From Candidatus Hecatella orcuttiae (GTDB lineage: Archaea > Thermoproteota > Bathyarchaeia > Hecatellales > Hecatellaceae): a DNA stretch of 64,000 bases. The position numbers were made by a program, and so were the translations under genes. Position 1 is the first letter of the stretch. Each line of letters starts with the position of its first letter. The notes under the pieces were generated by a model. It saw only the letters and a list, made by a program, of their open reading frames with translations, did not search any database and was not told the DNA's origin. Below are positions 1-64,000 of this stretch, piece by piece. The stretch is from NCBI GenBank assembly GCA_002011035.2, contig MTLY02000002.1, positions 1-64,000 on the forward strand, given 5' to 3'.

Positions 1-1447
1 CCCCGCCATCCTCCAACTCAAACTCGGCACAGACCCCAACGGCCACTTCACAGCCCTAGAGGCCAACGTAACCCTGAACACGGGGGGGTATGCCGTGGAA
101 GGCTCTGGAGTGATTGGAGCCTGCTACTCCTTCATTTTCGGCCTTTACAGGTTTCCCGCCTACAGGTTCGAGGGCAACGTCGTCTACACCAACCGCCCTC
201 CCAGCTACGGCTTCAGAGGCTACGGCAACCCCCAGGCCCAGTGGGCTTTGGAGCAGCTTGTGGACATGGCTGCAGAGGAACTAGGCCTAGACCCCCTGGA
301 GATACGGAGGAGAAACCATGTGAGAATCGGAGACCGCATGGTCTTCGCCCCCAAGGTCACCATTGAAACCTGCGGCTTGGAGGAGTGTATGGACCGGGGG
401 GCTGAGCTCATCGGCTGGAAGCGGAGATACGACCCCGCCTACCGGGGAAAAGGCGCCAAAAGAAAAGGCATAGGCATGGCCGCCATGGCTGGGAACAGTG
501 GATTGGGCGCAGCCGCAGCGTCTGTACCTCCGGAAGTCTCCAATGCATTGCTGGTGTTGAACGACGACGGCACATTCAACCTGCTGATGGCTCTGCATGA
601 AATGGGGCAGGGAATCAAGACGGTGATACTTCAGATGGCCGCGGAGGAGTTAGGCGTACCTCTGGAGGCCATCAAGCTGAGCGCTGAGGTGGACACGGAG
701 TTTCACCCCTTCGACCACGGCTCCTATGCAACCCGCGCCACCTACGTGTGCGGCGCAGCGGTGAGACTTGCGGCCGCTGATGCTCGAAGGCAAATTCTCC
801 AACGGGCAGCGCGAAGGTTAGATGTCAAACCGGAGCGCCTCGAGATGGCTGATGGAAAAATCTACGTTAAAGACGACCCAGAGACGGCGATAACTCTTCA
901 AGACCTAGCTGAATACATCCGGTTCCACGAACAGGAAGACGCAGGGACTATCGTCGGCCGCGGGTCCTATACGGCTAACATCAACTCCCTCCCCTTCGGA
1001 GCTCAGTTTGCCGAGGTGGAGGTGGACATGGAAACGGGGGAGGTGCAACTCCTCCGCTTCGCAGCAGTTCACGACATGGGCACGGCTGTCAACCCTCAGA
1101 TGGTGGAGGGACAGATTGAAGGCGGTGTGACCCAAGGCCTAGGCTACGCCCTCACCGAAGACACCGTGGTTGATCCCCAGACGGGAGCAATTCTCACCAC
1201 CAGTTTCCTCGACTACAAAATCCCTTCCTCCCTAGATATTCCTCCTCTTCACGTGGTTTTAGTCCAGCCTTCTGATCCCCACGGACCTTTTGGGGCGAAG
1301 GGCATAGGGGAGCCGCCTATTGTTCCCACAGCGCCAGCTGTCGCCAACGCTGTGTACAATGCTGTGGGCGTCCGAATTAAGGACCTGCCCATCACTCCTG
1401 AGAAGATTCTAAAGGCATTAAGAGAGAAGAAATCAGCGAGGACCTGA
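1..1447 (+). CDS. Xanthine dehydrogenase/CoxL-family molybdopterin-binding subunit (5' partial)
   Basis: Motifs GFRGYGNPQ, EMGQG, GSYATR, VEGQIEGG, GAKGIGE. The frame is open back to the window start. Confidence 0.93.
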   Translation, partial: PAILQLKLGTDPNGHFTALEANVTLNTGGYAVEGSGVIGACYSFIFGLYRFPAYRFEGNVVYTNRPPSYGFRGYGNPQAQWALEQLVDMAAEELGLDPLEIRRRNHVRIGDRMVFAPKVTIETCGLEECMDRGAELIGWKRRYDPAYRGKGAKRKGIGMAAMAGNSGLGAAAASVPPEVSNALLVLNDDGTFNLLMALHEMGQGIKTVILQMAAEELGVPLEAIKLSAEVDTEFHPFDHGSYATRATYVCGAAVRLAAADARRQILQRAARRLDVKPERLEMADGKIYVKDDPETAITLQDLAEYIRFHEQEDAGTIVGRGSYTANINSLPFGAQFAEVEVDMETGEVQLLRFAAVHDMGTAVNPQMVEGQIEGGVTQGLGYALTEDTVVDPQTGAILTTSFLDYKIPSSLDIPPLHVVLVQPSDPHGPFGAKGIGEPPIVPTAPAVANAVYNAVGVRIKDLPITPEKILKALREKKSART

Positions 1448-1475
1448 AAAGAGCTGAGAGGGGGACGAAGCCACA

Positions 1476-2168
1476 TTAAGCCTTAGGCTTCGCTACGATG
1501 AAACTGTGGTCTTTGTCGTAGGGCTCCAAGCTTATCTTCTCCAGTACGGTCATTCCCCAGCCTTCTAAGACTTGAACTTCTTTTCGGAAAACCTCTGAGG
1601 GTTCTTTGGTGACGTCGATGCTTCGGGCTTTAACCGCCAGCATGGTTCTGCCTCCTGGTTTAAGAAACATCTCAGCGTTGTCCACCAACACTCTCGCCTG
1701 CTCCGGCTGGGCGATGTCACAGTAGATAGCGTCCACCTTCTCCACAGACCATCGATAGGTTTCCGGCTTTCTAGCGTCAGCCATCAGAGGTATCATGTTT
1801 TTCCTGTAGGCGCAAACATTGCTGACGAGCTCCCGTATCACTCTCTGAGCAAACTCCACGCAGTAGATTTTACCCTCGGAGCCTATGATGTCCGAAACAT
1901 GGCTGGCTGTGGTGCCTGTGGCAGCCCCTAAATAGAGAACACGGCTGGAAGGCTGGAAGGGAAAGGTCTTCAACCCCTTCCAAAGGGCGGCGGCCAGCTT
2001 GCTTCGGTAGGGGTCCCAAAGCCTGAACTCCAGTCCTCCCACCCTCACCAGCTTCTCTCCGTAAACTCCCCTACCGGGGGTCAGGTTTTGGGTAGCCAGT
2101 TTTCGCGTTCCTTCTAAGCCGTAGACCCAGTAGACTCCTTGAAAATTTTCATGGGGCTTTATTCTCAG
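1476..2168 (-). CDS. flpA: Fibrillarin-like rRNA/tRNA 2'-O-methyltransferase
   Basis: Motifs WDPYRSKLAA, VLYLGAATGTTASHVSD, DIAQPEQA. The frame extends upstream of the tracked ORF (LATQNLTPGRGVYGEKL) to a CTG overlapping the nop5 stop. Confidence 0.95.
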   Translation of the reverse strand: MRIKPHENFQGVYWVYGLEGTRKLATQNLTPGRGVYGEKLVRVGGLEFRLWDPYRSKLAAALWKGLKTFPFQPSSRVLYLGAATGTTASHVSDIIGSEGKIYCVEFAQRVIRELVSNVCAYRKNMIPLMADARKPETYRWSVEKVDAIYCDIAQPEQARVLVDNAEMFLKPGGRTMLAVKARSIDVTKEPSEVFRKEVQVLEGWGMTVLEKISLEPYDKDHSFIVAKPKA

Positions 2169-3379
2169 CGCCGTCGACCTGACCTCCCCTTGCCTTTCTT
2201 AGGTTTCTTGGCCTTGGGAGGCTTAACGGGAGGCTTCTTGTATTTCTCCCTAATCTCCTTTACTCTCCGCTCCAGCTCAGCCTTCAACCTAGCTCCCACA
2301 TCCGACCCTGTTAGAGCGTCCACCCGGCTGGCGATGGCGATCTTCCCAGCCAACGCCCTCGCCATCTTTCCTCGCTGCCATCTCGGCGCTTGATGGACAA
2401 GAGGATGCTGGAAAAGGACTCCGTGCTTCGGAGGTCTAGCACCTGTTTTAAGAGACCTGAAAAGAGCTTTTTCCGCCCCTAAAACTTGAAGCTTGCTTGC
2501 AGGCATCATGGCCATCTTCTCCAATCCGCCGCTGAGGGCCAGCATCCGGGAGCCTAGGCTGGCGCCCACCAAGGCCTTCAGGTTTGGAGCAACCTCCTCC
2601 ATGAGGCTTTCAGCTTTTTCCGCAAGTAGTTTTCGGGTTTTCCAAGTTTCGGAGTAAAGCTTGCAGAGGAGTTGGAGGCTTTTCAGGTCTTCTTCTAGAA
2701 GAGGGGCTCCCACAGAGTTTTGAGCCAAGGCTTCCAGCTTCTTGGATTTTGACTCGGGAAGGCCGAGTTTAATCAGGTTTTGAGCGTTAAAATTTTCCCT
2801 CAGCCCCAAGGTCTCCACCAGTCTGGCGTAGGTTTCATGGGACTCCACCGCCCTGTCCAGCTCTGGAAAATGGAGACCGTACCATTCTCGAAGCCTTCCC
2901 GCTAAGATGTTCAGAGCCTTATCCAGCTCGTCCACAGCGTTTATGGCTTGGATAATTATTTTATCCCTCTTCCCCGCCGCCCTCCGGATTTTAACCCTTG
3001 TCACCGCTGTAGAAACTTCCCGGAGGACGTCGTAGACTTCCTCCTCCCTCTCCGCATAGCCCACTTGGACAGCTACGTAGGCGAGGTTTGACCGCAAAAA
3101 TTCTCCGGCGCCAGTAGACTTTTCCACGGCAACCTCTACGCCTAGCTGCTCGCGAAGGCCTGAGGCTAGGTTGCTGTTTTCAACAATGAAACCTTCGCAG
3201 CTACCTTTGAGCCTTTGAACCATCCCCCGAACTGCATCATCCACTTTCCCCTCTAAGGAGAGAATGCGCTCTGCCGCCTTTTCAGGGTCTTTAGGAAAAA
3301 GGACTTTATCTACAACCTTGCCGGCTTCGTCGAAAGCTAAAACCCCAATCACCGAATCAACTAGGTACACTTTTCCCAT
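2165..3379 (-). CDS. nop5: Box C/D snoRNP protein Nop5 (Nop56/58)
   Basis: Motifs LREWYGLHFPEL, QVLGAEKALF, PPKHG; Lys-rich tail; adjacent to fibrillarin. Confidence 0.96.
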   Translation of the reverse strand: MGKVYLVDSVIGVLAFDEAGKVVDKVLFPKDPEKAAERILSLEGKVDDAVRGMVQRLKGSCEGFIVENSNLASGLREQLGVEVAVEKSTGAGEFLRSNLAYVAVQVGYAEREEEVYDVLREVSTAVTRVKIRRAAGKRDKIIIQAINAVDELDKALNILAGRLREWYGLHFPELDRAVESHETYARLVETLGLRENFNAQNLIKLGLPESKSKKLEALAQNSVGAPLLEEDLKSLQLLCKLYSETWKTRKLLAEKAESLMEEVAPNLKALVGASLGSRMLALSGGLEKMAMMPASKLQVLGAEKALFRSLKTGARPPKHGVLFQHPLVHQAPRWQRGKMARALAGKIAIASRVDALTGSDVGARLKAELERRVKEIREKYKKPPVKPPKAKKPKKGKGRSGRRR

Positions 3380-3512
3380 AGTCGTAGCCTCAGAAAGTTC
3401 CGCTACTCCATCATATAATAAAGGCTCTTATAAAGCTGTCAGGAAAAACTTTGCTCCTTCAGAAAGGAAGCTTGAATAAGCTGGAAAGCGAAAAGTTAAA
3501 GGGGTCTCACGT

Positions 3513-4439
3513 GTGAGGACGCCTCGCGAAGCTCCCTGCCTCACCGTAGAATTAGCCAGCGTTAGACTTAAGAATCCCCTAATGAACGCGGCTGGCATTT
3601 TAGGGTTGACCGCCTACTCCCTGAAGAGGTTGGCAGACGCAGGATTAGGAGCTGTGGTAACTAAGTCCTACGGCTTGAAGCCTAGAGCGGGTCATGCCAA
3701 CCCCACCATCGTCCAAGTGGAAGGCGGGCTTCTGAATTCAATGGGCTTGCCCAACCCAGGAGTCGAAGCCGCTGCCTCGGAATTGAAAGAAGCCGTAGCC
3801 ATGACAGACACGCCCATCGTCGCCAGCATCTTCGGGTTTAAACCTGAAGATTTTGAAGTGGTAGCCAAACGGCTTGACAGCCTCAAAGTCGCTGCCTTTG
3901 AAGTCAACGTTTCATGCCCCCACGTCAAGGAGGTGGGTGTGGAAATAGGGCAGAAAAAAGAAGCCTTAGCCGAAGTTGTGAAGCAAGTGAGGCGTGCCAC
4001 AAAGAAGCCCATAATCGTCAAGCTAAGCCCTAATGTGGCTCAGATAACCGAGATGGCCAAGGCTGCCCAAGACTCGGGGGCAGAGGCTGTTACCGCCATC
4101 AACACTCTCAAAGCCATGGCCATCGACATCGAAACGGGGGCCCCCATTTTGGCAGGTGTTTTCGGCGGCCTTTCAGGGCCGGCTATAAAGCCGATAGCTG
4201 TTCGATGTGTTTACGAGCTTTTCAAGGAGATTCAGATTCCCATCATAGGCTGCGGAGGCATCAGCAACTGGGAGGATGCTGTGGAATTTATGATGGCCGG
4301 CGCCTCCTTTCTTCAAGTGGGAACAGCTGTCATGTTCAAAGACCTCGCCGTCTTCGGGGAAATCCTCCACGGTCTTCGAGATTACCTGAAAAAGAAAGGA
4401 CTTCGCAGTGTAGAAGAGTTAGTGGGGCGGGCTCATTAA
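3513..4439 (+). CDS. pyrD: Dihydroorotate dehydrogenase, family 1B catalytic subunit
   Basis: Motifs LNSMGLPNPG, NVSCPH, KLSPN, GGLSGPAIKP. Confidence 0.95.
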   Translation: MRTPREAPCLTVELASVRLKNPLMNAAGILGLTAYSLKRLADAGLGAVVTKSYGLKPRAGHANPTIVQVEGGLLNSMGLPNPGVEAAASELKEAVAMTDTPIVASIFGFKPEDFEVVAKRLDSLKVAAFEVNVSCPHVKEVGVEIGQKKEALAEVVKQVRRATKKPIIVKLSPNVAQITEMAKAAQDSGAEAVTAINTLKAMAIDIETGAPILAGVFGGLSGPAIKPIAVRCVYELFKEIQIPIIGCGGISNWEDAVEFMMAGASFLQVGTAVMFKDLAVFGEILHGLRDYLKKKGLRSVEELVGRAH

Positions 4440-4457
4440 ACGCGAAGGAAGTAGGTC

Positions 4458-5291
4458 ATGAGCAAAAATATTCAGCTCGCTGCAAGGCCTCGAATGGTGA
4501 AGGTTCAAGCCGTCAGAGAGGAAACTCCCTCCATTAAATCCATTTTCTTCCGCGACAAACCCTGCTCCCAAGCTGAACCCGGGCAGTTTATCATGGTTTG
4601 GATTCCGGGTGTAGACGAAGTTCCCATGAGCCTCTCTAAAATTGGAAAAATAAACGGCGTGGAAATTTCAGGTATAGCCGTCAAAAAAATAGGCGAAGCT
4701 ACGGAGGCCCTTCACAGATTAGAGAAAGGCAACCTTATCGGGGTTAGGGGACCCTACGGCGTCGGCTTCAAAATGGTGGAAGGCAGGGTTCTGGTGGTTG
4801 GCGGAGGAGTGGGCATTGCCCCTCTTCTTCCCTTGGTGGAAACGCTGAAACGGAGGAAAGGCGCTTTAACCGTGGTATTAGGCGCCGCTACCGGAAAGGA
4901 GCTTCTCGGTGCAACCGAAGCTTCCAAGGTTCTCCGAAAGGGAAAAGACAAACTTTTCATGGTGACGGAGGATGGAAGCCGGGGAATTAAAGGAATAGCC
5001 TCCCAAACGGTCGAACGTCTGTTAGAGGAGGAAGAATTCAGACAAATTTACGCCTGCGGCCCTGAAGCCATGCTTAAGAAAATTTTAGATGCTTCACTTA
5101 AGCACAATGTTCCAGCCCAGATGAGCTTGGTCCGCTACATCAAATGCGGTGTCGGCCTATGCGGAACCTGCATGCTGGGTAAACACCGCGTCTGCCGAGA
5201 AGGCCCTGTTTTTTCAGGGAAAACCTTGGCTCAGATTAGAGAATTCGGTAAAACTGTTAGGGATTCTTCAGGGCGGCTGACGCCTCTTTGA
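4458..5291 (+). CDS. pyrK: Dihydroorotate dehydrogenase electron-transfer subunit
   Basis: Motifs PGQF, RGPYG, GGGVGIAP, CGVGLCGTC...VCREGPVF (2Fe-2S); follows pyrD. Confidence 0.93.
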   Translation: MSKNIQLAARPRMVKVQAVREETPSIKSIFFRDKPCSQAEPGQFIMVWIPGVDEVPMSLSKIGKINGVEISGIAVKKIGEATEALHRLEKGNLIGVRGPYGVGFKMVEGRVLVVGGGVGIAPLLPLVETLKRRKGALTVVLGAATGKELLGATEASKVLRKGKDKLFMVTEDGSRGIKGIASQTVERLLEEEEFRQIYACGPEAMLKKILDASLKHNVPAQMSLVRYIKCGVGLCGTCMLGKHRVCREGPVFSGKTLAQIREFGKTVRDSSGRLTPL

Positions 5292-5429
5292 CTCGGTTTT
5301 CGCCATTCAAAAAATAAATATAGTAAATTTTTCGAGTATTTTTTATTGTCATATATATAATTAGGGAGAAAAAAATAAAAACCATTGACTATATTTATAT
5401 TAACGTGTCTAAATTTGTCTCTCGAGAAA

Positions 5430-6140
5430 ATGGATGTAAAAGAGACGGAAGTGCACAGGGCTCTTTCCGTTGAGCCGAGAAGACAGGTTTTAGGTCTTCT
5501 CGCCAGCTACGGGCCATTAAGTCTGGAGGACCTTTCGCGAAAAACTGGTTTGAAGACGATAACCCTCCGCCATCATATGAGGATACTGGAAAACACAGGC
5601 TTGGTGGAATCCTTTTTGAAGGGACGGGATGGCCCTGGGAGGCCTACGCAGCTTTACACAATTGTGAGCCGATACGTGAACCTCAGTTTTCCTAAACGCC
5701 AATATGAAATGCTTACTCAACACTTGCTAGAGTTTCTTCTCAAAAAGAAAGGTGAGAAATATACCGTTTCCATCTTAAGGGAAATCGGGGCAAAACTGGG
5801 AGAACAGTTGATGAAGAATCTCAGCTTTCAATATGGAATTCAACGCTGGGATGAAGACAAATTCAGCGAATACGTGCTCCCCGAGATCGCTAAGATGGGC
5901 TCATATCCTTCCTTGACCAAGAGGGCTGATGGGAGTTTAGAAATAAGAATATCCAACTGCATTTTTTACGAAGTCGCTAAGGCTAACCCAAAAATCGTGT
6001 GCGAAGGGCACAAAGCCTTCTTCCAGACTATAGCCAATTATTTAGGGAAATACGAGGCTGTAAACGAATACTGCATCGCGGAAGGAAATAGACACTGTAT
6101 AACCATCCTCAAAAACCTTGAAGCCGCGCGCAAAGTTTAA
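5430..6140 (+). CDS. ArsR-like HTH regulator with Cys-containing C-terminal sensor domain (V4R/SufR-like)
   Basis: N-terminal HTH with GPGRPTQLY wing; C-terminal NCIF..VCEGH..CIAEGNRHC. ATG 5430 is preferred over TTG 5385. Confidence 0.8.
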   Translation: MDVKETEVHRALSVEPRRQVLGLLASYGPLSLEDLSRKTGLKTITLRHHMRILENTGLVESFLKGRDGPGRPTQLYTIVSRYVNLSFPKRQYEMLTQHLLEFLLKKKGEKYTVSILREIGAKLGEQLMKNLSFQYGIQRWDEDKFSEYVLPEIAKMGSYPSLTKRADGSLEIRISNCIFYEVAKANPKIVCEGHKAFFQTIANYLGKYEAVNEYCIAEGNRHCITILKNLEAARKV

Positions 6141-6176
6141 TTATGCATCCAAACTTCCAAACATAGGTGAAGCGCC

Positions 6177-6362
6177 ATGCCGACCCACGGATCCCTTACC
6201 AAAGCCGGGAAAGTCCGCTCCCAAACGCCTAAAATCCCAGCTAAGGAACGACATTCCCCCATTCCTAGGTTTAGAGTTAAAAGAAACTATGAAAAAAGGG
6301 TCCTTTTGAAGAGGGAAGTAGGCCAAAACTGGATGAGGCCTAGGGGAAGAAGGTTTAGGTAA
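6177..6362 (+). CDS. rps30e: Ribosomal protein S30e
   Basis: Signature [20 protein letters not shown]. Confidence 0.96.
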
Positions 6363-6386
6363 TATCTCTTCAGCGAAAAAGTCTCC

Positions 6387-7490
6387 CTAGGAATAAAGGC
6401 TCCCCAGCCTTTTTAAAGCATCCAACTTGTCTTTTCTCCCTAATTCCGCTGCCTCCACAGCCTGTTTAAGATACTCAGCCGCCTTCTCCATGGCCCTCTT
6501 CCTAACTGGAAAGGGAACACCGTCCTTTCCGCCGAAGGCAAAGGAAAATCTGAGAGGGTCCTTCCAACTGGGTTTGGCTCCGTAGATGAGCTGGGAAACC
6601 AAGGCCAGACCCCTCACCGTCGCGGGGCCTATTCCCTTCACGGCTAAAACTTCTTGGAAGTCCTTAGGCTTAACCTCATAAGCTTCCCGGAGGGCTTGCC
6701 AGTTGACTTTTCCAGAATATACCCTGTAAAACTTCGCAGCAGCTACTGAACTAAGCCAGCCTTCTAAGGTCTGCTGGCTTGGGGGCGCAACCACCAAATA
6801 GGGCCGGAGGGTCTTGTCCGGATTGTCGACCACTAGGTCTCTGCAGGTTTTCCGGCATTCTCCGCTTTCTTGAGCCGTCATGTCTAAGACTTGCTTGTGA
6901 ACTTTTTCACCCCATATGCCGCTGTGAGGCTCCTCTACGAAGCTTTTCAAGTTTCGGCTCTGCCAATGATATCTTCGAGCTGTTCTGGTGGCCGGGTTCA
7001 ATCCCTGCTGAACGACCACCCAACTACCTCCCTCTGCCATGAAGAGGGTGTGATGGTAGATCTGATATCCAGCTTGGATGGCGGCGCTGTCCACCTTAGC
7101 TGTCATGCGGCTGGCGTATTTCAGCTCTTCCACCCGGCTGGTGGAGAGCCCCAGCGGCTCGCTGAGTGTTTCAATTTCTTCAAGGGTTTTCTTGGAGGCC
7201 TCTCCCTTCCCTCCCGCAGCCTTAATCCCCAAGTCCTCCTCCCTGAAGACGTCTTTCAGCACTCCGCATGTCACCGTGGTGGAGCCGCTACTGTCCCAGT
7301 CGAATCCTAAGACATTGGAGCAGGCTTGAAAGAATAAGGGGTCGGACAGTCTGACCAGAAGTTCTTCAACCCCAAGCTCGTCGACCATAACTCTGAAGAT
7401 GACCTTAGCTAGCCTCACCATCCTTGAAACAAGCCATTGGGGGGCGGTGCCGTAGTGTAGCTTTAGCTCTAGTACTCCGGAACGCCGCAA
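6387..7490 (-). CDS. DUF763 family protein
   Basis: Motifs GFDWDSSGSTT, AKVDSAAIQAGYQIYHH, VVQQG, GGKDGVPFPV. Confidence 0.88.
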   Translation of the reverse strand: MRRSGVLELKLHYGTAPQWLVSRMVRLAKVIFRVMVDELGVEELLVRLSDPLFFQACSNVLGFDWDSSGSTTVTCGVLKDVFREEDLGIKAAGGKGEASKKTLEEIETLSEPLGLSTSRVEELKYASRMTAKVDSAAIQAGYQIYHHTLFMAEGGSWVVVQQGLNPATRTARRYHWQSRNLKSFVEEPHSGIWGEKVHKQVLDMTAQESGECRKTCRDLVVDNPDKTLRPYLVVAPPSQQTLEGWLSSVAAAKFYRVYSGKVNWQALREAYEVKPKDFQEVLAVKGIGPATVRGLALVSQLIYGAKPSWKDPLRFSFAFGGKDGVPFPVRKRAMEKAAEYLKQAVEAAELGRKDKLDALKRLGSLYS

Positions 7491-7607
7491 GGAATCCCAC
7501 CTAGGCGAGCTGAATTCCTGTCTTCCAGTGTTTTTAGGATAGGTTTAAACTGGAGCAAGTTTGAAAATACCCCTAGGTTGGGTTGAGCCTGATATCAGTC
7601 GTGTTTA

Positions 7608-8141
7608 CTATATATATTGGGTTATGGTGTGGGGATACTTTTCGTAGAGAAGCCTCTCCAACTGTCTCCTAAGCTCCGAGTCTAACTTTCTATGGCCTTC
7701 GGAAAGAATGCCTAAAGGCTTCTCAGCATGCAAAATTGGGCCTTGCATGACGATGGGGCTGTTCAGCTGGCGGAGGGAAGTAGGCTGGGTGGCGAAAAGG
7801 CTTTGAACGACTTTCTGAAGGTTATCCCCGGTCCGGAAGACTTCAGCCAACTGGGCTGTTTGATGGCGGGTTAGAGGCCTGAATCCGTAGGGAAACTCGG
7901 CGGAAAGGCCGGGAGGCAGCTTGCGGTCTTCCAGTATTCCATGGACACCGAAACCTACGGTTTCATAGGGGTTGAGGCTTTGCTCTTTGATATGCCAGAA
8001 TTCAGAGTTGTGGATGACTAAGATGTCATGGTAGCCTTTGACATCCCTTCCAACCAGCATATGCCAGCCTTTAGGGTCCTCCTCGTAGATTCTGGCAATC
8101 GTCCTCTTTACCTTGTCGGTTGGCAGAATTCTGCTCATCAA
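7608..8141 (-). CDS. Conserved archaeal hypothetical protein
   Basis: 177-aa ORF (DPKGW, PYGFRP) filling the gap; no function recognised. Confidence 0.7.
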   Translation of the reverse strand: MMSRILPTDKVKRTIARIYEEDPKGWHMLVGRDVKGYHDILVIHNSEFWHIKEQSLNPYETVGFGVHGILEDRKLPPGLSAEFPYGFRPLTRHQTAQLAEVFRTGDNLQKVVQSLFATQPTSLRQLNSPIVMQGPILHAEKPLGILSEGHRKLDSELRRQLERLLYEKYPHTITQYI

Positions 8142-8256
8142 ATAAAAGTTTTTCTGGGCGACTTTTAAACCTATTCCGAGGGCTGGAAGGCTCCGGGGGA
8201 ATCACCCAAGATTTTAAATAGTTCGAGAAGGCAAGAAATGTTTCTAATGAGGGGTT

Positions 8257-9588
8257 TTGACAAAGAAAACCATCGCCGTCCTCTTGGCGATAAGCTTCCT
8301 CTTGCTACCGGCGGCCAACGTTCACTCTGAGGAAATAGCGGCGCCTCTTACCGCAGCTATGGCTTTCTCATCCAGTCAAGTCTACCCCGGAGAGTCCGTG
8401 GTCGCTGTTATCGTTTTGGAGAATATAGGCGTAGAAGAGATAAAACAGCTACGGGTAGAACTGGTTCTGAGCAGCGGCTTAACAGCCTCCCACGAGGCTT
8501 GGAATATTCCCTCCCTTCCTCCCGGAGGGTTGGAAACGTTGACTTTCGACGTGACAGCGGAAGAAGGCGCTCATGAACGGGGAGAAGTTAAGGCTAGGAT
8601 CACCTACGATTCTGAGTCGTTTTACTTGGCCAAGGAGTTAGCTGTTAAAAAGGTGCCGCTGAAATTTGAAGTGGATGAACCTCTCCCCAGTAGCATAAAG
8701 TTGGGTGAAGTGAAAGAGATCAGCATTCCTTTCCGCCTTAAAAATGTAGGAGAAGAAAAACTAAGCAATGTCGTGGTCTCGGTGGAAGTAGACAGGGCTG
8801 CCTTCGAAGTTTTAGGAACCAAAGTTTACGAAACCATGGATAAAGGGGACGAGCATAGGGAAAACCTCAAAATAAGGTCCTTGGAAACTACCGAAGCCAA
8901 AGAATACAGCTTAAAGGTAAAAGTGGAGTTCACGGACTCCACGGGAAGACACGTCCTTACCGAAACAGAGAAAATCAACGTGGAAGAGGATAAGGAATGC
9001 ATCATCGCCACCGCCACCTTCGGCTCCCGGCTTTCCTCGGAGGTTCAATTTCTAAGAAACTTCAGAGACCAGATCGTCTATTCAACCTTCGCCGGAGGAA
9101 GGTTTATGGTGCTTTTCGATCGGTTCTACTACTCTTTCAGCCCCCAGGTAGCCGGCTTCATCGCCGACCACGGTGCCGCTCGAACCGTGGCTAAAGGCTT
9201 TTTGTATCCGCTACTGGCCATTCTTCACGTTTCAGCCTTGGCCTACAACTTCTTCAACTTCGAAGAAGAATTCGGTATAGTCGTAGCCGGCTTAACCGCC
9301 AGCGCCCTCATCGGCTTGGTGTACTTAGCGCCTCCCTTAACCTTATGTTTCACCCTCTGCCGACGCCTAAAGAAGACGTTTACAATCTTCAACCGCTGGT
9401 GGCTTAGAGGCCTCTTTTTATTATGGGCGGGCTCAGGTGCTTTAATGGCCGCCAGTTCCCAATTCTTTCTGTCTGAAGTCATGATGGCTTCCTCAGGAGC
9501 CTTGGTCATTGCCACGATGAGTCTATCTGCCTGGTTGGCGGCCGGTTGGGCTCTAAACGGATTCCCTCTTAGAAGAGGAAGCCGCTGA
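8257..9588 (+). CDS. Secreted/surface protein with Ig-like (CARDB) repeats and CFI-box-CTERM domain
   Basis: Signal peptide, two beta-rich repeats, CIIATATFGS...VQFLRNFRD...YYSFSPQVA, C-terminal TM helices. Confidence 0.85.
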   Translation: MTKKTIAVLLAISFLLLPAANVHSEEIAAPLTAAMAFSSSQVYPGESVVAVIVLENIGVEEIKQLRVELVLSSGLTASHEAWNIPSLPPGGLETLTFDVTAEEGAHERGEVKARITYDSESFYLAKELAVKKVPLKFEVDEPLPSSIKLGEVKEISIPFRLKNVGEEKLSNVVVSVEVDRAAFEVLGTKVYETMDKGDEHRENLKIRSLETTEAKEYSLKVKVEFTDSTGRHVLTETEKINVEEDKECIIATATFGSRLSSEVQFLRNFRDQIVYSTFAGGRFMVLFDRFYYSFSPQVAGFIADHGAARTVAKGFLYPLLAILHVSALAYNFFNFEEEFGIVVAGLTASALIGLVYLAPPLTLCFTLCRRLKKTFTIFNRWWLRGLFLLWAGSGALMAASSQFFLSEVMMASSGALVIATMSLSAWLAAGWALNGFPLRRGSR

Positions 9589-9681
9589 TCCGTCTGTCTC
9601 CCTCTTGCTATGTTTCTTTTCTTCATGTTTTCAGCGATTTTTCGGCTTCCGGTAATACATAAATAGGCGCGAAGGCTTGAA

Positions 9682-10218
9682 ATGAATCGTGGTATCAGGC
9701 AGATGAATGTACTGGATGCAATAAAGACTAGGAGAAGCATCAGAAAGTACACGTCGGAAAAAGTCGACCCTTCGCTGCTGGAAAAAGTCCTCGAAGCCGG
9801 TAGGCTGGCGCCTTCCGCCCACAACAAACAGCCTTGGCATTTCGTCGTCGCCACGACCCCTCAAGCTGTGGAGAAGGTGAAAAACGCCTATGTGGGAAGA
9901 ACCGAAATCAACGCCCCAGTCTTCATCGTGGTCTGCGCCGACCCCAAAGAGGCTTGGGTCAGGGAAGTGGATGGGGAGGAGTTCTGGAAAATCGACGCCT
10001 CCATCGCTATGCAGAACATGATCCTCGCCGCTACCGAACTGGGGCTTGGAACATGCTGGATAGGGGCCTTCAAAGAAAAGGCCTTGAAAAGGGCTTTGAA
10101 GATACCCCGCCGCATTCGCATCGTGGCTATAACCCCTCTGGGCTATCCGGCTGTTAAGAAGGGGGAAGTTGTCGACAGAAAGCCTCTGAGCCAGATTGTT
10201 CACTACGAACACTGGTAA
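9682..10218 (+). CDS. Nitroreductase family protein
   Basis: Motifs RRSIRKY, APSAHNKQPWHF, LGLGTCWIG. Confidence 0.92.
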   Translation: MNRGIRQMNVLDAIKTRRSIRKYTSEKVDPSLLEKVLEAGRLAPSAHNKQPWHFVVATTPQAVEKVKNAYVGRTEINAPVFIVVCADPKEAWVREVDGEEFWKIDASIAMQNMILAATELGLGTCWIGAFKEKALKRALKIPRRIRIVAITPLGYPAVKKGEVVDRKPLSQIVHYEHW

Positions 10219-10327
10219 CTTGTGTGCGGAATCACATGTTCTACTCGCCTTCCGCCAATTTGGACGAGGTTAAAAGTATTTAGAAATGAAGATAAGTCTC
10301 CTCTAGGGAGACGGGGAGGGAAGTGGC

Positions 10328-11128
10328 TTGCTGGTTGTGGTGAAAGGCGGCGGAGATGTGGGCAGTGGTGTAGCCCACAGGCTGGTTAAAGCCGGAATGC
10401 ATGTGGTCATCACTGAAATTGAAAGACCCACGGTGGTTAGGCGGGCGGTATCGTTCGCTGGAGCCGTGTATGAGGGGGAAGTTGAAGTGGAAGGAGTGAA
10501 GGCTAAACGCGCCGAAAACCTCGACCAAGCTCTCATCCTCCTGAATGAAGGTTGGATCCCTGTCGTCGTGGACAGCAGAGCTGAAACCGTAAAGACCATG
10601 CGCCCCGACGTGGTCGTGGATGCTCTCATGGCGAAGAAAAACCTAGGGACAAAAATGACGGACGCCCCCATCGTGGTCGGTCTAGGACCCGGCTTCACGG
10701 CCGGCCTAGACGTTCACGCTGTGGTGGAAACGAAGAGAGGCCATTACTTGGGAAAAGTCATCTACGAAGGGAAGGCTGAAAAAGACACAGCAACCCCGGG
10801 GCCTATAGAAGGCTACACGGTGGAAAGAGTGCTGAGAGCTCCGGCGGACGGGCTGTTTCGTTCCATAAAAAAAATCGGCGACAAAGTAGCTAAGGGGGAG
10901 CAGGTTGCCTCCGTGGAAGGGCATCCCATCTTCAGCCAAATTCCCGGAGTGATCAGAGGGCTGCTGCGAGACGGTCTTCAAGTGGTGAAAGGACAGAAAG
11001 TTGGCGATGTGGACCCTAGGGGCATTGTTGAGTACTGTTTCACTATTTCCGACAGAGCTAGGGCGATAGGCGGAGGCGTCTTGGAGGCCATCCTCAACCT
11101 GCAAAGAAAGGCTCGCAAACAGAGTTAA
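10328..11128 (+). CDS. yqeB: Selenium-dependent molybdenum hydroxylase system protein YqeB family
   Basis: Motifs VKGGGDVGSG, VRRAVSF, GLGPGF, ETKRGHYLG, GDVDPR, ISDRARAIGGGVLEA. Confidence 0.88.
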   Translation: MLVVVKGGGDVGSGVAHRLVKAGMHVVITEIERPTVVRRAVSFAGAVYEGEVEVEGVKAKRAENLDQALILLNEGWIPVVVDSRAETVKTMRPDVVVDALMAKKNLGTKMTDAPIVVGLGPGFTAGLDVHAVVETKRGHYLGKVIYEGKAEKDTATPGPIEGYTVERVLRAPADGLFRSIKKIGDKVAKGEQVASVEGHPIFSQIPGVIRGLLRDGLQVVKGQKVGDVDPRGIVEYCFTISDRARAIGGGVLEAILNLQRKARKQS

Positions 11129-11144
11129 AAACAGGGTTTAAACT

Positions 11145-11882
11145 GTGCAAGTAATCCCTGTTCTAGACGTTAAAAAAGGCAAAGCTGTGCAGGCTGTGGC
11201 GGGTAGGAGAGAACGTTACCGTCCTCTCAGAAGCTGGCTTTGCTCAGATAGTGATCCACTTCAAGCAGCTCTAAATTTCAAAAACGTATTTGGCTTCAGA
11301 GAATTGTATATCGCAGACTTGGAAGCCATTGCCGGGAAGAAGCCGGATCTCCCCCTCATTGGGGAATTGGCTCGCTGCACAGGTCTAAAGCTTCTGGTGG
11401 ACGTGGGAGTCAGAAAGGTTGCCGACGCATTGGCTGCTGTGAACTCAGGAGCATCGGAAGCGGTCATCGGAACAGAAACCTTACCTGAAATAAAACTTGT
11501 GGAAAACTGCGTAAACCGGCTGGGAGCTGAGAAGGTTACTGTCAGCCTTGATATAGTAGGGGGTAAAATCCTCAGCCCTTCGCCCTCCATCCGTTCGTCG
11601 AGTCCGTCAAATCTGGCTGAGGCTTTGGAAGCCTTAGGAGTTCCACGCATTATCCTTCTTGATCTCTCCAAAGTTGGAACTGGGAAAGGTGTAAACCTCG
11701 AACTCCTCAGAGGTGTTCTAGCTCGAGTTAGCGTGAAGATCTTGGTAGGCGGTGGGGTGAGAAACATCAGCGACCTAAAGCTTCTGAGAGGTTTGGGGGT
11801 TGAGGGAGTCTTGGTGGCTTCAGCCTTCCACAGCCATGAGCTCACTCGGGAGGTTCTTGAGGCGGAAGGCCTCCTTCCCTAG
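11145..11882 (+). CDS. HisA/HisF-related TIM-barrel protein (methanogen/methylotroph C1-associated type)
   Basis: Motifs IPVLDVKKGKAVQAVAGRRERYRP, LYIADL, LDLSKVGTG, GGGVR. Confidence 0.8.
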   Translation: MQVIPVLDVKKGKAVQAVAGRRERYRPLRSWLCSDSDPLQAALNFKNVFGFRELYIADLEAIAGKKPDLPLIGELARCTGLKLLVDVGVRKVADALAAVNSGASEAVIGTETLPEIKLVENCVNRLGAEKVTVSLDIVGGKILSPSPSIRSSSPSNLAEALEALGVPRIILLDLSKVGTGKGVNLELLRGVLARVSVKILVGGGVRNISDLKLLRGLGVEGVLVASAFHSHELTREVLEAEGLLP

Positions 11883-11911
11883 GCAGTTGGATTGGCACTC
11901 TTAACCAGCCT

Positions 11912-12532
11912 TCACACGGCTTGGATGAAGCCTAGGATCCCCGTTCTGATGAAGCTTATGGCTATGGCGCCTATGATGAGGCCCATGATTCTGGAGATCA
12001 CCAAGGACCCTTGGCGGCCTAGATACTTATGAATGTAGGCTCCCGGGCGAAGGATCAACCAAGCTAAGAGAACGTTTAAGACTATAACTGCGAACACCGT
12101 CAGAGGCCCGAAGGGAGGGCTCCTCATCAACATCACCACGCTGATGCTTCCCGGTCCTGCCAGCAGAGGTGTAGCCAGGGGGAAGATGGCCACCTCCTCC
12201 GGCCTAGCTGACTTGTAATGTTTTTCACCCCTCCCTAGCACGTATTCCACGGCGAAGATGAGCAAGATGAGTCCGCTGACGATTCTGAAGTCGTCGAGGG
12301 TTATGTTGAGAAGCTGGAAGAGGTAGATGCCTCCGTAGGCGAAGACCATGAGAATTCCGAAGGCGACGAGGCATGACTTAGCTACAACCCTCCTCCGCTC
12401 CCACTCAGCCATCCCCTCGGTGATGGACAGAAATATGGGAATGTTTCCCACAGGGTCGAAGATGGCGAAGAGGGTGATGAAGCCTTGGAGGAAGATCATC
12501 CACTCCATCTGGAGGAGGGCGTCTTGGACCAT
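11912..12532 (-). CDS. MarC family membrane protein
   Basis: Motifs FAIFDPVGNIP, PLATPLLAGPGSI, RIMGLI. Confidence 0.92.
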   Translation of the reverse strand: MVQDALLQMEWMIFLQGFITLFAIFDPVGNIPIFLSITEGMAEWERRRVVAKSCLVAFGILMVFAYGGIYLFQLLNITLDDFRIVSGLILLIFAVEYVLGRGEKHYKSARPEEVAIFPLATPLLAGPGSISVVMLMRSPPFGPLTVFAVIVLNVLLAWLILRPGAYIHKYLGRQGSLVISRIMGLIIGAIAISFIRTGILGFIQAV

Positions 12533-12607
12533 GGTTCAACCCCACAATAATTCACCACCCTAGCCATATAACAGTTTTAAAAGAAGAAGCCATTAGGAAA
12601 CATAGCA

Positions 12608-14371
12608 ATGGAACGGTTGAGAGGGGCAGATTTGAGCCAATCTGATAAATGCCAGAAAATCATGGAACTGGCCAAGAGAAGAGGCTTTTTCTGGCCTTCC
12701 TACGAGCTCTACGGCGGGGAAAGCGGCTTCATCGACTACGGCCCCCTAGGAGCCATCCTCAAACGGAAGATAGAAGAAAAATGGATTAACCAGTTTGTGG
12801 TGAAAGAAGGCCTCATGCTCATCGACACGCCGGTCATAGGCCCCAGCGCGGTCTTTGAGGCTTCAGGCCACACCGCCCACTTTACAGATCCCATAGCCTC
12901 CTGTAGCCGATGTGGAAGAAAATGGCGGGCAGACCATTTGCTGGAAGACCAGGCGGGGATTTCAGCGGAAGGCCTAGCATTAGTCGAGTTGGACGCTGCC
13001 TTGAAAGAGCATGAAGTCCACTGTCCCGAGTGCGGAGGAAACTTGGAGGCTCCTCAGGTTTTCAACGAGCTTTTCAAGACCACCATAGGCCCTTACAGTG
13101 AGCACGTAGGCTACGGGCGGCCTGAGACGGCGCAGGGGATCTTCGTCAACTTCAAACGGCTTCACGAACTGGCCAGAAACAGGCTTCCCTTCGGTGTGGC
13201 TCAGGTGGGGAAGTGTATGAGAAACGAGATTTCCCCTCGCCAAGGCCCTATTAGGCTTAGAGAGTTAACCATCATGGAGTTGGAGTTTTTCTTCGACCCC
13301 GAAAATCCCCACTGCTCCAAGCTTAAGGAGGTGGAAGAAGAGAAACTCAGACTCTTACATGAAGAATTGATCAGGGAAGGAAAAAATGAGCCTGTGGAGC
13401 TTTCAGTGAGAGAAGCTTTAGAGCGCAACCACATTAAGGCGGAATGGAACGCCTACTTCATGGTTAAGGCTAAAAGATTCCTCAACGAGTTAGGAATTTC
13501 GGACGGTGACCAGTTTTTCAAGGAGAAACTCGTAGGTGAGAGAGCCCACTATTCAGCTCAGACCTACGACCAGGTGGTGAGGCTTTCCCGGTGGGGTTTC
13601 GTCGAGGTTTCAGGCCATGCGTGGCGGACAGACTACGACCTCAAGATGCACATGGCCTCCAGCGGCGTAGACCTGAGGGCTTATGTTCAGTTTGAAAAAC
13701 CCCGTAGAGTTAAAAAATTCACCCTCAAAGCCCATCATAAACAGTTGGCTCAAGTCTTTGGGAAGGATTCGGGCCGCGTAACTAGGCTGCTGGAGTTGAC
13801 TCCGCCTGAGGAGGTGGCTGAAGCCTTGAAGGCGGATGGGCGCTACTTGCTCAGGGGAAACGGTCAAACGTACACCATCCTCCCCGAGCATGTGACCTTA
13901 AAGGAGGAGGAAGTGGAGGAAAAAGGGAGGAGAATTCTGCCCAGTGTAGTAGAGCCCTCCTTCGGCCTTGACAGGCTCACCTACGCAACCTTGGAATATG
14001 CGTACAGTGAAAAAAATGACAGAGTCGTCTTGAAGCTTCCCCGGGATGTAGCCCCCATCCAAGTTGCAGTGCTGCCTTTGGTTTCTAAGAACGGTCTTCC
14101 TGAAAAAGCTGAACAGATTCACAGCCTTCTAAAAGGTGAAGGATTCGCCGTCGAGTACGATGACGCTGGCAGTATAGGGCGTCGATATGCTCGCATGGAT
14201 GAAGCAGGAACCCCCATAGCCGTCACCATCGATTACCAAACCTTAGAAGACGGAACCGTGACCGTCCGCGACAGGAACAGCTGGAAACAGGTGAGAGTCT
14301 CTGCCACGAAGCTGCCGGCTTTTTTGAGAGAGTTTTTCCAAGGCCGCGACGTATTCGCGGTCTCAAGCTGA
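12608..14371 (+). CDS. glyS: Glycyl-tRNA synthetase (alpha2 type)
   Basis: Motifs RRGFFWPS, RPETAQG, RNEISPRQG, EPSFGLDR, SIGRRYAR. True start may be TTG 12632. Confidence 0.97.
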   Translation: MERLRGADLSQSDKCQKIMELAKRRGFFWPSYELYGGESGFIDYGPLGAILKRKIEEKWINQFVVKEGLMLIDTPVIGPSAVFEASGHTAHFTDPIASCSRCGRKWRADHLLEDQAGISAEGLALVELDAALKEHEVHCPECGGNLEAPQVFNELFKTTIGPYSEHVGYGRPETAQGIFVNFKRLHELARNRLPFGVAQVGKCMRNEISPRQGPIRLRELTIMELEFFFDPENPHCSKLKEVEEEKLRLLHEELIREGKNEPVELSVREALERNHIKAEWNAYFMVKAKRFLNELGISDGDQFFKEKLVGERAHYSAQTYDQVVRLSRWGFVEVSGHAWRTDYDLKMHMASSGVDLRAYVQFEKPRRVKKFTLKAHHKQLAQVFGKDSGRVTRLLELTPPEEVAEALKADGRYLLRGNGQTYTILPEHVTLKEEEVEEKGRRILPSVVEPSFGLDRLTYATLEYAYSEKNDRVVLKLPRDVAPIQVAVLPLVSKNGLPEKAEQIHSLLKGEGFAVEYDDAGSIGRRYARMDEAGTPIAVTIDYQTLEDGTVTVRDRNSWKQVRVSATKLPAFLREFFQGRDVFAVSS

Positions 14372-14373
14372 AC

Positions 14374-14784
14374 TTATTCTCCCAGGACTTCCACCGTCAC
14401 CCGGCGGCTTCTCGGCCCATCTAAGTCTAGGAGGAAGATGCTCTGCCAAACCCCTCTCGCTATTTTCGAGTTCCTTAAAGGGAATACTTGGGAGAAGCCT
14501 AAGAAGACCGAGGCAAGATGAGCGTGGGCGTTGTCGTCGACAAGGTCATGGCGGTATCCTGCGCCAGGGGAAAAGAAGCCTTCCACCTTGTTTAAGATGT
14601 CCTGAATTAAGCCCGCCTCGTTTTCGTTGGCAATGAGAGCGGCTGTAGAGTGGGGAACGTAAACCAGGCATAAGCCGTTCCTCACCCCTGAAGCCTCCGC
14701 AGCCTCCTCAACACGTCGGGTGATGTTCACCAGTTCGACTTTTTTGGTGGTTGAAACTGTAAATTCGGTGAAAACCGTTTTCAA
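14374..14784 (-). CDS. yjbQ: YjbQ/UPF0047 family protein
   Basis: Motifs HSTAA..NENE, NAHAHL, GVWQSI..DLDGPR. Confidence 0.9.
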   Translation of the reverse strand: MKTVFTEFTVSTTKKVELVNITRRVEEAAEASGVRNGLCLVYVPHSTAALIANENEAGLIQDILNKVEGFFSPGAGYRHDLVDDNAHAHLASVFLGFSQVFPLRNSKIARGVWQSIFLLDLDGPRSRRVTVEVLGE

Positions 14785-14897
14785 CGAGGATCCTCTCCTG
14801 TATAAACTGGGGCTTCCTCAAAAGTTTAGGTTTCAGTTATTCTTTTAAGCATCTCCCAGCTATAAAATCTTGGATTAGAATAGGTTGGTGCGGAAAG

Positions 14898-15557
14898 GTG
14901 GCTTTACCTCGGGAAGCAGCGGAGCAATTGAGGCGGCGGATTCTGGAAACCTGTCAAGAACACATAAGGAAAGCTTTGGACTCTCTTCGGGAGGTCTGCC
15001 TCATGATCGCCGCCTATCAAAGCGGCGATGAAAACCAAGTCTTCCAGCACCACATAAACGTGGTCAGTAACAACGAGAAATCCTCCCAAATTCGGGACAC
15101 CATCATGAATGAGGTGGCGGACGTGGGAGCCGTCCTCCTCAGCCGGGAGGATTTCATCCGTCTGACTTCCGAGGTTGAAGCCATATCCGACATTTGCATG
15201 GGGATATCCTACAGAATTTCAGAGATGACCAAACGAAAATGGAAAGCTGACTTGGAGGTCATGAAGGAGGTGGGAAGCTTAGCTGAAGCTTCCCTAAACT
15301 GTTTGGTCAGGCTGCGGGAGACGATCTTAGCCCTCAGCTACGGAACCTCCAAGGTTTTGGAGGCAGCGAGGAACGTGGAAGCAGCGGAGAAGACCGTGGA
15401 CAACATCCACCGGAAAGTGGATTTGAAGATCATATCCAGCGGCATGAAGGTGAACATGATATTCCTCGTCAGGGAGATCGCCGAGTTTCTGGAAGAAGTG
15501 GCAGATGTCTCAGAGAACATAGCTCAAACTTCCAAAATCCTCGCCCTCATAACCTAA
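14898..15557 (+). CDS. DUF47/PhoU-like phosphate transport regulator
   Basis: Helical bundle with REDF, AEKTVD and LEEVAD motifs. Confidence 0.8.
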   Translation: MALPREAAEQLRRRILETCQEHIRKALDSLREVCLMIAAYQSGDENQVFQHHINVVSNNEKSSQIRDTIMNEVADVGAVLLSREDFIRLTSEVEAISDICMGISYRISEMTKRKWKADLEVMKEVGSLAEASLNCLVRLRETILALSYGTSKVLEAARNVEAAEKTVDNIHRKVDLKIISSGMKVNMIFLVREIAEFLEEVADVSENIAQTSKILALIT

Positions 15558-15569
15558 CCCTCCAGAACC

Positions 15570-16124
15570 ATGCCTGGGAAAAAGATCACAGCTCAGCTGA
15601 TTGAAAACAGGCTTATCGTTTGGGAGCCCGGCTTAGGAAGCCAGCTTTACAAACTAGGCTACTATGGGAAGCCTTTGGGAATCGCCAAACCCAAAACCTT
15701 TGAGTTTCAGGTTCCCCTTCTCCTAGACCTCATGGAGGGCCTCTACCTCCAAGAAAAAGGCCTCATCCAAGTCTTTGAGAATGGGAAACGGATAAATCGA
15801 AGAGAACTGGCTAGGATGGCTGGGGAAACTCACAGGGACTTCCAGCTTAAATACATGGTCTACCGTGACCTAAGGGAAAACGGCCTCATCGTTCAGCCCG
15901 GCATCAAGTTCGGCTGCGACTTCGCTGTCTACCAGCAGGGTCCCGGCATAGACCACGCGCCTTTCCTGATCCAAGTTAAAAAGCCTCAGGAAGACATCGA
16001 CGCCGTGGAGATCGTCAGGGCTGGAAGGCTGGCTACCACTGTTAGGAAGCGTTTCATCATTGCCGTCCCCAATCTTAAGACTAAAACCATCCGGTACCTC
16101 ATGTTCAAATGGTGGAAAGCATAG
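15570..16124 (+). CDS. endA: tRNA splicing endonuclease, catalytic subunit
   Basis: VYRDLRE, GIKFGCDFAVY..GPGIDHA, GRLA..VRK carry the Tyr-His-Lys triad. Confidence 0.95.
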   Translation: MPGKKITAQLIENRLIVWEPGLGSQLYKLGYYGKPLGIAKPKTFEFQVPLLLDLMEGLYLQEKGLIQVFENGKRINRRELARMAGETHRDFQLKYMVYRDLRENGLIVQPGIKFGCDFAVYQQGPGIDHAPFLIQVKKPQEDIDAVEIVRAGRLATTVRKRFIIAVPNLKTKTIRYLMFKWWKA

Positions 16125-16174
16125 CGCTGGAAAGACGGAGGGATAACCCGCTAGGGGTTTTCTAGGACTTTAAA

Positions 16175-17449
16175 CTAGAGCTCGAAGATTTCTCCCGGTT
16201 TAGGAGCATAGGCTTTGAAGCCTAACTCTTCTTCTACCCACCGGGCTAGGGCTTGGCAGCTTTCATCTTCCCCGTGGACAGTGTAAACCACCGGGTTTCC
16301 TTGAAGAGTTTTCAAGAGGGTTTTCAACTCTTTGCTGCCTGAGTGAGAGGAGAAGCTGAATTTTTCAACCTCCGCCTCCACAGGTTTAAGCTTACCGTTA
16401 GAGTAAATTTTTCTCTGCTCCAGCAGGACTCTCCCCGGTGTTCCTGGAATCTGATAGCTCACTAAAAAGATGGCGTTCCGCTTTTCTTTAGCCACTTTTT
16501 CCACGTAGAAAGCAGCTGCTCCACCTTTAAGCATTCCCGCCGGGGACACGATGACGCAAGGCTGCCGAACGGCTTCCCTCCGCTCCCTCCACTGGGTGAT
16601 CCATCTAGCCTTCTCCAGAGCCCTGCGGAGAAGAGCATAATCCCTGAAATAGAGGGGATGCTGGAGCATGATTTCGTTGACCTCCAAGGCCATACCGTCC
16701 ATGAAGACGGAGTACTCGAAACCGTGCGCTTCTAGGACGCAGAGAACCTCCTGAGATCTCCCCACCGAAAAAGCGGGAACCAAGACTGTTCCTCCCGCTT
16801 CCACAACCTCCCTGACTCTGCCGACGAAAAGTTTCTCCATTTCCAAACGGTCGGGGTGGTCTTCCACAGCGTAGGTGGATTCTAGGATGATGGCGGAGAT
16901 TTCCCCGTAGTCTAGGTCGGCTCCCTTCAGAAGCCTAGTCTCCAGAACATTGAGGTCGCTGGTGTAGACTATCTTCTTTCCGTCTACTTCAACCAGAAGC
17001 TGGGCGCTCCCGGGAATGTGCCCTGCCTCCAAAAACTTCACCCTAAATTTGCCCACTTGAAACGTTTCCCCATATTCGACGAAGATTCCATTATCAACCA
17101 TAGCCTCTAACTCTGGATGTTCGTAGGGTAAATAGTAACCAGCCAGTTTTAGGAAGTCGTTTATCAGAATTTTAGAGAGCCTGAGAGTAAGCTCGGTGCT
17201 ATAAAGAGGAAGCTTGCTGCGGAAGTAAAAAATAGGTATCCCACCACTGTGGTCTAAGTGGGCATGGGTGAGGATTATTCCATCTAAATCTTTGGGAGGA
17301 ATATGAAGGGGAAAATCCGGATCCCGGTCTACCTGAACTCCGTAATCAAGTAGAACACCAGAATGTTCACTGTTTAAAACGACAGCGGACCTACCTACCT
17401 CTCTAACTCCGCCTAGAAATCTTATCTTTATCGATTCCAGTTTTCCCAT
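16175..17449 (-). CDS. MBL-fold beta-CASP ribonuclease (aCPSF2-like, no KH domains)
   Basis: Motifs GGVREVGRS, THAHLDHSG, AGHIPGS, ESTY, FSSH, VHG. Confidence 0.9.
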   Translation of the reverse strand: MGKLESIKIRFLGGVREVGRSAVVLNSEHSGVLLDYGVQVDRDPDFPLHIPPKDLDGIILTHAHLDHSGGIPIFYFRSKLPLYSTELTLRLSKILINDFLKLAGYYLPYEHPELEAMVDNGIFVEYGETFQVGKFRVKFLEAGHIPGSAQLLVEVDGKKIVYTSDLNVLETRLLKGADLDYGEISAIILESTYAVEDHPDRLEMEKLFVGRVREVVEAGGTVLVPAFSVGRSQEVLCVLEAHGFEYSVFMDGMALEVNEIMLQHPLYFRDYALLRRALEKARWITQWRERREAVRQPCVIVSPAGMLKGGAAAFYVEKVAKEKRNAIFLVSYQIPGTPGRVLLEQRKIYSNGKLKPVEAEVEKFSFSSHSGSKELKTLLKTLQGNPVVYTVHGEDESCQALARWVEEELGFKAYAPKPGEIFEL

Positions 17450-17608
17450 ACACCTACAGCTACGATGATGCCTAAACCTACGGACAGCCGGTTTTAACTT
17501 TAAGAAGAGCTGGAAGGATAAAAGGTTTCCATTCTCTACAAAACACAGTAAAAGTCTCCTAATGGGTTGCTGCTGAAAAGAAGCCAGCGATAGGCCGCAG
17601 AGAGACTG

Positions 17609-18241
17609 TTAGGCTTGTTCCCCTTGCTCAGCTACGCATTCTTCACAGACAAAGCTTCCGTTGGCTTCTGTGAGCATGTCAGACCATTGGCCGCAACTGT
17701 CACAATATCCGGCTAGAGGTAGTCCGCCTCTTACAGGGGTAATTACGCCAGCTTTCGCTTTTTCTTGGATTATCTCCAACAGCGTCGGTGTAACCTGAAT
17801 AATTTCTTTACTTGAAACAATGCCCACCATCTTGCCTTTGTCCATGACTAAGAGTCTTCGAACGTTTAGCTTATTCATTATCTTCGCCGCTTCATCGAGG
17901 GAATATTCCGGCGGCACGGTGGCTAGGGGAGAGCTCATGATGTCTTTAGCCTTAACCAGAGAGGGCACAGTGTTGTGAACGACAACCCTCCTAACGATGT
18001 CTCTTTCCGTAATGATCCCCACAGGGTTCTTATCCTCATCCACCACAACGATGCTACCTATCTCTTGGTCGCACATGATTTTAGCCGCTCTATCGATATG
18101 CTCGTCTTCTTCTATGGTATAGACAGGAGTCCGCATCACGTCTTTGATTTTAACGGTAGCGCTTGGACTCGCAGAACTGACTTGGTTTGAATCTTTTGGA
18201 AGCCGAGTTTGAGCCATATTGTAAACACCGGTTAGGGTCAC
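17609..18241 (-). CDS. CBS-pair protein with C-terminal Zn ribbon
   Basis: GIITERDIV and two CBS repeats; GYCDSCG...VCEEC. Confidence 0.88.
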   Translation of the reverse strand: MTLTGVYNMAQTRLPKDSNQVSSASPSATVKIKDVMRTPVYTIEEDEHIDRAAKIMCDQEIGSIVVVDEDKNPVGIITERDIVRRVVVHNTVPSLVKAKDIMSSPLATVPPEYSLDEAAKIMNKLNVRRLLVMDKGKMVGIVSSKEIIQVTPTLLEIIQEKAKAGVITPVRGGLPLAGYCDSCGQWSDMLTEANGSFVCEECVAEQGEQA

Positions 18242-18330
18242 GGATCACTTCATCCTCAAAGAGAGGAAATTCAGTAAACTATAAATGTCTTACTACTAAA
18301 ACAGGCTAAACGCAAAAAAGTGGAAAAGCT

Positions 18331-18522
18331 ATGATAAAACTTTCACCACTGAAATAAAGATATTGAAGACCATGATGGAGCTCCGCGAACTAGATGAACA
18401 AGTTAACAGGTTTCTGCGAGGAAATAACGTAAAAAAAAGTCATATCAGTAAGCGATACCTGCACTTCAGGAGAAAAGGGAATGACCATAGGCCTCATTCG
18501 AGTAGTTGCCTACGAAGCCTAA
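18331..18522 (+). pseudogene. Small (~63 aa) hypothetical gene broken by two frameshifts in A-runs
   Basis: Correcting one A at ~18336 and one at 18431-18438 gives MIKTFTTEIKILKTMMELRELDEQVNRFLRGNNVKKVISVSDTCTSGEKGMTIGLIRVVAYEA*. Confidence 0.55.
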
Positions 18523-18632
18523 GTTCCCAGCTTCCGCCCAATGAAACATCCGACAAGCAGGAGCTTAGTTGTCTCCCTTTTTGGGAGAACTTATAAGCAT
18601 GCCGTCCCATATATCTGGAAAAGTGGTCCTTT

Positions 18633-19235
18633 TTGGCTCCTCATCTGATAGTAGGCATTTCAGGGGCAAGCGGAGCCGTCTATGGCATAAAACTGCTGGA
18701 AACACTTCGGAAAAACCACAATGTGAAAACGCATCTGGTAGTAACCAAGGCAGCTTGGACTACCATAAAACTGGAGACAGGCCTAAGTAAGGATGATGTG
18801 AAGAAACTCGCCAGCTTCTACCATAAAATAGACGACCTGTCCGCCGTCATCTCCAGCGGAAGCTTCAAAACTCAAGGGATGGCGGTGGTACCTTGTAGCA
18901 TGAAAACCCTAGCCGGGATAGCTCACGGTTACGCAGACAACTTGCTCCTAAGAGCTGCCGATGTTACTCTGAAGGAAAGAAGACCCTTAGTCCTAGTTCC
19001 GAGAGAGACCCCCCTGAACATCATCCACCTTGAAAACATGCTGAAAGCAGCCCACGCAGGGGCTGTGATATTACCCCCCGCACCTGGCTTCTACCATAAA
19101 CCTAAAACAGTCACCGACATGGTAAACTACGTCGTAGGTAGGATTTTAGACTGCTTCCAGATCGAACACGGTCTATACCGAAGGTGGGAAGGCGTTAAGC
19201 CGGGGAAACCGTTGAAGTCTCCAAGGCTTTCGTAG
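18633..19235 (+). CDS. ubiX: Flavin prenyltransferase UbiX
   Basis: Motifs GISGASG, SSGSF, PCSMKTLA, RAADVTLKERR, PRETP. Confidence 0.95.
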   Translation: MAPHLIVGISGASGAVYGIKLLETLRKNHNVKTHLVVTKAAWTTIKLETGLSKDDVKKLASFYHKIDDLSAVISSGSFKTQGMAVVPCSMKTLAGIAHGYADNLLLRAADVTLKERRPLVLVPRETPLNIIHLENMLKAAHAGAVILPPAPGFYHKPKTVTDMVNYVVGRILDCFQIEHGLYRRWEGVKPGKPLKSPRLS

Positions 19236-19309
19236 TCTTGGCAGAATTTTTATAAAGATACTGCCATTCTAACCTTTCGCTGCCGGAGGCAGAGCTGGGA
19301 AGCTGAACC

Positions 19310-20389
19310 ATGCTCAAAGTCCTCTGCATAGCTCACCGAGGAGCCAGCGCCTACGAGCCTGAGAACACTTTAGCCGCTGTGGAGGCGGCTATTGCTTTGA
19401 AAGCGGACATGGTGGAGGTGGACCTTCGGCTGAGCAAGGACGGTTTTCCCGTGGTCGTCCATGACAGAACCGTGGACAGAACCACCGACGGCTCAGGTCC
19501 TGTCGGAAACCTAACCTTAGACCAGTTGAAAAAGCTGGACGCTGGAGGAGGAGCCCGCATACCCACCCTAGAAGAAGTTGTCTCAGCCGTGAAAGACAAA
19601 GCAGGCTTGGTCGTTGAACTGAAGGAGAAAGGCTTAGAGAAAAAAGTCTTAGAATCTTTAAAACCCCTCCGCAGCCGGGTGATGGTTACATCTTTTTTTC
19701 ACACGGCTTTGAAGAAAGTTAAAGAGCTCGATCCCCAAGTCGAAACGGGGATCATCATCAAAAGCGAACCCCTACAGATCTCCCAGCTTATCCTCCAAGC
19801 CAAGGCGAACGCTGTTTTCCCAGACTACAGGTATGTAACAGCGACCATGGTGAAGGAAGCCCACCGCAATGGCTTCGCCATCATACCTTGGACGGTGGAT
19901 GAAATCGGAGAAGCCCAAAGGCTTGTTCGCATGGGAGTCGACGGCATCGTTACCAACAGGCCCAATCTTTTCTCCGCTGATCCTTCTAAGCTTCACAGAG
20001 CCTGGAGAGTCTTTCTTGCAGGGCCTATTCAGGGAATGGAAGCAGACCAAGGCTACAGGGAGACTCTAAAGCGGATTCTGAGGGAGAAATCTTTCGAAGT
20101 TGTAGACCCTTGGGAGAGGGAGAAATTCTATTATCCCCAAAGCCAAGAGGGGGTCAAAGGTCTCATCCGAAGAGACCTGATGGACATCGACCGGTGCGAA
20201 TTTTTTCTAGCCTTTCTTCCCCGACTGTCTATGGGAGTGGCTATGGAGCTTTTCCACGCCAAGAAAAAGGGTAAGGAAACCTTTGTCCTAACCTCCCTGA
20301 AGGAGCTGAGCCCATGGGTCGCCGCCCACGCCGACCGGGTCTTTCGAACGTTTGATGAGCTGGAAACCTATCTGGCAGAGTTAAGGTGA
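19310..20389 (+). CDS. Glycerophosphodiester phosphodiesterase fused to a nucleoside 2-deoxyribosyltransferase-like domain
   Basis: N-terminal IAHRGAS..PENTL, EVD, HD..DRTT, WTVD, GIVTN; C-terminal VFLAGPI...RDLMDID...SMGVAME. Confidence 0.85.
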   Translation: MLKVLCIAHRGASAYEPENTLAAVEAAIALKADMVEVDLRLSKDGFPVVVHDRTVDRTTDGSGPVGNLTLDQLKKLDAGGGARIPTLEEVVSAVKDKAGLVVELKEKGLEKKVLESLKPLRSRVMVTSFFHTALKKVKELDPQVETGIIIKSEPLQISQLILQAKANAVFPDYRYVTATMVKEAHRNGFAIIPWTVDEIGEAQRLVRMGVDGIVTNRPNLFSADPSKLHRAWRVFLAGPIQGMEADQGYRETLKRILREKSFEVVDPWEREKFYYPQSQEGVKGLIRRDLMDIDRCEFFLAFLPRLSMGVAMELFHAKKKGKETFVLTSLKELSPWVAAHADRVFRTFDELETYLAELR

Positions 20390-20401
20390 ACAGCCGCCAG
20401 C

Positions 20402-21754
20402 CTATTTCTGCATGTTTTTGACGAGAGTTTGAAGGCCCTCCGCTATCTTTGCTATTTGTTCTTCCACTCTTCTATCCAGAACCATGAACCTTCGCGGATA
20501 AGGAATCTCAATCCCGTTGGCGTCGAACTCCTTCTTGATCTGGTAGAGCAAGTCCCGAGCCATCATGAAGGCGGTAGGCTGGTCTTTGGCTCTGGAAAGC
20601 AGCCGGAGGGATATCCCGGATTCAGCGTACTCCATCACCACCACGTTGGGAAGGTTGCCGATGGGCATGCAGTCAGGGTGCTTCTTGGCTACCTCCACCA
20701 TGATTTTCATCGCCTTGTCGAGGTCGGATTCGTAGCTTATCTGGACGAACACCGGAACTAGCATCGTTGGGTCTCCGATGCTGTAGTTTATGATAACCTC
20801 CGACTGGAAGACAGAGTTAGGAACCATCAGCCGCCTGTTATCCCAAGTGCGGAGGATGGTGTGCACCAGTTTGATATCCTCCACGAAGCAAAAATCGTTT
20901 TTGAACACCACAGCCTCCCCTATTCTGAAAGGCTGGGAAATAGCCACCAACATCCCAGATATAATGTTGGACAGACTGGACTGGGCGGCTAAACCTATCA
21001 CAATGGAGGCGAAACCTGCTGCTACAAATATGGAGGCTATGACTCCCCCCGCTGTGGGAAAAGTGCTGAGGGTTACGGCTGCAACGCCTATGAAACTTAC
21101 AACCATCAGCATCAGCCTCCTCAGGAAAAAATACGTGGTCATCAGCTTGGGCTCCTTGACGACTAGGCCGTGAATATACCTGCTGGTAACGACGTTTAGA
21201 ACGTAGACCAGCATGAAGACAGCGGCAACTCCGGCGATGAAGTACAAGGCTGAAGACACTGTCCTCGTGCCGATGGCCGGAGTCAAAGGTGAAGCGATGA
21301 AAATGTATATCACAGCGATGAGGCTGACAAGGTAGAGGCTGTAGACGATCATCCTGCGGAGAATATTGAGAGAAGCAGTCACCTCAGGCCTCTGTTTGGA
21401 GAGCCTTTCGCTTCGCGCGATGAGGAAGCCGTTGAGGACTACACCCACAATCCTGACAGCGAGGATGACGACCAGTATTTCGGCGACAATCGCCAAGTAG
21501 CTTGTTTCCACCCACCCGGGGAGCAGTCCGGGAAGTCTTGAGTTAAGGTATCCAGTAGCTGAGATGACGCCTGTGGCGACTATGAGCAGCGATATAGGTC
21601 CCTTCACCGTTGCCAAAGCGTACCTCTGCATCCCCCTTCTCCGCCCGAACAGCTTCACAGCGTATTTTTTGGTCAGGAAAAAAAGGCTGGCTGCCATCAA
21701 AACCGAGGCAGCTACCATCACCCCGGCGACGGCTAGGTTGATGAACAGAGACAA
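20402..21754 (-). CDS. Mechanosensitive channel MscS family, extended N-terminal TM region
   Basis: Motifs GLAAQSSLSNIISG, PFRIGE, VPNS, GIEIPYP. Confidence 0.9.
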   Translation of the reverse strand: MSLFINLAVAGVMVAASVLMAASLFFLTKKYAVKLFGRRRGMQRYALATVKGPISLLIVATGVISATGYLNSRLPGLLPGWVETSYLAIVAEILVVILAVRIVGVVLNGFLIARSERLSKQRPEVTASLNILRRMIVYSLYLVSLIAVIYIFIASPLTPAIGTRTVSSALYFIAGVAAVFMLVYVLNVVTSRYIHGLVVKEPKLMTTYFFLRRLMLMVVSFIGVAAVTLSTFPTAGGVIASIFVAAGFASIVIGLAAQSSLSNIISGMLVAISQPFRIGEAVVFKNDFCFVEDIKLVHTILRTWDNRRLMVPNSVFQSEVIINYSIGDPTMLVPVFVQISYESDLDKAMKIMVEVAKKHPDCMPIGNLPNVVVMEYAESGISLRLLSRAKDQPTAFMMARDLLYQIKKEFDANGIEIPYPRRFMVLDRRVEEQIAKIAEGLQTLVKNMQK

Positions 21755-21904
21755 GTCCTGTTTCCCCCATTCTCCATGTTTCCTGAATTACCATACCAGC
21801 CCGGCTATTTAAATCACCAGCTCCAACCGGTTCTCCTCCAGTTTTGAAATAAACTTTTTCTACCGTCAAAACAGGCAATCATACCGGGAAGAACCTCGGA
21901 AAAC

Positions 21905-22816
21905 TTGGTGGGAGCAAATGTGCCAACCCAAACCACGCTTCACGGCCCGGCTGAAAAGCCTGTGTTCAGAAGACGGAAACGTCAATCCCCCTTCATCCGT
22001 CTTTTCAACAAAGCCCCTGCCGGCATTCTCTGCCCAAATTTTTGGCTTCTAGCCTGGGCGGACGGCTGCCCATACCAGTGCACCTACTGTTTTCTTCAGG
22101 GGACGTTTCGCGGGCAGGTGGAGCCGGTGGTCTTCATCAACCTCAACGATCTCTTTCGAGAGTTGGATTCATGGCTTAAAGCGGACGGGGCGCCGAGGCT
22201 TCTGAACGCGGGGGAACTCACTGACTCCCTAGCTATCACCACTTATGTTGCTGAGAAACTCGTAGAACGTTTCGGAAAGCAGAGCCGACATAAACTCCTC
22301 CTGCTGACCAAATCGGATGGAGTGAACGCTCTCCTGTCGCTGCCTCATCGAGGGCAGACAATCCTCAGCTTTTCTCTAAACCCTCCAACCGTAGCGAAAC
22401 GCTTTGAGCTGGGAGCCCCCCCTCCTTGGCATCGTTTAGACGCAGCCACGGCAGCGAAAAAGGCTGGCTATCCGGTGCGGATAAGGGTGGACCCCATGAT
22501 CCCTGTGGAAGGCTGGAGGGAAGCCTACACAGAATTAGCCGACAGAATTAGCAGATTGAGGCCTGAAAGGGTGACCTTGGGCAGCTTGAGGTTCTTCCCC
22601 ATCGTTCCAGCCCACAGCCGGAGGGATAAATCTGTGTTCAGCTACGGGGGCGAGCGGAGTGGGGACGGTCGAATACGGGTTCCCCGGGATACGCGGATGG
22701 AAATGTATCGGCTGATGGTTGAGAGACTTGAAGATGTGCCGGTGGGTCTATGTAAGGAGACTGTGGATGTAGTCAAGGCTCTAGGGTTGCCCAATAAATG
22801 CAATTGCGTACTCTGA
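21905..22816 (+). CDS. Radical SAM protein, spore photoproduct lyase (SplB)-like family
   Basis: Motifs GCPYQCTYCFLQ, GELTDS, LLTKS, FSLNP, RIRVDPMIP, VTLGSLR. Confidence 0.82.
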   Translation: MVGANVPTQTTLHGPAEKPVFRRRKRQSPFIRLFNKAPAGILCPNFWLLAWADGCPYQCTYCFLQGTFRGQVEPVVFINLNDLFRELDSWLKADGAPRLLNAGELTDSLAITTYVAEKLVERFGKQSRHKLLLLTKSDGVNALLSLPHRGQTILSFSLNPPTVAKRFELGAPPPWHRLDAATAAKKAGYPVRIRVDPMIPVEGWREAYTELADRISRLRPERVTLGSLRFFPIVPAHSRRDKSVFSYGGERSGDGRIRVPRDTRMEMYRLMVERLEDVPVGLCKETVDVVKALGLPNKCNCVL

Positions 22817-22833
22817 AGTTGGAGAGGGTTTCC

Positions 22834-23919
22834 TCAGGTTGCAGGGGACAGACTTACAGATTTTGCTTTAAACTGGACAAAAACCCGGCTTCCGATTTGA
22901 AGGCTTAATTCCTCCAAGTAGCCTAAGCCCATTTCGGAGGTCAACTGCACTCCGGCATCCACGGTTATTCTGGCATGGGAATTCATGGTGATGATATCGA
23001 CGACGGTTCCGGGGAGTATATTGCATCGGCAGCTACACCACCGAGGGTTCTGGATTTTTTCTTCGGGAGAGAGAATGATATTTTGAGGCGCCACTACTGC
23101 TAGGACAAGCACACCTTCTCGGGCGGTTTGGTCTTCCGCCAGAATGCTCACTTCGCCTACTCTGACTTGGACGATGCTCCCTGAAACCTTGTAGACGCGG
23201 CCTTCGAGAACGTTTAATCCGAGAAATTCGGCGACAAACTTGGAGTTAGGTCTGCTGAGGATTTCTTCCCTGCTCCCCACCTGTTTGACTTCTCCGCTGT
23301 TGAGGACGGCGATGGTGTCTCCCAGTACGAAGGCCTCCGTCAAGTCGTGGGTTACGTAGATGGAGGTTATTTCCAGTTGGCGGGGTATTTCCTTGTACAT
23401 CCTCTTCAATTCCCTTCGAAGCCGCTCCCGGGTCAGCATGTCTAAAGCTGAAAGAGGCTCGTCTAGGAGGAGAAGTTTAGGCTGGATCACTAACGCCCTC
23501 GCCAAGGCAACCCTCTGCTTTTCCCCCCCGCTCAAGGTTTTAATACTGCGATCTTTCAGGTTAGAAATGCCTAGTAGGTCCATGATTTCAGCTGTTTTCC
23601 TCCTTTTCCCCTCAGAATCCTTGCCTTTCAAACCGAAGGCTACGTTTTCTTCCACGGTTAGGTGAGGAAAGAGGACGTAGTCTTGGGGAACATAGCCTAT
23701 CTGGCGGCTTTCCGGAGGGAGACGGGTGACGTTTCTTCCCTCAATCCATATTTCTCCTGCTTGAGGCTGCCGGAGACCTGCGATGCACTCCAATAGGAGG
23801 GTTTTTCCACTTCCCGTGGGACCTACTACAACGAAGCATCCTCCCTTCTCGACATGGAAATCTATGTTGGAGAGGGAGAAGCTTCCCAAGCTTAGGGATA
23901 ATCCTTTCACGTCGATCAA
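22834..23919 (-). CDS. modC: Molybdate/tungstate ABC transporter ATPase with TOBE domains
   Basis: Motifs GPTGSGKT, LSGGEKQR, LLLDEP; two TOBE repeats. Confidence 0.88.
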   Translation of the reverse strand: MIDVKGLSLSLGSFSLSNIDFHVEKGGCFVVVGPTGSGKTLLLECIAGLRQPQAGEIWIEGRNVTRLPPESRQIGYVPQDYVLFPHLTVEENVAFGLKGKDSEGKRRKTAEIMDLLGISNLKDRSIKTLSGGEKQRVALARALVIQPKLLLLDEPLSALDMLTRERLRRELKRMYKEIPRQLEITSIYVTHDLTEAFVLGDTIAVLNSGEVKQVGSREEILSRPNSKFVAEFLGLNVLEGRVYKVSGSIVQVRVGEVSILAEDQTAREGVLVLAVVAPQNIILSPEEKIQNPRWCSCRCNILPGTVVDIITMNSHARITVDAGVQLTSEMGLGYLEELSLQIGSRVFVQFKAKSVSLSPAT

Positions 23920-24701
23920 AGGACGACACCTCTTCCAGAAATTTTCTGAAAAGCTAAAAGAGTCACAACAGCCAGTCCGATGAGTATGAAAATCACGGCC
24001 GCCGCCTTCTCCACGCTGGCTGTGGCGAGGCTGAGGTAGATGGCTATGGGCAGAGTTTCCGTCTTCATCCTCGTTGCTCCCGCCAGCATGACGGTGGCTC
24101 CGAACTCGCCCATGGCCCTAGTCCACGCTAGAATGGCTGCGGCTATAATGCCTCCCCTAGCTATGGGCAGAGTTACTTTGAAGAAGGCTTGAAACTTGTT
24201 GTAGCCCAAGGTTCTGGCGACGTTTTCATATCGGGGGTCGATGTTGTCGAAGGTGGCCTTCATCAGGCGGATGGCTAAGGCTGTGATGACGGTGAACTGC
24301 GCCAGCACGATTCCCGCCACTTGGAAGACGAACACATCCCTGACTCCGACTCCTAGGGGTGTGTTCATGAATATCAGCAGGGCGGCTCCCAAGGCCACGG
24401 GCGGCGTGACTATGGGAATGTTCAATATCACGTCTACGAAGTTTTTCCCGAAAAATTCTGTGCGGGAGAGCGTGTAGGCGGCTGGAAGAGCCACCGTCAA
24501 GCAGGCGGCGGTTGCAGCTGTGGCGGTAACCATGCTTAGTCGAATTGAAAAGAGAACTTCCCCTGAGAACAGGGCGGAAAACAAGGCCTGAGGGTCCGTA
24601 TAGAGGGCTAGGGAGGCGATTATCAGGAGTAGGAAGATGAAGAAGGCGAAAAGAAAGCTACCTGTGGTCAGCTTGAACACTTTCTCTCTACCTAAATCCA
24701 T
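23916..24701 (-). CDS. modB: Molybdate/tungstate ABC transporter permease
   Basis: Motifs PIVTPPVALG, ARTLG, RAMGEFGAT. Confidence 0.9.
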   Translation of the reverse strand: MDLGREKVFKLTTGSFLFAFFIFLLLIIASLALYTDPQALFSALFSGEVLFSIRLSMVTATAATAACLTVALPAAYTLSRTEFFGKNFVDVILNIPIVTPPVALGAALLIFMNTPLGVGVRDVFVFQVAGIVLAQFTVITALAIRLMKATFDNIDPRYENVARTLGYNKFQAFFKVTLPIARGGIIAAAILAWTRAMGEFGATVMLAGATRMKTETLPIAIYLSLATASVEKAAAVIFILIGLAVVTLLAFQKISGRGVVL

Positions 24702-24712
24702 GATTCTCCCCT

Positions 24713-25561
24713 TCAGAGAGGCGGCACTTCCGCTGTGGGGGCGTAGGCTTTAGCTTCTTCAAGACTGGTGATGTAGCCGTGGCTTCTGTAGATCTCTTGA
24801 CCTTGGGGGGAGGTGAGAAATTCTAAGAATTTTTCCGCTGTTCCTTTTTTGTCGGAGAAGCTGGTAACTGCTCCAGAGATGTAGGATAGCTTTCGAAGTT
24901 TATGGGGCTCTATGGTTAAGGCGTCGACCTTATCAGGGTGCCAGCTTTCAAAGACCCGCCAGCCGATCATGGCGTCCACCTGTCCCAAGGTGAGGTAGGA
25001 TACGGCCTCCAAGTAGCTTCCGGCGTAGGTGACCACGTTTCCCTCAACTTCCTCCCAGAGGCCATTGGAGGCGAGAATGTCGACGGCGTACGCTCCGATG
25101 GCAACAGCGCCAGGGTCTGCGAGGCCTAAGCGTACTTCTGGTTTAGACAAGTCTTCTAGGGAGCGGATTTGCTGGGGATTTCCTTCCGGGACGAGGATGG
25201 CTGGGATGAGGTAGGCCAGTATCCGGACGGTTTCAGGTTCAACTAAACCGGCCTCTACCGCTTGCTGCATGTAGTCGTGGGAGCTGGGGATATAGAGGTC
25301 TCCAGATTGAGAGATCTTCATCTGAGAGAGCATGGTCCCGGAGCCGCCGAAGTGGAGTTCTACCTTTATCCCTGTTTCTTTTTCGAAGACTTTGGCAGCT
25401 TCTTCTAGAACCGGTGTGCTGACGCTGCCGCTGAACACTACAAGGGTCTCCGGCTGAGTTTCCGCTTGAAAATTTGCTCCTTTGAGGGCGCCGGCTATGG
25501 CGAGGGTTAAAACTGCAGCTAGGAGGAGAGTTAGGGTCTTTGTTGAAGCCGTTTCGCCCAC
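24713..25561 (-). CDS. modA: Molybdate ABC transporter substrate-binding protein
   Basis: Signal anchor, FGGSGTML, GNPQQIRSLEDL, DPGAVAIG. Confidence 0.88.
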   Translation of the reverse strand: MGETASTKTLTLLLAAVLTLAIAGALKGANFQAETQPETLVVFSGSVSTPVLEEAAKVFEKETGIKVELHFGGSGTMLSQMKISQSGDLYIPSSHDYMQQAVEAGLVEPETVRILAYLIPAILVPEGNPQQIRSLEDLSKPEVRLGLADPGAVAIGAYAVDILASNGLWEEVEGNVVTYAGSYLEAVSYLTLGQVDAMIGWRVFESWHPDKVDALTIEPHKLRKLSYISGAVTSFSDKKGTAEKFLEFLTSPQGQEIYRSHGYITSLEEAKAYAPTAEVPPL

Positions 25562-25603
25562 CCTTTCTTCTAGGGTGATGATCTGTCAGATTTAACTCAT
25601 ATA

Positions 25604-25627
25604 GTTTACTGATTAGGATAAGTAAAC
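25604..25627. promoter_or_regulatory. Inverted repeat between divergent modA and tfx; candidate operator
   Basis: GTTTACT-N10-AGTAAAC in the AT-rich intergenic region. Confidence 0.45.
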
Positions 25628-25732
25628 AAAATAGTTTATAATAGGCCTTTCAAAGTCTCAGGTTCGCCTTACTTCGCGTCTCCTGCGTAACGTTATTAGG
25701 GAAATACCGCCATTGATCACCTTAGATAAGGC

Positions 25733-26146
25733 ATGGCCAAGACTCCTCAAGCCCTTCTCACAAGCCGGCAAATCGAAATCCTCCGGCTGAGAAGGCAGGG
25801 GTTAACCCAGAAGGAAGTAGCGGAGAGGCTGAACACCACTCGAGAAAACGTCAACATACTGGAAAACAGAGCCTACAGAAACATCAGGCGGGCGACCGCC
25901 ACCTTGGAGCTGCTGAACAGCCTCCAACTCTCAACCCGGTTCACCATCCCGGCTAAGACCCCTATCTTGGAGATCCCCCGAATGGTGTTGGACAAGGCGG
26001 ATGAGGCTAAGCTGAGGGTGAAAAGCGACTGCATAGAAATCTTAGAGAGGATTAAATCTAAGGCGCGAAACAAGATCAGACATAAGCACTTGGTTAAGCC
26101 GCTAACCATCACCCTTCTGCTGGACGGGGAATACACCGTAGAATAA
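25733..26146 (+). CDS. tfx: Tfx family DNA-binding protein
   Basis: LTSRQIEILRLRRQGLTQKEVA...TTRENVNILE.RA..NI..A.AT; divergent from modABC. Confidence 0.88.
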   Translation: MAKTPQALLTSRQIEILRLRRQGLTQKEVAERLNTTRENVNILENRAYRNIRRATATLELLNSLQLSTRFTIPAKTPILEIPRMVLDKADEAKLRVKSDCIEILERIKSKARNKIRHKHLVKPLTITLLLDGEYTVE

Positions 26147-26221
26147 GGGCGAGGAGTCACCGTAGGCTTGGGGAAGACGAGGCAGATAAAAGAGCGTTTT
26201 GAGTAGCTCTAACCGAAGCTC

Positions 26222-27376
26222 TTACATCTCCACGGTCTTTACTGCTCTGAGGATTTCCTCTGCCACATCTGGGAGGTTGAGTTCCTTTTCAACCCGGGCT
26301 ACTTCCCCTTTGTCCAAATCCGCCCAGCCTTTCCCTCCTCTCGTGGGCTTGAAACTTAAACCCAGCCTTTCACAGATTTTTTCCACCTCAATCCTTTCTA
26401 AGGCTATGAGCGGATGGAAAAGAGGCCGGTCGGAAACCTCTGTGAGGAGGGAAAGCAAGGCAACTGCATCGGAGGGATCAGAGTCTAAGGTTAGACCTAA
26501 AACCACCCCCATGCCGCCTCTCTCCGCGGCGAGGCCGCAAGCAATTCGGACCGTCGTCCTTTGCACCAAGGCTTCTTGGAGGTTTTCTTTCAAGTTTTCT
26601 CCTAGCAGCCTATGGAGGTTTTGGAGGGGTGCAACATAGGCCTTAAAAATGGGGAGTGGAATATAGGGCCTCAAAGCTTCGACTGGACGTGTTTTTTCCT
26701 GTAGGTTTTCCCAATCCGCGGAAGAAGCCGCCAAGACCAAGGGAAGAATATGGACTCCCCGTTTCATCATCAACCATGCGGCCGCTGTGAAGGTGGGAGA
26801 GCCGTTTAGAATGGCTACAACTCTTCCCTGGCTTCCAAAAGGCAGACCGCCCAGCCCTCTGTGAACTTCAGTATAAAGGTAAGCGTCCCCCTCCCTCGCC
26901 TCCACGTGGAGAGTTAATTCGGGATGCTTCAGGTTCACCTTTAATTTCTTCGTTCCTCCGCAGCGTTTCAGGATGGCAGCCCCTATCTCAACCTCAAGGT
27001 CCCGGCTGGTATAGGGGTGCTCTCCCGCCCTCCTAGCCTTCACAGCGAAGCTACGTTTGCCTTTCAACCTTGACTCTGCAAACTCTACAGCGTCTTGAAC
27101 CAAGGTTTGAAAGTCAGTTGAAGTCTTTAAGGCTGGGGCTGTGTATTCGACCCCGAAAACCTTGGAGGCCACCTGTTCGGCTGCACGCTCGGGCTCCTGA
27201 GCTGTCACATAGATTCTCCCTCTTTTTCTTCCTATTCGCTGGAAAGCGACACCTTCCCTCTTCAAGACATACCGAATGTGGCTGAGAAGCATAGTTTCCA
27301 ATCTCCGTCTCACAGGCTCACTTTTCAGGCCTATTTCCGAGTAGGCAACTAAGACGACGTTAGGATTTTTCCCCAA
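26222..27376 (-). CDS. THUMP-domain ThiI-like protein with degenerate PP-loop
   Basis: YSEIGLKS, THUMP domain, GLGGLPFGSQGR, AAWLMMKRG; the SGGxDS motif is replaced by NGSPTF. Confidence 0.82.
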   Translation of the reverse strand: MGKNPNVVLVAYSEIGLKSEPVRRRLETMLLSHIRYVLKREGVAFQRIGRKRGRIYVTAQEPERAAEQVASKVFGVEYTAPALKTSTDFQTLVQDAVEFAESRLKGKRSFAVKARRAGEHPYTSRDLEVEIGAAILKRCGGTKKLKVNLKHPELTLHVEAREGDAYLYTEVHRGLGGLPFGSQGRVVAILNGSPTFTAAAWLMMKRGVHILPLVLAASSADWENLQEKTRPVEALRPYIPLPIFKAYVAPLQNLHRLLGENLKENLQEALVQRTTVRIACGLAAERGGMGVVLGLTLDSDPSDAVALLSLLTEVSDRPLFHPLIALERIEVEKICERLGLSFKPTRGGKGWADLDKGEVARVEKELNLPDVAEEILRAVKTVEM

Positions 27377-27513
27377 GGATGAGACCCCTTGAAGCTAAGG
27401 AGACCGTATCCAAAAAGGTTAACGGAGACTGGAAATGCTTAAGGCGATAGGCTAATGAGGGCTGGCGGCTAAACTTATCCCATGGACTCCTCGGGCTGGG
27501 ATGAAGCTTCACC

Positions 27514-28077
27514 ATGACTAAGACTTCGGAGGAAAAGGAGGAATTAAAAAGACTCTTGGAGAGTAAAAAGAAGATCGAAAAGAGAATATCTCGGCATCAA
27601 AACGAAATAGAGCACCTGAAAACTGTCTTAGGTTTGCTGGACAAACTTATCTTAGAGCGAAGCTATAAGGTGGCTGCGGAATTACCTCGGAAAGAAACGC
27701 CGCCTTCGCCTCCGGAAGCGGCCAAGGAGGTTTTTTCCCTAACGGCCAGAGACGGAACTTTGCTTGCCAACGTCTATCTCGCCGAAAATTTTCTCAAGGC
27801 GGTTCCAGAGGAAAACTTGAAACTCAACGTGAACACTCCCCCCTTTCAGCAGTTTTTGGTCAGGAAGGTGCTCAATGGGATGGCGGCGCAAGATAGGGAA
27901 GCAGTTTCCGCGGGGAAGATAGACCCCGGAGAGGCTTTAAGCTTCCGTGTCAAGGATGAGGGTGGACTGATAAAAGAAATAACAGTGGAAAACTACCGAG
28001 ACCAAAAAAGGCTTGCAACCTTGAAGAACGCTCTCCGCTGGACCTTGGAAAAAATGTATGAAAAAACAAAAATCTAA
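27514..28077 (+). CDS. Hypothetical protein with N-terminal coiled coil
   Basis: 187-aa ORF; PPFQQFL and LRWTLEKM motifs. Confidence 0.75.
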   Translation: MTKTSEEKEELKRLLESKKKIEKRISRHQNEIEHLKTVLGLLDKLILERSYKVAAELPRKETPPSPPEAAKEVFSLTARDGTLLANVYLAENFLKAVPEENLKLNVNTPPFQQFLVRKVLNGMAAQDREAVSAGKIDPGEALSFRVKDEGGLIKEITVENYRDQKRLATLKNALRWTLEKMYEKTKI

Positions 28078-28145
28078 GTCTTCTGCCCACAATCATTATT
28101 TTATTAAGACCAAGCCTCTTCCTCTACGAGAGGGGGCGTTCTCCG

Positions 28146-28307
28146 GTGAGACTCGGACAGATAGGCCGCGGCCTTGTAGGCTTGGGAATTATCACCCTTC
28201 TAGTATGGGTCTTGTTAAAATTTCTATGGATTCTCGGAGTGCTCTTGATACTCGCTGGAACGCTAGCTTATGCGGTGGGGCTGGTGAAGAAGCACAGCCG
28301 CAGGTAA
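28146..28307 (+). CDS. Small two-TM membrane protein (53 aa), not in the ORF track
   Basis: GTG...TAA: MRLGQIGRGLVGLGIITLLVWVLLKFLWILGVLLILAGTLAYAVGLVKKHSRR, with a GGGGG-type RBS upstream. Confidence 0.6.
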   Translation: MRLGQIGRGLVGLGIITLLVWVLLKFLWILGVLLILAGTLAYAVGLVKKHSRR

Positions 28308-28439
28308 GGCCTCCCGTCTTTTGCAGGGGGATATGCTGGCGGCAGGGTTCTATTTAAAGGATGGCTGAAAAATAGCTGGGGGGTTTTGTATCTTTTTATC
28401 AAAAAATTTTAAATATGCTACGGAAAATATATTTTATCT

Positions 28440-28904
28440 ATGAGAATCTCATGGGCTGAAATTGAGCAGGCCTGCCGGTATCTGTACGAAAGAATTTCCA
28501 AAGAGTTTTATCCAAGCCAGATAGTGGGCATAGGCCACGGAGGCTGGGTTCCCTCCGTCATCTTGGCCCAAAAATTCGACTGCAACATTTTCGCCTTCAA
28601 CGTGAAATCTTACGCGTATGAGAAGAGGGAGAGGAGAAACCTCCGGCTTGTTTCTGTGCCCTCCATGGAAAACTTTCGAAATGAAAAAACCTTGATAGTA
28701 GACGACATCTGCGACAGCGGGGCAACTTTAAAATTCATGGTGGAACATCCTCTGCTCAGAAACGTGCCCTTTAAAACCGCTGTGATCTTTAAACGCGCAG
28801 GATCCACCTACACGCCTGACTTCTACTGGAAGGAACTCATGACCAAGGAGTGGGTGGAGTTCCCCTGGGACATGGTCCTAGAATGCTACGCACCCGAACG
28901 CTGA
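28440..28904 (+). CDS. Purine (xanthine/hypoxanthine/guanine) phosphoribosyltransferase family
   Basis: Motifs GIGHGGWVP, LIVDDICDSGAT, WVEFPW. Confidence 0.88.
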   Translation: MRISWAEIEQACRYLYERISKEFYPSQIVGIGHGGWVPSVILAQKFDCNIFAFNVKSYAYEKRERRNLRLVSVPSMENFRNEKTLIVDDICDSGATLKFMVEHPLLRNVPFKTAVIFKRAGSTYTPDFYWKELMTKEWVEFPWDMVLECYAPER

Positions 28905-28991
28905 GGGCTCTGTGCTAAAAGAGAAAGGCTAATTAGCCAGCCGACTGAATTTTTCTTTAGACAACCGGCCCTCGCTAGGCCGGTAAAAGAA

Positions 28992-29057
28992 GGGGCCGAT
29001 GAAGAAACCTGACAAGATCGACTTGCCCATGAGAGATCAGAGTTAAGCTGAGGCACC
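28992..29057 (+). ncRNA. Box C/D guide sRNA (predicted 23S rRNA targets)
   Basis: C ATGAAGA 28999, D' TCGA 29018, C' ATGAGA 29029, D CTGA 29048; 12-13 nt guides; terminal GCC/GGC stem. Confidence 0.65.
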
Positions 29058-29214
29058 TACATTAACCCTTTCTGAACCTATTCCAGCAGTTTAGGCATGA
29101 GTTTACACTTTAATGACTTCTTTCAGATAACCGAGTTTTTCAACACGTCCGGTTAAATTGGGTGATTTCCTAAAAATTCCCTTAGAAATCGAATAAATTA
29201 CACCCGTGAGTCTA

Positions 29215-29302
29215 TGGTGCGGGGGGAGGGATTTGAACCCTCGAACCCCTTCGGGACAGGATCCTCATTCCTGCGCCTTTGACCATGCTTGGCGACCCCC
29301 GC
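29215..29302 (-). tRNA. tRNA-Leu(GAG)
   Basis: GCGGGGG acceptor, loop ATGAGGA, long variable arm CCCGAAGGGG, TTCAAAT, encoded CCA. Confidence 0.93.
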
Positions 29303-29392
29303 GGCTGCATTCATTACGTAGTATTTTCTCAGTTAAGTTTCTTTCTTCACCGCCGGCTTTTACATCAACTGCTCTTTTAAGTGGGCGTTCAT

Positions 29393-30100
29393 TTATTTCT
29401 TGATTTTTCCGTGGATATTGACATAGACACTATAGGTCATCAGTCCCAGCAGGTACATGAGAATGAAGGCTAAGGCTAAGATGACGAAGGGGCTTATGTA
29501 GAAGGGCGGGATCTTTTCCCCAGCTGTTTCAGCTAGACTGAGCAGCAGGGTTTTATCTTCGCTGAATAAGGCGGAATAGGTGTCCCCCTTGATGAATTCG
29601 ATGGCATAGGCTTTTGCTACGGCCCCATTCTCTATTTTTGTGAGAGTGTACATTCGAGCTTCAAAGCCGATGTTGGGAGGGGGCAGTTCCTCCACCTGCC
29701 ACTCGGCCAACCTGATGGGAAAGCCTAGAACCTTCGTTATGTTCTCCTTTGGGTAGATGGAGATATCTTGCTGAACTACCAAGCGGCTGTCTTCCAGAAA
29801 AACTATGCGGTAACCTTGCTTCCACCCCAACTCTAAGCTTTCCGCTGAAATGTCCGAAGGGCTCCTCGGAGACGATATGACGATGTAGCTGCCCAGCGGT
29901 AAGTCTGACTCGTCCAGCGCCACCTTATCCAGCGACCTGCCTGCCTGTATGCTCATCGGAAACGCTGCCATGCTTATCGCTGCCATGACCAAGATTATGG
30001 CGCATACGGCTGAGCCTAAGATGAGCGGGATCCTGTTTTCTTTCATCATTGTTAGCAAACCGGGTTCGACAGGTTGAGACACAACATATTCTCTGAACAA
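29393..30100 (-). CDS. Hypothetical membrane-anchored protein
   Basis: N- and C-terminal TM helices around a soluble domain. Confidence 0.7.
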   Translation of the reverse strand: MFREYVVSQPVEPGLLTMMKENRIPLILGSAVCAIILVMAAISMAAFPMSIQAGRSLDKVALDESDLPLGSYIVISSPRSPSDISAESLELGWKQGYRIVFLEDSRLVVQQDISIYPKENITKVLGFPIRLAEWQVEELPPPNIGFEARMYTLTKIENGAVAKAYAIEFIKGDTYSALFSEDKTLLLSLAETAGEKIPPFYISPFVILALAFILMYLLGLMTYSVYVNIHGKIKK

Positions 30101-30243
30101 GCTTATTAATTATATCGCTCCCCCTTCATAGAGCGCACATGTACCTTGGAATCAACGGCCAGTTCAGCGTCATCCTGAAACTGTTTATGCGCCAAAAAGG
30201 GGCATCAGCGCTTGAGACAGGCAGACTGAAAGGCTTATTTCTG

Positions 30244-30412
30244 TGGTGGGCCGGGCAGGACTTGAACCTGCGACCCCCCGCGCCGCCTGGTATTCAATAT
30301 CTAATGGTGAATTCTGTCAGGCGGGGATCCTAACCGTCTAGACGAATGCCCTAACGTGGCTTTCACCTTTCGCTCAGGTTTCCACGTTTCCGGCCCGTCC
30401 GTCAACCGGCCC
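30244..30412 (-). tRNA. tRNA-Val(GAC) with an anticodon-loop intron and an acceptor-proximal intron
   Basis: GGGCCGG...TCGTCTAGACGGTTAGGAT CCCCGC CTGAC [32 nt] GC GCGGG GGGTC GCAGGTTCAAGTCCTGC CCGGCCC ACCA. Confidence 0.85.
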
Positions 30413-30526
30413 ACGATGGAAGGGATGGAGCTTTTTCAATTTTAGCCTTTCGCTTTAAAGGAAGCCCAAGATGCTGGGACATGTCTTTTGGAGGATAAAC
30501 TTGTAGCTGCCGGACGTCTGAATTAA

Positions 30527-30899
30527 TTAAGCCAGTAATTTCCCAGCCTCGTTTTTCTCCCGGGGGACCCATTGGACTGAAAACTTTTCAAATCTCTTCA
30601 CCAGCCGAGATACTTCTTTATGCAGTTTTCTGAGCTGCGGGTCTTTCACTCTGTATTCTCCTGCAAGCTGCCGGACTAACAGTTCACTGTCACTGTAAAC
30701 CTTTACAGTATTAACCTTCTCAGCTAAAGCTAAGTTAAGCGCCTTGAGTAGTGCCATATATTCAGCTTGGTTGTTGGTTACCGCTCCCACGTCTTCCACC
30801 AGTTTAAATCCGTTCATCACGATAGCAATGCGGCCCCTCCGCTTATCTTTAAGCTGATGCCTCTTTACTCCACCGTCTATGAAGATCCGGATCTTTCAC
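30527..30899 (-). CDS. rnhA: Ribonuclease HI family protein; GTG start is out of frame by one A
   Basis: KIRIFIDGG, TNNQAEY, YSDSELLVRQL.GEY.VK, WVPREKN. An in-frame TGA precedes AAG ATC. Confidence 0.8.
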
Positions 30900-31081
30900 C
30901 ACACCCCAGTCCTCTCTCACAAGAATTATAAAAAGCCGACATAGTATTAGTTATCTCGCTTAAGAGCTTAACGTCAAACGCGTTGGAAACCGCTAAGCGA
31001 TTCAAAATTTAGCGGTGGTCCCCGTTGCCAATTTTCTAAATGCAGCATATAAAGCATATAAATAAAGAAGAATCGATTTCT

Positions 31082-31183
31082 TTAACTCATTTTTCTGTTA
31101 GCCATCCGCTCGAGGATTTCCGCAGCGGTTTCACCGAGGAATTCTTCTACAGTCTCCCTCCACGCCTTACATCTCTCGCACAT
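31082..31183 (-). CDS. Very small hypothetical ORF with CxxC (33 aa), possibly a gene remnant
   Basis: MCERCKAWRETVEEFLGETAAEILERMANRKMS, directly behind the response-regulator fragment. Confidence 0.35.
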   Translation of the reverse strand: MCERCKAWRETVEEFLGETAAEILERMANRKMS

Positions 31184-31189
31184 TACGGC

Positions 31190-31384
31190 CTAGCCTTCTC
31201 TTTCCTGCTTCAACTGTTTCGCTCTTGTCTCTATAAATTCCGCGATCTTCTCTTGGGTCATCACTAAATCTTCCTGCTGCCTCCGTAATTGCCCCTTAAT
31301 AGTTTTCAACAGTTCTTGAGGGTTGAGTGGCTTCATTATGTAGGCGTCAGCGCCACGGTTCACTGCCTCCACAGCATTATCCAA
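31190..31384 (-). pseudogene. C-terminal fragment of a response-regulator receiver domain
   Basis: NAVEAVNRGADAYIMKP is present; the N-terminal half with the phospho-Asp is missing. Confidence 0.75.
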
Positions 31385-31625
31385 CGTACTTTACAAAGTT
31401 GCGGCATTTTTGGTCGGATTCCCACTGTAGCTCCGTCTGTTTCTGTTTGTTTTTTTTTATCATAATTCTCTGAATCTTCTCCTGAAGCTTCGAATAGGAA
31501 TTCTTCATATTTAGCACAAAAATTTTATTCAATATTCCCGGGGTTTCTTCTGGATAGCGAAATTGAAAGAAATCCATATAGCCTCTCAAAGATAAAGAAC
31601 ATTCAGGCTTGAGCTGGGTATCCTG

Positions 31626-32312
31626 ATGGATTTAACAGTTCTAATCATGGCTGGGGGAAAAAGCAGCCGAATGGATTCCCCCGAAGAGAAACCCCTTATA
31701 AAAATAGCCGGCAGACCTATGATTGAGCATGTCCTCCGCGCTCTCAAAGATGTGAAAGATGTGGGCAGAATTTTTGTCGCCACCAGCCCGCATACGCCGA
31801 AAACCGCTGAAGAAATGGCGAAATATCCAATAGAGGTTGTTGAAACTCCCGGAAAAGATTATGTTTCAGACATGCAATTCGCCGTGAGGAAGTTGAAGCT
31901 AGGGGCGACCCTCATAGTCTCAGCAGACCTACCTCTCCTGACAGGTCGTCTTCTCGAGGATGTCATTAACCATTTTCACCGCTGCAAAAAACCTGCCTTG
32001 GCAGTGATGGTTCCTCAGGAAACGTTTCAGAAACTCGGTTTAAAACCGCCTGAAGGTTTGGAGGTTGAGAGCCGGCGACTGGTCCCCGCTGGAGTAAATG
32101 TGATAGAAGGGGGGAGAATAGATGAGGCTGAAATTGAACAGGAAAACCTTATTCTAGACCGGCCTGAGCTGGCGGTCAACGTCAACACTTCCTCAGATGT
32201 GAAGATGGCGGAAAAGATTCTTCAAGAAAAACTGAAGCCGAGTTTTAAATCAGTGGGAGGTCAGCCTTTTTCCGCGAAAAACCATCAAGCTTTATGTGCT
32301 GGAGATAGTTAG
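31626..32312 (+). CDS. cobY: Adenosylcobinamide-phosphate guanylyltransferase (CobY-type NTP transferase)
   Basis: Motifs MAGGKSSRM, EKPL, SPHTPKT, ETPGKDYVSD, SADLP, NVNT..D. Confidence 0.85.
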   Translation: MDLTVLIMAGGKSSRMDSPEEKPLIKIAGRPMIEHVLRALKDVKDVGRIFVATSPHTPKTAEEMAKYPIEVVETPGKDYVSDMQFAVRKLKLGATLIVSADLPLLTGRLLEDVINHFHRCKKPALAVMVPQETFQKLGLKPPEGLEVESRRLVPAGVNVIEGGRIDEAEIEQENLILDRPELAVNVNTSSDVKMAEKILQEKLKPSFKSVGGQPFSAKNHQALCAGDS

Positions 32313-32323
32313 GTGGCGGTGAT

Positions 32324-33019
32324 ATGGTTTTAGCTGGGAAGATCTTCAGAGTCAGAGAAAAAGTGGAGCTTGACAGTTTAGCGGCCAAACTTAAAGACTT
32401 CAAAAGGGAAGAAGCCTATGTGGAGGAGAATTTTCAGCACAGATTGGTCACCGAAGTTCAACGTTTAAACAAAACCTCTCTAGGCCTTGAGGGAATTCTG
32501 TCTTTCGATAAGATCCTTCACATACCTCACCGGGGAGAGCTGGTTCCCGTGCCCAGAACCTTCCTAGCCCCCTTCCTTTTCACGGAGTATGGAGGAAAAC
32601 TTCTCCTGACCATTCTGGAGAAAAAATGGCGGGCCAACAATTTCGCCAACCTTTTGAGCGAAGCTCTCTTCACCACCGTCGGCTATGTCGTCGAGGTTAA
32701 AATTCCGGCGGAAAACCTGAGAAGCTACCATGAGGAAAACCCGGAGGGGACAAAGGTGATTTTCTTCAGCAACGTGGACATCCCCAACGTCAGGAAGCTA
32801 TCCCTCTATGGGGCCAGCTTAGCCAATGCCTCCCTTTACGGAGAGTTTCTGAGCCACGGTAACATCTGGTATGTCGTGGTCACTTCTAAAAGGTACGGCT
32901 ACGTGGTGGGGATAACCGGCAATGGCATCGTGACCATCTTCAACAGGGTTGAGCCTAAAGACTTTCTCACCTACACCACCGAGGAAGTCTTCCCCCTCAT
33001 CGAGATGCCTGAAGAATGA
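32324..33019 (+). CDS. Conserved archaeal hypothetical protein
   Basis: 231-aa ORF with a GGTGA RBS; KLSLYG and GNIWYVV motifs. Confidence 0.75.
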   Translation: MVLAGKIFRVREKVELDSLAAKLKDFKREEAYVEENFQHRLVTEVQRLNKTSLGLEGILSFDKILHIPHRGELVPVPRTFLAPFLFTEYGGKLLLTILEKKWRANNFANLLSEALFTTVGYVVEVKIPAENLRSYHEENPEGTKVIFFSNVDIPNVRKLSLYGASLANASLYGEFLSHGNIWYVVVTSKRYGYVVGITGNGIVTIFNRVEPKDFLTYTTEEVFPLIEMPEE

Positions 33020-33105
33020 GGAGGCGGGCGGGCCTAGATAGGTTGATATGGGATGAGAGCAATTAATATTTTAAAAATCAGGGCTTCCGGGAGGCCTGAA
33101 GGGGC

Positions 33106-33426
33106 TTGAGGCTGGAGGAAGAAGCAAGGAGGTTAAAATACAACACCGCCAAATTCATCAGGATTCCTCTGATAATCCACGTCGTTTTAAAGAAAGATAA
33201 CTCTTTCAACCTGCAGGTGGAGCACTTAGAGGTGAAGAGAACCTCTATCCACATTCCACGGGACGCTATCAACCTGAAGCATCAGGAAATCGAAGACTTT
33301 ATAAAGCAGATGTACCCTGAAGCCCGGGCCTTCGTCATCCAATACGAGAAAAAAGGAGAAGAAGTTGTACCCTTCTGCGCACAGCTGTTCCTCTCTGGAC
33401 GGCCAAAAGGGCCTCAGGCTTACTGA
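33106..33426 (+). CDS. Hypothetical protein
   Basis: 106-aa ORF; start uncertain. Confidence 0.55.
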   Translation: MRLEEEARRLKYNTAKFIRIPLIIHVVLKKDNSFNLQVEHLEVKRTSIHIPRDAINLKHQEIEDFIKQMYPEARAFVIQYEKKGEEVVPFCAQLFLSGRPKGPQAY

Positions 33427-33477
33427 AGCAAGACCGCCCATGGAGATGTTTTTCATCGAGGCTTAATGGAAACAGCT

Positions 33478-33560
33478 GCGGGGTCGCCAAGCATGGTCAA
33501 AGGCGCAGGAATGAGGATCCTGTCCCGAAGGGGGTTTGGGGGTTCGAATCTCCCGCACTA
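33478..33560 (+). pseudogene. Degenerate inverted copy of tRNA-Leu(GAG)
   Basis: About 55 nt nearly identical to the 29215-29302 gene; T-arm and acceptor 3' strand carry deletions and substitutions; no CCA. Confidence 0.85.
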
Positions 33561-33638
33561 CTAGCTTTGGTCGATTTCTAAAGGATATTTTTCGAGAAAT
33601 AATTTAACTCTTCTGAGTTGAAAATTTAAATATTGAAC

Positions 33639-33658
33639 AATTGAATAATTATTCAATT
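33639..33658. promoter_or_regulatory. Perfect 20-bp palindrome; probable ArsR/CadC operator
   Basis: AATTGAATAATTATTCAATT lies between a TATA-like TTTAAATA and the cadC start. Confidence 0.7.
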
Positions 33659-33674
33659 ATATCAGGTAATATCT

Positions 33675-34034
33675 ATGGCGAAGAACGATGAAGTTTGTGA
33701 GATAATCTATGTGGATGAGAAGAAAGTTAAGAAAGTGCAAAAAGAGATGCTTAGTGAAGAGGACACAGAAACTATATCCGGGATTTTCAAAGCTCTTGGC
33801 GACCTGACGAGATTAAAGATTCTCTATGCTCTGTCAAAAGAGGAACTTTGCGTCTGCGATCTCTCCAGTCTTCTAGGCATAACCCTATCTGCCATATCTC
33901 ACCAGTTGAGAATTCTCAGAAATCTAAAGCTTGTCAAATCGAAGCGGCGGGGGAAAATCGTTTACTACTCGTTAGCGAACGATCACGTCCTCAGCCTGTT
34001 GCATGTGGGCGTGAAACATGCAGAAGAGTCCTGA
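33675..34034 (+). CDS. cadC: ArsR/SmtB/CadC metalloregulator
   Basis: N-terminal Cys (VCEI), FKALGD.TRLKI, ELCVCDL, SAISHQLR. Confidence 0.9.
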   Translation: MAKNDEVCEIIYVDEKKVKKVQKEMLSEEDTETISGIFKALGDLTRLKILYALSKEELCVCDLSSLLGITLSAISHQLRILRNLKLVKSKRRGKIVYYSLANDHVLSLLHVGVKHAEES

Positions 34035-34086
34035 TGGAGATGGAAGGATAATAAGAAAAAATACTGAAGGGCGAGCGTGAGTTAAG

Positions 34087-36015
34087 ATGGAAGAACACGT
34101 CGGTGAAAAGAGTTGTTCTATCTGTGCAGTTGGAATTATTGAGGAAAGAGAGCCTATATGGAAAAAGAGAAGCCTACACATAATACTGGCTTCGTCTGCA
34201 ACTCTTACAGTCGGATTAATCTTCGAATTCGTTCTGAACATTATTCTTCTTGCCCAGATTCTCTTCGTAGCTGTAGTTATTCTCTCAGGATTTGACATCG
34301 CAAAGAATGGTCTCCGCTCGCTGCTGAAAAAGCGTTTGGATATGAACCTGCTCATAATGGTTGCCGCCATAGGAGCGTTTCTCATAGGTCATGGCGAAGA
34401 AGGGGCAGCAATAGTTTTTCTGTTTTTCATAGCAGAATTTTTGGAAGAGCACGCTATAGAAAGAACGAGAAGGTCGGTTGGAGCGCTGATGAAGCTAGCT
34501 CCAGACATCACTACCGTAAGAAGAAACGGTAAAGAAGTGGAAGTTCATACGCATGACATCAAGGTTAATGAAGTCATTCTTGTGAAACCTGGAAATAAAG
34601 TGCCTTTGGATGGCGTTGTAGTGAAAGGTGTTTCCAGCGTGAATCAGGCTCCAATTACAGGAGAATCCATTCCGGTAACAAAGCAGCCGGGAGATGAAGT
34701 TTATGCAGGCACAATAAACTGCGAAGGTTTCTTGGAAGTTAAGGTTATGAAGAAATCGGATCAGACGATGCTCTCCAAGATTGCCAAGCTTGTGGAAGAG
34801 GCTCAGAAAAGGAAGTCTCCGACTGAGAAGTTTGTGGACAGGTTTGCCAAGTATTATACTCCAAGCGTTCTGTTCTTAGCCCTTCTAGTAGCCACAATAC
34901 CAACTCTGGTATTCAATCTGCCTTTCAACGATTGGTTTTATAAGGCACTGGTTTTGTTGGTGGTTTCTTGCCCATGCGCATTAGCGATCTCCACACCAGT
35001 GTCGATAGTCTCTGGGATAACTAGTGGAGCTAGGAATGGTGTTTTGATAAAGGGTGGCAGGTATGTCGAAGAGATAAATCAGATAGACGTTTTCGCCTTC
35101 GATAAGACTGGCACCTTGACAGAAGGAAAGCCTGAGGTAACTGACATCATAGGGTTAGGCAACCCCGACAGAGAAGTGTTAAGCATAGCCGCTTCCTTGG
35201 AGGCTATGTCAGAACACCCTATCGCCAAAGCAATAACTTATAAGGCGAGCGTAGAAGGCGTAAAAACAAAAAACGTCACTAACTTCAAGTCAATCGCTGG
35301 AAAAGGAGTCTACGGTAAAATCGGAGACCAAACCTACTATCTAGGCAGCGCAAAAATATTTAATGACATGTCCTTGACCATTCCTGAAGAAGCTGGAAAA
35401 CTTGAAGAAGAAGGCAAAACGGTGATACTCGTTGGAAATAGAAGAGGCATCGTCGGTGTAATAGCTGTCATGGACAAGATTAGAGATGGCACGGTTAGAG
35501 CTATATCTAGTATTCGAAAATCTGGAATAAGGACAGTGATGATAACAGGAGATAATAGGAGAACGGCTAAGACAATAGCGGAGAGAATAGGCATCGACGA
35601 ATTTCATGCAGAGCTGCTGCCGGAAGAAAAGGTGAAGATAATTGAGGACTTGAGAAAAAACAAGGGCAAGGTGGCTATGGTCGGTGATGGTGTGAATGAT
35701 GCCCCAGCGTTGGCTAGAGCAGACGTGGGCATAGCCATGGGAACCATAGGCAGCGATGTTGCCCTCGAAACGGCTGATGTGGCCTTGATGCAGGACGACC
35801 TCTCAAAGCTACCGTATCTGGTAAATTTAAGCAAAAAGACTGTCAAAGTAATGAAGACGAACATCTTCGCTTCAATACTAATAAAAGGATCGTTCGCCGT
35901 CCTAGCATTCCCAGGCATTGTAACATTGTGGATGGCTGTTGGCATAGGAGATATGGGGCTTTCACTTGCTGTAGTACTTAACGCAATGGCGCTCTCTATG
36001 CTAAAGCCCAAATGA
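34087..36015 (+). CDS. cadA: Heavy-metal (Zn/Cd/Pb) P1B-type ATPase
   Basis: Motifs TGES, SCPCAL, DKTGTLT, SEHP, GDGVNDAP; N-terminal CxxC. Confidence 0.93.
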   Translation: MEEHVGEKSCSICAVGIIEEREPIWKKRSLHIILASSATLTVGLIFEFVLNIILLAQILFVAVVILSGFDIAKNGLRSLLKKRLDMNLLIMVAAIGAFLIGHGEEGAAIVFLFFIAEFLEEHAIERTRRSVGALMKLAPDITTVRRNGKEVEVHTHDIKVNEVILVKPGNKVPLDGVVVKGVSSVNQAPITGESIPVTKQPGDEVYAGTINCEGFLEVKVMKKSDQTMLSKIAKLVEEAQKRKSPTEKFVDRFAKYYTPSVLFLALLVATIPTLVFNLPFNDWFYKALVLLVVSCPCALAISTPVSIVSGITSGARNGVLIKGGRYVEEINQIDVFAFDKTGTLTEGKPEVTDIIGLGNPDREVLSIAASLEAMSEHPIAKAITYKASVEGVKTKNVTNFKSIAGKGVYGKIGDQTYYLGSAKIFNDMSLTIPEEAGKLEEEGKTVILVGNRRGIVGVIAVMDKIRDGTVRAISSIRKSGIRTVMITGDNRRTAKTIAERIGIDEFHAELLPEEKVKIIEDLRKNKGKVAMVGDGVNDAPALARADVGIAMGTIGSDVALETADVALMQDDLSKLPYLVNLSKKTVKVMKTNIFASILIKGSFAVLAFPGIVTLWMAVGIGDMGLSLAVVLNAMALSMLKPK

Positions 36016-36114
36016 TTAAGGTTATCAAACATTAAATGAAAGAGGATGGTCAAGCGTTTAAAAGCGAGAAATGCGTGTACAGTTATTTTAGGTAAAGATA
36101 ACATTTAATATCAA

Positions 36115-36465
36115 ATGCAGTTATACCTGAAACATTTTTCTAAACTAGCGGTATGGAAGCCGGGGACGCAGGGATTGGACTGGATGGCTCTGATAGTTCC
36201 TTTCGGCATCGTTGCCGCTGCTGAGCTGGGGGACAAAACTCAGATCGCAACCATATTGATGGCAGCCAAGTATGCTCTACCTCTCCAAGTGTTCGCAGGA
36301 GCTTTTTCAGCCGAACTGTTCATCACCATCATAGGAATCCTTTTGGGAACCAGCTTGCGGAGGGTAGTCCCGCTGCGGGTGGTGAAGAAAGCCTCTGCCG
36401 GTGTCTTCATGGTTTTCGGCTTTCTCTTTCTGGTCACTGCTCTAGGGGGGTTCAACGCAGCCTAG
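36115..36465 (+). CDS. TMEM165/GDT1 (UPF0016) half-size protein
   Basis: Single ELGDKTQ motif and 3 TM helices; true start probably ~36175-36184. Confidence 0.8.
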   Translation: MQLYLKHFSKLAVWKPGTQGLDWMALIVPFGIVAAAELGDKTQIATILMAAKYALPLQVFAGAFSAELFITIIGILLGTSLRRVVPLRVVKKASAGVFMVFGFLFLVTALGGFNAA

Positions 36466-36490
36466 GAAGCAGGCAGGCTTCTCCCTAGGG

Positions 36491-37987
36491 TTAGGAGCCC
36501 ATGGCAGGAGTCAGCCCTGAGAGAAGCTGGGAGAGGAAGGGCGCTGCCACGTTGGTGAGGACAGTGGGATAAATGCCGAGGACGACCGCCACCACGGCCA
36601 AGACTAGGATGGGCGCCGTCATCAACCTAGGCCCTTCTTTCGCCTCCTTCAAAGGTTCAGGGGTTCCGCCGAAGAAGACCCGGCGCACCGTCCAGAGGCC
36701 GTAGCCCGCGGTCATGGCGGAGAAAACCACGGCGATGCCCGTCACCCATATACGGGTCAAGTTGGGGGCTGTCACCCCACCGAAGCCTGTTCCTGTGTAG
36801 ATGGAACCTCCGAAGGTGAAGAACTCCCCCCAGAACCCGATGAGGGGCGGGGCTCCCATGAGAGTTAGAAACCCTAGGAGGGTAGCCGTGGCCGAGTAGG
36901 GCATTCTCCCCGCCAGTCCGCCCAGTTCCCGGATGCTCCGGGTGTGGAGGGTGTGGATGAAGATGCCGGCTACCATGAAGAGGATAGCCTTTCCCAAGCC
37001 GTGGCTGACGTAGATGAGCACAGCCCCCGTGAGGCCTAGGGCTGAGAGGGAGACGACGCCGAAGAGCAAGTAGCCCATCTGGCTGATGCTGGAGTAGGCC
37101 AGAAGCCTTTTGATGTCGTCTTGAGCCAAGGCCATGTAGCCGCCGTAGATCATAGTCACCACCGCCAAGACGACCAAGGCCATGACGAACTGCCCATGCC
37201 CTAAAACCATGGGAAAGGCCGTGTAGACGATGCGGATGGCGGCGTAGCCTCCGATACCCACCATGGCCGGAGACAGCAAGGCGCTGATGGGCGTCGGCGC
37301 CTCGGCGTGGGCGTCAGGCAGCCACGTGTGGAGGGGGAAGATGGCCATCTTGACGAAGAGGCCGAGGAGTATGGCGGAGACTATAGCCACAGCTGTGCCG
37401 ACACTGACTCTCTCCATTCCCGCGGCGATGGCGAACACGTCGAAGGTCCCCGCCAAAAACCGGGCGGTCACAATGCCTGCTAGAAGGAACAAGGCTCCTG
37501 CCTCGGTGAACATGAAATATTTGAAGGCAATTTTCTCCCGGGCCCCTGTGCCCCAGACTCCTATGAGAGCCCAAGAGGGGATAAGCATCAGCTCGAAGAA
37601 GACGAAAAAGGCTGCTAGGTTGGTGACCAACACCGTGCCCATCATCCCAGCAGAGTAGAGAAGGTAGAGAGCGAAGTAGGCGTGGAGGTTGCGCTCATGC
37701 TCCATGTAGGAAATAGAGTAGATAGCGATCAAAGCAGCCAACATGGATATGACCAAAGCGAAAGGTGTGCTCAGACCGTCGGCCACCAAGGTGAAATCGC
37801 CCAAATAGCGTCCCCAAGGATAGCTGGCCACTAGGCTGCCGCCCCAACTTCGAAGCTGGAAGAGGATGAAGCCCAGAAGCCCTGTGGTGTAGGTTAGTAC
37901 GGCGAAAGCCAGCCAGCCTGCGTATTTGCCCAGCCTCCCTCCCACGGCAAGGGCTATTGCGGAGAAGGCGATGGGAACCATGACCAC
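36491..37987 (-). CDS. nuoM: Complex I-like subunit M
   Basis: Motifs FFELMLIP, KMAIFPLHTWLPDAHAEAPT, AYSSISQMG, SHGL. The start may lie 9 codons upstream. Confidence 0.92.
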   Translation of the reverse strand: MVMVPIAFSAIALAVGGRLGKYAGWLAFAVLTYTTGLLGFILFQLRSWGGSLVASYPWGRYLGDFTLVADGLSTPFALVISMLAALIAIYSISYMEHERNLHAYFALYLLYSAGMMGTVLVTNLAAFFVFFELMLIPSWALIGVWGTGAREKIAFKYFMFTEAGALFLLAGIVTARFLAGTFDVFAIAAGMERVSVGTAVAIVSAILLGLFVKMAIFPLHTWLPDAHAEAPTPISALLSPAMVGIGGYAAIRIVYTAFPMVLGHGQFVMALVVLAVVTMIYGGYMALAQDDIKRLLAYSSISQMGYLLFGVVSLSALGLTGAVLIYVSHGLGKAILFMVAGIFIHTLHTRSIRELGGLAGRMPYSATATLLGFLTLMGAPPLIGFWGEFFTFGGSIYTGTGFGGVTAPNLTRIWVTGIAVVFSAMTAGYGLWTVRRVFFGGTPEPLKEAKEGPRLMTAPILVLAVVAVVLGIYPTVLTNVAAPFLSQLLSGLTPAMGS

Positions 37988-38023
37988 TTGTAGTAGCAGC
38001 TGATTGGTGTCTATCGTTTCCCT

Positions 38024-40093
38024 TCACCCCATCACTGTTAAGGCCAAGAGGAGGAAGAACACCACGAAGCCGAGGATGATCCCCTCCACATTGTGGGTGA
38101 GAATTCCAGAGTGAGTTTTTCTGAAGCTGTTGGAGAAGCCGGCTGTGGCGTTGGCTAAAACGTAGTTGAACCGGTCGATGACCCCCAGCTCTATTTTCTT
38201 CAACGCCCACATGCACCCTCCGATCATCGGGTAGACGATAGCCTTGTAGAAGAAACGGTTAATGTACCACCTGTTCAACACAAACTGCCTCAACACCGCC
38301 AGCAAACCGTAGCGTTGAAGAAACACCGAAGGCTCCAGCTTCCGCTTTACATAGAGGAAGTAGGCGGGAAGAGCTCCGGCCAGAAGCATGGCCACTGATA
38401 TGCCGGCGGTCACCCAAACAGCTAGCTCATGGGGGAACCCATGAACAGCCACAGCCTCCGAATGGCCTCCGCCTGCGGGGAGAAGCTCTCCCAGATATTC
38501 GTGGAAGACCCCTTCAAACCATCCTTTGACGAAGGGACCCATGACCCCGAAGGCTAGAGTGCCGATGACCAAGGCCAAGAAAGGAATCCACATGACCTTA
38601 GGCGCCTCGTGGACATGGTGGCCGTGGCGTTCTTGCTCCGCGAGGTGGGAGCTCTTAGGGCCGAAGAAGGTTAAACCCAGCATCCTAACGCTGTAGAAGC
38701 TGGTCACGGCCACGGTCACCGCTCCTAGGGCGAAGATCCAATACTGCCCCGCCAGCAGAGGGGCCTCCAGAACCATGTCCTTACTCCAGAAGCCGCTGAA
38801 GAGAAGGGGCACCCCCATGAGGGAAAAGGCGGCTAGGGACATGCACCAGAAGGTAATGGGCATGTACCGCCTGATGCCTCCCATGTGGGTCATAAACCGG
38901 GACTCGCAGGTGTGGATGACGGCCCCCGCGGTGAGAAAGAGGGCTGCCTTAAACATGGCATGACTCATGAGGTGGAAGACTCCGCCCACGTAGCCGACGA
39001 GAAACTCCGCAGTGGAGCCGGCTATGCCCAAGGCCAGCATCATGTAGCCCAGCTGGCTGACCGTGGAGTAGGCCAGCACCTTCTTTATCTCGCTGGAAAC
39101 CATGCCTTGGCTGCCTGCCACAAAGGCGGTGATAGCTCCAACCCAGGCGATGACGTAGAAAAAGGTGATAAGCTCGTTAGCTGCTCCCCCATGCCACACA
39201 GCGGTGTAGAACATGGGGAAAACCCGCCCTACCAAGTAGACACCGGCATTGACCATGGTCGCGGCGTGGATGAGAGCGCTGACCGTGGTAGGCCCTGCCA
39301 TGGCGTCGGGAAGCCACTCCATCAGGGGGAGCTGCGCTGACTTCCCAATAGGGCCTCCGAAGAGGAGGATGGCAGCGGGGATCAGGACGGCTAGGGGCAC
39401 TCGTAGGATGGCGCCTCCCTGAAGCTCCACGAAGTTGAGGGTGCCGGCGAAGGCTAGGAGGAGGAAGGCTCCGAGGAGGAAGAAGAGGTCGCCCATTCTC
39501 GTCGTGATGAAGGCCTTCATGCCGCAGTGGGAGGGCGGGTAGGCTTCAGGGCCTTCCCCAACCCAGCATTTAAGCCAGTCCTCCTTGGAGTCGCGGTGCC
39601 AGAACCCTATGAGGGCGTAGCTGCACAGGCCGACGCCCTCCCAGCCGAAGAGAAGCTGGATGATGTTGTCGGACATCACCAGCAGAAGCATGCTGCCGAT
39701 GAAGAAGTTCATGAAAAACCAGTAGCGAGTCAGGCTGGGGTCGCCGTGCATGTAGCCGAGGGAGTAAACCATGATGAGGAAGCCTATCACCGCGACCACG
39801 TTGGCCATGATGATGCTGAGGGGGTCGACGATGACCCCGGCCATCAGCCGGCTTAAAACCGGAGCGCCCTCCATGACCACCCAGAGAACCTGGTTGTGGA
39901 AGTACTTCCCTTCCCAAAGGTAGGGGATGAGGCTGAGGGTCATAACCATGGCGAGGAAAGAGAAAACAATCGCACCGTAGTCCCTGACTTTGGAGTGAAC
40001 CTTGGCCAACAGAGGAGTTAACACAGCTCCCAGCATGGGGAAAATCCAGCTGAGCCAAGCCGGCCAAACGAAGATTTCGGTGATGTACTCCAT
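38024..40093 (-). CDS. nuoL: Complex I-like subunit L
   Basis: Motifs GWEGVGLCSY, GKSAQLP..WLPDAMAGPTTVSALIHAAT, FWSKD. Confidence 0.95.
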   Translation of the reverse strand: MEYITEIFVWPAWLSWIFPMLGAVLTPLLAKVHSKVRDYGAIVFSFLAMVMTLSLIPYLWEGKYFHNQVLWVVMEGAPVLSRLMAGVIVDPLSIIMANVVAVIGFLIMVYSLGYMHGDPSLTRYWFFMNFFIGSMLLLVMSDNIIQLLFGWEGVGLCSYALIGFWHRDSKEDWLKCWVGEGPEAYPPSHCGMKAFITTRMGDLFFLLGAFLLLAFAGTLNFVELQGGAILRVPLAVLIPAAILLFGGPIGKSAQLPLMEWLPDAMAGPTTVSALIHAATMVNAGVYLVGRVFPMFYTAVWHGGAANELITFFYVIAWVGAITAFVAGSQGMVSSEIKKVLAYSTVSQLGYMMLALGIAGSTAEFLVGYVGGVFHLMSHAMFKAALFLTAGAVIHTCESRFMTHMGGIRRYMPITFWCMSLAAFSLMGVPLLFSGFWSKDMVLEAPLLAGQYWIFALGAVTVAVTSFYSVRMLGLTFFGPKSSHLAEQERHGHHVHEAPKVMWIPFLALVIGTLAFGVMGPFVKGWFEGVFHEYLGELLPAGGGHSEAVAVHGFPHELAVWVTAGISVAMLLAGALPAYFLYVKRKLEPSVFLQRYGLLAVLRQFVLNRWYINRFFYKAIVYPMIGGCMWALKKIELGVIDRFNYVLANATAGFSNSFRKTHSGILTHNVEGIILGFVVFFLLLALTVMG

Positions 40094-40097
40094 ACCT

Positions 40098-41645
40098 TCA
40101 CCCTCCTATCAAAGCATGGGCGGCGCTGTCCGCCAGCTGAATTACAAGGTCAGGCCATATGCCCACCACCACGCAGGCAGCCGCCAGCAGCACGATGGGT
40201 AAAACCATGGTTCCCGGGGCTTCCCTAGCGCCCTCCGCCCTCGTCTTGGGCTTCCGAAACATCACCCTCTGCATGACCCAAAGGTAATAGGCTGCTGCGA
40301 AGACGCTGTTAACCACCACGGCGATGGTCACCCCCACCATGAAAGGGTCCTTGGCCATGTTGAAGCCTGCGAGGATGATGAACAGCTTACTCCAGAAGCC
40401 GCTGAGGGGAGGAACCCCCGCCAAAGTCAGAAGCCCAACGGAGAAAGACGCCCCAGTCCAAGGCATCTTTTTCCCTATCCCCTCCAACTCCGCTAGGTCC
40501 CTGGTCTTGGCTTCGTGGATGAAGCAACCGGAGCAGAGGAAGAGGAGGCCCTTTCCCACAGCGTGGTTGAACACGTGGAACAGCGCCCCCATGATGGCTA
40601 GGCCTGCCACCACCAAGGCGATTTCAGGGGCTGTGGAATAATAATGGGTGAGGGCGTAGGCTCCGATGCCGGCTCCGGTGAGGATGTAGCCGATGTTGAC
40701 GATGCTGGAGTAGGCCAGCAGCCTCTTGATGTCCCTCTGCAGCAGAGCCATGATGTTGGCCACGGTCATGGTGAGGATGCCGAAGAGCATCAGCACCGTT
40801 CCGAAATCGAAGACCAAAGGTGTAAAGGCCACGAACAAAACTCTGTAGATGGCGTAAACACCTACCTTGATGACTACCCCCGACAGCATGGCGCTGATGG
40901 AAGCCGGAGCAGCTGGGTGAGCGTCTGGAAGCCATGTGTGGAAGGGAACCACCGAAGCCGTCACTCCGAAGCCGCAGACGATCATAGTGACCAAAAAGAA
41001 CATGGTGAGAGTGGAAGGACCTGCTTCCTGAAGACCTTGGGCTAGGGCCTCGAAGTTGAGGGTGCCTGTTATGCCGTAGAGAAAGGACATGGCGTAGAGG
41101 AAGAGGAGGGAGCCGAAGGTGCTCATCACCAAGTATTTGAAGCTGGCTTCTATGGGCTCCCACCGGTGCTTCCGGAAGGCTACGAGGACGTAGGCGGAGA
41201 GGGACATAGTCTCCCAGAAGATGAAAAGGTTGAAGAAATCACCCGCGAAAGCCACTCCGATCATGCCAGCCACCATGGCCAAGAGCAAAGCGTAGTACTT
41301 GTCCAAGCCTGAATCCTTCTCCATGTATCGCAGAGAGTAAACAGCCACCATCAGACCCACCCCCACGTAGACGTAAGCCATGTACACGCTTAGAGAATCC
41401 ACAAAGTAGGTGACCCCGAAAGGCGGCCCGTAGGCTTCTAGGTGGTAGACAGCGAAGCCTTCCTCTGAAGCCTTGACCAAAAGGTCCAGCTTAAAAACAT
41501 AGTACAGGGTGGCGGCGAAGGCTCCTATGGAGAAAAGGTCCCTTGCCTTCTCAAACCCGACGGCTTTCCCCAACGCTGTAACAAGCGGCGTTAGAATAGC
41601 TGCGAAGAGAAGAGTCAACACAGGCATCAAGACGAGTAAAGACAC
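40098..41645 (-). CDS. Proton-pumping antiporter-like subunit (NuoN position, MrpD-like)
   Basis: Motifs DFFNLFIFWE, PFHTWLPDAHPAAP, KRLLAYSS, FNHAVGK. Confidence 0.85.
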   Translation of the reverse strand: MSLLVLMPVLTLLFAAILTPLVTALGKAVGFEKARDLFSIGAFAATLYYVFKLDLLVKASEEGFAVYHLEAYGPPFGVTYFVDSLSVYMAYVYVGVGLMVAVYSLRYMEKDSGLDKYYALLLAMVAGMIGVAFAGDFFNLFIFWETMSLSAYVLVAFRKHRWEPIEASFKYLVMSTFGSLLFLYAMSFLYGITGTLNFEALAQGLQEAGPSTLTMFFLVTMIVCGFGVTASVVPFHTWLPDAHPAAPASISAMLSGVVIKVGVYAIYRVLFVAFTPLVFDFGTVLMLFGILTMTVANIMALLQRDIKRLLAYSSIVNIGYILTGAGIGAYALTHYYSTAPEIALVVAGLAIMGALFHVFNHAVGKGLLFLCSGCFIHEAKTRDLAELEGIGKKMPWTGASFSVGLLTLAGVPPLSGFWSKLFIILAGFNMAKDPFMVGVTIAVVVNSVFAAAYYLWVMQRVMFRKPKTRAEGAREAPGTMVLPIVLLAAACVVVGIWPDLVIQLADSAAHALIGG

Positions 41646-41648
41646 AGC

Positions 41649-41969
41649 TTACCACCTCAGCCTCCTCAGTCTTCTGACATCCAAGGTTGCATAATGGCGG
41701 TGGGCGTTGATGACCAGCAGCAGGGCTAAGGTAGCTATGGCCGCCGCAATGACGATGGAGACGATGACCACGCTCTGGGCTAAAGCCTCCACGGCCAGGG
41801 TGGGAGAAAGCTCCGAGCCCAAAGCCACAAAGTTCAGGTGAACAGCTGAGGTTAGAATTTCCACTCCGATGACGATTTTGATCATGTTCCTTTTCACAGC
41901 GATGCAGTAGGCTCCGAGGATGAAAAGGATGGCAGCCGCGGCCAAGTACCAACTCGTTTCTAGGCTCAT
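41649..41969 (-). CDS. nuoK: Complex I-like subunit K
   Basis: 3 TM helices; KRNMIKIVIGVEI; C-terminal LRRLRW. Confidence 0.88.
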   Translation of the reverse strand: MSLETSWYLAAAAILFILGAYCIAVKRNMIKIVIGVEILTSAVHLNFVALGSELSPTLAVEALAQSVVIVSIVIAAAIATLALLLVINAHRHYATLDVRRLRRLRW

Positions 41970-41972
41970 AGG

Positions 41973-42272
41973 CTATTCTTCCTCCTCTTCGGAGATTTCT
42001 TCCTCCACGCCCTCCACGAAGACCTCCTCCTCCGGACCTGCCTCTTCAGTTCTGAAGAGAGCAGCGGCTCCGACGATGGTGACAAAGACCGTCAGAAACA
42101 GGAAGAGGATGTCGAACTCCCGGTAGGTCCAAAGCCAAAGTTGCTCTGGGAGGGGAGAAGGAGGTAGGGTAGGATTGGGGATGATGAAGTAGGAGCCCAT
42201 AAAACTGGCTATGATGACGGTGAAAGCAAGTAGAACGGCTAATCCCACTATCCTACCTGCAAGCGAGTTCAT
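41973..42272 (-). CDS. NuoJ C-terminal half (split J)
   Basis: LWTYREFD...TIVGAAAL; lies between nuoJ-N and nuoK. Confidence 0.7.
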   Translation of the reverse strand: MNSLAGRIVGLAVLLAFTVIIASFMGSYFIIPNPTLPPSPLPEQLWLWTYREFDILFLFLTVFVTIVGAAALFRTEEAGPEEEVFVEGVEEEISEEEEE

Positions 42273-42276
42273 CTTT

Positions 42277-42519
42277 TCACAACTTCTTGACGGTGTGGAA
42301 GGTTACCAGCAACAGGACGACAACGGCTCCCACGTAGATGAGAACCTGCACAGCCGCCACGTAGGGCGCGCCCAAAAGGAAGAAAGCCACAGCCAAAAGG
42401 ATGCTCATGAAAAAGAAGGAAGCAATGGCCTTGGGTATGTTTCGGAACTCAACAGCTAGAAAAGCGCAGCCGATTGTGAGGAGGATGACGGCCATTTCAA
42501 GAAGAGCCAGCGGTTCCAA
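42277..42519 (-). CDS. nuoJ: NuoJ N-terminal half
   Basis: LGAPYVAAVQVLIYVGAVVVL; TTG 42519 follows a GGTG RBS. Confidence 0.85.
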   Translation of the reverse strand: MEPLALLEMAVILLTIGCAFLAVEFRNIPKAIASFFFMSILLAVAFFLLGAPYVAAVQVLIYVGAVVVLLLVTFHTVKKL

Positions 42520-42719
42520 TCTTACACCACAAAGCCTTCGTTTGAAATGTTTTTTATCTAAAAGGAGATGAAGATATAAATTCTTCGCTCCCTTTTTCGG
42601 GAAAATGCAGGCGTATATACAGTTCAAAAGATGTTTACTTTCAAAATTAAAGGATAAACCATAAATGCGACATTAATGTACTATTTTCTCGAGAACAAAC
42701 AAAGGAAAAGGGAAGAGCA

Positions 42720-43082
42720 GTGGCAGACCTTCTGGGCCTAGTGGTGTACATTGTCATCATGCTCCTGTTTCCCATAGGCCTAGTGCTGTCCGGAAAGATA
42801 TTCGGCCCGTCCAATCCCAGTCCCACCAAGAACTTGGCCTTTGAATGTGGACAGGTTCCTCTTGGAGACCCTCGGATAACCTTCAACATTCGATACTATC
42901 CTTACGCCATGATCTACGCGGTCTTCGGGGCCATAGCTATCTTTCTCCTCCTCACCGCCCCTGCCATCATCAGGTTGGGAGGCGAGGTTTCAACTTTCAT
43001 TTCCATCTCTCTCGCTGTGGTGATCCTCGCCTTGGTCAGCGCTGTGACTTCTCTCCGTTCGGCTAGGAGGAGGTTGAGGTGA
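42720..43082 (+). CDS. nuoA: Complex I-like subunit A
   Basis: K..AFECG..P.G..RI.F..RYY. Confidence 0.9.
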   Translation: MADLLGLVVYIVIMLLFPIGLVLSGKIFGPSNPSPTKNLAFECGQVPLGDPRITFNIRYYPYAMIYAVFGAIAIFLLLTAPAIIRLGGEVSTFISISLAVVILALVSAVTSLRSARRRLR

Positions 43083-43549
43083 CCCTAAGCCCTGTGGCTA
43101 AGGCTAAGGAAACATACACCCTCCTGAAGGATAAAATCCTCAACTGGGGTCGAGCTTGGTCTCTGTGGTCTGTTCACCTTTGCACAGGCTGCTGCAGCCC
43201 TGAGCTGATGGCTGTTTCGTGTTCCCGGTTCGACGCGGAAAGGTTCGGCACTCTGCCCTTCCCTTCTTTAAGGCAGTGTGACCTTCTCTTCGTGTTGGGT
43301 GTGGTTAGCGAGAAAATGGCGAAAAGGGTTAAATTGATCTACGATCAAATGCCTGACCCGAAATATGTCATAGCCTTAGGGGACTGCGCCATCTCCGGAG
43401 GCTTGTGGTGGGACTCCTACTGCGTCGTTCAGGGGATCGATAAGGTGGTCCCTGTGGACGTCTATGTGCCGGGATGCCCCCCAAGGCCGGAAGCCTTCAT
43501 CCAAGGCATTATGATGTTGCAGAAGAAGATCCAAGGGAAAGAAGTTTGA
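43079..43549 (+). CDS. nuoB: Complex I-like subunit B
   Basis: Motifs GCCSPE, FDAERFG, QMPDPKYV, GDCA, PGCPPRPE. Confidence 0.95.
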   Translation: MTLSPVAKAKETYTLLKDKILNWGRAWSLWSVHLCTGCCSPELMAVSCSRFDAERFGTLPFPSLRQCDLLFVLGVVSEKMAKRVKLIYDQMPDPKYVIALGDCAISGGLWWDSYCVVQGIDKVVPVDVYVPGCPPRPEAFIQGIMMLQKKIQGKEV

Positions 43550-44025
43550 GCGAGGCTGCTGAAAAAGCTGAAGCCATGGTTACTGAGGATGTTAAATCTA
43601 AATTTGGTGATGCTGTTCTCCAAGCTGAAGTCCAGCGGAAAGGCAGAATAAGCATAAAAGTCAATAAAGACCGCCTAGCAGATGTCGCCAGATACCTGAA
43701 GGATAGCTACAACTTTGACCATCTGGCCTCTGTTTCCGGAACCGACTACCCTGACCGGAAGGAGTTCGAAGTCGTCTACCATGTCTGGTCCATTCCCCGG
43801 AAGATTCTGGCAGCCTTAAGAGTTTCCCTGCCCAGAGAAGACCCTCAACTGGACACGCTTATCCCTGTTTGGGAAGCTGCCAATCTTCATGAGAGGGAAA
43901 CCCATGAAATGTTGGGGATAAACTTCGCCGGTCACCCCAACCTTTCCGGGCTATTGCTTCCGGAGGACTGGAAGCAGATGCCTCCCCTGAGAAAAGACTT
44001 CAAACTACCGTCCAAGCCGAGGTAG
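43546..44025 (+). CDS. nuoC: Complex I-like subunit C
   Basis: Motifs GTDYP, ERETHEMLGINFAGHP, PLRKDF; TTG overlaps the nuoB stop. Confidence 0.92.
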   Translation: MSEAAEKAEAMVTEDVKSKFGDAVLQAEVQRKGRISIKVNKDRLADVARYLKDSYNFDHLASVSGTDYPDRKEFEVVYHVWSIPRKILAALRVSLPREDPQLDTLIPVWEAANLHERETHEMLGINFAGHPNLSGLLLPEDWKQMPPLRKDFKLPSKPR

Positions 44026-44035
44026 GTGTGGCTCT

Positions 44036-45115
44036 ATGCCTGTCATGCGTGTGAAATTCGGTCCTCAGCACCCTATCAGCGGCCACCTTTGCCTTGCCCT
44101 TGACGTTGACGGGGATGTTGTGGTCAACATTGAGCCTGACATCGGTTACACGCATCGGGGATTGGAGAAGATAGCTGAAAACCGCAACTACGTTCAAGCG
44201 GTTCCCCCATTGGAGAGAGCTAACATCGTTGACTCGGTCCACATGGTTTTAGGCTATGTGGAGGCGGTGGAGGAGCTCATGGGGGTGGAGGTGCCGGAGA
44301 GGGCGAAGTTCATCCGGGTCATCATGGCTGAGATGAGCAGAATAGCCAGCCACCTCTACTGGCTTTGTTTGATGGCGGTGGCTGTGGGTTTGGAAACAAT
44401 GCTCATGTGGCCCATTAACGACAGGGAACTGCTCCTAGACCTCTTCGAGATGTATACGGGGGCGAGGATAACTCACTCTTTCTTCATCCCCGGAGGGGTT
44501 CGGCGGGACCTTCCTCAAGGCTTTAAAGAGCAAACCTTCAGAGCGCTGAGCTATCTGGAGCAACGGCTGGGCGATTATGACCGAATGCTTTACCAAAGCT
44601 ACACTTTCAAAATAAGGACCCAAGGAGTTGGGAAGCTTAAACCTCAAGAAGCCATAAAGCTGGGGTTGGTTGGCCCTTCTATCAGAGGGTCGGGGGTGAA
44701 GGTGGATGTGCGAAAAGATGAACCTTATGCTGCGTATGACCAGCTGGAGTTCACCGTGCCCACGGGGAAGGTGGGAGACTCCTACGACAGGTCTGTGGTG
44801 AGGCTTAGGGAAATGGAGCAGAGCATCTCCCTCATCCGCCAAGCGCTGGAGAGGCTTCCCAGCGGGCCCATTAAGGCTCCTGCCCCTTCCTCCGCTCCGA
44901 AAGGGGAAACTTATAGCAGAGTGGAGTCGGCTCGGGGGGAGTTGGGCTACTATCTGGTGGGGGACGGAACCACCCGGCCTTACCGTTTGAAGATAAGCAG
45001 TCCCTCTTTTAGAAACCTCCCTGCCATGGGTTATCTATCTAAAAATGTCCCCTTCGCGGACATACCCGTTATACTGTGGAGTCTAGACCTCTGGCCGTTG
45101 GACATGGATAGGTGA
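44036..45115 (+). CDS. nuoD: Complex I-like subunit D (no NiFe ligands)
   Basis: Motifs FGPQHP, GYTHRGLEK, ESARGE, C-terminal DMDR; both CxxC motifs of group 4 hydrogenases are absent. Confidence 0.93.
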   Translation: MPVMRVKFGPQHPISGHLCLALDVDGDVVVNIEPDIGYTHRGLEKIAENRNYVQAVPPLERANIVDSVHMVLGYVEAVEELMGVEVPERAKFIRVIMAEMSRIASHLYWLCLMAVAVGLETMLMWPINDRELLLDLFEMYTGARITHSFFIPGGVRRDLPQGFKEQTFRALSYLEQRLGDYDRMLYQSYTFKIRTQGVGKLKPQEAIKLGLVGPSIRGSGVKVDVRKDEPYAAYDQLEFTVPTGKVGDSYDRSVVRLREMEQSISLIRQALERLPSGPIKAPAPSSAPKGETYSRVESARGELGYYLVGDGTTRPYRLKISSPSFRNLPAMGYLSKNVPFADIPVILWSLDLWPLDMDR

Positions 45116-45121
45116 AAAAGC

Positions 45122-46207
45122 TTGGTGGGGTTGGAGTCTCTGACGTTGCAGCTGTGGCAGCTCTGGCAGAGCGGCTACCTGACGGAGCTCTTCATCAAAG
45201 TCATCATCTTCCCAGGCTTAGTCCACATATCCCTTGTCGTGCTACTGGCTGTGTGGTTTGAGAGAAAAGTAAACGCGAGAATCCATCTTCGAGTAGGACC
45301 CTACCATGTAGGCCCGGTGATGGGCTTTTTCCAGCCTATCGCCGACTTCGTTAAACTGATAGGAAAGGAGCTCATCGTCCCTGAGAAAGCTCATAAGCTC
45401 CTTTACAAGACGGCGCCCATCTCCGCTCTAGCTCTTTCCACGTTGAGCTTCGCTTTCATTCCCTTCGGGGTCATCGGCTCGGAGATGAGTTTACCGTTCA
45501 TTCCCTTCCACCTAAGCCCCGGAGAATACTGGGTTGTCTACTACTCGAACATCAGCCTCCTCATCGTCATCCTGCTCTTCAGCGTGCGCCCTTTCATCAT
45601 CATAGCAGCCGGCTGGGCATGCCGGAGTAAATACTGCACCGTAGGCGCCCTTCGTACAGCTTTTCAGCTTCTCGCCTATGAAGTTCCCCTTCTAGTGGCC
45701 ATCGTCGGCGTCGTCATGGTGGCCGGGTCCTTCGACCTTGTGGCCATAATAGAAAGCCAGTCCTCCATTTGGCATGGAGTCTTTCAGCCTCTCGGCCTCG
45801 CTGTCTTCTTCGTCGCCATGATGGCGGAAGTGTCCCGGAGACCCTTCGACCTACCCCACGCTGAACAGGAATTGGTCTACGGCTGGGCTACGGAGTATCC
45901 CGGCGTCCTCTACGGATGCTTCATGATGGCGGAATACGTTGACCTGTATCTGGGGGCGGTGCTGATGACAGCTCTTTTCTTGGGAGGATGGCTAGGCCCA
46001 GCTTTCCTGCCGCCCATCGCGTGGTTTCTGCTGAAGGCTGGGATCATCGTCTGCATCGTCACCCTCCTCCGAGGAGTGTTCCCCCGGGTGAGAATAGACC
46101 AGCTTCTGGACGCAGGTTGGACGTATCTGATACCTCTGGCTCTTATCCAGGTGCTGATCATCCTAGGCCTCGCTCATGTGGCACCAGGCCTGCTGGGTTT
46201 GGCGTAA
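45122..46207 (+). CDS. nuoH: Complex I-like subunit H
   Basis: Motifs WFERK, RVGP, QPIADFVKL..KE, RRPFDLPHAEQE, PRVRIDQ. Confidence 0.95.
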   Translation: MVGLESLTLQLWQLWQSGYLTELFIKVIIFPGLVHISLVVLLAVWFERKVNARIHLRVGPYHVGPVMGFFQPIADFVKLIGKELIVPEKAHKLLYKTAPISALALSTLSFAFIPFGVIGSEMSLPFIPFHLSPGEYWVVYYSNISLLIVILLFSVRPFIIIAAGWACRSKYCTVGALRTAFQLLAYEVPLLVAIVGVVMVAGSFDLVAIIESQSSIWHGVFQPLGLAVFFVAMMAEVSRRPFDLPHAEQELVYGWATEYPGVLYGCFMMAEYVDLYLGAVLMTALFLGGWLGPAFLPPIAWFLLKAGIIVCIVTLLRGVFPRVRIDQLLDAGWTYLIPLALIQVLIILGLAHVAPGLLGLA

Positions 46208-46233
46208 AATGGAAAAAGTAAGGTGAAAAGAAA

Positions 46234-46680
46234 ATGTCTTCCATCGTAAAGCCGTTGAAAGTTGTGCTGGAACATTTCCCAAAAAGAACCTTTACGGTCT
46301 TTCATCCCTATGAAGCTCTAAAGCTACCGGAAAGGTCTCGTGGCGGCATCCAGCTGGACATGGAAAAGTGCACTGGCTGCGGTGTATGCGCCTACATCTG
46401 CCCTAATGTAGCCATAGAACTGGTCACCAGAGGAGAGAAGAGATACCCCAAACTGGATTATGGAAGATGCTGCTTCTGCGCTCTTTGTGTGGACTACTGC
46501 CCTAGGAAGGCGCTGAAAACCACACCGGTACATGAGCTGGCGGAGTTCAGCAGAGCGGAGCTGGAATATCCCCCTGAACGCCTCGCTCAACCTCCGCAGA
46601 TAACCAAACCTAAGCCCGCCCCTCGCCGAAAAATTGTTTCCATAAAAAAGATCGACCAAAGGGGAGTTTCACACCACTAA
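46234..46680 (+). CDS. nuoI: Complex I-like subunit I (2x[4Fe-4S])
   Basis: Motifs CTGCGVCAYICP and CCFCALCVDYCP. Confidence 0.93.
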   Translation: MSSIVKPLKVVLEHFPKRTFTVFHPYEALKLPERSRGGIQLDMEKCTGCGVCAYICPNVAIELVTRGEKRYPKLDYGRCCFCALCVDYCPRKALKTTPVHELAEFSRAELEYPPERLAQPPQITKPKPAPRRKIVSIKKIDQRGVSHH

Positions 46681-46829
46681 GCTGGGAAAACGCCCGCGGA
46701 TACTCGGCTGCACCTTCTCGAGTTAAAGTTGATTTTTCCGTGAAAACTTAAACTATAATAACCTCTCTTTCTCTATGTCGGTAGAAAGGGAAGTTTCAGG
46801 TTGAATGCCTAAAGGAGAAGATTTTTCCC

Positions 46830-47165
46830 ATGGGCAGTATTTCCATCATCTGCAAGGTTAACGCCATCCATCCCTCCGCTGCACCTTTCGGAGGGGAGTT
46901 CGTCTGCGTGGAGTTCGCGGTGGAGGCTCAGAAGCCTCCCAGCTTCATTCAGATACCTAAGGATATTCCCCAGGAGGTTTCAGCCGTCATGCCCATTCTC
47001 ACCCAACTGCCGAAGATGCTTCCTCAAGTTAAGCCCTACAACAACAGGCTGGTTCTCTACCTGACTCCTCAAGAATGGGAAAAATTACCCAGAAAATATC
47101 AGTATGGGGATGAGGTGGAGATCAAAATTAACCCCGACGGCTCTATTCATGTCTCCCTCATATAA
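46830..47165 (+). CDS. Hypothetical protein, possibly arcadin-1-like
   Basis: VCVEF...LYLTPQEWEKL...GDEVEI pattern, recalled by eye from arcadin-1-like proteins. Confidence 0.45.
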   Translation: MGSISIICKVNAIHPSAAPFGGEFVCVEFAVEAQKPPSFIQIPKDIPQEVSAVMPILTQLPKMLPQVKPYNNRLVLYLTPQEWEKLPRKYQYGDEVEIKINPDGSIHVSLI

Positions 47166-47178
47166 GCAGAAGGGGCTG

Positions 47179-47646
47179 TTAAGGCTTTTTTACGACATAA
47201 AAATATATGGTGTGCTGACCTAAGGTTTCTACCTTTTCAGGCTTCCACCCTACTATTTCGTAGTCGTGGGAGACAACCCTAACCCCGTTTCCCAGCTCCT
47301 TCTCCAGTTTAGGTCTGAGGCGCTCGTTGGCGGAAGTTGTCAGAAAGAGGGTCACCACGTCGGCGTCGACTATGGGTGTCTGGTAGAGGTCTCCACGGAT
47401 CACCGTAATCCGGTCCTCTAAACCGGCTTTCTTTATTTCCTCCATGGAGTTTTTGGCTAGGTCCTCTCTAGCCTCCACTCCGACGGCTTTTTTGGCTTTA
47501 AATTCCTGAACGGCTGTTATCAGTATTCTTCCATCCCCAGAGCCTAGGTCGTAGACGACTTCCCCCTCCCGAACTTGAGCTATCTCCAACATTTTCCTGA
47601 CAACTTCGGGTGGGGAGGAAATAAAGGGAACGTAGGCCAATTCCAA
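47179..47646 (-). CDS. Class I SAM methyltransferase (archaeal protein-lysine MTase-like)
   Basis: Motifs VPFISSP, YDLGSGDGRI, ADVVTLFL, RVVSHD. Confidence 0.85.
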   Translation of the reverse strand: MELAYVPFISSPPEVVRKMLEIAQVREGEVVYDLGSGDGRILITAVQEFKAKKAVGVEAREDLAKNSMEEIKKAGLEDRITVIRGDLYQTPIVDADVVTLFLTTSANERLRPKLEKELGNGVRVVSHDYEIVGWKPEKVETLGQHTIYFYVVKKP

Positions 47647-47770
47647 GGGGCCTCCTGTTTTATTATTGATGATAAACCAGACAGGCCTCCGATATTAAGG
47701 TTTCTTGTATCCAGAACAACTCCCATCCCTGAGAGGAATAGATATAAGTAACGGAAGCCTTTCTCGTGGT

Positions 47771-48070
47771 ATGGCTGAAAAATTCGGTCAAGTTGTTGTA
47801 CCTTACTATTGCAAGTTAGCTCTTCTGCTCTGCCAGCAGGCAAGGGAGCTCCTCTACAGCGGCTTAGACCTCCAAAGTGCCTCTAAGCTGTGCAGCTTCA
47901 TTTCCACCCTTTGCGTGAAAAACGGATGTTCTATTTGTAAGGAAGAGTCTCAGCTCTGCTCCAAAGTGTCGGAAACATGCGTATTGGAAGGCGGCGAAAG
48001 GGAAGCTAAAAACCTCTGCGATGTGGCCAGAAGACTATGCCCGAAAGGTTTCAGCATCCATGGGAGTTGA
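47771..48070 (+). CDS. Cys-rich helical protein (10 Cys in 99 aa)
   Basis: Repeated Cx6C spacing; ATG 47771. Confidence 0.65.
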   Translation: MAEKFGQVVVPYYCKLALLLCQQARELLYSGLDLQSASKLCSFISTLCVKNGCSICKEESQLCSKVSETCVLEGGEREAKNLCDVARRLCPKGFSIHGS

Positions 48071-48076
48071 GGACCT

Positions 48077-48847
48077 ATGCCGGCTTGGACTAGAATCTAC
48101 CTTGTGGAAGACTTGAAGTTGAAGTCCCCCATTCTAGTCCAAGGGCTGCCGGGGCTAGGCCTTGTGGGGAAGCTGGCGGTGAACTACCTCATAGATGAAT
48201 TGAAGCCTAAACTTTTCGCGGAGCTTTACTCCAGCTATCTGAATCTCCCTGATGGAAGCACAGGCATCCAGATCAAGGAGGACGGAACCTACTACATGCC
48301 GAAGATCGAACTCTACGTCCATCGACATCCTAAACATGACATCATCCTGATAACCGGAGACTCTCAGCCTACCCTCCACGGCCAATACGAGGTGGTAGAC
48401 CACATCCTAGAGCTCGCTCAAAAACAAGGCTGCGAGCGGGTCATAGCGCTAGGCGGCTTTCAGACCCCGGTGGAAAAAGAGATAGGGAAAGTTTACGGGG
48501 TTTTCAACGATGCGAAGCTGGGGGAAGACCTGAAAAATCTAGGTGTTCAGATAACCAGAAGCGGCGCCATCACAGGTGCCTGCGGCGTGATCCTGGGGCT
48601 GAGCGACCGGAGGAGCATACCTTCCATAGCTCTGCTGGGAGCTACGAGAGGCGACTACCCGGACATGCAGGCGGCTAGGGGAGTTTTAAACGTCCTGTTG
48701 AAGATCCTTGACATTTCGATCAGCTTCGAACGGATGGATAAGGAAATCGAGGACATAAAAGTTAAACTGGAAGAGTTGAGGAGGATTCAGGCGGAAACCT
48801 ATCCTCAGCTTAAAAAAGAACTGGGTAAGCGGCCCTTCTACGTGTAG
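48077..48847 (+). CDS. PAC2 proteasome assembly chaperone family
   Basis: Motifs GLPGLGLVGKLA, GDSQP, ALGGF, ITGACG, YPD..AA. Confidence 0.9.
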   Translation: MPAWTRIYLVEDLKLKSPILVQGLPGLGLVGKLAVNYLIDELKPKLFAELYSSYLNLPDGSTGIQIKEDGTYYMPKIELYVHRHPKHDIILITGDSQPTLHGQYEVVDHILELAQKQGCERVIALGGFQTPVEKEIGKVYGVFNDAKLGEDLKNLGVQITRSGAITGACGVILGLSDRRSIPSIALLGATRGDYPDMQAARGVLNVLLKILDISISFERMDKEIEDIKVKLEELRRIQAETYPQLKKELGKRPFYV

Positions 48848-48854
48848 CCGCTGC

Positions 48855-50171
48855 CTAGCCTTCCCTCGTTTTTTTTGGCTTAACCACCAGCAGAGGGCCT
48901 TCTTTACCGATTATTTCGACTTTCTCCCCAGGCTTGATGGGGACGGCTGACTTAGCCTTCCAGTATTCGCCCTTATACCGGATGAAGCCGACCTTTTCCG
49001 GGGTAACTTCCTCCAAGGCCTCTCCTTCCTCCCCTACTATGATTCCCATCGCCGGCTTCATTCTCCTAGCCTTAAGCACCTTGTAGGCGGCGAAGATGAA
49101 GAAGACGCCTATGGCTAAGGGAGCGGAGATGAGGGCGGCGTAGAGAAGGTTAAGCCACTCCGGTGAAACAGACCACTGGCTGGGGAAAAGAAGGACAGCC
49201 CCCAGTAGCATGCAGGCGAAACCGGAGCCGCCTACGATTCCAAACCCGGGGGTGAAAAGTTCAGCCAGCAGAAGTGCTGCTCCTAAGACCATGAGGATGA
49301 GGGCGCCCACGTTTATGCCTGTGATGCCTAGGCCTATCAGGCCGAGGACCAGAAGCACCGCGCCTATAACTTCGCCTCCCGCCCCTGGAGAGGTTAGACC
49401 GAAGATGAGAGCGTACATGCCCACGGTGAAGAAAATGAAAGCCAGCATGGGCTCGGAGAGAATTTTGAACACCAGCAACCCTGGGCTGGGGGTCCATCTC
49501 ACCAATTCAGCGCCGCGGCTTCGGAGGACATACTCGCCTTTAACTGTCTCCACGGAGAAGCCGTCGATTTCAGCCAGCAGGTCTTCCAGCGCAGGGGCTA
49601 CCACTTCGACGACGCCCATTTCCATCGCCTCTTCGGCGCCTAGGTTGAGGTTTTCGGTGACGAAAAGCCGTGCTGCTGTTTCGTTTCTTCCGTGAGCTCT
49701 AGCCCTTTCAGCCATGTAGGCTTCTAGGGCGTTGAGCACCTTGGTGTCATTGATAGGCTGGGAGCCTCCGAAGGGAGAGAAGGCCACAGGCTGGGCTGAG
49801 CCTATGATGGTATGGGGCGCCATGGCGGCTATGTGGGTGGAAAGCAGAATGTAGGTCCCCGCCGACCAGGCGGTGGCCCCCGGAGGGTAGACGTAGCCTA
49901 TGATCGGAACCTCAGCCCGCTCGATGGCTGCGATGATCTTCTGGGTGGCGTCCAGGTTTCCGCCCGGCGTGTCGAGGGTGAGGACCACCGGCTGGTTTCG
50001 GGCCTCCGCGTAGGCTAAGGCCTCATTGACCAGTTCAACAGACATGGTGGTGATGGTGCCTTCCAGTCTGACTACGAGGACCTCCGGCTGCTGGGCTGCG
50101 GCTGGGGAGAGTAAAGGAGCCGATAGAGTAACGGCTACTAGGACGAGAAGGAGGAAAGAGAACCGATGCAC
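48855..50171 (-). CDS. nfeD: NfeD membrane-bound ClpP-class serine protease
   Basis: Motifs LDTPGG, AWSAG, IGSAQP; C-terminal OB fold (GEYWKA). Confidence 0.92.
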   Translation of the reverse strand: MHRFSFLLLVLVAVTLSAPLLSPAAAQQPEVLVVRLEGTITTMSVELVNEALAYAEARNQPVVLTLDTPGGNLDATQKIIAAIERAEVPIIGYVYPPGATAWSAGTYILLSTHIAAMAPHTIIGSAQPVAFSPFGGSQPINDTKVLNALEAYMAERARAHGRNETAARLFVTENLNLGAEEAMEMGVVEVVAPALEDLLAEIDGFSVETVKGEYVLRSRGAELVRWTPSPGLLVFKILSEPMLAFIFFTVGMYALIFGLTSPGAGGEVIGAVLLVLGLIGLGITGINVGALILMVLGAALLLAELFTPGFGIVGGSGFACMLLGAVLLFPSQWSVSPEWLNLLYAALISAPLAIGVFFIFAAYKVLKARRMKPAMGIIVGEEGEALEEVTPEKVGFIRYKGEYWKAKSAVPIKPGEKVEIIGKEGPLLVVKPKKTREG

Positions 50172-50177
50172 AGAGGT

Positions 50178-50978
50178 TTACTCACCCGAAGTGGACCTAG
50201 TCTTCTTTTCGGCTTTCATGAGCCCTAGCATGGTGGCAAGGTCGGCGCCTCCTCCAATGGCCGCAGGTGTGACGACGACCAAGTTTCGCTCTCGGGCTAT
50301 GTCGGTGAGGGTTTGAAGCTCTCTCAACCTCATGGCCATAGGTGTCATCTGGTACATTTTAGCCGCGTCTGTCATGCGAGTTGCCGCTTGGTATTCACCC
50401 TCAGCAATAATGATCCGGGAGCGCCTTTCTCTCTCCGCTTCCGCCTGCTTGGCTATCGCCCTCTGCATGTCTTCGGGGAGGGAAACGTCTTTGATGGCCA
50501 CGTTGGACACTTTTATGCCCCAAGGATCCGTGGCTGTGTCGATGATTTCCGTCAGCCGTTTGGAGAGTTCTTCCCTCTTGGTCAACAGCTCATCCAAGTC
50601 CACTTGGCCTAGGACATCCCTCAGGGTGGTTTGGGAGAGAAGGTTGGTAGCGAAGATGAAGTTTTCCACGGCCACCACAGCCTTTTGAGGGTCGACTACG
50701 CGGTAGTAGACGGCGGCGTCCACGTCCACGGAGACATTGTCCCTAGTGATCACCCGCTGTTTGGGGACGTCGAAGGTCACCACCCTCAAGTCCACCACTC
50801 TGAAGACGTCGATGAGGGGGATCCGGAAGAAGATGCCGGGGCCTTTGGCACCTAGAAGTCTTCCAAGCCTGAAGATCACAGCCCGCTGGTATTCCTTCAC
50901 TATTTTGAGGGAGGAAGCCAGAATTATCAGCACGATGATTATCAGGAAGAAGGCAGGGGCAAAGTTAGCGGCAGCCAT
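50178..50978 (-). CDS. Slipin/stomatin (SPFH) protein
   Basis: Motifs EYQRAVIFRLGR, ITRDNV, QTTLR, QAEAERERR. Confidence 0.95.
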   Translation of the reverse strand: MAAANFAPAFFLIIIVLIILASSLKIVKEYQRAVIFRLGRLLGAKGPGIFFRIPLIDVFRVVDLRVVTFDVPKQRVITRDNVSVDVDAAVYYRVVDPQKAVVAVENFIFATNLLSQTTLRDVLGQVDLDELLTKREELSKRLTEIIDTATDPWGIKVSNVAIKDVSLPEDMQRAIAKQAEAERERRSRIIIAEGEYQAATRMTDAAKMYQMTPMAMRLRELQTLTDIARERNLVVVTPAAIGGGADLATMLGLMKAEKKTRSTSGE

Positions 50979-51083
50979 TTATATCACCTATACATCTTTC
51001 CAAGGTACTCACATCTTCCTAAAATTTAAACCTACCTAATTGGGGATCCCTAGGTTAAACTTCGCAGCGAAAAGGGGAACATC

Positions 51084-51710
51084 TTGACAGCCTCCAGCCG
51101 ACCGGTAGTGGGCATCGACCTTGCGGGAGTGGAAACCAGACCCACAGGCTTCTGCACCTTAGACCAAAACCTCAGAGCGAAAACCCTCCTCCTCTGGAAG
51201 GATGAAGAAATAGTCAGCCATGTTGCAAAGTTGAAACCCCGCCTCGTCGCCGTGGACGCTCCCCTAGGGCTGCCCAAGGGGAGATGCTGCCTCAGGGACG
51301 ACTGCCCCTGCCGCTCCGCAGGCCATCTGAGAGAATGCGACCGGGAGCTTCTTCGAATGGGATTGAAGCTTTTCCCTCCCACCTTGGGGGCCATGAGGAA
51401 GCTGACTCTCCGAGCTGTGGCCCTCAGAAAAATCCTTGAGCGGGGACGCTTTCAGGTGGTGGAGGCTTTTCCCCACGCCGCCAAAGCCCTCTTGGGGTTT
51501 CCTGAAAAAAGGGAGGGAGCTGAAAAGTTGAGGGAGGCCCTCAAAAAATTCGGCGTGAAGGGGGAGCTTCGTAGGAAGCGAAACATAACCATCCACGAGC
51601 TGGACGCTGTGGTTTCAGCCTTGGTTGGAAGACTCTGGCTGGAGGGTGAGGCTCAAGCCGTAGGAAAACCGGAAGAAGGCTTGATAATAATTCCGAAGAA
51701 GCCCCAGTAG
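51084..51710 (+). CDS. DUF429 predicted nuclease (RNase H fold)
   Basis: Motifs VGIDLAG, VDAPL, RECDREL, EAFP, HELDA. Confidence 0.88.
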   Translation: MTASSRPVVGIDLAGVETRPTGFCTLDQNLRAKTLLLWKDEEIVSHVAKLKPRLVAVDAPLGLPKGRCCLRDDCPCRSAGHLRECDRELLRMGLKLFPPTLGAMRKLTLRAVALRKILERGRFQVVEAFPHAAKALLGFPEKREGAEKLREALKKFGVKGELRRKRNITIHELDAVVSALVGRLWLEGEAQAVGKPEEGLIIIPKKPQ

Positions 51711-51799
51711 GCTGCGGCCAAAGAGCCGCGGTTTGCAGAAGCCGTGGATCCAAGTTAATGTGCAAGGTTTTTATCAGGCAGCTTTCTTCTTCAACTTCA

Positions 51800-51864
51800 G
51801 GGGCTGTGAAGACTCTAGCCCAACTGAGCTGAAGCCGTGATGTGGATCTTGAGTGCAGAGCCCC
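51800..51864 (+). ncRNA. Box C/D guide sRNA (predicted target tRNA-Leu(CAA) C34)
   Basis: GGGGC/GCCCC terminal stem; C GTGAAGA 51806, D' CTGA 51824, C' GTGATGT 51837, D CAGA 51856. Confidence 0.72.
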
Positions 51865-51879
51865 TAGTTTTCAGCACTT

Positions 51880-53295
51880 TTAGGATAAGGTTCTCCGAAG
51901 GCTGTGAATGGCCCTCTTCTGGCAGTCTAAAACAGCCTCTTTGAAGGCTTCTGACAGGGTTGGGTGGGGGATCACGGTGCGGGCGACGTCTTCCACGGTA
52001 GCCTCCAAGCTGACCGCTGTTATGGCCCCTGAAATCAGCTCCGAAGCATGAGGGCCTAAGATGTGAACGCCTAAAAGCTCCCCGGACTCGGCTTCCGCAA
52101 CGACCTTAACAAAGCCCTCAGCCGCCTCTAAGGTTACGGCCCTCCCGTTGGCGGCGAAGGGAAACCTACCTACCTCCACGCGGTGCCCTCGCTCCCTCGC
52201 TTGCTCTTCCGTGAGGCCTACGGCGGCGACTTCGGGGGAGGTGAACACACACCGGGGAATTGTTTCCCTTCGAAGGATGGAATTGCCCCCCAGCGCATTC
52301 TCTGCAGCCACCAGTCCCCCTGCATAGGCTTCATGGGCGAACTGCCCTCCGGCTACGTCTCCCACCGCAAACACTCGGGGAACGTTGGTTTCCATCCTCT
52401 GATTTACAGGTATGCCTTTCCTCCCAAAGGATACCCCCGCGTTTTCAAGCCCTAAATTTTCAACGTTGGGAACCCGGCCTGTTGCGAGGAGGACCTTTTC
52501 AGCTTCCACCTCCTTCACACCCTCTTTCGACGTTAAAGCCACTTTTTTCCCTTCGGGGGAGCTGGAAATCCGCTTAACCTCCACGCCCACCGAAACCTCA
52601 ACTCCCCTACGGCGTAGCAGCTGCTCCAAGCGGGAGCCTATTTCACCGTCTTCCGCCGGTAAAAGGCGGGACATCATCTCCACAAGCCTCACCTCCGTTC
52701 CCAGCCCTGAAAACAGGGAGGCGAACTCGCATCCCACAGCGCCGCCCCCCATGATAAGCAGACTATGGGGGGCATTTTCTAATGCCAAGGCTTCATCGCT
52801 GGTTAGGACATCTTTCCAGTCGGCTCCCGGTATGGGCGGCTTCAGAGGCTTGGAGCCCGTGGCGATGATGATACTTTCAGCCTCCAACTCGAGCATCCCT
52901 TCGCCCTTTTCCACCACCCTAACCTTCCGAGGGCTGGTTAAGGCGGCGGAGCCACGGATGAGTTGGACCCCGTTTTTCTCAAGAAGATACTCCACGTAGC
53001 CTACCATCCGGTTTACAATTTCCTCTTTGCGTTTCATCAACCCCTTGAAATCCAAAGCTACACCTTGGACGGCCACGCCGAATTTATGGCAGCTTTTGAT
53101 TTCGGAAAGCAGCTCCACCGACTTCAACAAAGTTTTAGTGGGAATACATCCTACGTTCGTGCATACGCCTCCAACCCTGTCTTTTTCCACAACAGCCACC
53201 TTACCTCCCAGCTGAGAGGCCCTGATGGCCGCAGTGTAACCTCCCGGCCCGCCTCCCAAGACCAAAACATCCAACCGGCCTAAACCTGCCACCAT
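51880..53295 (-). CDS. lpdA: Dihydrolipoamide dehydrogenase
   Basis: Motifs GGGPGGY, GGVCTNVGCIP, HPTLSE. Confidence 0.93.
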   Translation of the reverse strand: MVAGLGRLDVLVLGGGPGGYTAAIRASQLGGKVAVVEKDRVGGVCTNVGCIPTKTLLKSVELLSEIKSCHKFGVAVQGVALDFKGLMKRKEEIVNRMVGYVEYLLEKNGVQLIRGSAALTSPRKVRVVEKGEGMLELEAESIIIATGSKPLKPPIPGADWKDVLTSDEALALENAPHSLLIMGGGAVGCEFASLFSGLGTEVRLVEMMSRLLPAEDGEIGSRLEQLLRRRGVEVSVGVEVKRISSSPEGKKVALTSKEGVKEVEAEKVLLATGRVPNVENLGLENAGVSFGRKGIPVNQRMETNVPRVFAVGDVAGGQFAHEAYAGGLVAAENALGGNSILRRETIPRCVFTSPEVAAVGLTEEQARERGHRVEVGRFPFAANGRAVTLEAAEGFVKVVAEAESGELLGVHILGPHASELISGAITAVSLEATVEDVARTVIPHPTLSEAFKEAVLDCQKRAIHSLRRTLS

Positions 53296-53408
53296 GAACG
53301 CTCAACCCCTGCTGTTAAAACGAAACTTTTTCTTCAACCTCTGTAAAAAATCCTTCCATCCTGCTGGGCGAGCAGCACATCAACCTTATAGGGCCTTGTT
53401 TCCGATGG

Positions 53409-54284
53409 TTGAAGTTGAGGGGCTGCAGCCTAATGGGGGAGACAGGAACCTACAAGGCTAAGCTTCAACATCTGCTTTTCCCCTTGTTAACCCTCTCCAT
53501 GGCGATGGCTTTCGCCGCCCTTCTCTCGGCTGCTTATACTTCGCCGCCTCTGAACCCTCTGCCTTTTGAAGGCGGCCTCTCCGCCTCTGCTTACAATGCT
53601 CTGTACTACGCAGCCTTGATAGCGGGGATGGGGCTGGTCTTCTACCTTCTCACCAAGGCCGGTATGAGAAAAATTTTGAAGACTCTCATCCTCGGAGTCT
53701 ACGCCCTCCTAGTTTTCGCTCTTGCCTCCATATATTCTGCTGCAGGCTTCTGGATAGCCGGTTTGAGTCCACCTTTCAGCTCCTACCTTGGGGGGTTAGG
53801 CTCGGTGGCAGTTGTTTTTCTGGCCCTCTACGCTGTTTTCGTCAGGGGCGGAGTCTGGAGGTCCATCGTCATGTTTCTGGTGGCCGCAGGTTTAGGGGCT
53901 CTCCTAGGCTTTACCATTCCAAGCCTCAGCGTCTACGCCATTCTCATCGCTCTCTCCGTCTACGATGTTTTCGCCGTGTTCAAGGGGCCTCTGGGGAGAA
54001 TGCCTTGGACGGCGGAGCCAGAGGTTTTCACAGGTCTCATTCTCACCCACGACAATTTGAAAATAGGGCTGGGGGACCTAGCCTTCTACTCTATGCTGGC
54101 ATCCCACATCTACCTTCTCCAAGGCTTTTACCCCTTCCTAGCGGCTTCCTTGGGGATACTTCTAGGCGTCTATCTTTCCCTCAAACTTTTGGAGCGGAGA
54201 AGCATGGTTCCGGGACTGCCTTTAGCCGTCGGCCTAGGGATAATCTTCACCCAGCTCCTCAACTTTCTCCAACCCCTTATTTGA
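53409..54284 (+). CDS. Presenilin-family (GxGD) intramembrane aspartyl protease
   Basis: Motifs LSVYD..AV, IGLGDL.FYS, PGLP. Confidence 0.85.
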   Translation: MKLRGCSLMGETGTYKAKLQHLLFPLLTLSMAMAFAALLSAAYTSPPLNPLPFEGGLSASAYNALYYAALIAGMGLVFYLLTKAGMRKILKTLILGVYALLVFALASIYSAAGFWIAGLSPPFSSYLGGLGSVAVVFLALYAVFVRGGVWRSIVMFLVAAGLGALLGFTIPSLSVYAILIALSVYDVFAVFKGPLGRMPWTAEPEVFTGLILTHDNLKIGLGDLAFYSMLASHIYLLQGFYPFLAASLGILLGVYLSLKLLERRSMVPGLPLAVGLGIIFTQLLNFLQPLI

Positions 54285-54447
54285 AAATCCATCAGTTTAA
54301 GGGACTGGGGGAAAAGCTTCCTGTTCCTAAGTGATATGGACGGACTGCGCTAGGCTACTAGAAAAATATCAGAATATTGATAACATGCTGCACGCATAGT
54401 AAATTATAAATATATATTCCAAAATAATATAACTAGCGTGATAAATA

Positions 54448-54555
54448 ATGACCGTACATCAAATCATAGACGTAGTATATATTCTGTACGCGGTAGGCGT
54501 AGCGACATTTATGCTTCTCTATGTTCGCAAAATCACGCAGAAAGGAGGGGGGTAA
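54448..54555 (+). CDS. 35-aa single-TM protein; putative small (IIa-like) subunit of the oxidase-family complex
   Basis: MTVHQIIDVVYILYAVGVATFMLLYVRKITQKGGG*; first ORF after the AT-rich promoter and 4 nt before subunit II. Confidence 0.7.
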   Translation: MTVHQIIDVVYILYAVGVATFMLLYVRKITQKGGG

Positions 54556-54559
54556 AAAG

Positions 54560-54982
54560 GTGGAGAAAGCGGAAAAAAGATGGCTGGTCATCTTAGTTGC
54601 CGTAGCAGTGGTCTTTAACGCTACAACGCTTTCTCCTCTAGTCCCTTGGCAAAACTGGCTTTTCTGGTCTCCGCCTACTCCAGTGGAAGAATTCCATATA
54701 AGGATGAAAAATTACACTTTCCAACTTCCCCCGGATGGGATAACAGTCCAAGTAGGTGAGCCTGTTAGGTTTATCGTGACGTCGGAGGATGTAACCTATG
54801 GTTTCGGAGTCTTCAGAGAGGATGGGAGCATCGTCTTCCAGATGCAGGTGCTCCCCGGGTATCGCAATTCGATCCTGTGGGTGTTCGATGAACCCGGCGA
54901 CTACACCATCCGTTCCACGGAGTACTCCGGCCCATACCATCCCCACATGGTCTTACCGAATGCCATTCGCGTGGTGGAGTGA
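54560..54982 (+). CDS. Heme-copper oxidase subunit II-like cupredoxin lacking CuA ligands
   Basis: One TM helix, SEDVTYGF, MQVLPG, STEYSGPYHPHM; GTG follows a GGAGG RBS. Confidence 0.85.
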   Translation: MEKAEKRWLVILVAVAVVFNATTLSPLVPWQNWLFWSPPTPVEEFHIRMKNYTFQLPPDGITVQVGEPVRFIVTSEDVTYGFGVFREDGSIVFQMQVLPGYRNSILWVFDEPGDYTIRSTEYSGPYHPHMVLPNAIRVVE

Positions 54983-54997
54983 GGTGGAGGCTTTCCC

Positions 54998-56587
54998 ATG
55001 ACCTATGAAAGGCTTACTCTGCGTTATGCGATAATCTCAACACTGTTCCTAGGCCTAGCTGGCATTGAAGGTTTGCTGATGAGGGTGCAACTGGTGAACA
55101 TTCCGTTGTTCGACTTCGAACACTACTACGCCATGCTGACCGTTCACCCGTTTGTGGGAATCTACGGATGGGCTTACTTGGGGGTGATAGGCGCCTTTTA
55201 CTATCTCGTCCCTAAACTCCTTAACAAACCCCTCTACAGCCTCAAGCTGGCCGACGTGAACCTGTGGACCTTCGTCGCAGGAGTGCTCATCGTTTGGTCT
55301 TCCGGGCTTCTCACCAAGTTCGGCTCCCTCTACACCCTCTACTGGCCGCTGCCTGTGGAGAGGTTCCCTCCCAACAGCGTAGTCTTTTTCTCCTCAGGCC
55401 TACTGCTCATAGAACTGTCGGTGTTGCTGTTCATCTTCAACATCTTCGCCACCGTTTTCAGCAGAAAAGGGGAGAGTTCGGGGAAAACCTTCAAAAGTCT
55501 TCTCTTATCCGCCTTCGGGCTTGAGGGTTTGTCCCAACGGTTCAGCATGGCCCTCAGCAAGTTGGGAGTAAAGTCTTCCAAGCGTATGTTGAACGGAGGC
55601 AGCGGCTCCAATCCTCAACCCATGCCTGTGTTTGTTGTGGCGGTGATGCGGGGAAGCGTCGACGCTGTTCTCAACGCGCTGGTTCTAGCTGGGGCAGGAG
55701 GCTTGCTGTTGGCTTTCAGCCTGCCGGCGCTTTTAGCCGGTGTGATGCTAAACCCTCTCATCGTCGACCCACTAGTCTACAAGAACGTGTTCTGGTGGGG
55801 TTTGGATATGATTGCCGACGGCGATGTTTTGATATGGGTGGCTGGAGCCTTGTATCTTCTCGCTCCTTTACTCACAAACCGGAAACTTTACGCTGAAGAT
55901 GTGGTGAGGAAGGTTATCCTAGCAGACCTTCTCATCTCCATGGGCGTGTGGAGCCACCATCTGATGTCCGACCTTCCCCAGCCTTCGTTTATGAGGCTGA
56001 TCTCAGGGCAGTTCATAACTTGGGGTGAGTTCTTCACCATGGGGCTGACGTTTTTCGCCGTCCTGATGACCGTCTGGCTGGCTCGGCCGGTTAAGCTAAC
56101 TATGCCTCTGAAATTCATGCTGGGGGGTATTTTCGGCTTCATGCTTGGAGGAGGTTCAGGGCTGCTTCAAGCCAACTACGCTTTGAACCTAGTCATGCAC
56201 AACACCCAGTGGGTTCCCGGATTCCACATTCACCAGATGGTGCTGGTGGGGTTAGGCGGCGTCATCTTCGCTGTCATCTACGCTCTTCTGCCCATGTTGA
56301 CAGGCACTGAGTTGAAGAGTCAGAAGCTGAGCAACCTTCACTTCTGGCTTTGGATGATCGGAGGCGTAGGTATGGCCTTTTCCATGGGGCTGGCGTGGAC
56401 GCCGGGTATGCTGAGGAGAACCCTCTACCCTGACACTACCATCTACCTGCCCTATATGAGCTCAGCCATGTTCTTTGGAATACTGCTCGCCATCGGATTC
56501 CTAGCCTTCATCATAAACCTCGTCCATACCTACGGGCTGCGAACACTGGTAGGACTCTTCATACCTCAGAGGAAAACCAAACCCTAA
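54998..56587 (+). CDS. Heme-copper oxidase superfamily subunit I with non-canonical active site (NOR-like)
   Basis: Motifs LTVHP, WSHH, HNTQW...HIH, GMLRR; helix VI reads FWWGLDMIAD. Confidence 0.9.
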   Translation: MTYERLTLRYAIISTLFLGLAGIEGLLMRVQLVNIPLFDFEHYYAMLTVHPFVGIYGWAYLGVIGAFYYLVPKLLNKPLYSLKLADVNLWTFVAGVLIVWSSGLLTKFGSLYTLYWPLPVERFPPNSVVFFSSGLLLIELSVLLFIFNIFATVFSRKGESSGKTFKSLLLSAFGLEGLSQRFSMALSKLGVKSSKRMLNGGSGSNPQPMPVFVVAVMRGSVDAVLNALVLAGAGGLLLAFSLPALLAGVMLNPLIVDPLVYKNVFWWGLDMIADGDVLIWVAGALYLLAPLLTNRKLYAEDVVRKVILADLLISMGVWSHHLMSDLPQPSFMRLISGQFITWGEFFTMGLTFFAVLMTVWLARPVKLTMPLKFMLGGIFGFMLGGGSGLLQANYALNLVMHNTQWVPGFHIHQMVLVGLGGVIFAVIYALLPMLTGTELKSQKLSNLHFWLWMIGGVGMAFSMGLAWTPGMLRRTLYPDTTIYLPYMSSAMFFGILLAIGFLAFIINLVHTYGLRTLVGLFIPQRKTKP

Positions 56588-56708
56588 ACCGGCCGGACAT
56601 CCCTAAATAGGCGAGCTTTTTTTCATGCCGCTGAAGACTGGAGGAGAATATCTAAAAATCCGGAGAGAGTTAAATCTAAGAGCGAGTAATAGTAGAAATC
56701 TGAACGGC

Positions 56709-56783
56709 GCGGCCGTGGTCTAGCCTGGCCTAGGACAGGGGCCCCCCAAGCCCCTAACCCGGGTTCGAATCCCGGCGGCCGCA
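56709..56783 (+). tRNA. tRNA-Gly(CCC) with C33
   Basis: GCGGCCG/CGGCCGC acceptor, GGGGC-CCCCCAA-GCCCC anticodon arm, GGTTCGAATCC. Confidence 0.9.
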
Positions 56784-56967
56784 TTCAGCTACCCCGTTTA
56801 CGGACTTCGTCTATCCTTTTGATCCATCAGCCTTTGCAGGCTTGCAAAATGCGAGAAGGGGAAAAATGGATTTTGAGTTAATTCTTTGAGCATCTCCTGC
56901 CGGTCTTTTTGACTGCAAATACGCATAAAGCGGAAATTTTAACCAGCAACATAAGAAGGTTTATTAG

Positions 56968-57089
56968 TGCTCCGGGCGGGATTCGAACCCGCGACCTCCG
57001 GCTCGAAAGGCCGGAATACTTGACCGGGATTTACCAGCCTGGCGCAGGAAAACCCCGCACCGTTTGAGGGCTGCCTATACTACCGGAGC
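56968..57089 (-). tRNA. tRNA-Glu(TTC) with ~46-nt D-loop intron (~57029-57074)
   Basis: GCTCCGGTAGTATAG[intron]CCCGGTCAAGTATTCCGGC CTTTCGA GCCGG...GGTTCGAATCC...CCGGAGCA. Confidence 0.9.
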
Positions 57090-57464
57090 TCCCTTGTCTG
57101 AGCGTGGCTTCGACCTTCTAGGTTTGGAAAGCTAGACGCGGGAAGGGTTTAAAAGACTTTCTTCAGAAAGACCTACTTCTCAGCCACCGGCAGCGGTGGC
57201 ATTGCTGGCAGTTTCCGCGGCAGGTTTTGAGGTTTGAGTTTTTAAAAACTAGACGGCCGTCTATGAGTTCCACGTTGAAATATCTCTGTAAGCTGCAGTC
57301 TTCTTTCAAGTTTCGCATGAATAATTCTACAAAACGGATGGGTGGCGGAGTATTTTAGGGTTCCCTTTATCGTCTTAAATTCAGATAGGGGCCCCATAAA
57401 ATATTAAAGTGAAAAGGACTAACTCTGCATCATCCTCAACGGTTAAACCTCAGGATGACCCACC

Positions 57465-58217
57465 ATGGGCGGCTGCAATCTGGCGGTTTTGGCTTCAGGC
57501 GAAGGAACAAATTTCCAAGCCATAGCCGACCATGTGGCGGCAGGGGTTCTTCGAAACGTGAACCTGAGGGTTCTGGTTTACAACCGCCCTGAGGCGAAGG
57601 TGAAGGATAGGGCGGAAAAATGCCAGGTGCCTAGCGAGTTTGTTTCCCACGCAGGTAAGGACAGGGGAGAGTTTGACGAAGAAGTCATAGACACTCTGAA
57701 CAGGTATGGCGTCGACCTCATTGCCTTAGCCGGCTGGGACAGGATACTTGGAGCGGAGTTCATTGAGAAATACCGGTGGAAGATATTGAACATCCACCCA
57801 TCCCTACTCCCTTTCGCCGGGGGTAAAGGCATGTACGGCCGAAAAGTCCACAAAGCCGTCTTAGAGTCAGGAGTGAAGGTCACAGGACCCACGGTTCACT
57901 ACGTTGACATAGCCGTAGACCGAGGGCCGATAATCGACCAGTATCCGGTACACATCGGCGACATCTACGGACTACCCATAGCTTGGGAGGACAAGATCAC
58001 CCTTCTCGCGGAAAGGGTGCTTCTCTACGAGCATAGGCTGTATTCTAGGGTGATCCAGCTGCAGGCGGATGGAAGAATAAAAATTGAAACCGAAAAAGTG
58101 GAGAGGGAAGGCATGACTTGGGAGCTGACCATCGCAGTCCCAGATTACAGCGGAAACTGGCTTAAAGAATGGAATGAGAGGCAGAGAAAGTTTCTAGCCC
58201 TTCAAAACGAAAAATAG
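57465..58217 (+). CDS. purN: Phosphoribosylglycinamide formyltransferase
   Basis: Motifs ASGEGTNFQA, LAGW, LNIHPSLLP, TVHYV..VDRGPII, EH.LY. Confidence 0.93.
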   Translation: MGGCNLAVLASGEGTNFQAIADHVAAGVLRNVNLRVLVYNRPEAKVKDRAEKCQVPSEFVSHAGKDRGEFDEEVIDTLNRYGVDLIALAGWDRILGAEFIEKYRWKILNIHPSLLPFAGGKGMYGRKVHKAVLESGVKVTGPTVHYVDIAVDRGPIIDQYPVHIGDIYGLPIAWEDKITLLAERVLLYEHRLYSRVIQLQADGRIKIETEKVEREGMTWELTIAVPDYSGNWLKEWNERQRKFLALQNEK

Positions 58218-58244
58218 GAAGGTGCTGAAGCCATCGCAGTCCTA

Positions 58245-59153
58245 ATGCACGCTGAACCGATTTTCAAGAAAATCAAGGAAGAAGTTAGAAGGGAACTGGC
58301 AGCCTTCAAAGAAGAGGGAATAACTCCCGGCTTGGCCGCCATCATAGCCACCGATAACCCTCCAGAGCTCCTCACGGCTAAAAAATACGTGGCCCTGAAA
58401 GAAGCTGACTGCAGAGAAGTTGGAATCTATTTCGAAGCCCATGAAATATGCGGGTATTCTCCTGAGGACAGGGAAAAAGCTTTGCTAGGCTTGATCGAGA
58501 AGCTCAATTTAAGAGACGACATCACCGGCATACTGGTTCAAATGCCTCTCCCAGGGTTTATCAACAGAGAGAGACTTCTTGAAAAAATAAACCCGATGAA
58601 GGACGTCGACGGGCTGACCCCCTACAACAAGGGTCGAATGCTGAGCTCCTACAGCTTGGAAGAGGATCTTCTCCCCTGCACGGCGGTGGGCATCGTGCAG
58701 CTGCTGGAGTATTACAGAATAAACCCAGCTGGGAAAGACGCTGTGATCGTGGGAAGAAGCGACCTAGTCGGACGGCCTCTGCGCATCCTACTTGAAGACA
58801 GGGATGCGACAGTAACATGCCTCCACCGGAAAACCAAAAACAAGTACGAGAAAGTAGCGGAGGGAGACCTCGTCGTTTCAGCCGTAGGGCGGCCTCCTGA
58901 ACTTTACAGGGAAGACTCCTTCAGGCTTACGGCGGAGCTGATAAAGGACGGCGCTGTCATTGTGGGAGTGGGAGGGAAAAGAGACCCCGCCACCGGCAAG
59001 ATGTACTTCGACGTGGATGTGGAAAGCGTGTCTGAAAAGGCATCGTACGTCACGCCCAACATCGGAGGCGTAGGCTTGATGACTCGGGCGAGGCTGCTGA
59101 AAAACCTGATTAGTGCAACAAGGCGGCTGGCGGAACAAGTGAAGCCCTACTGA
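58245..59153 (+). CDS. folD: Methylene-THF dehydrogenase/cyclohydrolase
   Basis: Motifs YVALK, GILVQMPLP, KDVDG, PCTA.G, GRSDLVGRP, GGVG.MT. Confidence 0.93.
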   Translation: MHAEPIFKKIKEEVRRELAAFKEEGITPGLAAIIATDNPPELLTAKKYVALKEADCREVGIYFEAHEICGYSPEDREKALLGLIEKLNLRDDITGILVQMPLPGFINRERLLEKINPMKDVDGLTPYNKGRMLSSYSLEEDLLPCTAVGIVQLLEYYRINPAGKDAVIVGRSDLVGRPLRILLEDRDATVTCLHRKTKNKYEKVAEGDLVVSAVGRPPELYREDSFRLTAELIKDGAVIVGVGGKRDPATGKMYFDVDVESVSEKASYVTPNIGGVGLMTRARLLKNLISATRRLAEQVKPY

Positions 59154-59180
59154 ATTTCAGTCCTTTCCAAAGGGGGAAGC

Positions 59181-60224
59181 TTGGTGAAAATCAGGTTCAC
59201 GAGGATTGTTAGAAAAGCCAAGATTCTGACCGGTTCTAACAGTGTGGAGGAATACCGCCTAGAACACAGAGTCGACCCCCTAACCGGCCGCTTGTCCACC
59301 GTCTGCCCGGGAATAAAGGAAAAAAGGGGATTGTTCTTCGGAAAACCGGATTGGACCTTAGTCAAGACCTTGGCAGAAGAAAGCAAGGCCTCTTGCCCCT
59401 TCTGCCCCGAGAACCTTCAAAGCGCAACAGCGAGATTCTACAATCTGAAGAAAAAAAGGCTAAGGTTTGGGAAAGCCTGGGCTTTTCCGAACCTCTATCC
59501 TCGAGCTGAATTCGAGGCAGTGGCAGTCTTAACTCCCCGCCACTTTCTTGGCCTAAACCAGTTTACCCCTCGGGTTCTCTACGAGGGCTTGAGAGTACTC
59601 CTGGAATGCGCTTGGGAAGCTTGGGAATCTAAGCCTCGTTTAAAATACGCCTGCATTGGGGGTAACTATCTTTTTCCAGCCGGAGCCAGCCTTTTACACC
59701 CCCATTTTCAGCTTATCATGCGGGATCTTCAGTTTAACTATGTAAAGGAACTTTCCCGCTGCAGTGAAGCCTACCATAGGGAACAGGGGGAAAATTATTG
59801 GGAAGCATTGGTGAAGCAGGAGAAGTCCCGGGGAGAAAGGTTCGTTGGCTACGTGAACGGAACCTACTGGTTAACTCCTTTTGCCCCCCAAGGAATGGAT
59901 GAGGTTCAGGCGGTGGTTTTGGGGAAATCTCACCTCTTAGAGCTTGATGCCTGCATTCTGAAAGGTTTAGCCTCAGGCCTCTCAAAAGTGCTGAAATACT
60001 ACGACGAAACAGGACTCTCAAGCTTCAATATAGCTCTCTACTCGGAGGCCTTGGGTGTGAAAACAGAGCATTTCACCTGCCTTTTGAGGGTGATTTCAAG
60101 ACCCAACATGCGGGAGAACTACACCAACTTCGACGGCTGGTACGCCCAGAAGCTGCTGGATGAAACAGTACTCGTGGATTCACCGGAATCTCGAGCGGCA
60201 GATCTTCGAAAACTTTTCCCATAA
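59181..60224 (+). CDS. Galactose-1-phosphate uridylyltransferase (GalT/HIT) family
   Basis: Motifs RVDPLTG, CPFCP, FPNLYP, GASLLHPHFQ. Confidence 0.85.
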   Translation: MVKIRFTRIVRKAKILTGSNSVEEYRLEHRVDPLTGRLSTVCPGIKEKRGLFFGKPDWTLVKTLAEESKASCPFCPENLQSATARFYNLKKKRLRFGKAWAFPNLYPRAEFEAVAVLTPRHFLGLNQFTPRVLYEGLRVLLECAWEAWESKPRLKYACIGGNYLFPAGASLLHPHFQLIMRDLQFNYVKELSRCSEAYHREQGENYWEALVKQEKSRGERFVGYVNGTYWLTPFAPQGMDEVQAVVLGKSHLLELDACILKGLASGLSKVLKYYDETGLSSFNIALYSEALGVKTEHFTCLLRVISRPNMRENYTNFDGWYAQKLLDETVLVDSPESRAADLRKLFP

Positions 60225-60262
60225 CCGGTTTTTACGAAGGGTCTAACCTCGTTCGTTGAAAG

Positions 60263-60333
60263 AAGGTCGGAGGAGGTGCCTTTACATCCTCATAAGCCCG
60301 AGGCTTCGGTTCAGGTCAGTCTCCTCATTCCAG
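60263..60333 (-). ncRNA. Box C/D guide sRNA (predicted 16S rRNA targets)
   Basis: Minus strand: C ATGAGGA, guide GACTGACCTGAA, D' CCGA, hairpin AGCC-TCG-GGCT, C' ATGAGGA, guide ..GCACCTCCT, D CCGA. Confidence 0.68.
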
Positions 60334-60364
60334 AGGAAAAAATTCGGCAACCCTATTTAAGAAT

Positions 60365-60562
60365 TTAGCCTGAAAGTGCGCCGTGTTTTTTGATCTTGGT
60401 GATGTAACCTGCTATCTGGTCTTTGATTTTCTTCGACTCCGACCCAGTGAGTTCGTCTACTATTTTTTTGTTATGTTCAAAATCGGCTGTGAAGAGGTTG
60501 GAATACCTTTCCATCAGAGTCTTGGAAATCCTCTTGACTAGCGCTGTCTTAATGCGGCCCAA
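60365..60562 (-). CDS. rps17e: Ribosomal protein S17e
   Basis: MGRIKT..VKR, FTADFEHNK, QIAGYIT. Confidence 0.96.
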   Translation of the reverse strand: MGRIKTALVKRISKTLMERYSNLFTADFEHNKKIVDELTGSESKKIKDQIAGYITKIKKHGALSG

Positions 60563-60779
60563 GCTTCACTCCCAGCACAGCCATAGATGGTTTCGTGAAC
60601 TTCAATAAATCATTTTGCATGAGGGCTGAAAAACTGTTTTCTCGATTTTTTCGGTAAACTCGCCTTTTTTTGAGGGAGAGTGCTTCTTCAGTTCATTTTT
60701 TAAGCTGAAAGTTAACGTTAAGCCGATGCAAAAGTTTATTATGTGATTTAGGCTAAAAATATTATTGGTGCATGGAAAA

Positions 60780-61001
60780 ATGTCCGAAAAAGAGATGTCC
60801 CTCGCCCCTCTCCACAGGCTGATAAAAAAGGCTGGCGCCTACAGGGTTAGTGAGTCAGCTGCCGATGAGTTGAGGAGATCCCTAGAGGACTTGGCGGTTA
60901 AAATAGCCAAGGAAGCCATGGATTACTGCGCTCACGCGGGAAGAAAAACCGTGAAAAGGGAAGACATCGAGCTGGCCTTGAAGAAACTTCTGAGGGAATA
61001 A
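60780..61001 (+). CDS. Archaeal histone (HMf family)
   Basis: APLHRLIKKAGAYRVSESA...HAGRKTVKREDIELA. Confidence 0.95.
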   Translation: MSEKEMSLAPLHRLIKKAGAYRVSESAADELRRSLEDLAVKIAKEAMDYCAHAGRKTVKREDIELALKKLLRE

Positions 61002-61192
61002 CACCATTTCAGCTCCGATGCTCGCCATCTGAAAGCTGAAGTTGCTGAGAGCTTCACTCTCACACTAATCCTTACTTTCGAAGTCTTTCTTAAACTGAAC
61101 GTAAGCTGATCCAGCTTTCTATATGGAGTTCTGAAATGGTTTGCAGGGAAGAGAAAAAAATAAGGGCAGCCATTTAATACTTCGAAGAATGT

Positions 61193-61314
61193 AGCCCGGT
61201 GGTGTAGCGGTCAAGCATAGCGGGCTTTGGCTCGCCCTTCCGCGAGAAGAAACCCGCCGACGGGAGTTCGAAAGGCGCTTTCAAGGCAGCCCGAAAGTCT
61301 CCCCCGGGCTACCA
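61193..61314 (+). tRNA. tRNA-Gln(TTG) with two introns (37/38: 61231-61251; 59/60: 61273-61297)
   Basis: AGCCCGG/CCGGGCT acceptor with ACCA. Both introns form bulge-helix-bulge motifs (CTTT:GAAG and TTCG:CGAA). Confidence 0.93.
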
Positions 61315-61325
61315 TACCCGCGGTT

Positions 61326-62435
61326 TTATGTGCGGGCTTTCTCAGCCTTCCATTTTTCCAGTTCTCCGTCGACGGTTGGGATCGTTTCTTCGGGTATTGC
61401 GCATCGCATGGGGCCTCCTCGGCAGCCTCCGCTCCAGTAGCAGATTCTGTGGCTTCTGAGGGCTATGATGTCCTTGGCTTTGAGGGGTTCGCAGCCTTGC
61501 ATTCTCAGTTTGGCGGCTATATCCTCTGTCAAGGCTCCTCCACGAGCAGCGTCCCATCTGCCCTCCCGGTATAGTTGGATTAAAGCTTTCAGAAAACAGT
61601 AGACTTTTTCTCCTCTCTCGTCAAGAACTTTCCTCACCATGTCCCGGACAGAGTTCCTTCTGTCACCCAGTTCGAAGCCTCTTTTTTTATCGAAAAAATA
61701 ATGCTCCCCTACAAACCGGTCGATGTTGATCCAGACAGGCCATCCGACCTTGTTGAGGATTTCAATGAATTTCTCGTCGGAGTTCACTTGGATGATTTTT
61801 TCTAAAGCTTCCTCTCTTTCCCTGTCGGTGAAAAACTGGAGTTTAGCCGTTTTATGTTTTTCATCAAACTGGTTAAACCATTCCAGCCCTGCCTGCTTCC
61901 CCATGTTGTAGAGGTCTTTGTCGTTGTAGTAAAATCGTTTAATCAACATCCTTCTCTCTGCCAACTTATCTGCGTGTTCACCTGCAAGGCGGGGGGCTTC
62001 ATCTTCTACGTCCACTATTTCCAGCTTGAACTTTATCGCTCGCCCGGCTAGGGGATGGTTCAAGTCGAGAGTAACACTGTCCTCCCTCACCTCCACGATG
62101 GTGGCCATCTGGGTTTTCCCCTCCTCGGTTTTCAGCTGAACAATGACTCCCTCCTTAATCTGCTCAGATGGCCCTTGGAACATTTCCTTGGGAATTTCAA
62201 CTGTCAGGTTTTCTTCCCGTATACCGTGGGCTTTCTCCGGGGGGATGATGACGGTTTTCTTGACCCCTTTCTCAAGCCCCAACACAGCTTCTTCTAAGCC
62301 TAGAAGAACGCGGCCTTCCCCCACTCTAAACTCGATGGGGTCTCTGTGAAGGGTGGAATCGACCACGCGGCCGTCAACTTCGGCGATGTAATGCACCTTC
62401 ACAAGGCTTCCTTTCTCAACAACCAAAAACTTCAA
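61326..62435 (-). CDS. FKBP/SlyD-type peptidyl-prolyl isomerase fused to a ~220-aa unknown domain
   Basis: VKVHY, VDST, GLEEAV.G, IPPEKAHG, LDLNHPLAG, followed by an unrelated C-terminal region. Confidence 0.85.
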   Translation of the reverse strand: MKFLVVEKGSLVKVHYIAEVDGRVVDSTLHRDPIEFRVGEGRVLLGLEEAVLGLEKGVKKTVIIPPEKAHGIREENLTVEIPKEMFQGPSEQIKEGVIVQLKTEEGKTQMATIVEVREDSVTLDLNHPLAGRAIKFKLEIVDVEDEAPRLAGEHADKLAERRMLIKRFYYNDKDLYNMGKQAGLEWFNQFDEKHKTAKLQFFTDREREEALEKIIQVNSDEKFIEILNKVGWPVWINIDRFVGEHYFFDKKRGFELGDRRNSVRDMVRKVLDERGEKVYCFLKALIQLYREGRWDAARGGALTEDIAAKLRMQGCEPLKAKDIIALRSHRICYWSGGCRGGPMRCAIPEETIPTVDGELEKWKAEKART

Positions 62436-62569
62436 CCTCTCTGAAGATGAAAAGATAGTTCGATATAAATACTCTCCTCCATCGAAAAGGAAAGGGCAAC
62501 GCGAAACCGAAAGGAAAAATCATAAAGATGGGAAGCCCGTTAACCTATCGTCCGTGAAGGCAGAAACCC

Positions 62570-63169
62570 ATGTTGACGAAGCTGAGAATCCGCGTGGAAG
62601 AGCTGCTGTGTACACTAGCCGAAGGGCTTCTGAAAGCCGGCGTCGGCCCCAACACCATGACCGCCCTAGGTTTCATCCTAGCGGTTTCCGCAGGCTATTT
62701 TTACGCGTTTTCCCCCCAACCACGGTTTATTTGGCTGGCTGCCTCCCTACTCCTTATCTCAGGACTGTTCGATGCTTTGGACGGGGCGGCGGCTAGGCTC
62801 AGCGGCCGGGCTACGAGTTTCGGAAGCTTCTTAGACTCTCTGCTGGACAGATACAGCGACGTAGCTGTCATCTTCGGAATCACTCTCTCTTACAGGGAAG
62901 TTTCAGTCCTCGGGGTTTCCGGAATGATATGGGGAATACTGGCTCTCACCGGTTCTCTGTTGGTGAGCTACACCAGAGCGAAGGGGGAAAGCCTAGGCAT
63001 TTCCATGGGGGGAGTAGGCTTGGCGGAAAGGCCGGAGCGCATCCTCATCATATTTGCTTCCAGCATCTTCCTCCGGCCGGATTTGGGTTTGGCCGCTGTG
63101 GCCGTGTTATCCAACCTAACCGTGGCTCATAGGAGCCTTCACATTTACCGCCAATCCAAGCCCAAATAA
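62570..63169 (+). CDS. pgsA: CDP-alcohol phosphatidyltransferase (archaetidylinositol-phosphate synthase-like)
   Basis: Motifs PNTMT, DALDGAAAR, GSFLDSLLDRYSD, VSYTRAKGE, ERPER. Confidence 0.9.
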   Translation: MLTKLRIRVEELLCTLAEGLLKAGVGPNTMTALGFILAVSAGYFYAFSPQPRFIWLAASLLLISGLFDALDGAAARLSGRATSFGSFLDSLLDRYSDVAVIFGITLSYREVSVLGVSGMIWGILALTGSLLVSYTRAKGESLGISMGGVGLAERPERILIIFASSIFLRPDLGLAAVAVLSNLTVAHRSLHIYRQSKPK

Positions 63170-63224
63170 GCTGGCTTTTAACCTCCGCTTTCGCCTTCAA
63201 AGTGACACCTGCGGTTGAAAAGAG

Positions 63225-64000
63225 CTAGGATGCTTCCAGCTGCTTGAACATCTTCAAATATTCGGTTTTGATGTCTTTCTCCCTCTCCTCGCTTCCTAAG
63301 ACTTTCACCAAAAGCTCGGAGGGATATTTCTTCAAGTCCTCCATCAGGAAGCGAGGGGAGGTGAGCAGAAAATAGGGCTTGGCAAGTTGAACCAGTTTTT
63401 CAGCTTCCCATCCTCCCCTCTGGATGGCCGCCCTGATCTCTTCAACCTCGATGCCTAAGGCTCTGGAGAAATAGTGAGCGGATAGAGACACTGCCTTTTC
63501 CAAGGTTTCTTCGAAGGAGATAGGGAGATAGAAGAGAGGCTTCCTCAGCCACCACCTCTTCTCTAGTCTCGGAGTCAGATAGAGGTAGTGCCGGATGGGT
63601 GTGCCTGCGAATTTTTCCCTAACCTCTTCGTTGACGCTTAACATTCTTTTACCTATCCCCGCGAGGAGGATGGGCATGGGGAGGGGGCTCAACTTTTCCA
63701 CCGCCTTTTCCATCGCCTCTCTCCATATCTCTAAGGGCTTCCCCCTCTTTCTTTTGAGGGGATATTTCGAAGATCCGAGAACCAAGGCTATACCGGCATG
63801 CCTCTCTCTGCCTTCCACTGTGCGGACGAATTCTTCCAGAAGCCTCTCCGAATCTTCAGCTAGAATTTGCAGAGTGTACACAGCACGGCTTCGCCCTTGT
63901 GTTTCGCAGGCTTCCAAAAACCTTTGATACGACCTCAGGGGTAGGCCTTCTTTTTCGGCGTCGAAAACATGGTACTGTGTCAGCTTGGGGGCGCTACCTA
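63225..64000 (-). CDS. Hypothetical protein (5' partial)
   Basis: The frame is open to the window end; no family recognised. Confidence 0.7.
   Translation of the reverse strand, partial: GSAPKLTQYHVFDAEKEGLPLRSYQRFLEACETQGRSRAVYTLQILAEDSERLLEEFVRTVEGRERHAGIALVLGSSKYPLKRKRGKPLEIWREAMEKAVEKLSPLPMPILLAGIGKRMLSVNEEVREKFAGTPIRHYLYLTPRLEKRWWLRKPLFYLPISFEETLEKAVSLSAHYFSRALGIEVEEIRAAIQRGGWEAEKLVQLAKPYFLLTSPRFLMEDLKKYPSELLVKVLGSEEREKDIKTEYLKMFKQLEAS

Follow-up and report, generated by a model that had tools for sequence, protein, structure and literature searches.

A three-gene operon assigned to the gNOR family of heme-copper oxidoreductases in a Bathyarchaeon

Organization of the operon

Three genes make up the operon, encoding a 35-amino acid helix peptide, subunit II, and subunit I (Table 1), within the 64,000-nucleotide stretch of Candidatus Hecatella orcuttiae DNA that we analyzed (the window). 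A presenilin-like gene flanks the operon on one side and a tRNA-Gly gene on the other, and none of the three closely spaced reading frames is interrupted. The AT-rich stretch upstream of the operon, in which TATA-like runs were noticed by eye ~30-50 nt 5' of the micro-ORF, is a probable promoter region. A sigma-70 scan of this region is not meaningful for an archaeal host.

Table 1. Features of the operon and predicted functional residues of subunit I
Feature	Position or residues	Strand	Basis
Putative promoter region, AT-rich intergenic, upstream of operon	54285..54447	+	by eye
Micro-ORF, 35 codons + stop	54448..54555	+	translation
Putative Shine-Dalgarno-like run GGAGGGGGG	54544..54552	+	by eye
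Subunit II (NorH-like), 140 aa from GTG 54560	54560..54982	+	ORF and alignments
Subunit I (NorG-like), 529 aa	54998..56587	+	ORF, HMM, fold model
tRNA-Gly(CCC), downstream boundary of the operon	56709..56783	+	
Subunit I, predicted heme ligands	H50, H410, H412		alignment to ba3
Subunit I, predicted metal site	D270, D274, H320, H321		alignment to ba3
Subunit I, heme-propionate Arg pair	R473/R474		

The longest ORF for subunit II runs from the ATG at 54521 to 54982 (153 amino acids) and would overlap the micro-ORF. In alignment A3, the GTG at 54560 is aligned with the conserved start Met (M-E/D-x-x-E-[KR]) of 16 other split-type rows, five of which show a short over-called extension preceding that Met. 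The run GGAGGGGGG sits 8-16 nt 5' of the GTG, overlapping the end of the micro-ORF. Translated from this codon, subunit II comprises one membrane helix and a cupredoxin domain.

The micro-ORF begins at 54448, the same position as the finding reported in the original prediction, whose description does not include it. On translation, its product is a single hydrophobic membrane helix with a basic C-terminal tail. A jackhmmer search with this peptide against 21,604 six-frame segments returned 59 matches. Each lies on the + strand, and their ends range from 25 nt inside the called subunit I start to 540 nt upstream of it. The peptide is encoded by a standalone gene in the window and in 49 of 80 related loci, and it is joined to the N terminus of subunit II in nine of the 80. 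Judged by sequence, the micro-ORF helix corresponds to the first membrane helix of the two-helix forms of subunit II, split off here. We did not find such a split subunit II (a 35-amino acid helix gene plus a one-helix subunit) described in the gNOR texts that we consulted. No Pfam family was found for the peptide, only helix matches at chance level (best E 0.006); a profile search matched no PDB chain, and the exact peptide sequence is absent among 15 billion predicted proteins. Public gene calls overlook this conserved 35-residue subunit gene; therefore, it should be included when the enzyme is expressed from Bathyarchaeia, Thermoproteota, or Chloroflexota. Atlas matches of the peptide, with scores of 0.82 or lower, are leads only.

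The complex model that included the peptide scored 0.91 (0.91, 0.92, and 0.91 in the individual runs), compared with 0.00 for the best control, with at least 94% of contacts in agreement and a partner pLDDT of at least 85. Of 80 solved complexes, 58 reach the mark used here, as do 2 of 110 mismatched pairs. Because the ba3 oxidase with its subunit IIa has already been solved, this pass may stem from similarity to known structures. Among solved proteins, Thermus thermophilus ba3 (B family; PDB entries 1EHK, 3S8F, and others) is the closest in sequence to both subunits. It is built from the same three parts: a large subunit, a cupredoxin subunit with one helix, and the ~34-residue single-helix subunit IIa (PMC3141039). 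The IIa helix of ba3 is reported to be inverted relative to aa3 subunit II, whereas the peptide described here would adopt the aa3-like orientation, given its basic C-terminal tail and because, where the two are fused, it precedes the helix of subunit II.

Active-site residues of subunit I and copper ligands of subunit II

Subunit I matched Pfam COX1 over residues 6-493 (E 1.9e-62, 212 bits). The best Foldseek matches of its AF2 model (pLDDT 74.9, pTM 0.79) were subunit I of aa3, bo3, and ba3 oxidases, with TM scores of 0.66-0.75; the confidence of the model is lowest at residues 262-276 (pLDDT <50), i.e. at the Asp/Asp site itself. Scores against NCBIfam oxidase models were 39-114 bits, compared with cut-offs of 583-1080, and no NCBIfam model of a NOR family matched.

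HMMER aligned subunit I with Thermus ba3 subunit I at E 9e-14, with high posterior probability at the site. The TVHP (H50), HH (H320/H321), and HxH (H410/H412) motifs are aligned to the heme and CuB histidines of ba3, and the heme ligands H50, H410, and H412 show no variation across 12 aligned rows or across all 79 rows of a larger alignment. In helix VI, FWWGLDMIADGD is aligned to FWWTGHPIVYFW of ba3, which sets D270 opposite the CuB-His, D274 opposite the cross-link Tyr, and D276 opposite a Trp. These results are in agreement with the original prediction, in which the low-spin His, the HH pair, and the HxH ligands were retained and both the metal-ligand His and the cross-link Tyr appeared to be replaced by Asp. 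A third Asp, in DGD, had been proposed as well; it is present as D276 but not conserved (Asp in 77 and Asn in 44 of 121 homologues).

D270 and D274 are invariant in all 121 homologues (88-51% identity), which were gathered by overall similarity. The Asp/Asp pattern is therefore neither chance nor decay, and the scenario of a decaying gene whose homologues do not conserve these residues is disfavored. We found no conserved replacement Tyr in helix VII of the subunit I alignment, in which ~110 columns are the same in every archaeal and bacterial sequence. The alignments show a subunit I predicted to bind two hemes via the usual three histidines and to form a non-heme metal site from H320, H321, and D270, with D274 one helical turn further. 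A carboxylate-rich site had been anticipated, and one of 2 His and 2 Asp was found; we infer that it would hold iron rather than copper. E24 and R29 in helix I are also conserved and may be candidate quinol-binding residues. Conserved quinol-binding residues are a published gNOR feature (ref. 23 of PMC11214002).

Subunit II aligned with Thermus ba3 subunit II at E 1.8e-08. The ba3 motif DVIHGF reads DVTYGF in the query (H114 to Y), and CNQYCGLGHQNM is replaced by STEYSGPYHPHM (C149 to S, C153 to S), so that both Cys and one His of the CuA ligands are gone, and the second His and the Met are retained. The 140-residue protein contains no Cys at all and hence neither CuA nor CxxCH, just as had been claimed for it. 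This loss of CuA ligands is common to 26 of 26 aligned subunit II rows, in all of which TYGFG and STEYSGP are invariant. Against NCBIfam, subunit II scored 38 bits with SoxA and 33 bits with CoxB, both far under cut-off.

Family placement and distribution

The locus shows the defining features of gNOR: a heme-copper subunit I with its heme histidines retained, D270 in place of the active-site (CuB/FeB) helix-VI His, D274 at the position of the cross-link Tyr, and a cupredoxin subunit II without CuA ligands. Based on these features and on the Campylobacterota relatives, the operon probably belongs to the gNOR (norGH) heme-copper oxidoreductases. For this family, PMC8756737 cites Sievert et al. 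2008 and Hemp & Gennis 2008. Section 7 of Murali et al. 2024 (PMC11214002) characterizes it by an Asp where the active-site His would be, a cupredoxin subunit devoid of CuA, and probable quinol oxidation. According to Table 1 of the same paper, gNOR is found in Bacteria and Archaea, with 156 copies among GTDB genomes and 913 among IMG metagenomes. 'norGH' is called non-electrogenic and quinone-oxidizing in a passage of PMC8906906. Hosts named in print are Sulfurimonas (denitrificans), Sulfurovum, Persephonella, and Ca. Methylomirabilis (oxyfera, Damo_1118-1119), and a passage in the paper on I. album reports gNOR as absent there. The operon is not an undescribed system, as had been supposed, since the gNOR family is already published and at least 442 genome records contain a relative. 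B-family kinship and occurrence in Bacteria and Archaea are common to published gNOR and the present operon; the latter differs in its Bathyarchaeon host, where the gene is rare, and in its split subunit II.

In our tree, all Asp/Asp sequences, including the Campylobacterales and Nitratiruptor copies, form one clade (SH-aLRT 100), and the window copy groups with four Bathyarchaeia copies (97) within a Thermoproteota clade. Among 40 full-length cluster representatives, the Asp/Asp motif is shared only by the bacterial P0121; the next relatives (~30% identity) carry GHP..Y or GHT.AN instead. A search from P0121 returned 3171 proteins at E <= 1e-100, and the best 120 of these include no Sulfurimonas or Methylomirabilis name or other named gNOR host. 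A side remark in a machine-learning study (preprint 10.1101/592808) mentions a His-to-Glu heme ligand change in gNOR; this change is not part of the family definition, and all three heme His are invariant here.

An NO reductase function has been proposed for gNOR (Murali et al. 2024, PMC11214002, in the sections on the family), and section 7 of that paper cites a synthetic mimic of the gNOR site that reduced NO. The NO-reductase reading of the original prediction, which had itself named gNOR, agrees with this proposal. No title reporting a gNOR purification or assay was found among 27 of the 30 papers since 2022 that contain 'gNOR'; NO reduction is thus a proposal for the whole family. As one of several NO reductase families predicted from sequence, gNOR may account for a large share of natural N2O formation.

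The ba3 oxidase has a three-His CuB, a His-Tyr cofactor, and CuA, and it reduces O2; none of these three features is found here, which is in line with the earlier conclusion that the enzyme is not an O2 reductase. The proposed reaction resembles that of cNOR and qNOR, and the Tyr cofactor is missing in both. At the oxidase Tyr position, these enzymes also have a carboxylate, and Table A4 of PMC8756737 gives Glu as the active-site residue for cNOR/qNOR and Asp for gNOR. Unlike cNOR and qNOR, which have three His and a Glu at FeB and a heme c subunit or a fused quinol-binding N-terminal domain, the present enzyme has two His and two Asp, a metal-ligand-free cupredoxin subunit with no CxxCH, and B-family kinship. 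E. coli bo3 ubiquinol oxidase, which section 7 of PMC11214002 likens to gNOR, also combines a CuA-less cupredoxin subunit II with quinol electrons and was among the top Foldseek matches of the subunit I model (TM 0.71-0.74). In contrast, bo3 belongs to the A-family O2 reductases and has the His-Tyr cofactor, and CyoB scored 39 bits here versus a cut-off of 1020. We rejected a bo3-like quinol site, because the position in helix II that lies eight residues N-terminal to the heme His, which we take to be the counterpart of the bo3 quinol-site His, is H in the closest relatives only (by eye).

A gNOR-type gene was present in 9 of 301 sampled genomes of the class Bathyarchaeia, in 8 of 44 genomes of another family of the class, and in none of the 13 other genomes of the host's own family, confirming that the enzyme is unusual in this class. 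In three same-family genomes, the tRNA-Gly gene follows the presenilin-like gene within ~0.1-0.6 kb, with the oxidase genes absent between them. The operon was probably acquired by transfer beside the tRNA-Gly gene; a search for integration scars found no direct repeats flanking it.

Genome context and proposed role

A genome search for heme synthesis and nir genes, as suggested in the original prediction, was positive for the former, with a heme o synthase (252.7 bits, cut-off 210.3), HemA, and HemB, and negative for NirK and NirS in this 97% complete genome. CcmF and multiheme cytochromes are present, including a decaheme protein with a weakly NrfH-like N terminus (33 bits versus a cut-off of 134). 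Neither cytochrome bd nor a second heme-copper oxidase was found in the genome. A nos_propeller search for NosZ gave 0 matches and is uninformative, as its control was positive in 0 of 14 genomes. A complex-I-like cluster (window positions 36491-46680), encoding NuoA, B, C, D, H, I, K, and three antiporter-like subunits, sits 8 kb upstream of the operon. MqnA was not found in the genome, and its sole MenA-like prenyltransferase scored 127.6 bits versus a cut-off of 277; a quinone pathway is not evident. These data place gNOR in a near-complete Bathyarchaeia genome with heme, cytochrome c maturation, and complex-I-like genes, in which searches for NirK, NirS, and another terminal oxidase were negative, and this bears on how such sediment archaea cope with or use nitrogen oxides.

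Among 80 related loci elsewhere, hemerythrin-domain genes lie near 14, Crp/Fnr regulators near 7, and heme-o-synthase-like UbiA genes near 7. The hemerythrin neighbors resemble YtfE/RIC/DnrN weakly (20-38 bits, cut-offs 205-300), and together with the Crp/Fnr neighbors they fit NO stress. No NO-linked gene was found among the neighbors of the window's own operon, nor denitrification genes beside the Campylobacterota, Myxococcota, and Omnitrophota copies at the loci examined.

We regard as probable that this gNOR-family three-gene operon, likely acquired by transfer, serves NO reduction driven by a quinol-type carrier, mainly for detoxification. The 2-His/2-Asp heme-iron site would catalyze 2 NO + 2 e- + 2 H+ -> N2O + H2O, with a membrane quinol or a comparable lipophilic carrier, rather than cytochrome c or a CuA relay, as the expected electron donor. 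Quinol has been proposed in the literature, so that the electron-entry route, earlier called unknown, is not wholly so; the complex-I-like enzyme whose genes lie 8 kb upstream could reduce the carrier. The 35-amino acid peptide is predicted to pack on subunit I beside the subunit II helix, like the first helix of a two-helix subunit II. NO may be supplied by neighbors or formed incidentally by the organism's own multiheme cytochromes. Because we found neither NirK nor NirS, and because the gene is distributed patchily within the class, removal of NO appears likelier than a denitrification step.

NO could instead be a respiratory acceptor and not merely a poison, with gNOR as the terminal reductase of a short energy-conserving chain running from ferredoxin or F420H2 via the complex-I-like enzyme and a lipophilic carrier to gNOR and NO. 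The full complex-I-like cluster in the same window, the dedicated heme o synthase, the finding of no other heme-copper enzyme and no cytochrome bd in a 97% complete genome, and the decaheme protein, whose N terminus hints at a quinol pool, all fit such a chain. We nevertheless consider it rather unlikely: an NO-producing NirK or NirS was not found, environmental NO concentrations are low, and the absence of the gene from the 13 other family genomes searched indicates that it is not core metabolism. Moreover, gNOR is described as non-electrogenic and without a mapped proton channel (PMC8756737 Table A4; a passage of PMC8906906).

It is also unlikely that the 2-His/2-Asp site acts in vivo on N2O, trace O2, or peroxide, or in NO dismutation. 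The reduction of NO by the synthetic mimic, the Asp that occupies the place of cNOR's FeB-binding Glu (PMC8756737 Table A4), and the NO-stress neighbors at other loci argue against such chemistry, and O2 reduction in the superfamily requires the His-Tyr cofactor, as stated in sections of PMC11214002. In its favor, two His and two Asp are unlike the three His and Glu of every characterized NOR, no gNOR assay is reported in the titles surveyed since 2022, subunit II has an invariant STEYSGP and TYGFG surface, and section 5 of PMC11214002 includes proposed NO dismutase and N2O reductase branches in the superfamily. Less probable again is that the enzyme, instead of detoxifying NO, ends a short membrane chain that the adjacent complex-I-like enzyme feeds in a Bathyarchaeon that is otherwise anaerobic, with a chemistry that would be new to the heme-copper superfamily (another nitrogen or oxygen species). 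The entry site for the electron carrier would then be made up of the split 35-amino acid subunit together with the invariant, metal-free surface of the cupredoxin.

A low-affinity or vestigial O2 reductase, or a decaying gene, is very improbable. None of the 121 homologues retains the CuB His or the cross-link Tyr, and helix VII offers no substitute conserved Tyr. NCBIfam oxidase models score far under their cut-offs, the three reading frames are intact and tightly spaced, and ~110 columns of subunit I are invariant from archaea to bacteria.

Subunit I has an Asp/Asp ligand set and subunit II has lost CuA

The operon comprises three closely spaced plus-strand reading frames bounded by a presenilin-like gene and a tRNA-Gly (see table). 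The closest solved relatives of subunit I are chains of the Thermus thermophilus ba3 oxidase (E 9e-14), a B-family enzyme that we used as the reference for residue alignment. The stretch FWWGLDMIADGD of subunit I aligned to FWWTGHPIVYFW of ba3 with high posterior probability, indicating that D270 occupies the position of the helix-VI copper His, D274 that of the cross-link Tyr, and D276 that of a Trp. H50 (in TVHP), H320/H321, and H410/H412 aligned with the residues that bind heme b, CuB, and heme a3/b. Subunit II aligned to its ba3 counterpart (E 1.8e-08) with the first CuA His replaced by Tyr and both Cys by Ser, retaining the second His and the Met; the protein contains no cysteine. These alignments confirmed every sequence statement of the original prediction and gave D270 and D274 where its first counter-case would have had a His and a Tyr at the binuclear site.

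That prediction had also allowed for a decaying gene with unconserved Asp residues, and a rival reading regards subunit I as a relic oxidase. All 121 sequences compared, the query and 120 homologues chosen by overall similarity (88–51% identity), have both D270 and D274. The position of D276 is Asp in 77 and Asn in 44 of the same sequences, and Asn in 59, Asp in 11, and Leu in 9 of a motif-selected set from genomes; this variability leaves the third Asp, which the prediction had counted with the other two, outside any conserved site. The family is compact: when 1.84 billion cluster representatives were scanned, P0121 (47% identical) was the only one of 40 full-length representatives besides the query to carry GLD.IADG, and the next relatives, ∼30% identical, have GHP..Y, as in oxygen reductases, or GHT.AN. 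Judged from these sequences, the subunit I family is conserved and under constraint and is not a decaying gene.

According to Murali et al. (2024, PMC11214002), gNOR is the first heme-copper family to show replacement of an active-site His, with Asp in its place; the enzyme has a cupredoxin subunit devoid of CuA residues and probably oxidizes quinol. There, gNOR is a relative of the B family that occurs in Bacteria and Archaea, mostly in sulfidic settings; Table 1 of that paper counts 156 copies among GTDB genomes and 913 among IMG metagenomes. In a table adapted from Hemp and Gennis (2008) (PMC8756737, Table A4), the gNOR residue is Asp at the position that is Tyr in oxidases and Glu in cNOR/qNOR, and the hosts listed are Sulfurimonas, Sulfurovum, and Persephonella. 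The genes are named norGH and the enzyme termed non-electrogenic and quinone-oxidizing in PMC8906906, and a copy in Ca. Methylomirabilis oxyfera, Damo_1118-1119, appears in PMC6094997. The window operon shows all of these features that are readable from sequence. A preprint (10.1101/592808) states that a heme His is replaced by Glu in gNOR, whereas all three heme His are invariant in the homologues here. On sequence grounds, the operon is most likely a new archaeal member of the known gNOR family of putative NO reductases; the original prediction was right in kind, but the system it called undescribed had already been published with matching features.

Features of the operon and of the host genome (G000)
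Feature	Position	Strand	Details
Presenilin-like gene	window 53409-54284		Pfam Presenilin 1.3e-11; upstream boundary
Micro-ORF	window 54448-54555	+	35 codons; starts where the original prediction began
Subunit II	window, longest ORF from ATG 54521; start position of homologues GTG 54560	+	GGAGG run precedes GTG 54560
Subunit I	window 54998-56587	+	529 aa; Pfam COX1 E 1.9e-62
tRNA-Gly	window 56709-56783		downstream boundary
Complex-I-like set	window 36491-46680	two divergent arms	NuoK and three antiporter-like subunits, −; NuoA, B, C, D, H, I, +
Multiheme c-type cytochrome	G000:C2:85001-85774		10 CxxCH motifs; the three adjoin CcmF and HemA
Multiheme c-type cytochrome	G000:C2:94328-96112		17 CxxCH motifs
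Multiheme c-type cytochrome	G000:C2:96266-98149		7 CxxCH motifs

A third gene encodes a single-helix peptide

The micro-ORF product consists of one hydrophobic helix followed by a basic tail. An iterated profile search of 21,604 six-frame segments (80 loci of relatives plus 10 kb of the window) returned 59 matches, all on the plus strand, with ends ranging from 540 nt upstream of the start called for subunit I to 25 nt within that gene. A separate 33–37-codon gene lies directly 5' of subunit II in the window and in 49 of the 80 loci (41 Chloroflexota, four Bathyarchaeia, and four other Thermoproteota). In nine loci, including both Campylobacterota loci and Methanomethylicia, the peptide instead forms the first helix of a 177–218-aa subunit II, and this extra N-terminal helix is directly visible in the subunit II alignment. 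The 22 loci lacking a match include 6 truncated on the upstream side, 12 whose 186–205-aa subunit II has two N-terminal hydrophobic segments in a crude scan, and 4 unassigned. The separate and fused forms indicate that the family has two helices ahead of the cupredoxin domain, the first being its own gene in some lineages. The peptide matched no Pfam family and no PDB chain, and a set of 15 billion predicted proteins that includes subunit I of the same genome contains no identical sequence. The split subunit is conserved and is missed by gene callers.

A three-chain model placed the peptide against subunit I residues 356–400 and 461–468 and subunit II residues 28–29 and 90–91, with at least 94% of contacts in agreement between runs and a partner pLDDT of at least 85. 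The model scored 0.91 (best control, 0.00); among solved complexes 58 of 80 attained that mark, and among mismatched pairs 2 of 110. Because the ba3 oxidase contains a solved 3.8-kDa single-helix subunit IIa, as described in PMC3141039, this result may reflect likeness to known structures.

Cofactor supply and proposed working

The host genome (1.75 Mb, three contigs, 97% complete) encodes one heme-copper enzyme. The survey of heme synthesis and nir genes suggested by the original prediction recovered heme o synthase (above the curated cut-off), HemA, and HemB; NirK was not found, nor was NirS, for which the control was weak. Cytochrome bd and MqnA were likewise not found, and there is no clear sign of a quinone pathway, the sole MenA-like prenyltransferase scoring well under cut-off. 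HemA, CcmF, and the three multiheme cytochromes lie ∼30–40 kb beyond the window. Two of the cytochromes match Pfam cytochrome c552 (NrfA-type) partially but score far under the NrfA equivalog cut-off, and one has an N terminus weakly resembling NrfH. Together the cytochromes hint at a possible role in nitrite or extracellular electron chemistry.

The analysis established the ligand set, the CuA loss, the composition of three genes, and the supply of cofactors. We propose that iron would occupy the 2-His/2-Asp site opposite a high-spin heme. The predicted site would reduce NO to N2O with electrons from a lipophilic carrier, and its role would be detoxification. Rival readings would have the same gNOR enzyme used in respiration, or performing some other chemistry.

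The genome also encodes six hemerythrin-domain genes, the best-scoring of which adjoins an MtaA-type methylcobamide methyltransferase gene (G000:C3:322889-324568), as well as a 1154-aa molybdopterin oxidoreductase of DMSO-reductase type II/NarG-like character (G000:C2:162745-166209; 345 bits versus a 985 cut-off) and four more Mo enzymes, FwdB among them.

Distribution and origin of the locus

Scanning 185,579 species genomes yielded at least 442 relatives. The best 80 of these come from archaea (Bathyarchaeia, at 66–68%; other Thermoproteota; Methanomethylicia; Nitrososphaerota) and bacteria (many Chloroflexota, at ∼50%; Nitrospirota; Nitrospinota; Myxococcota; a Campylobacterales MAG, 43%; and a Nitratiruptor, 45%). 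A tree was inferred by a quick method from 59 rows: 47 Asp/Asp sequences (11 of 44 Chloroflexota rows retained) and 12 representatives of the outgroup. Long outgroup branches were flagged, and the tree contains no gNOR sequence named in print. The Asp/Asp sequences formed one clade (SH-aLRT 100), with the Campylobacterota copies inside. The window protein and a group of four Bathyarchaeia copies were sisters (97) inside a Thermoproteota clade (96, 99), and two further Bathyarchaeia copies (loci L055 and L071) fell in a separate, Nitrososphaerota-type clade. Bathyarchaeia gNOR genes come from two distant clades, Nitrososphaerota-like (L055/L071) and Thermoproteota-like (L002–L005), which implies separate acquisitions.

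The gene is present in 9 of 301 sampled genomes of the class, the host included: in none of 13 other genomes of its own family and in 8 of 44 of another. A presenilin-like intramembrane protease gene and tRNA-Gly form a conserved pair of the family, between which the operon sits in the window. In three same-family genomes (L103, L104, and L105), the tRNA-Gly follows within ∼0.1–0.6 kb with no oxidase genes between; its anticodon is TCC there and CCC in the window. The remaining neighbors are not common to the window and these genomes, and no flanking repeats were found around the operon. The simplest reading is transfer into a site flanked by a tRNA gene, on more than one occasion within the class.

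No genes besides those for subunits II and I recur throughout the loci examined. Hemerythrin-domain genes, only weakly similar to the NO-stress proteins YtfE/RIC/DnrN, adjoin the operon in 14 of 80; HTH_10 regulators accompany 12 archaeal loci, and Crp/Fnr regulators and heme-o-synthase-like UbiA genes are each present in 7. Seven Chloroflexota loci encode a 438–563-aa protein (one form of 459 aa; e.g. L024:7720-9099) that matches no Pfam or NCBIfam family. In six of the seven it immediately follows subunit I, and it may serve as an accessory or assembly factor.
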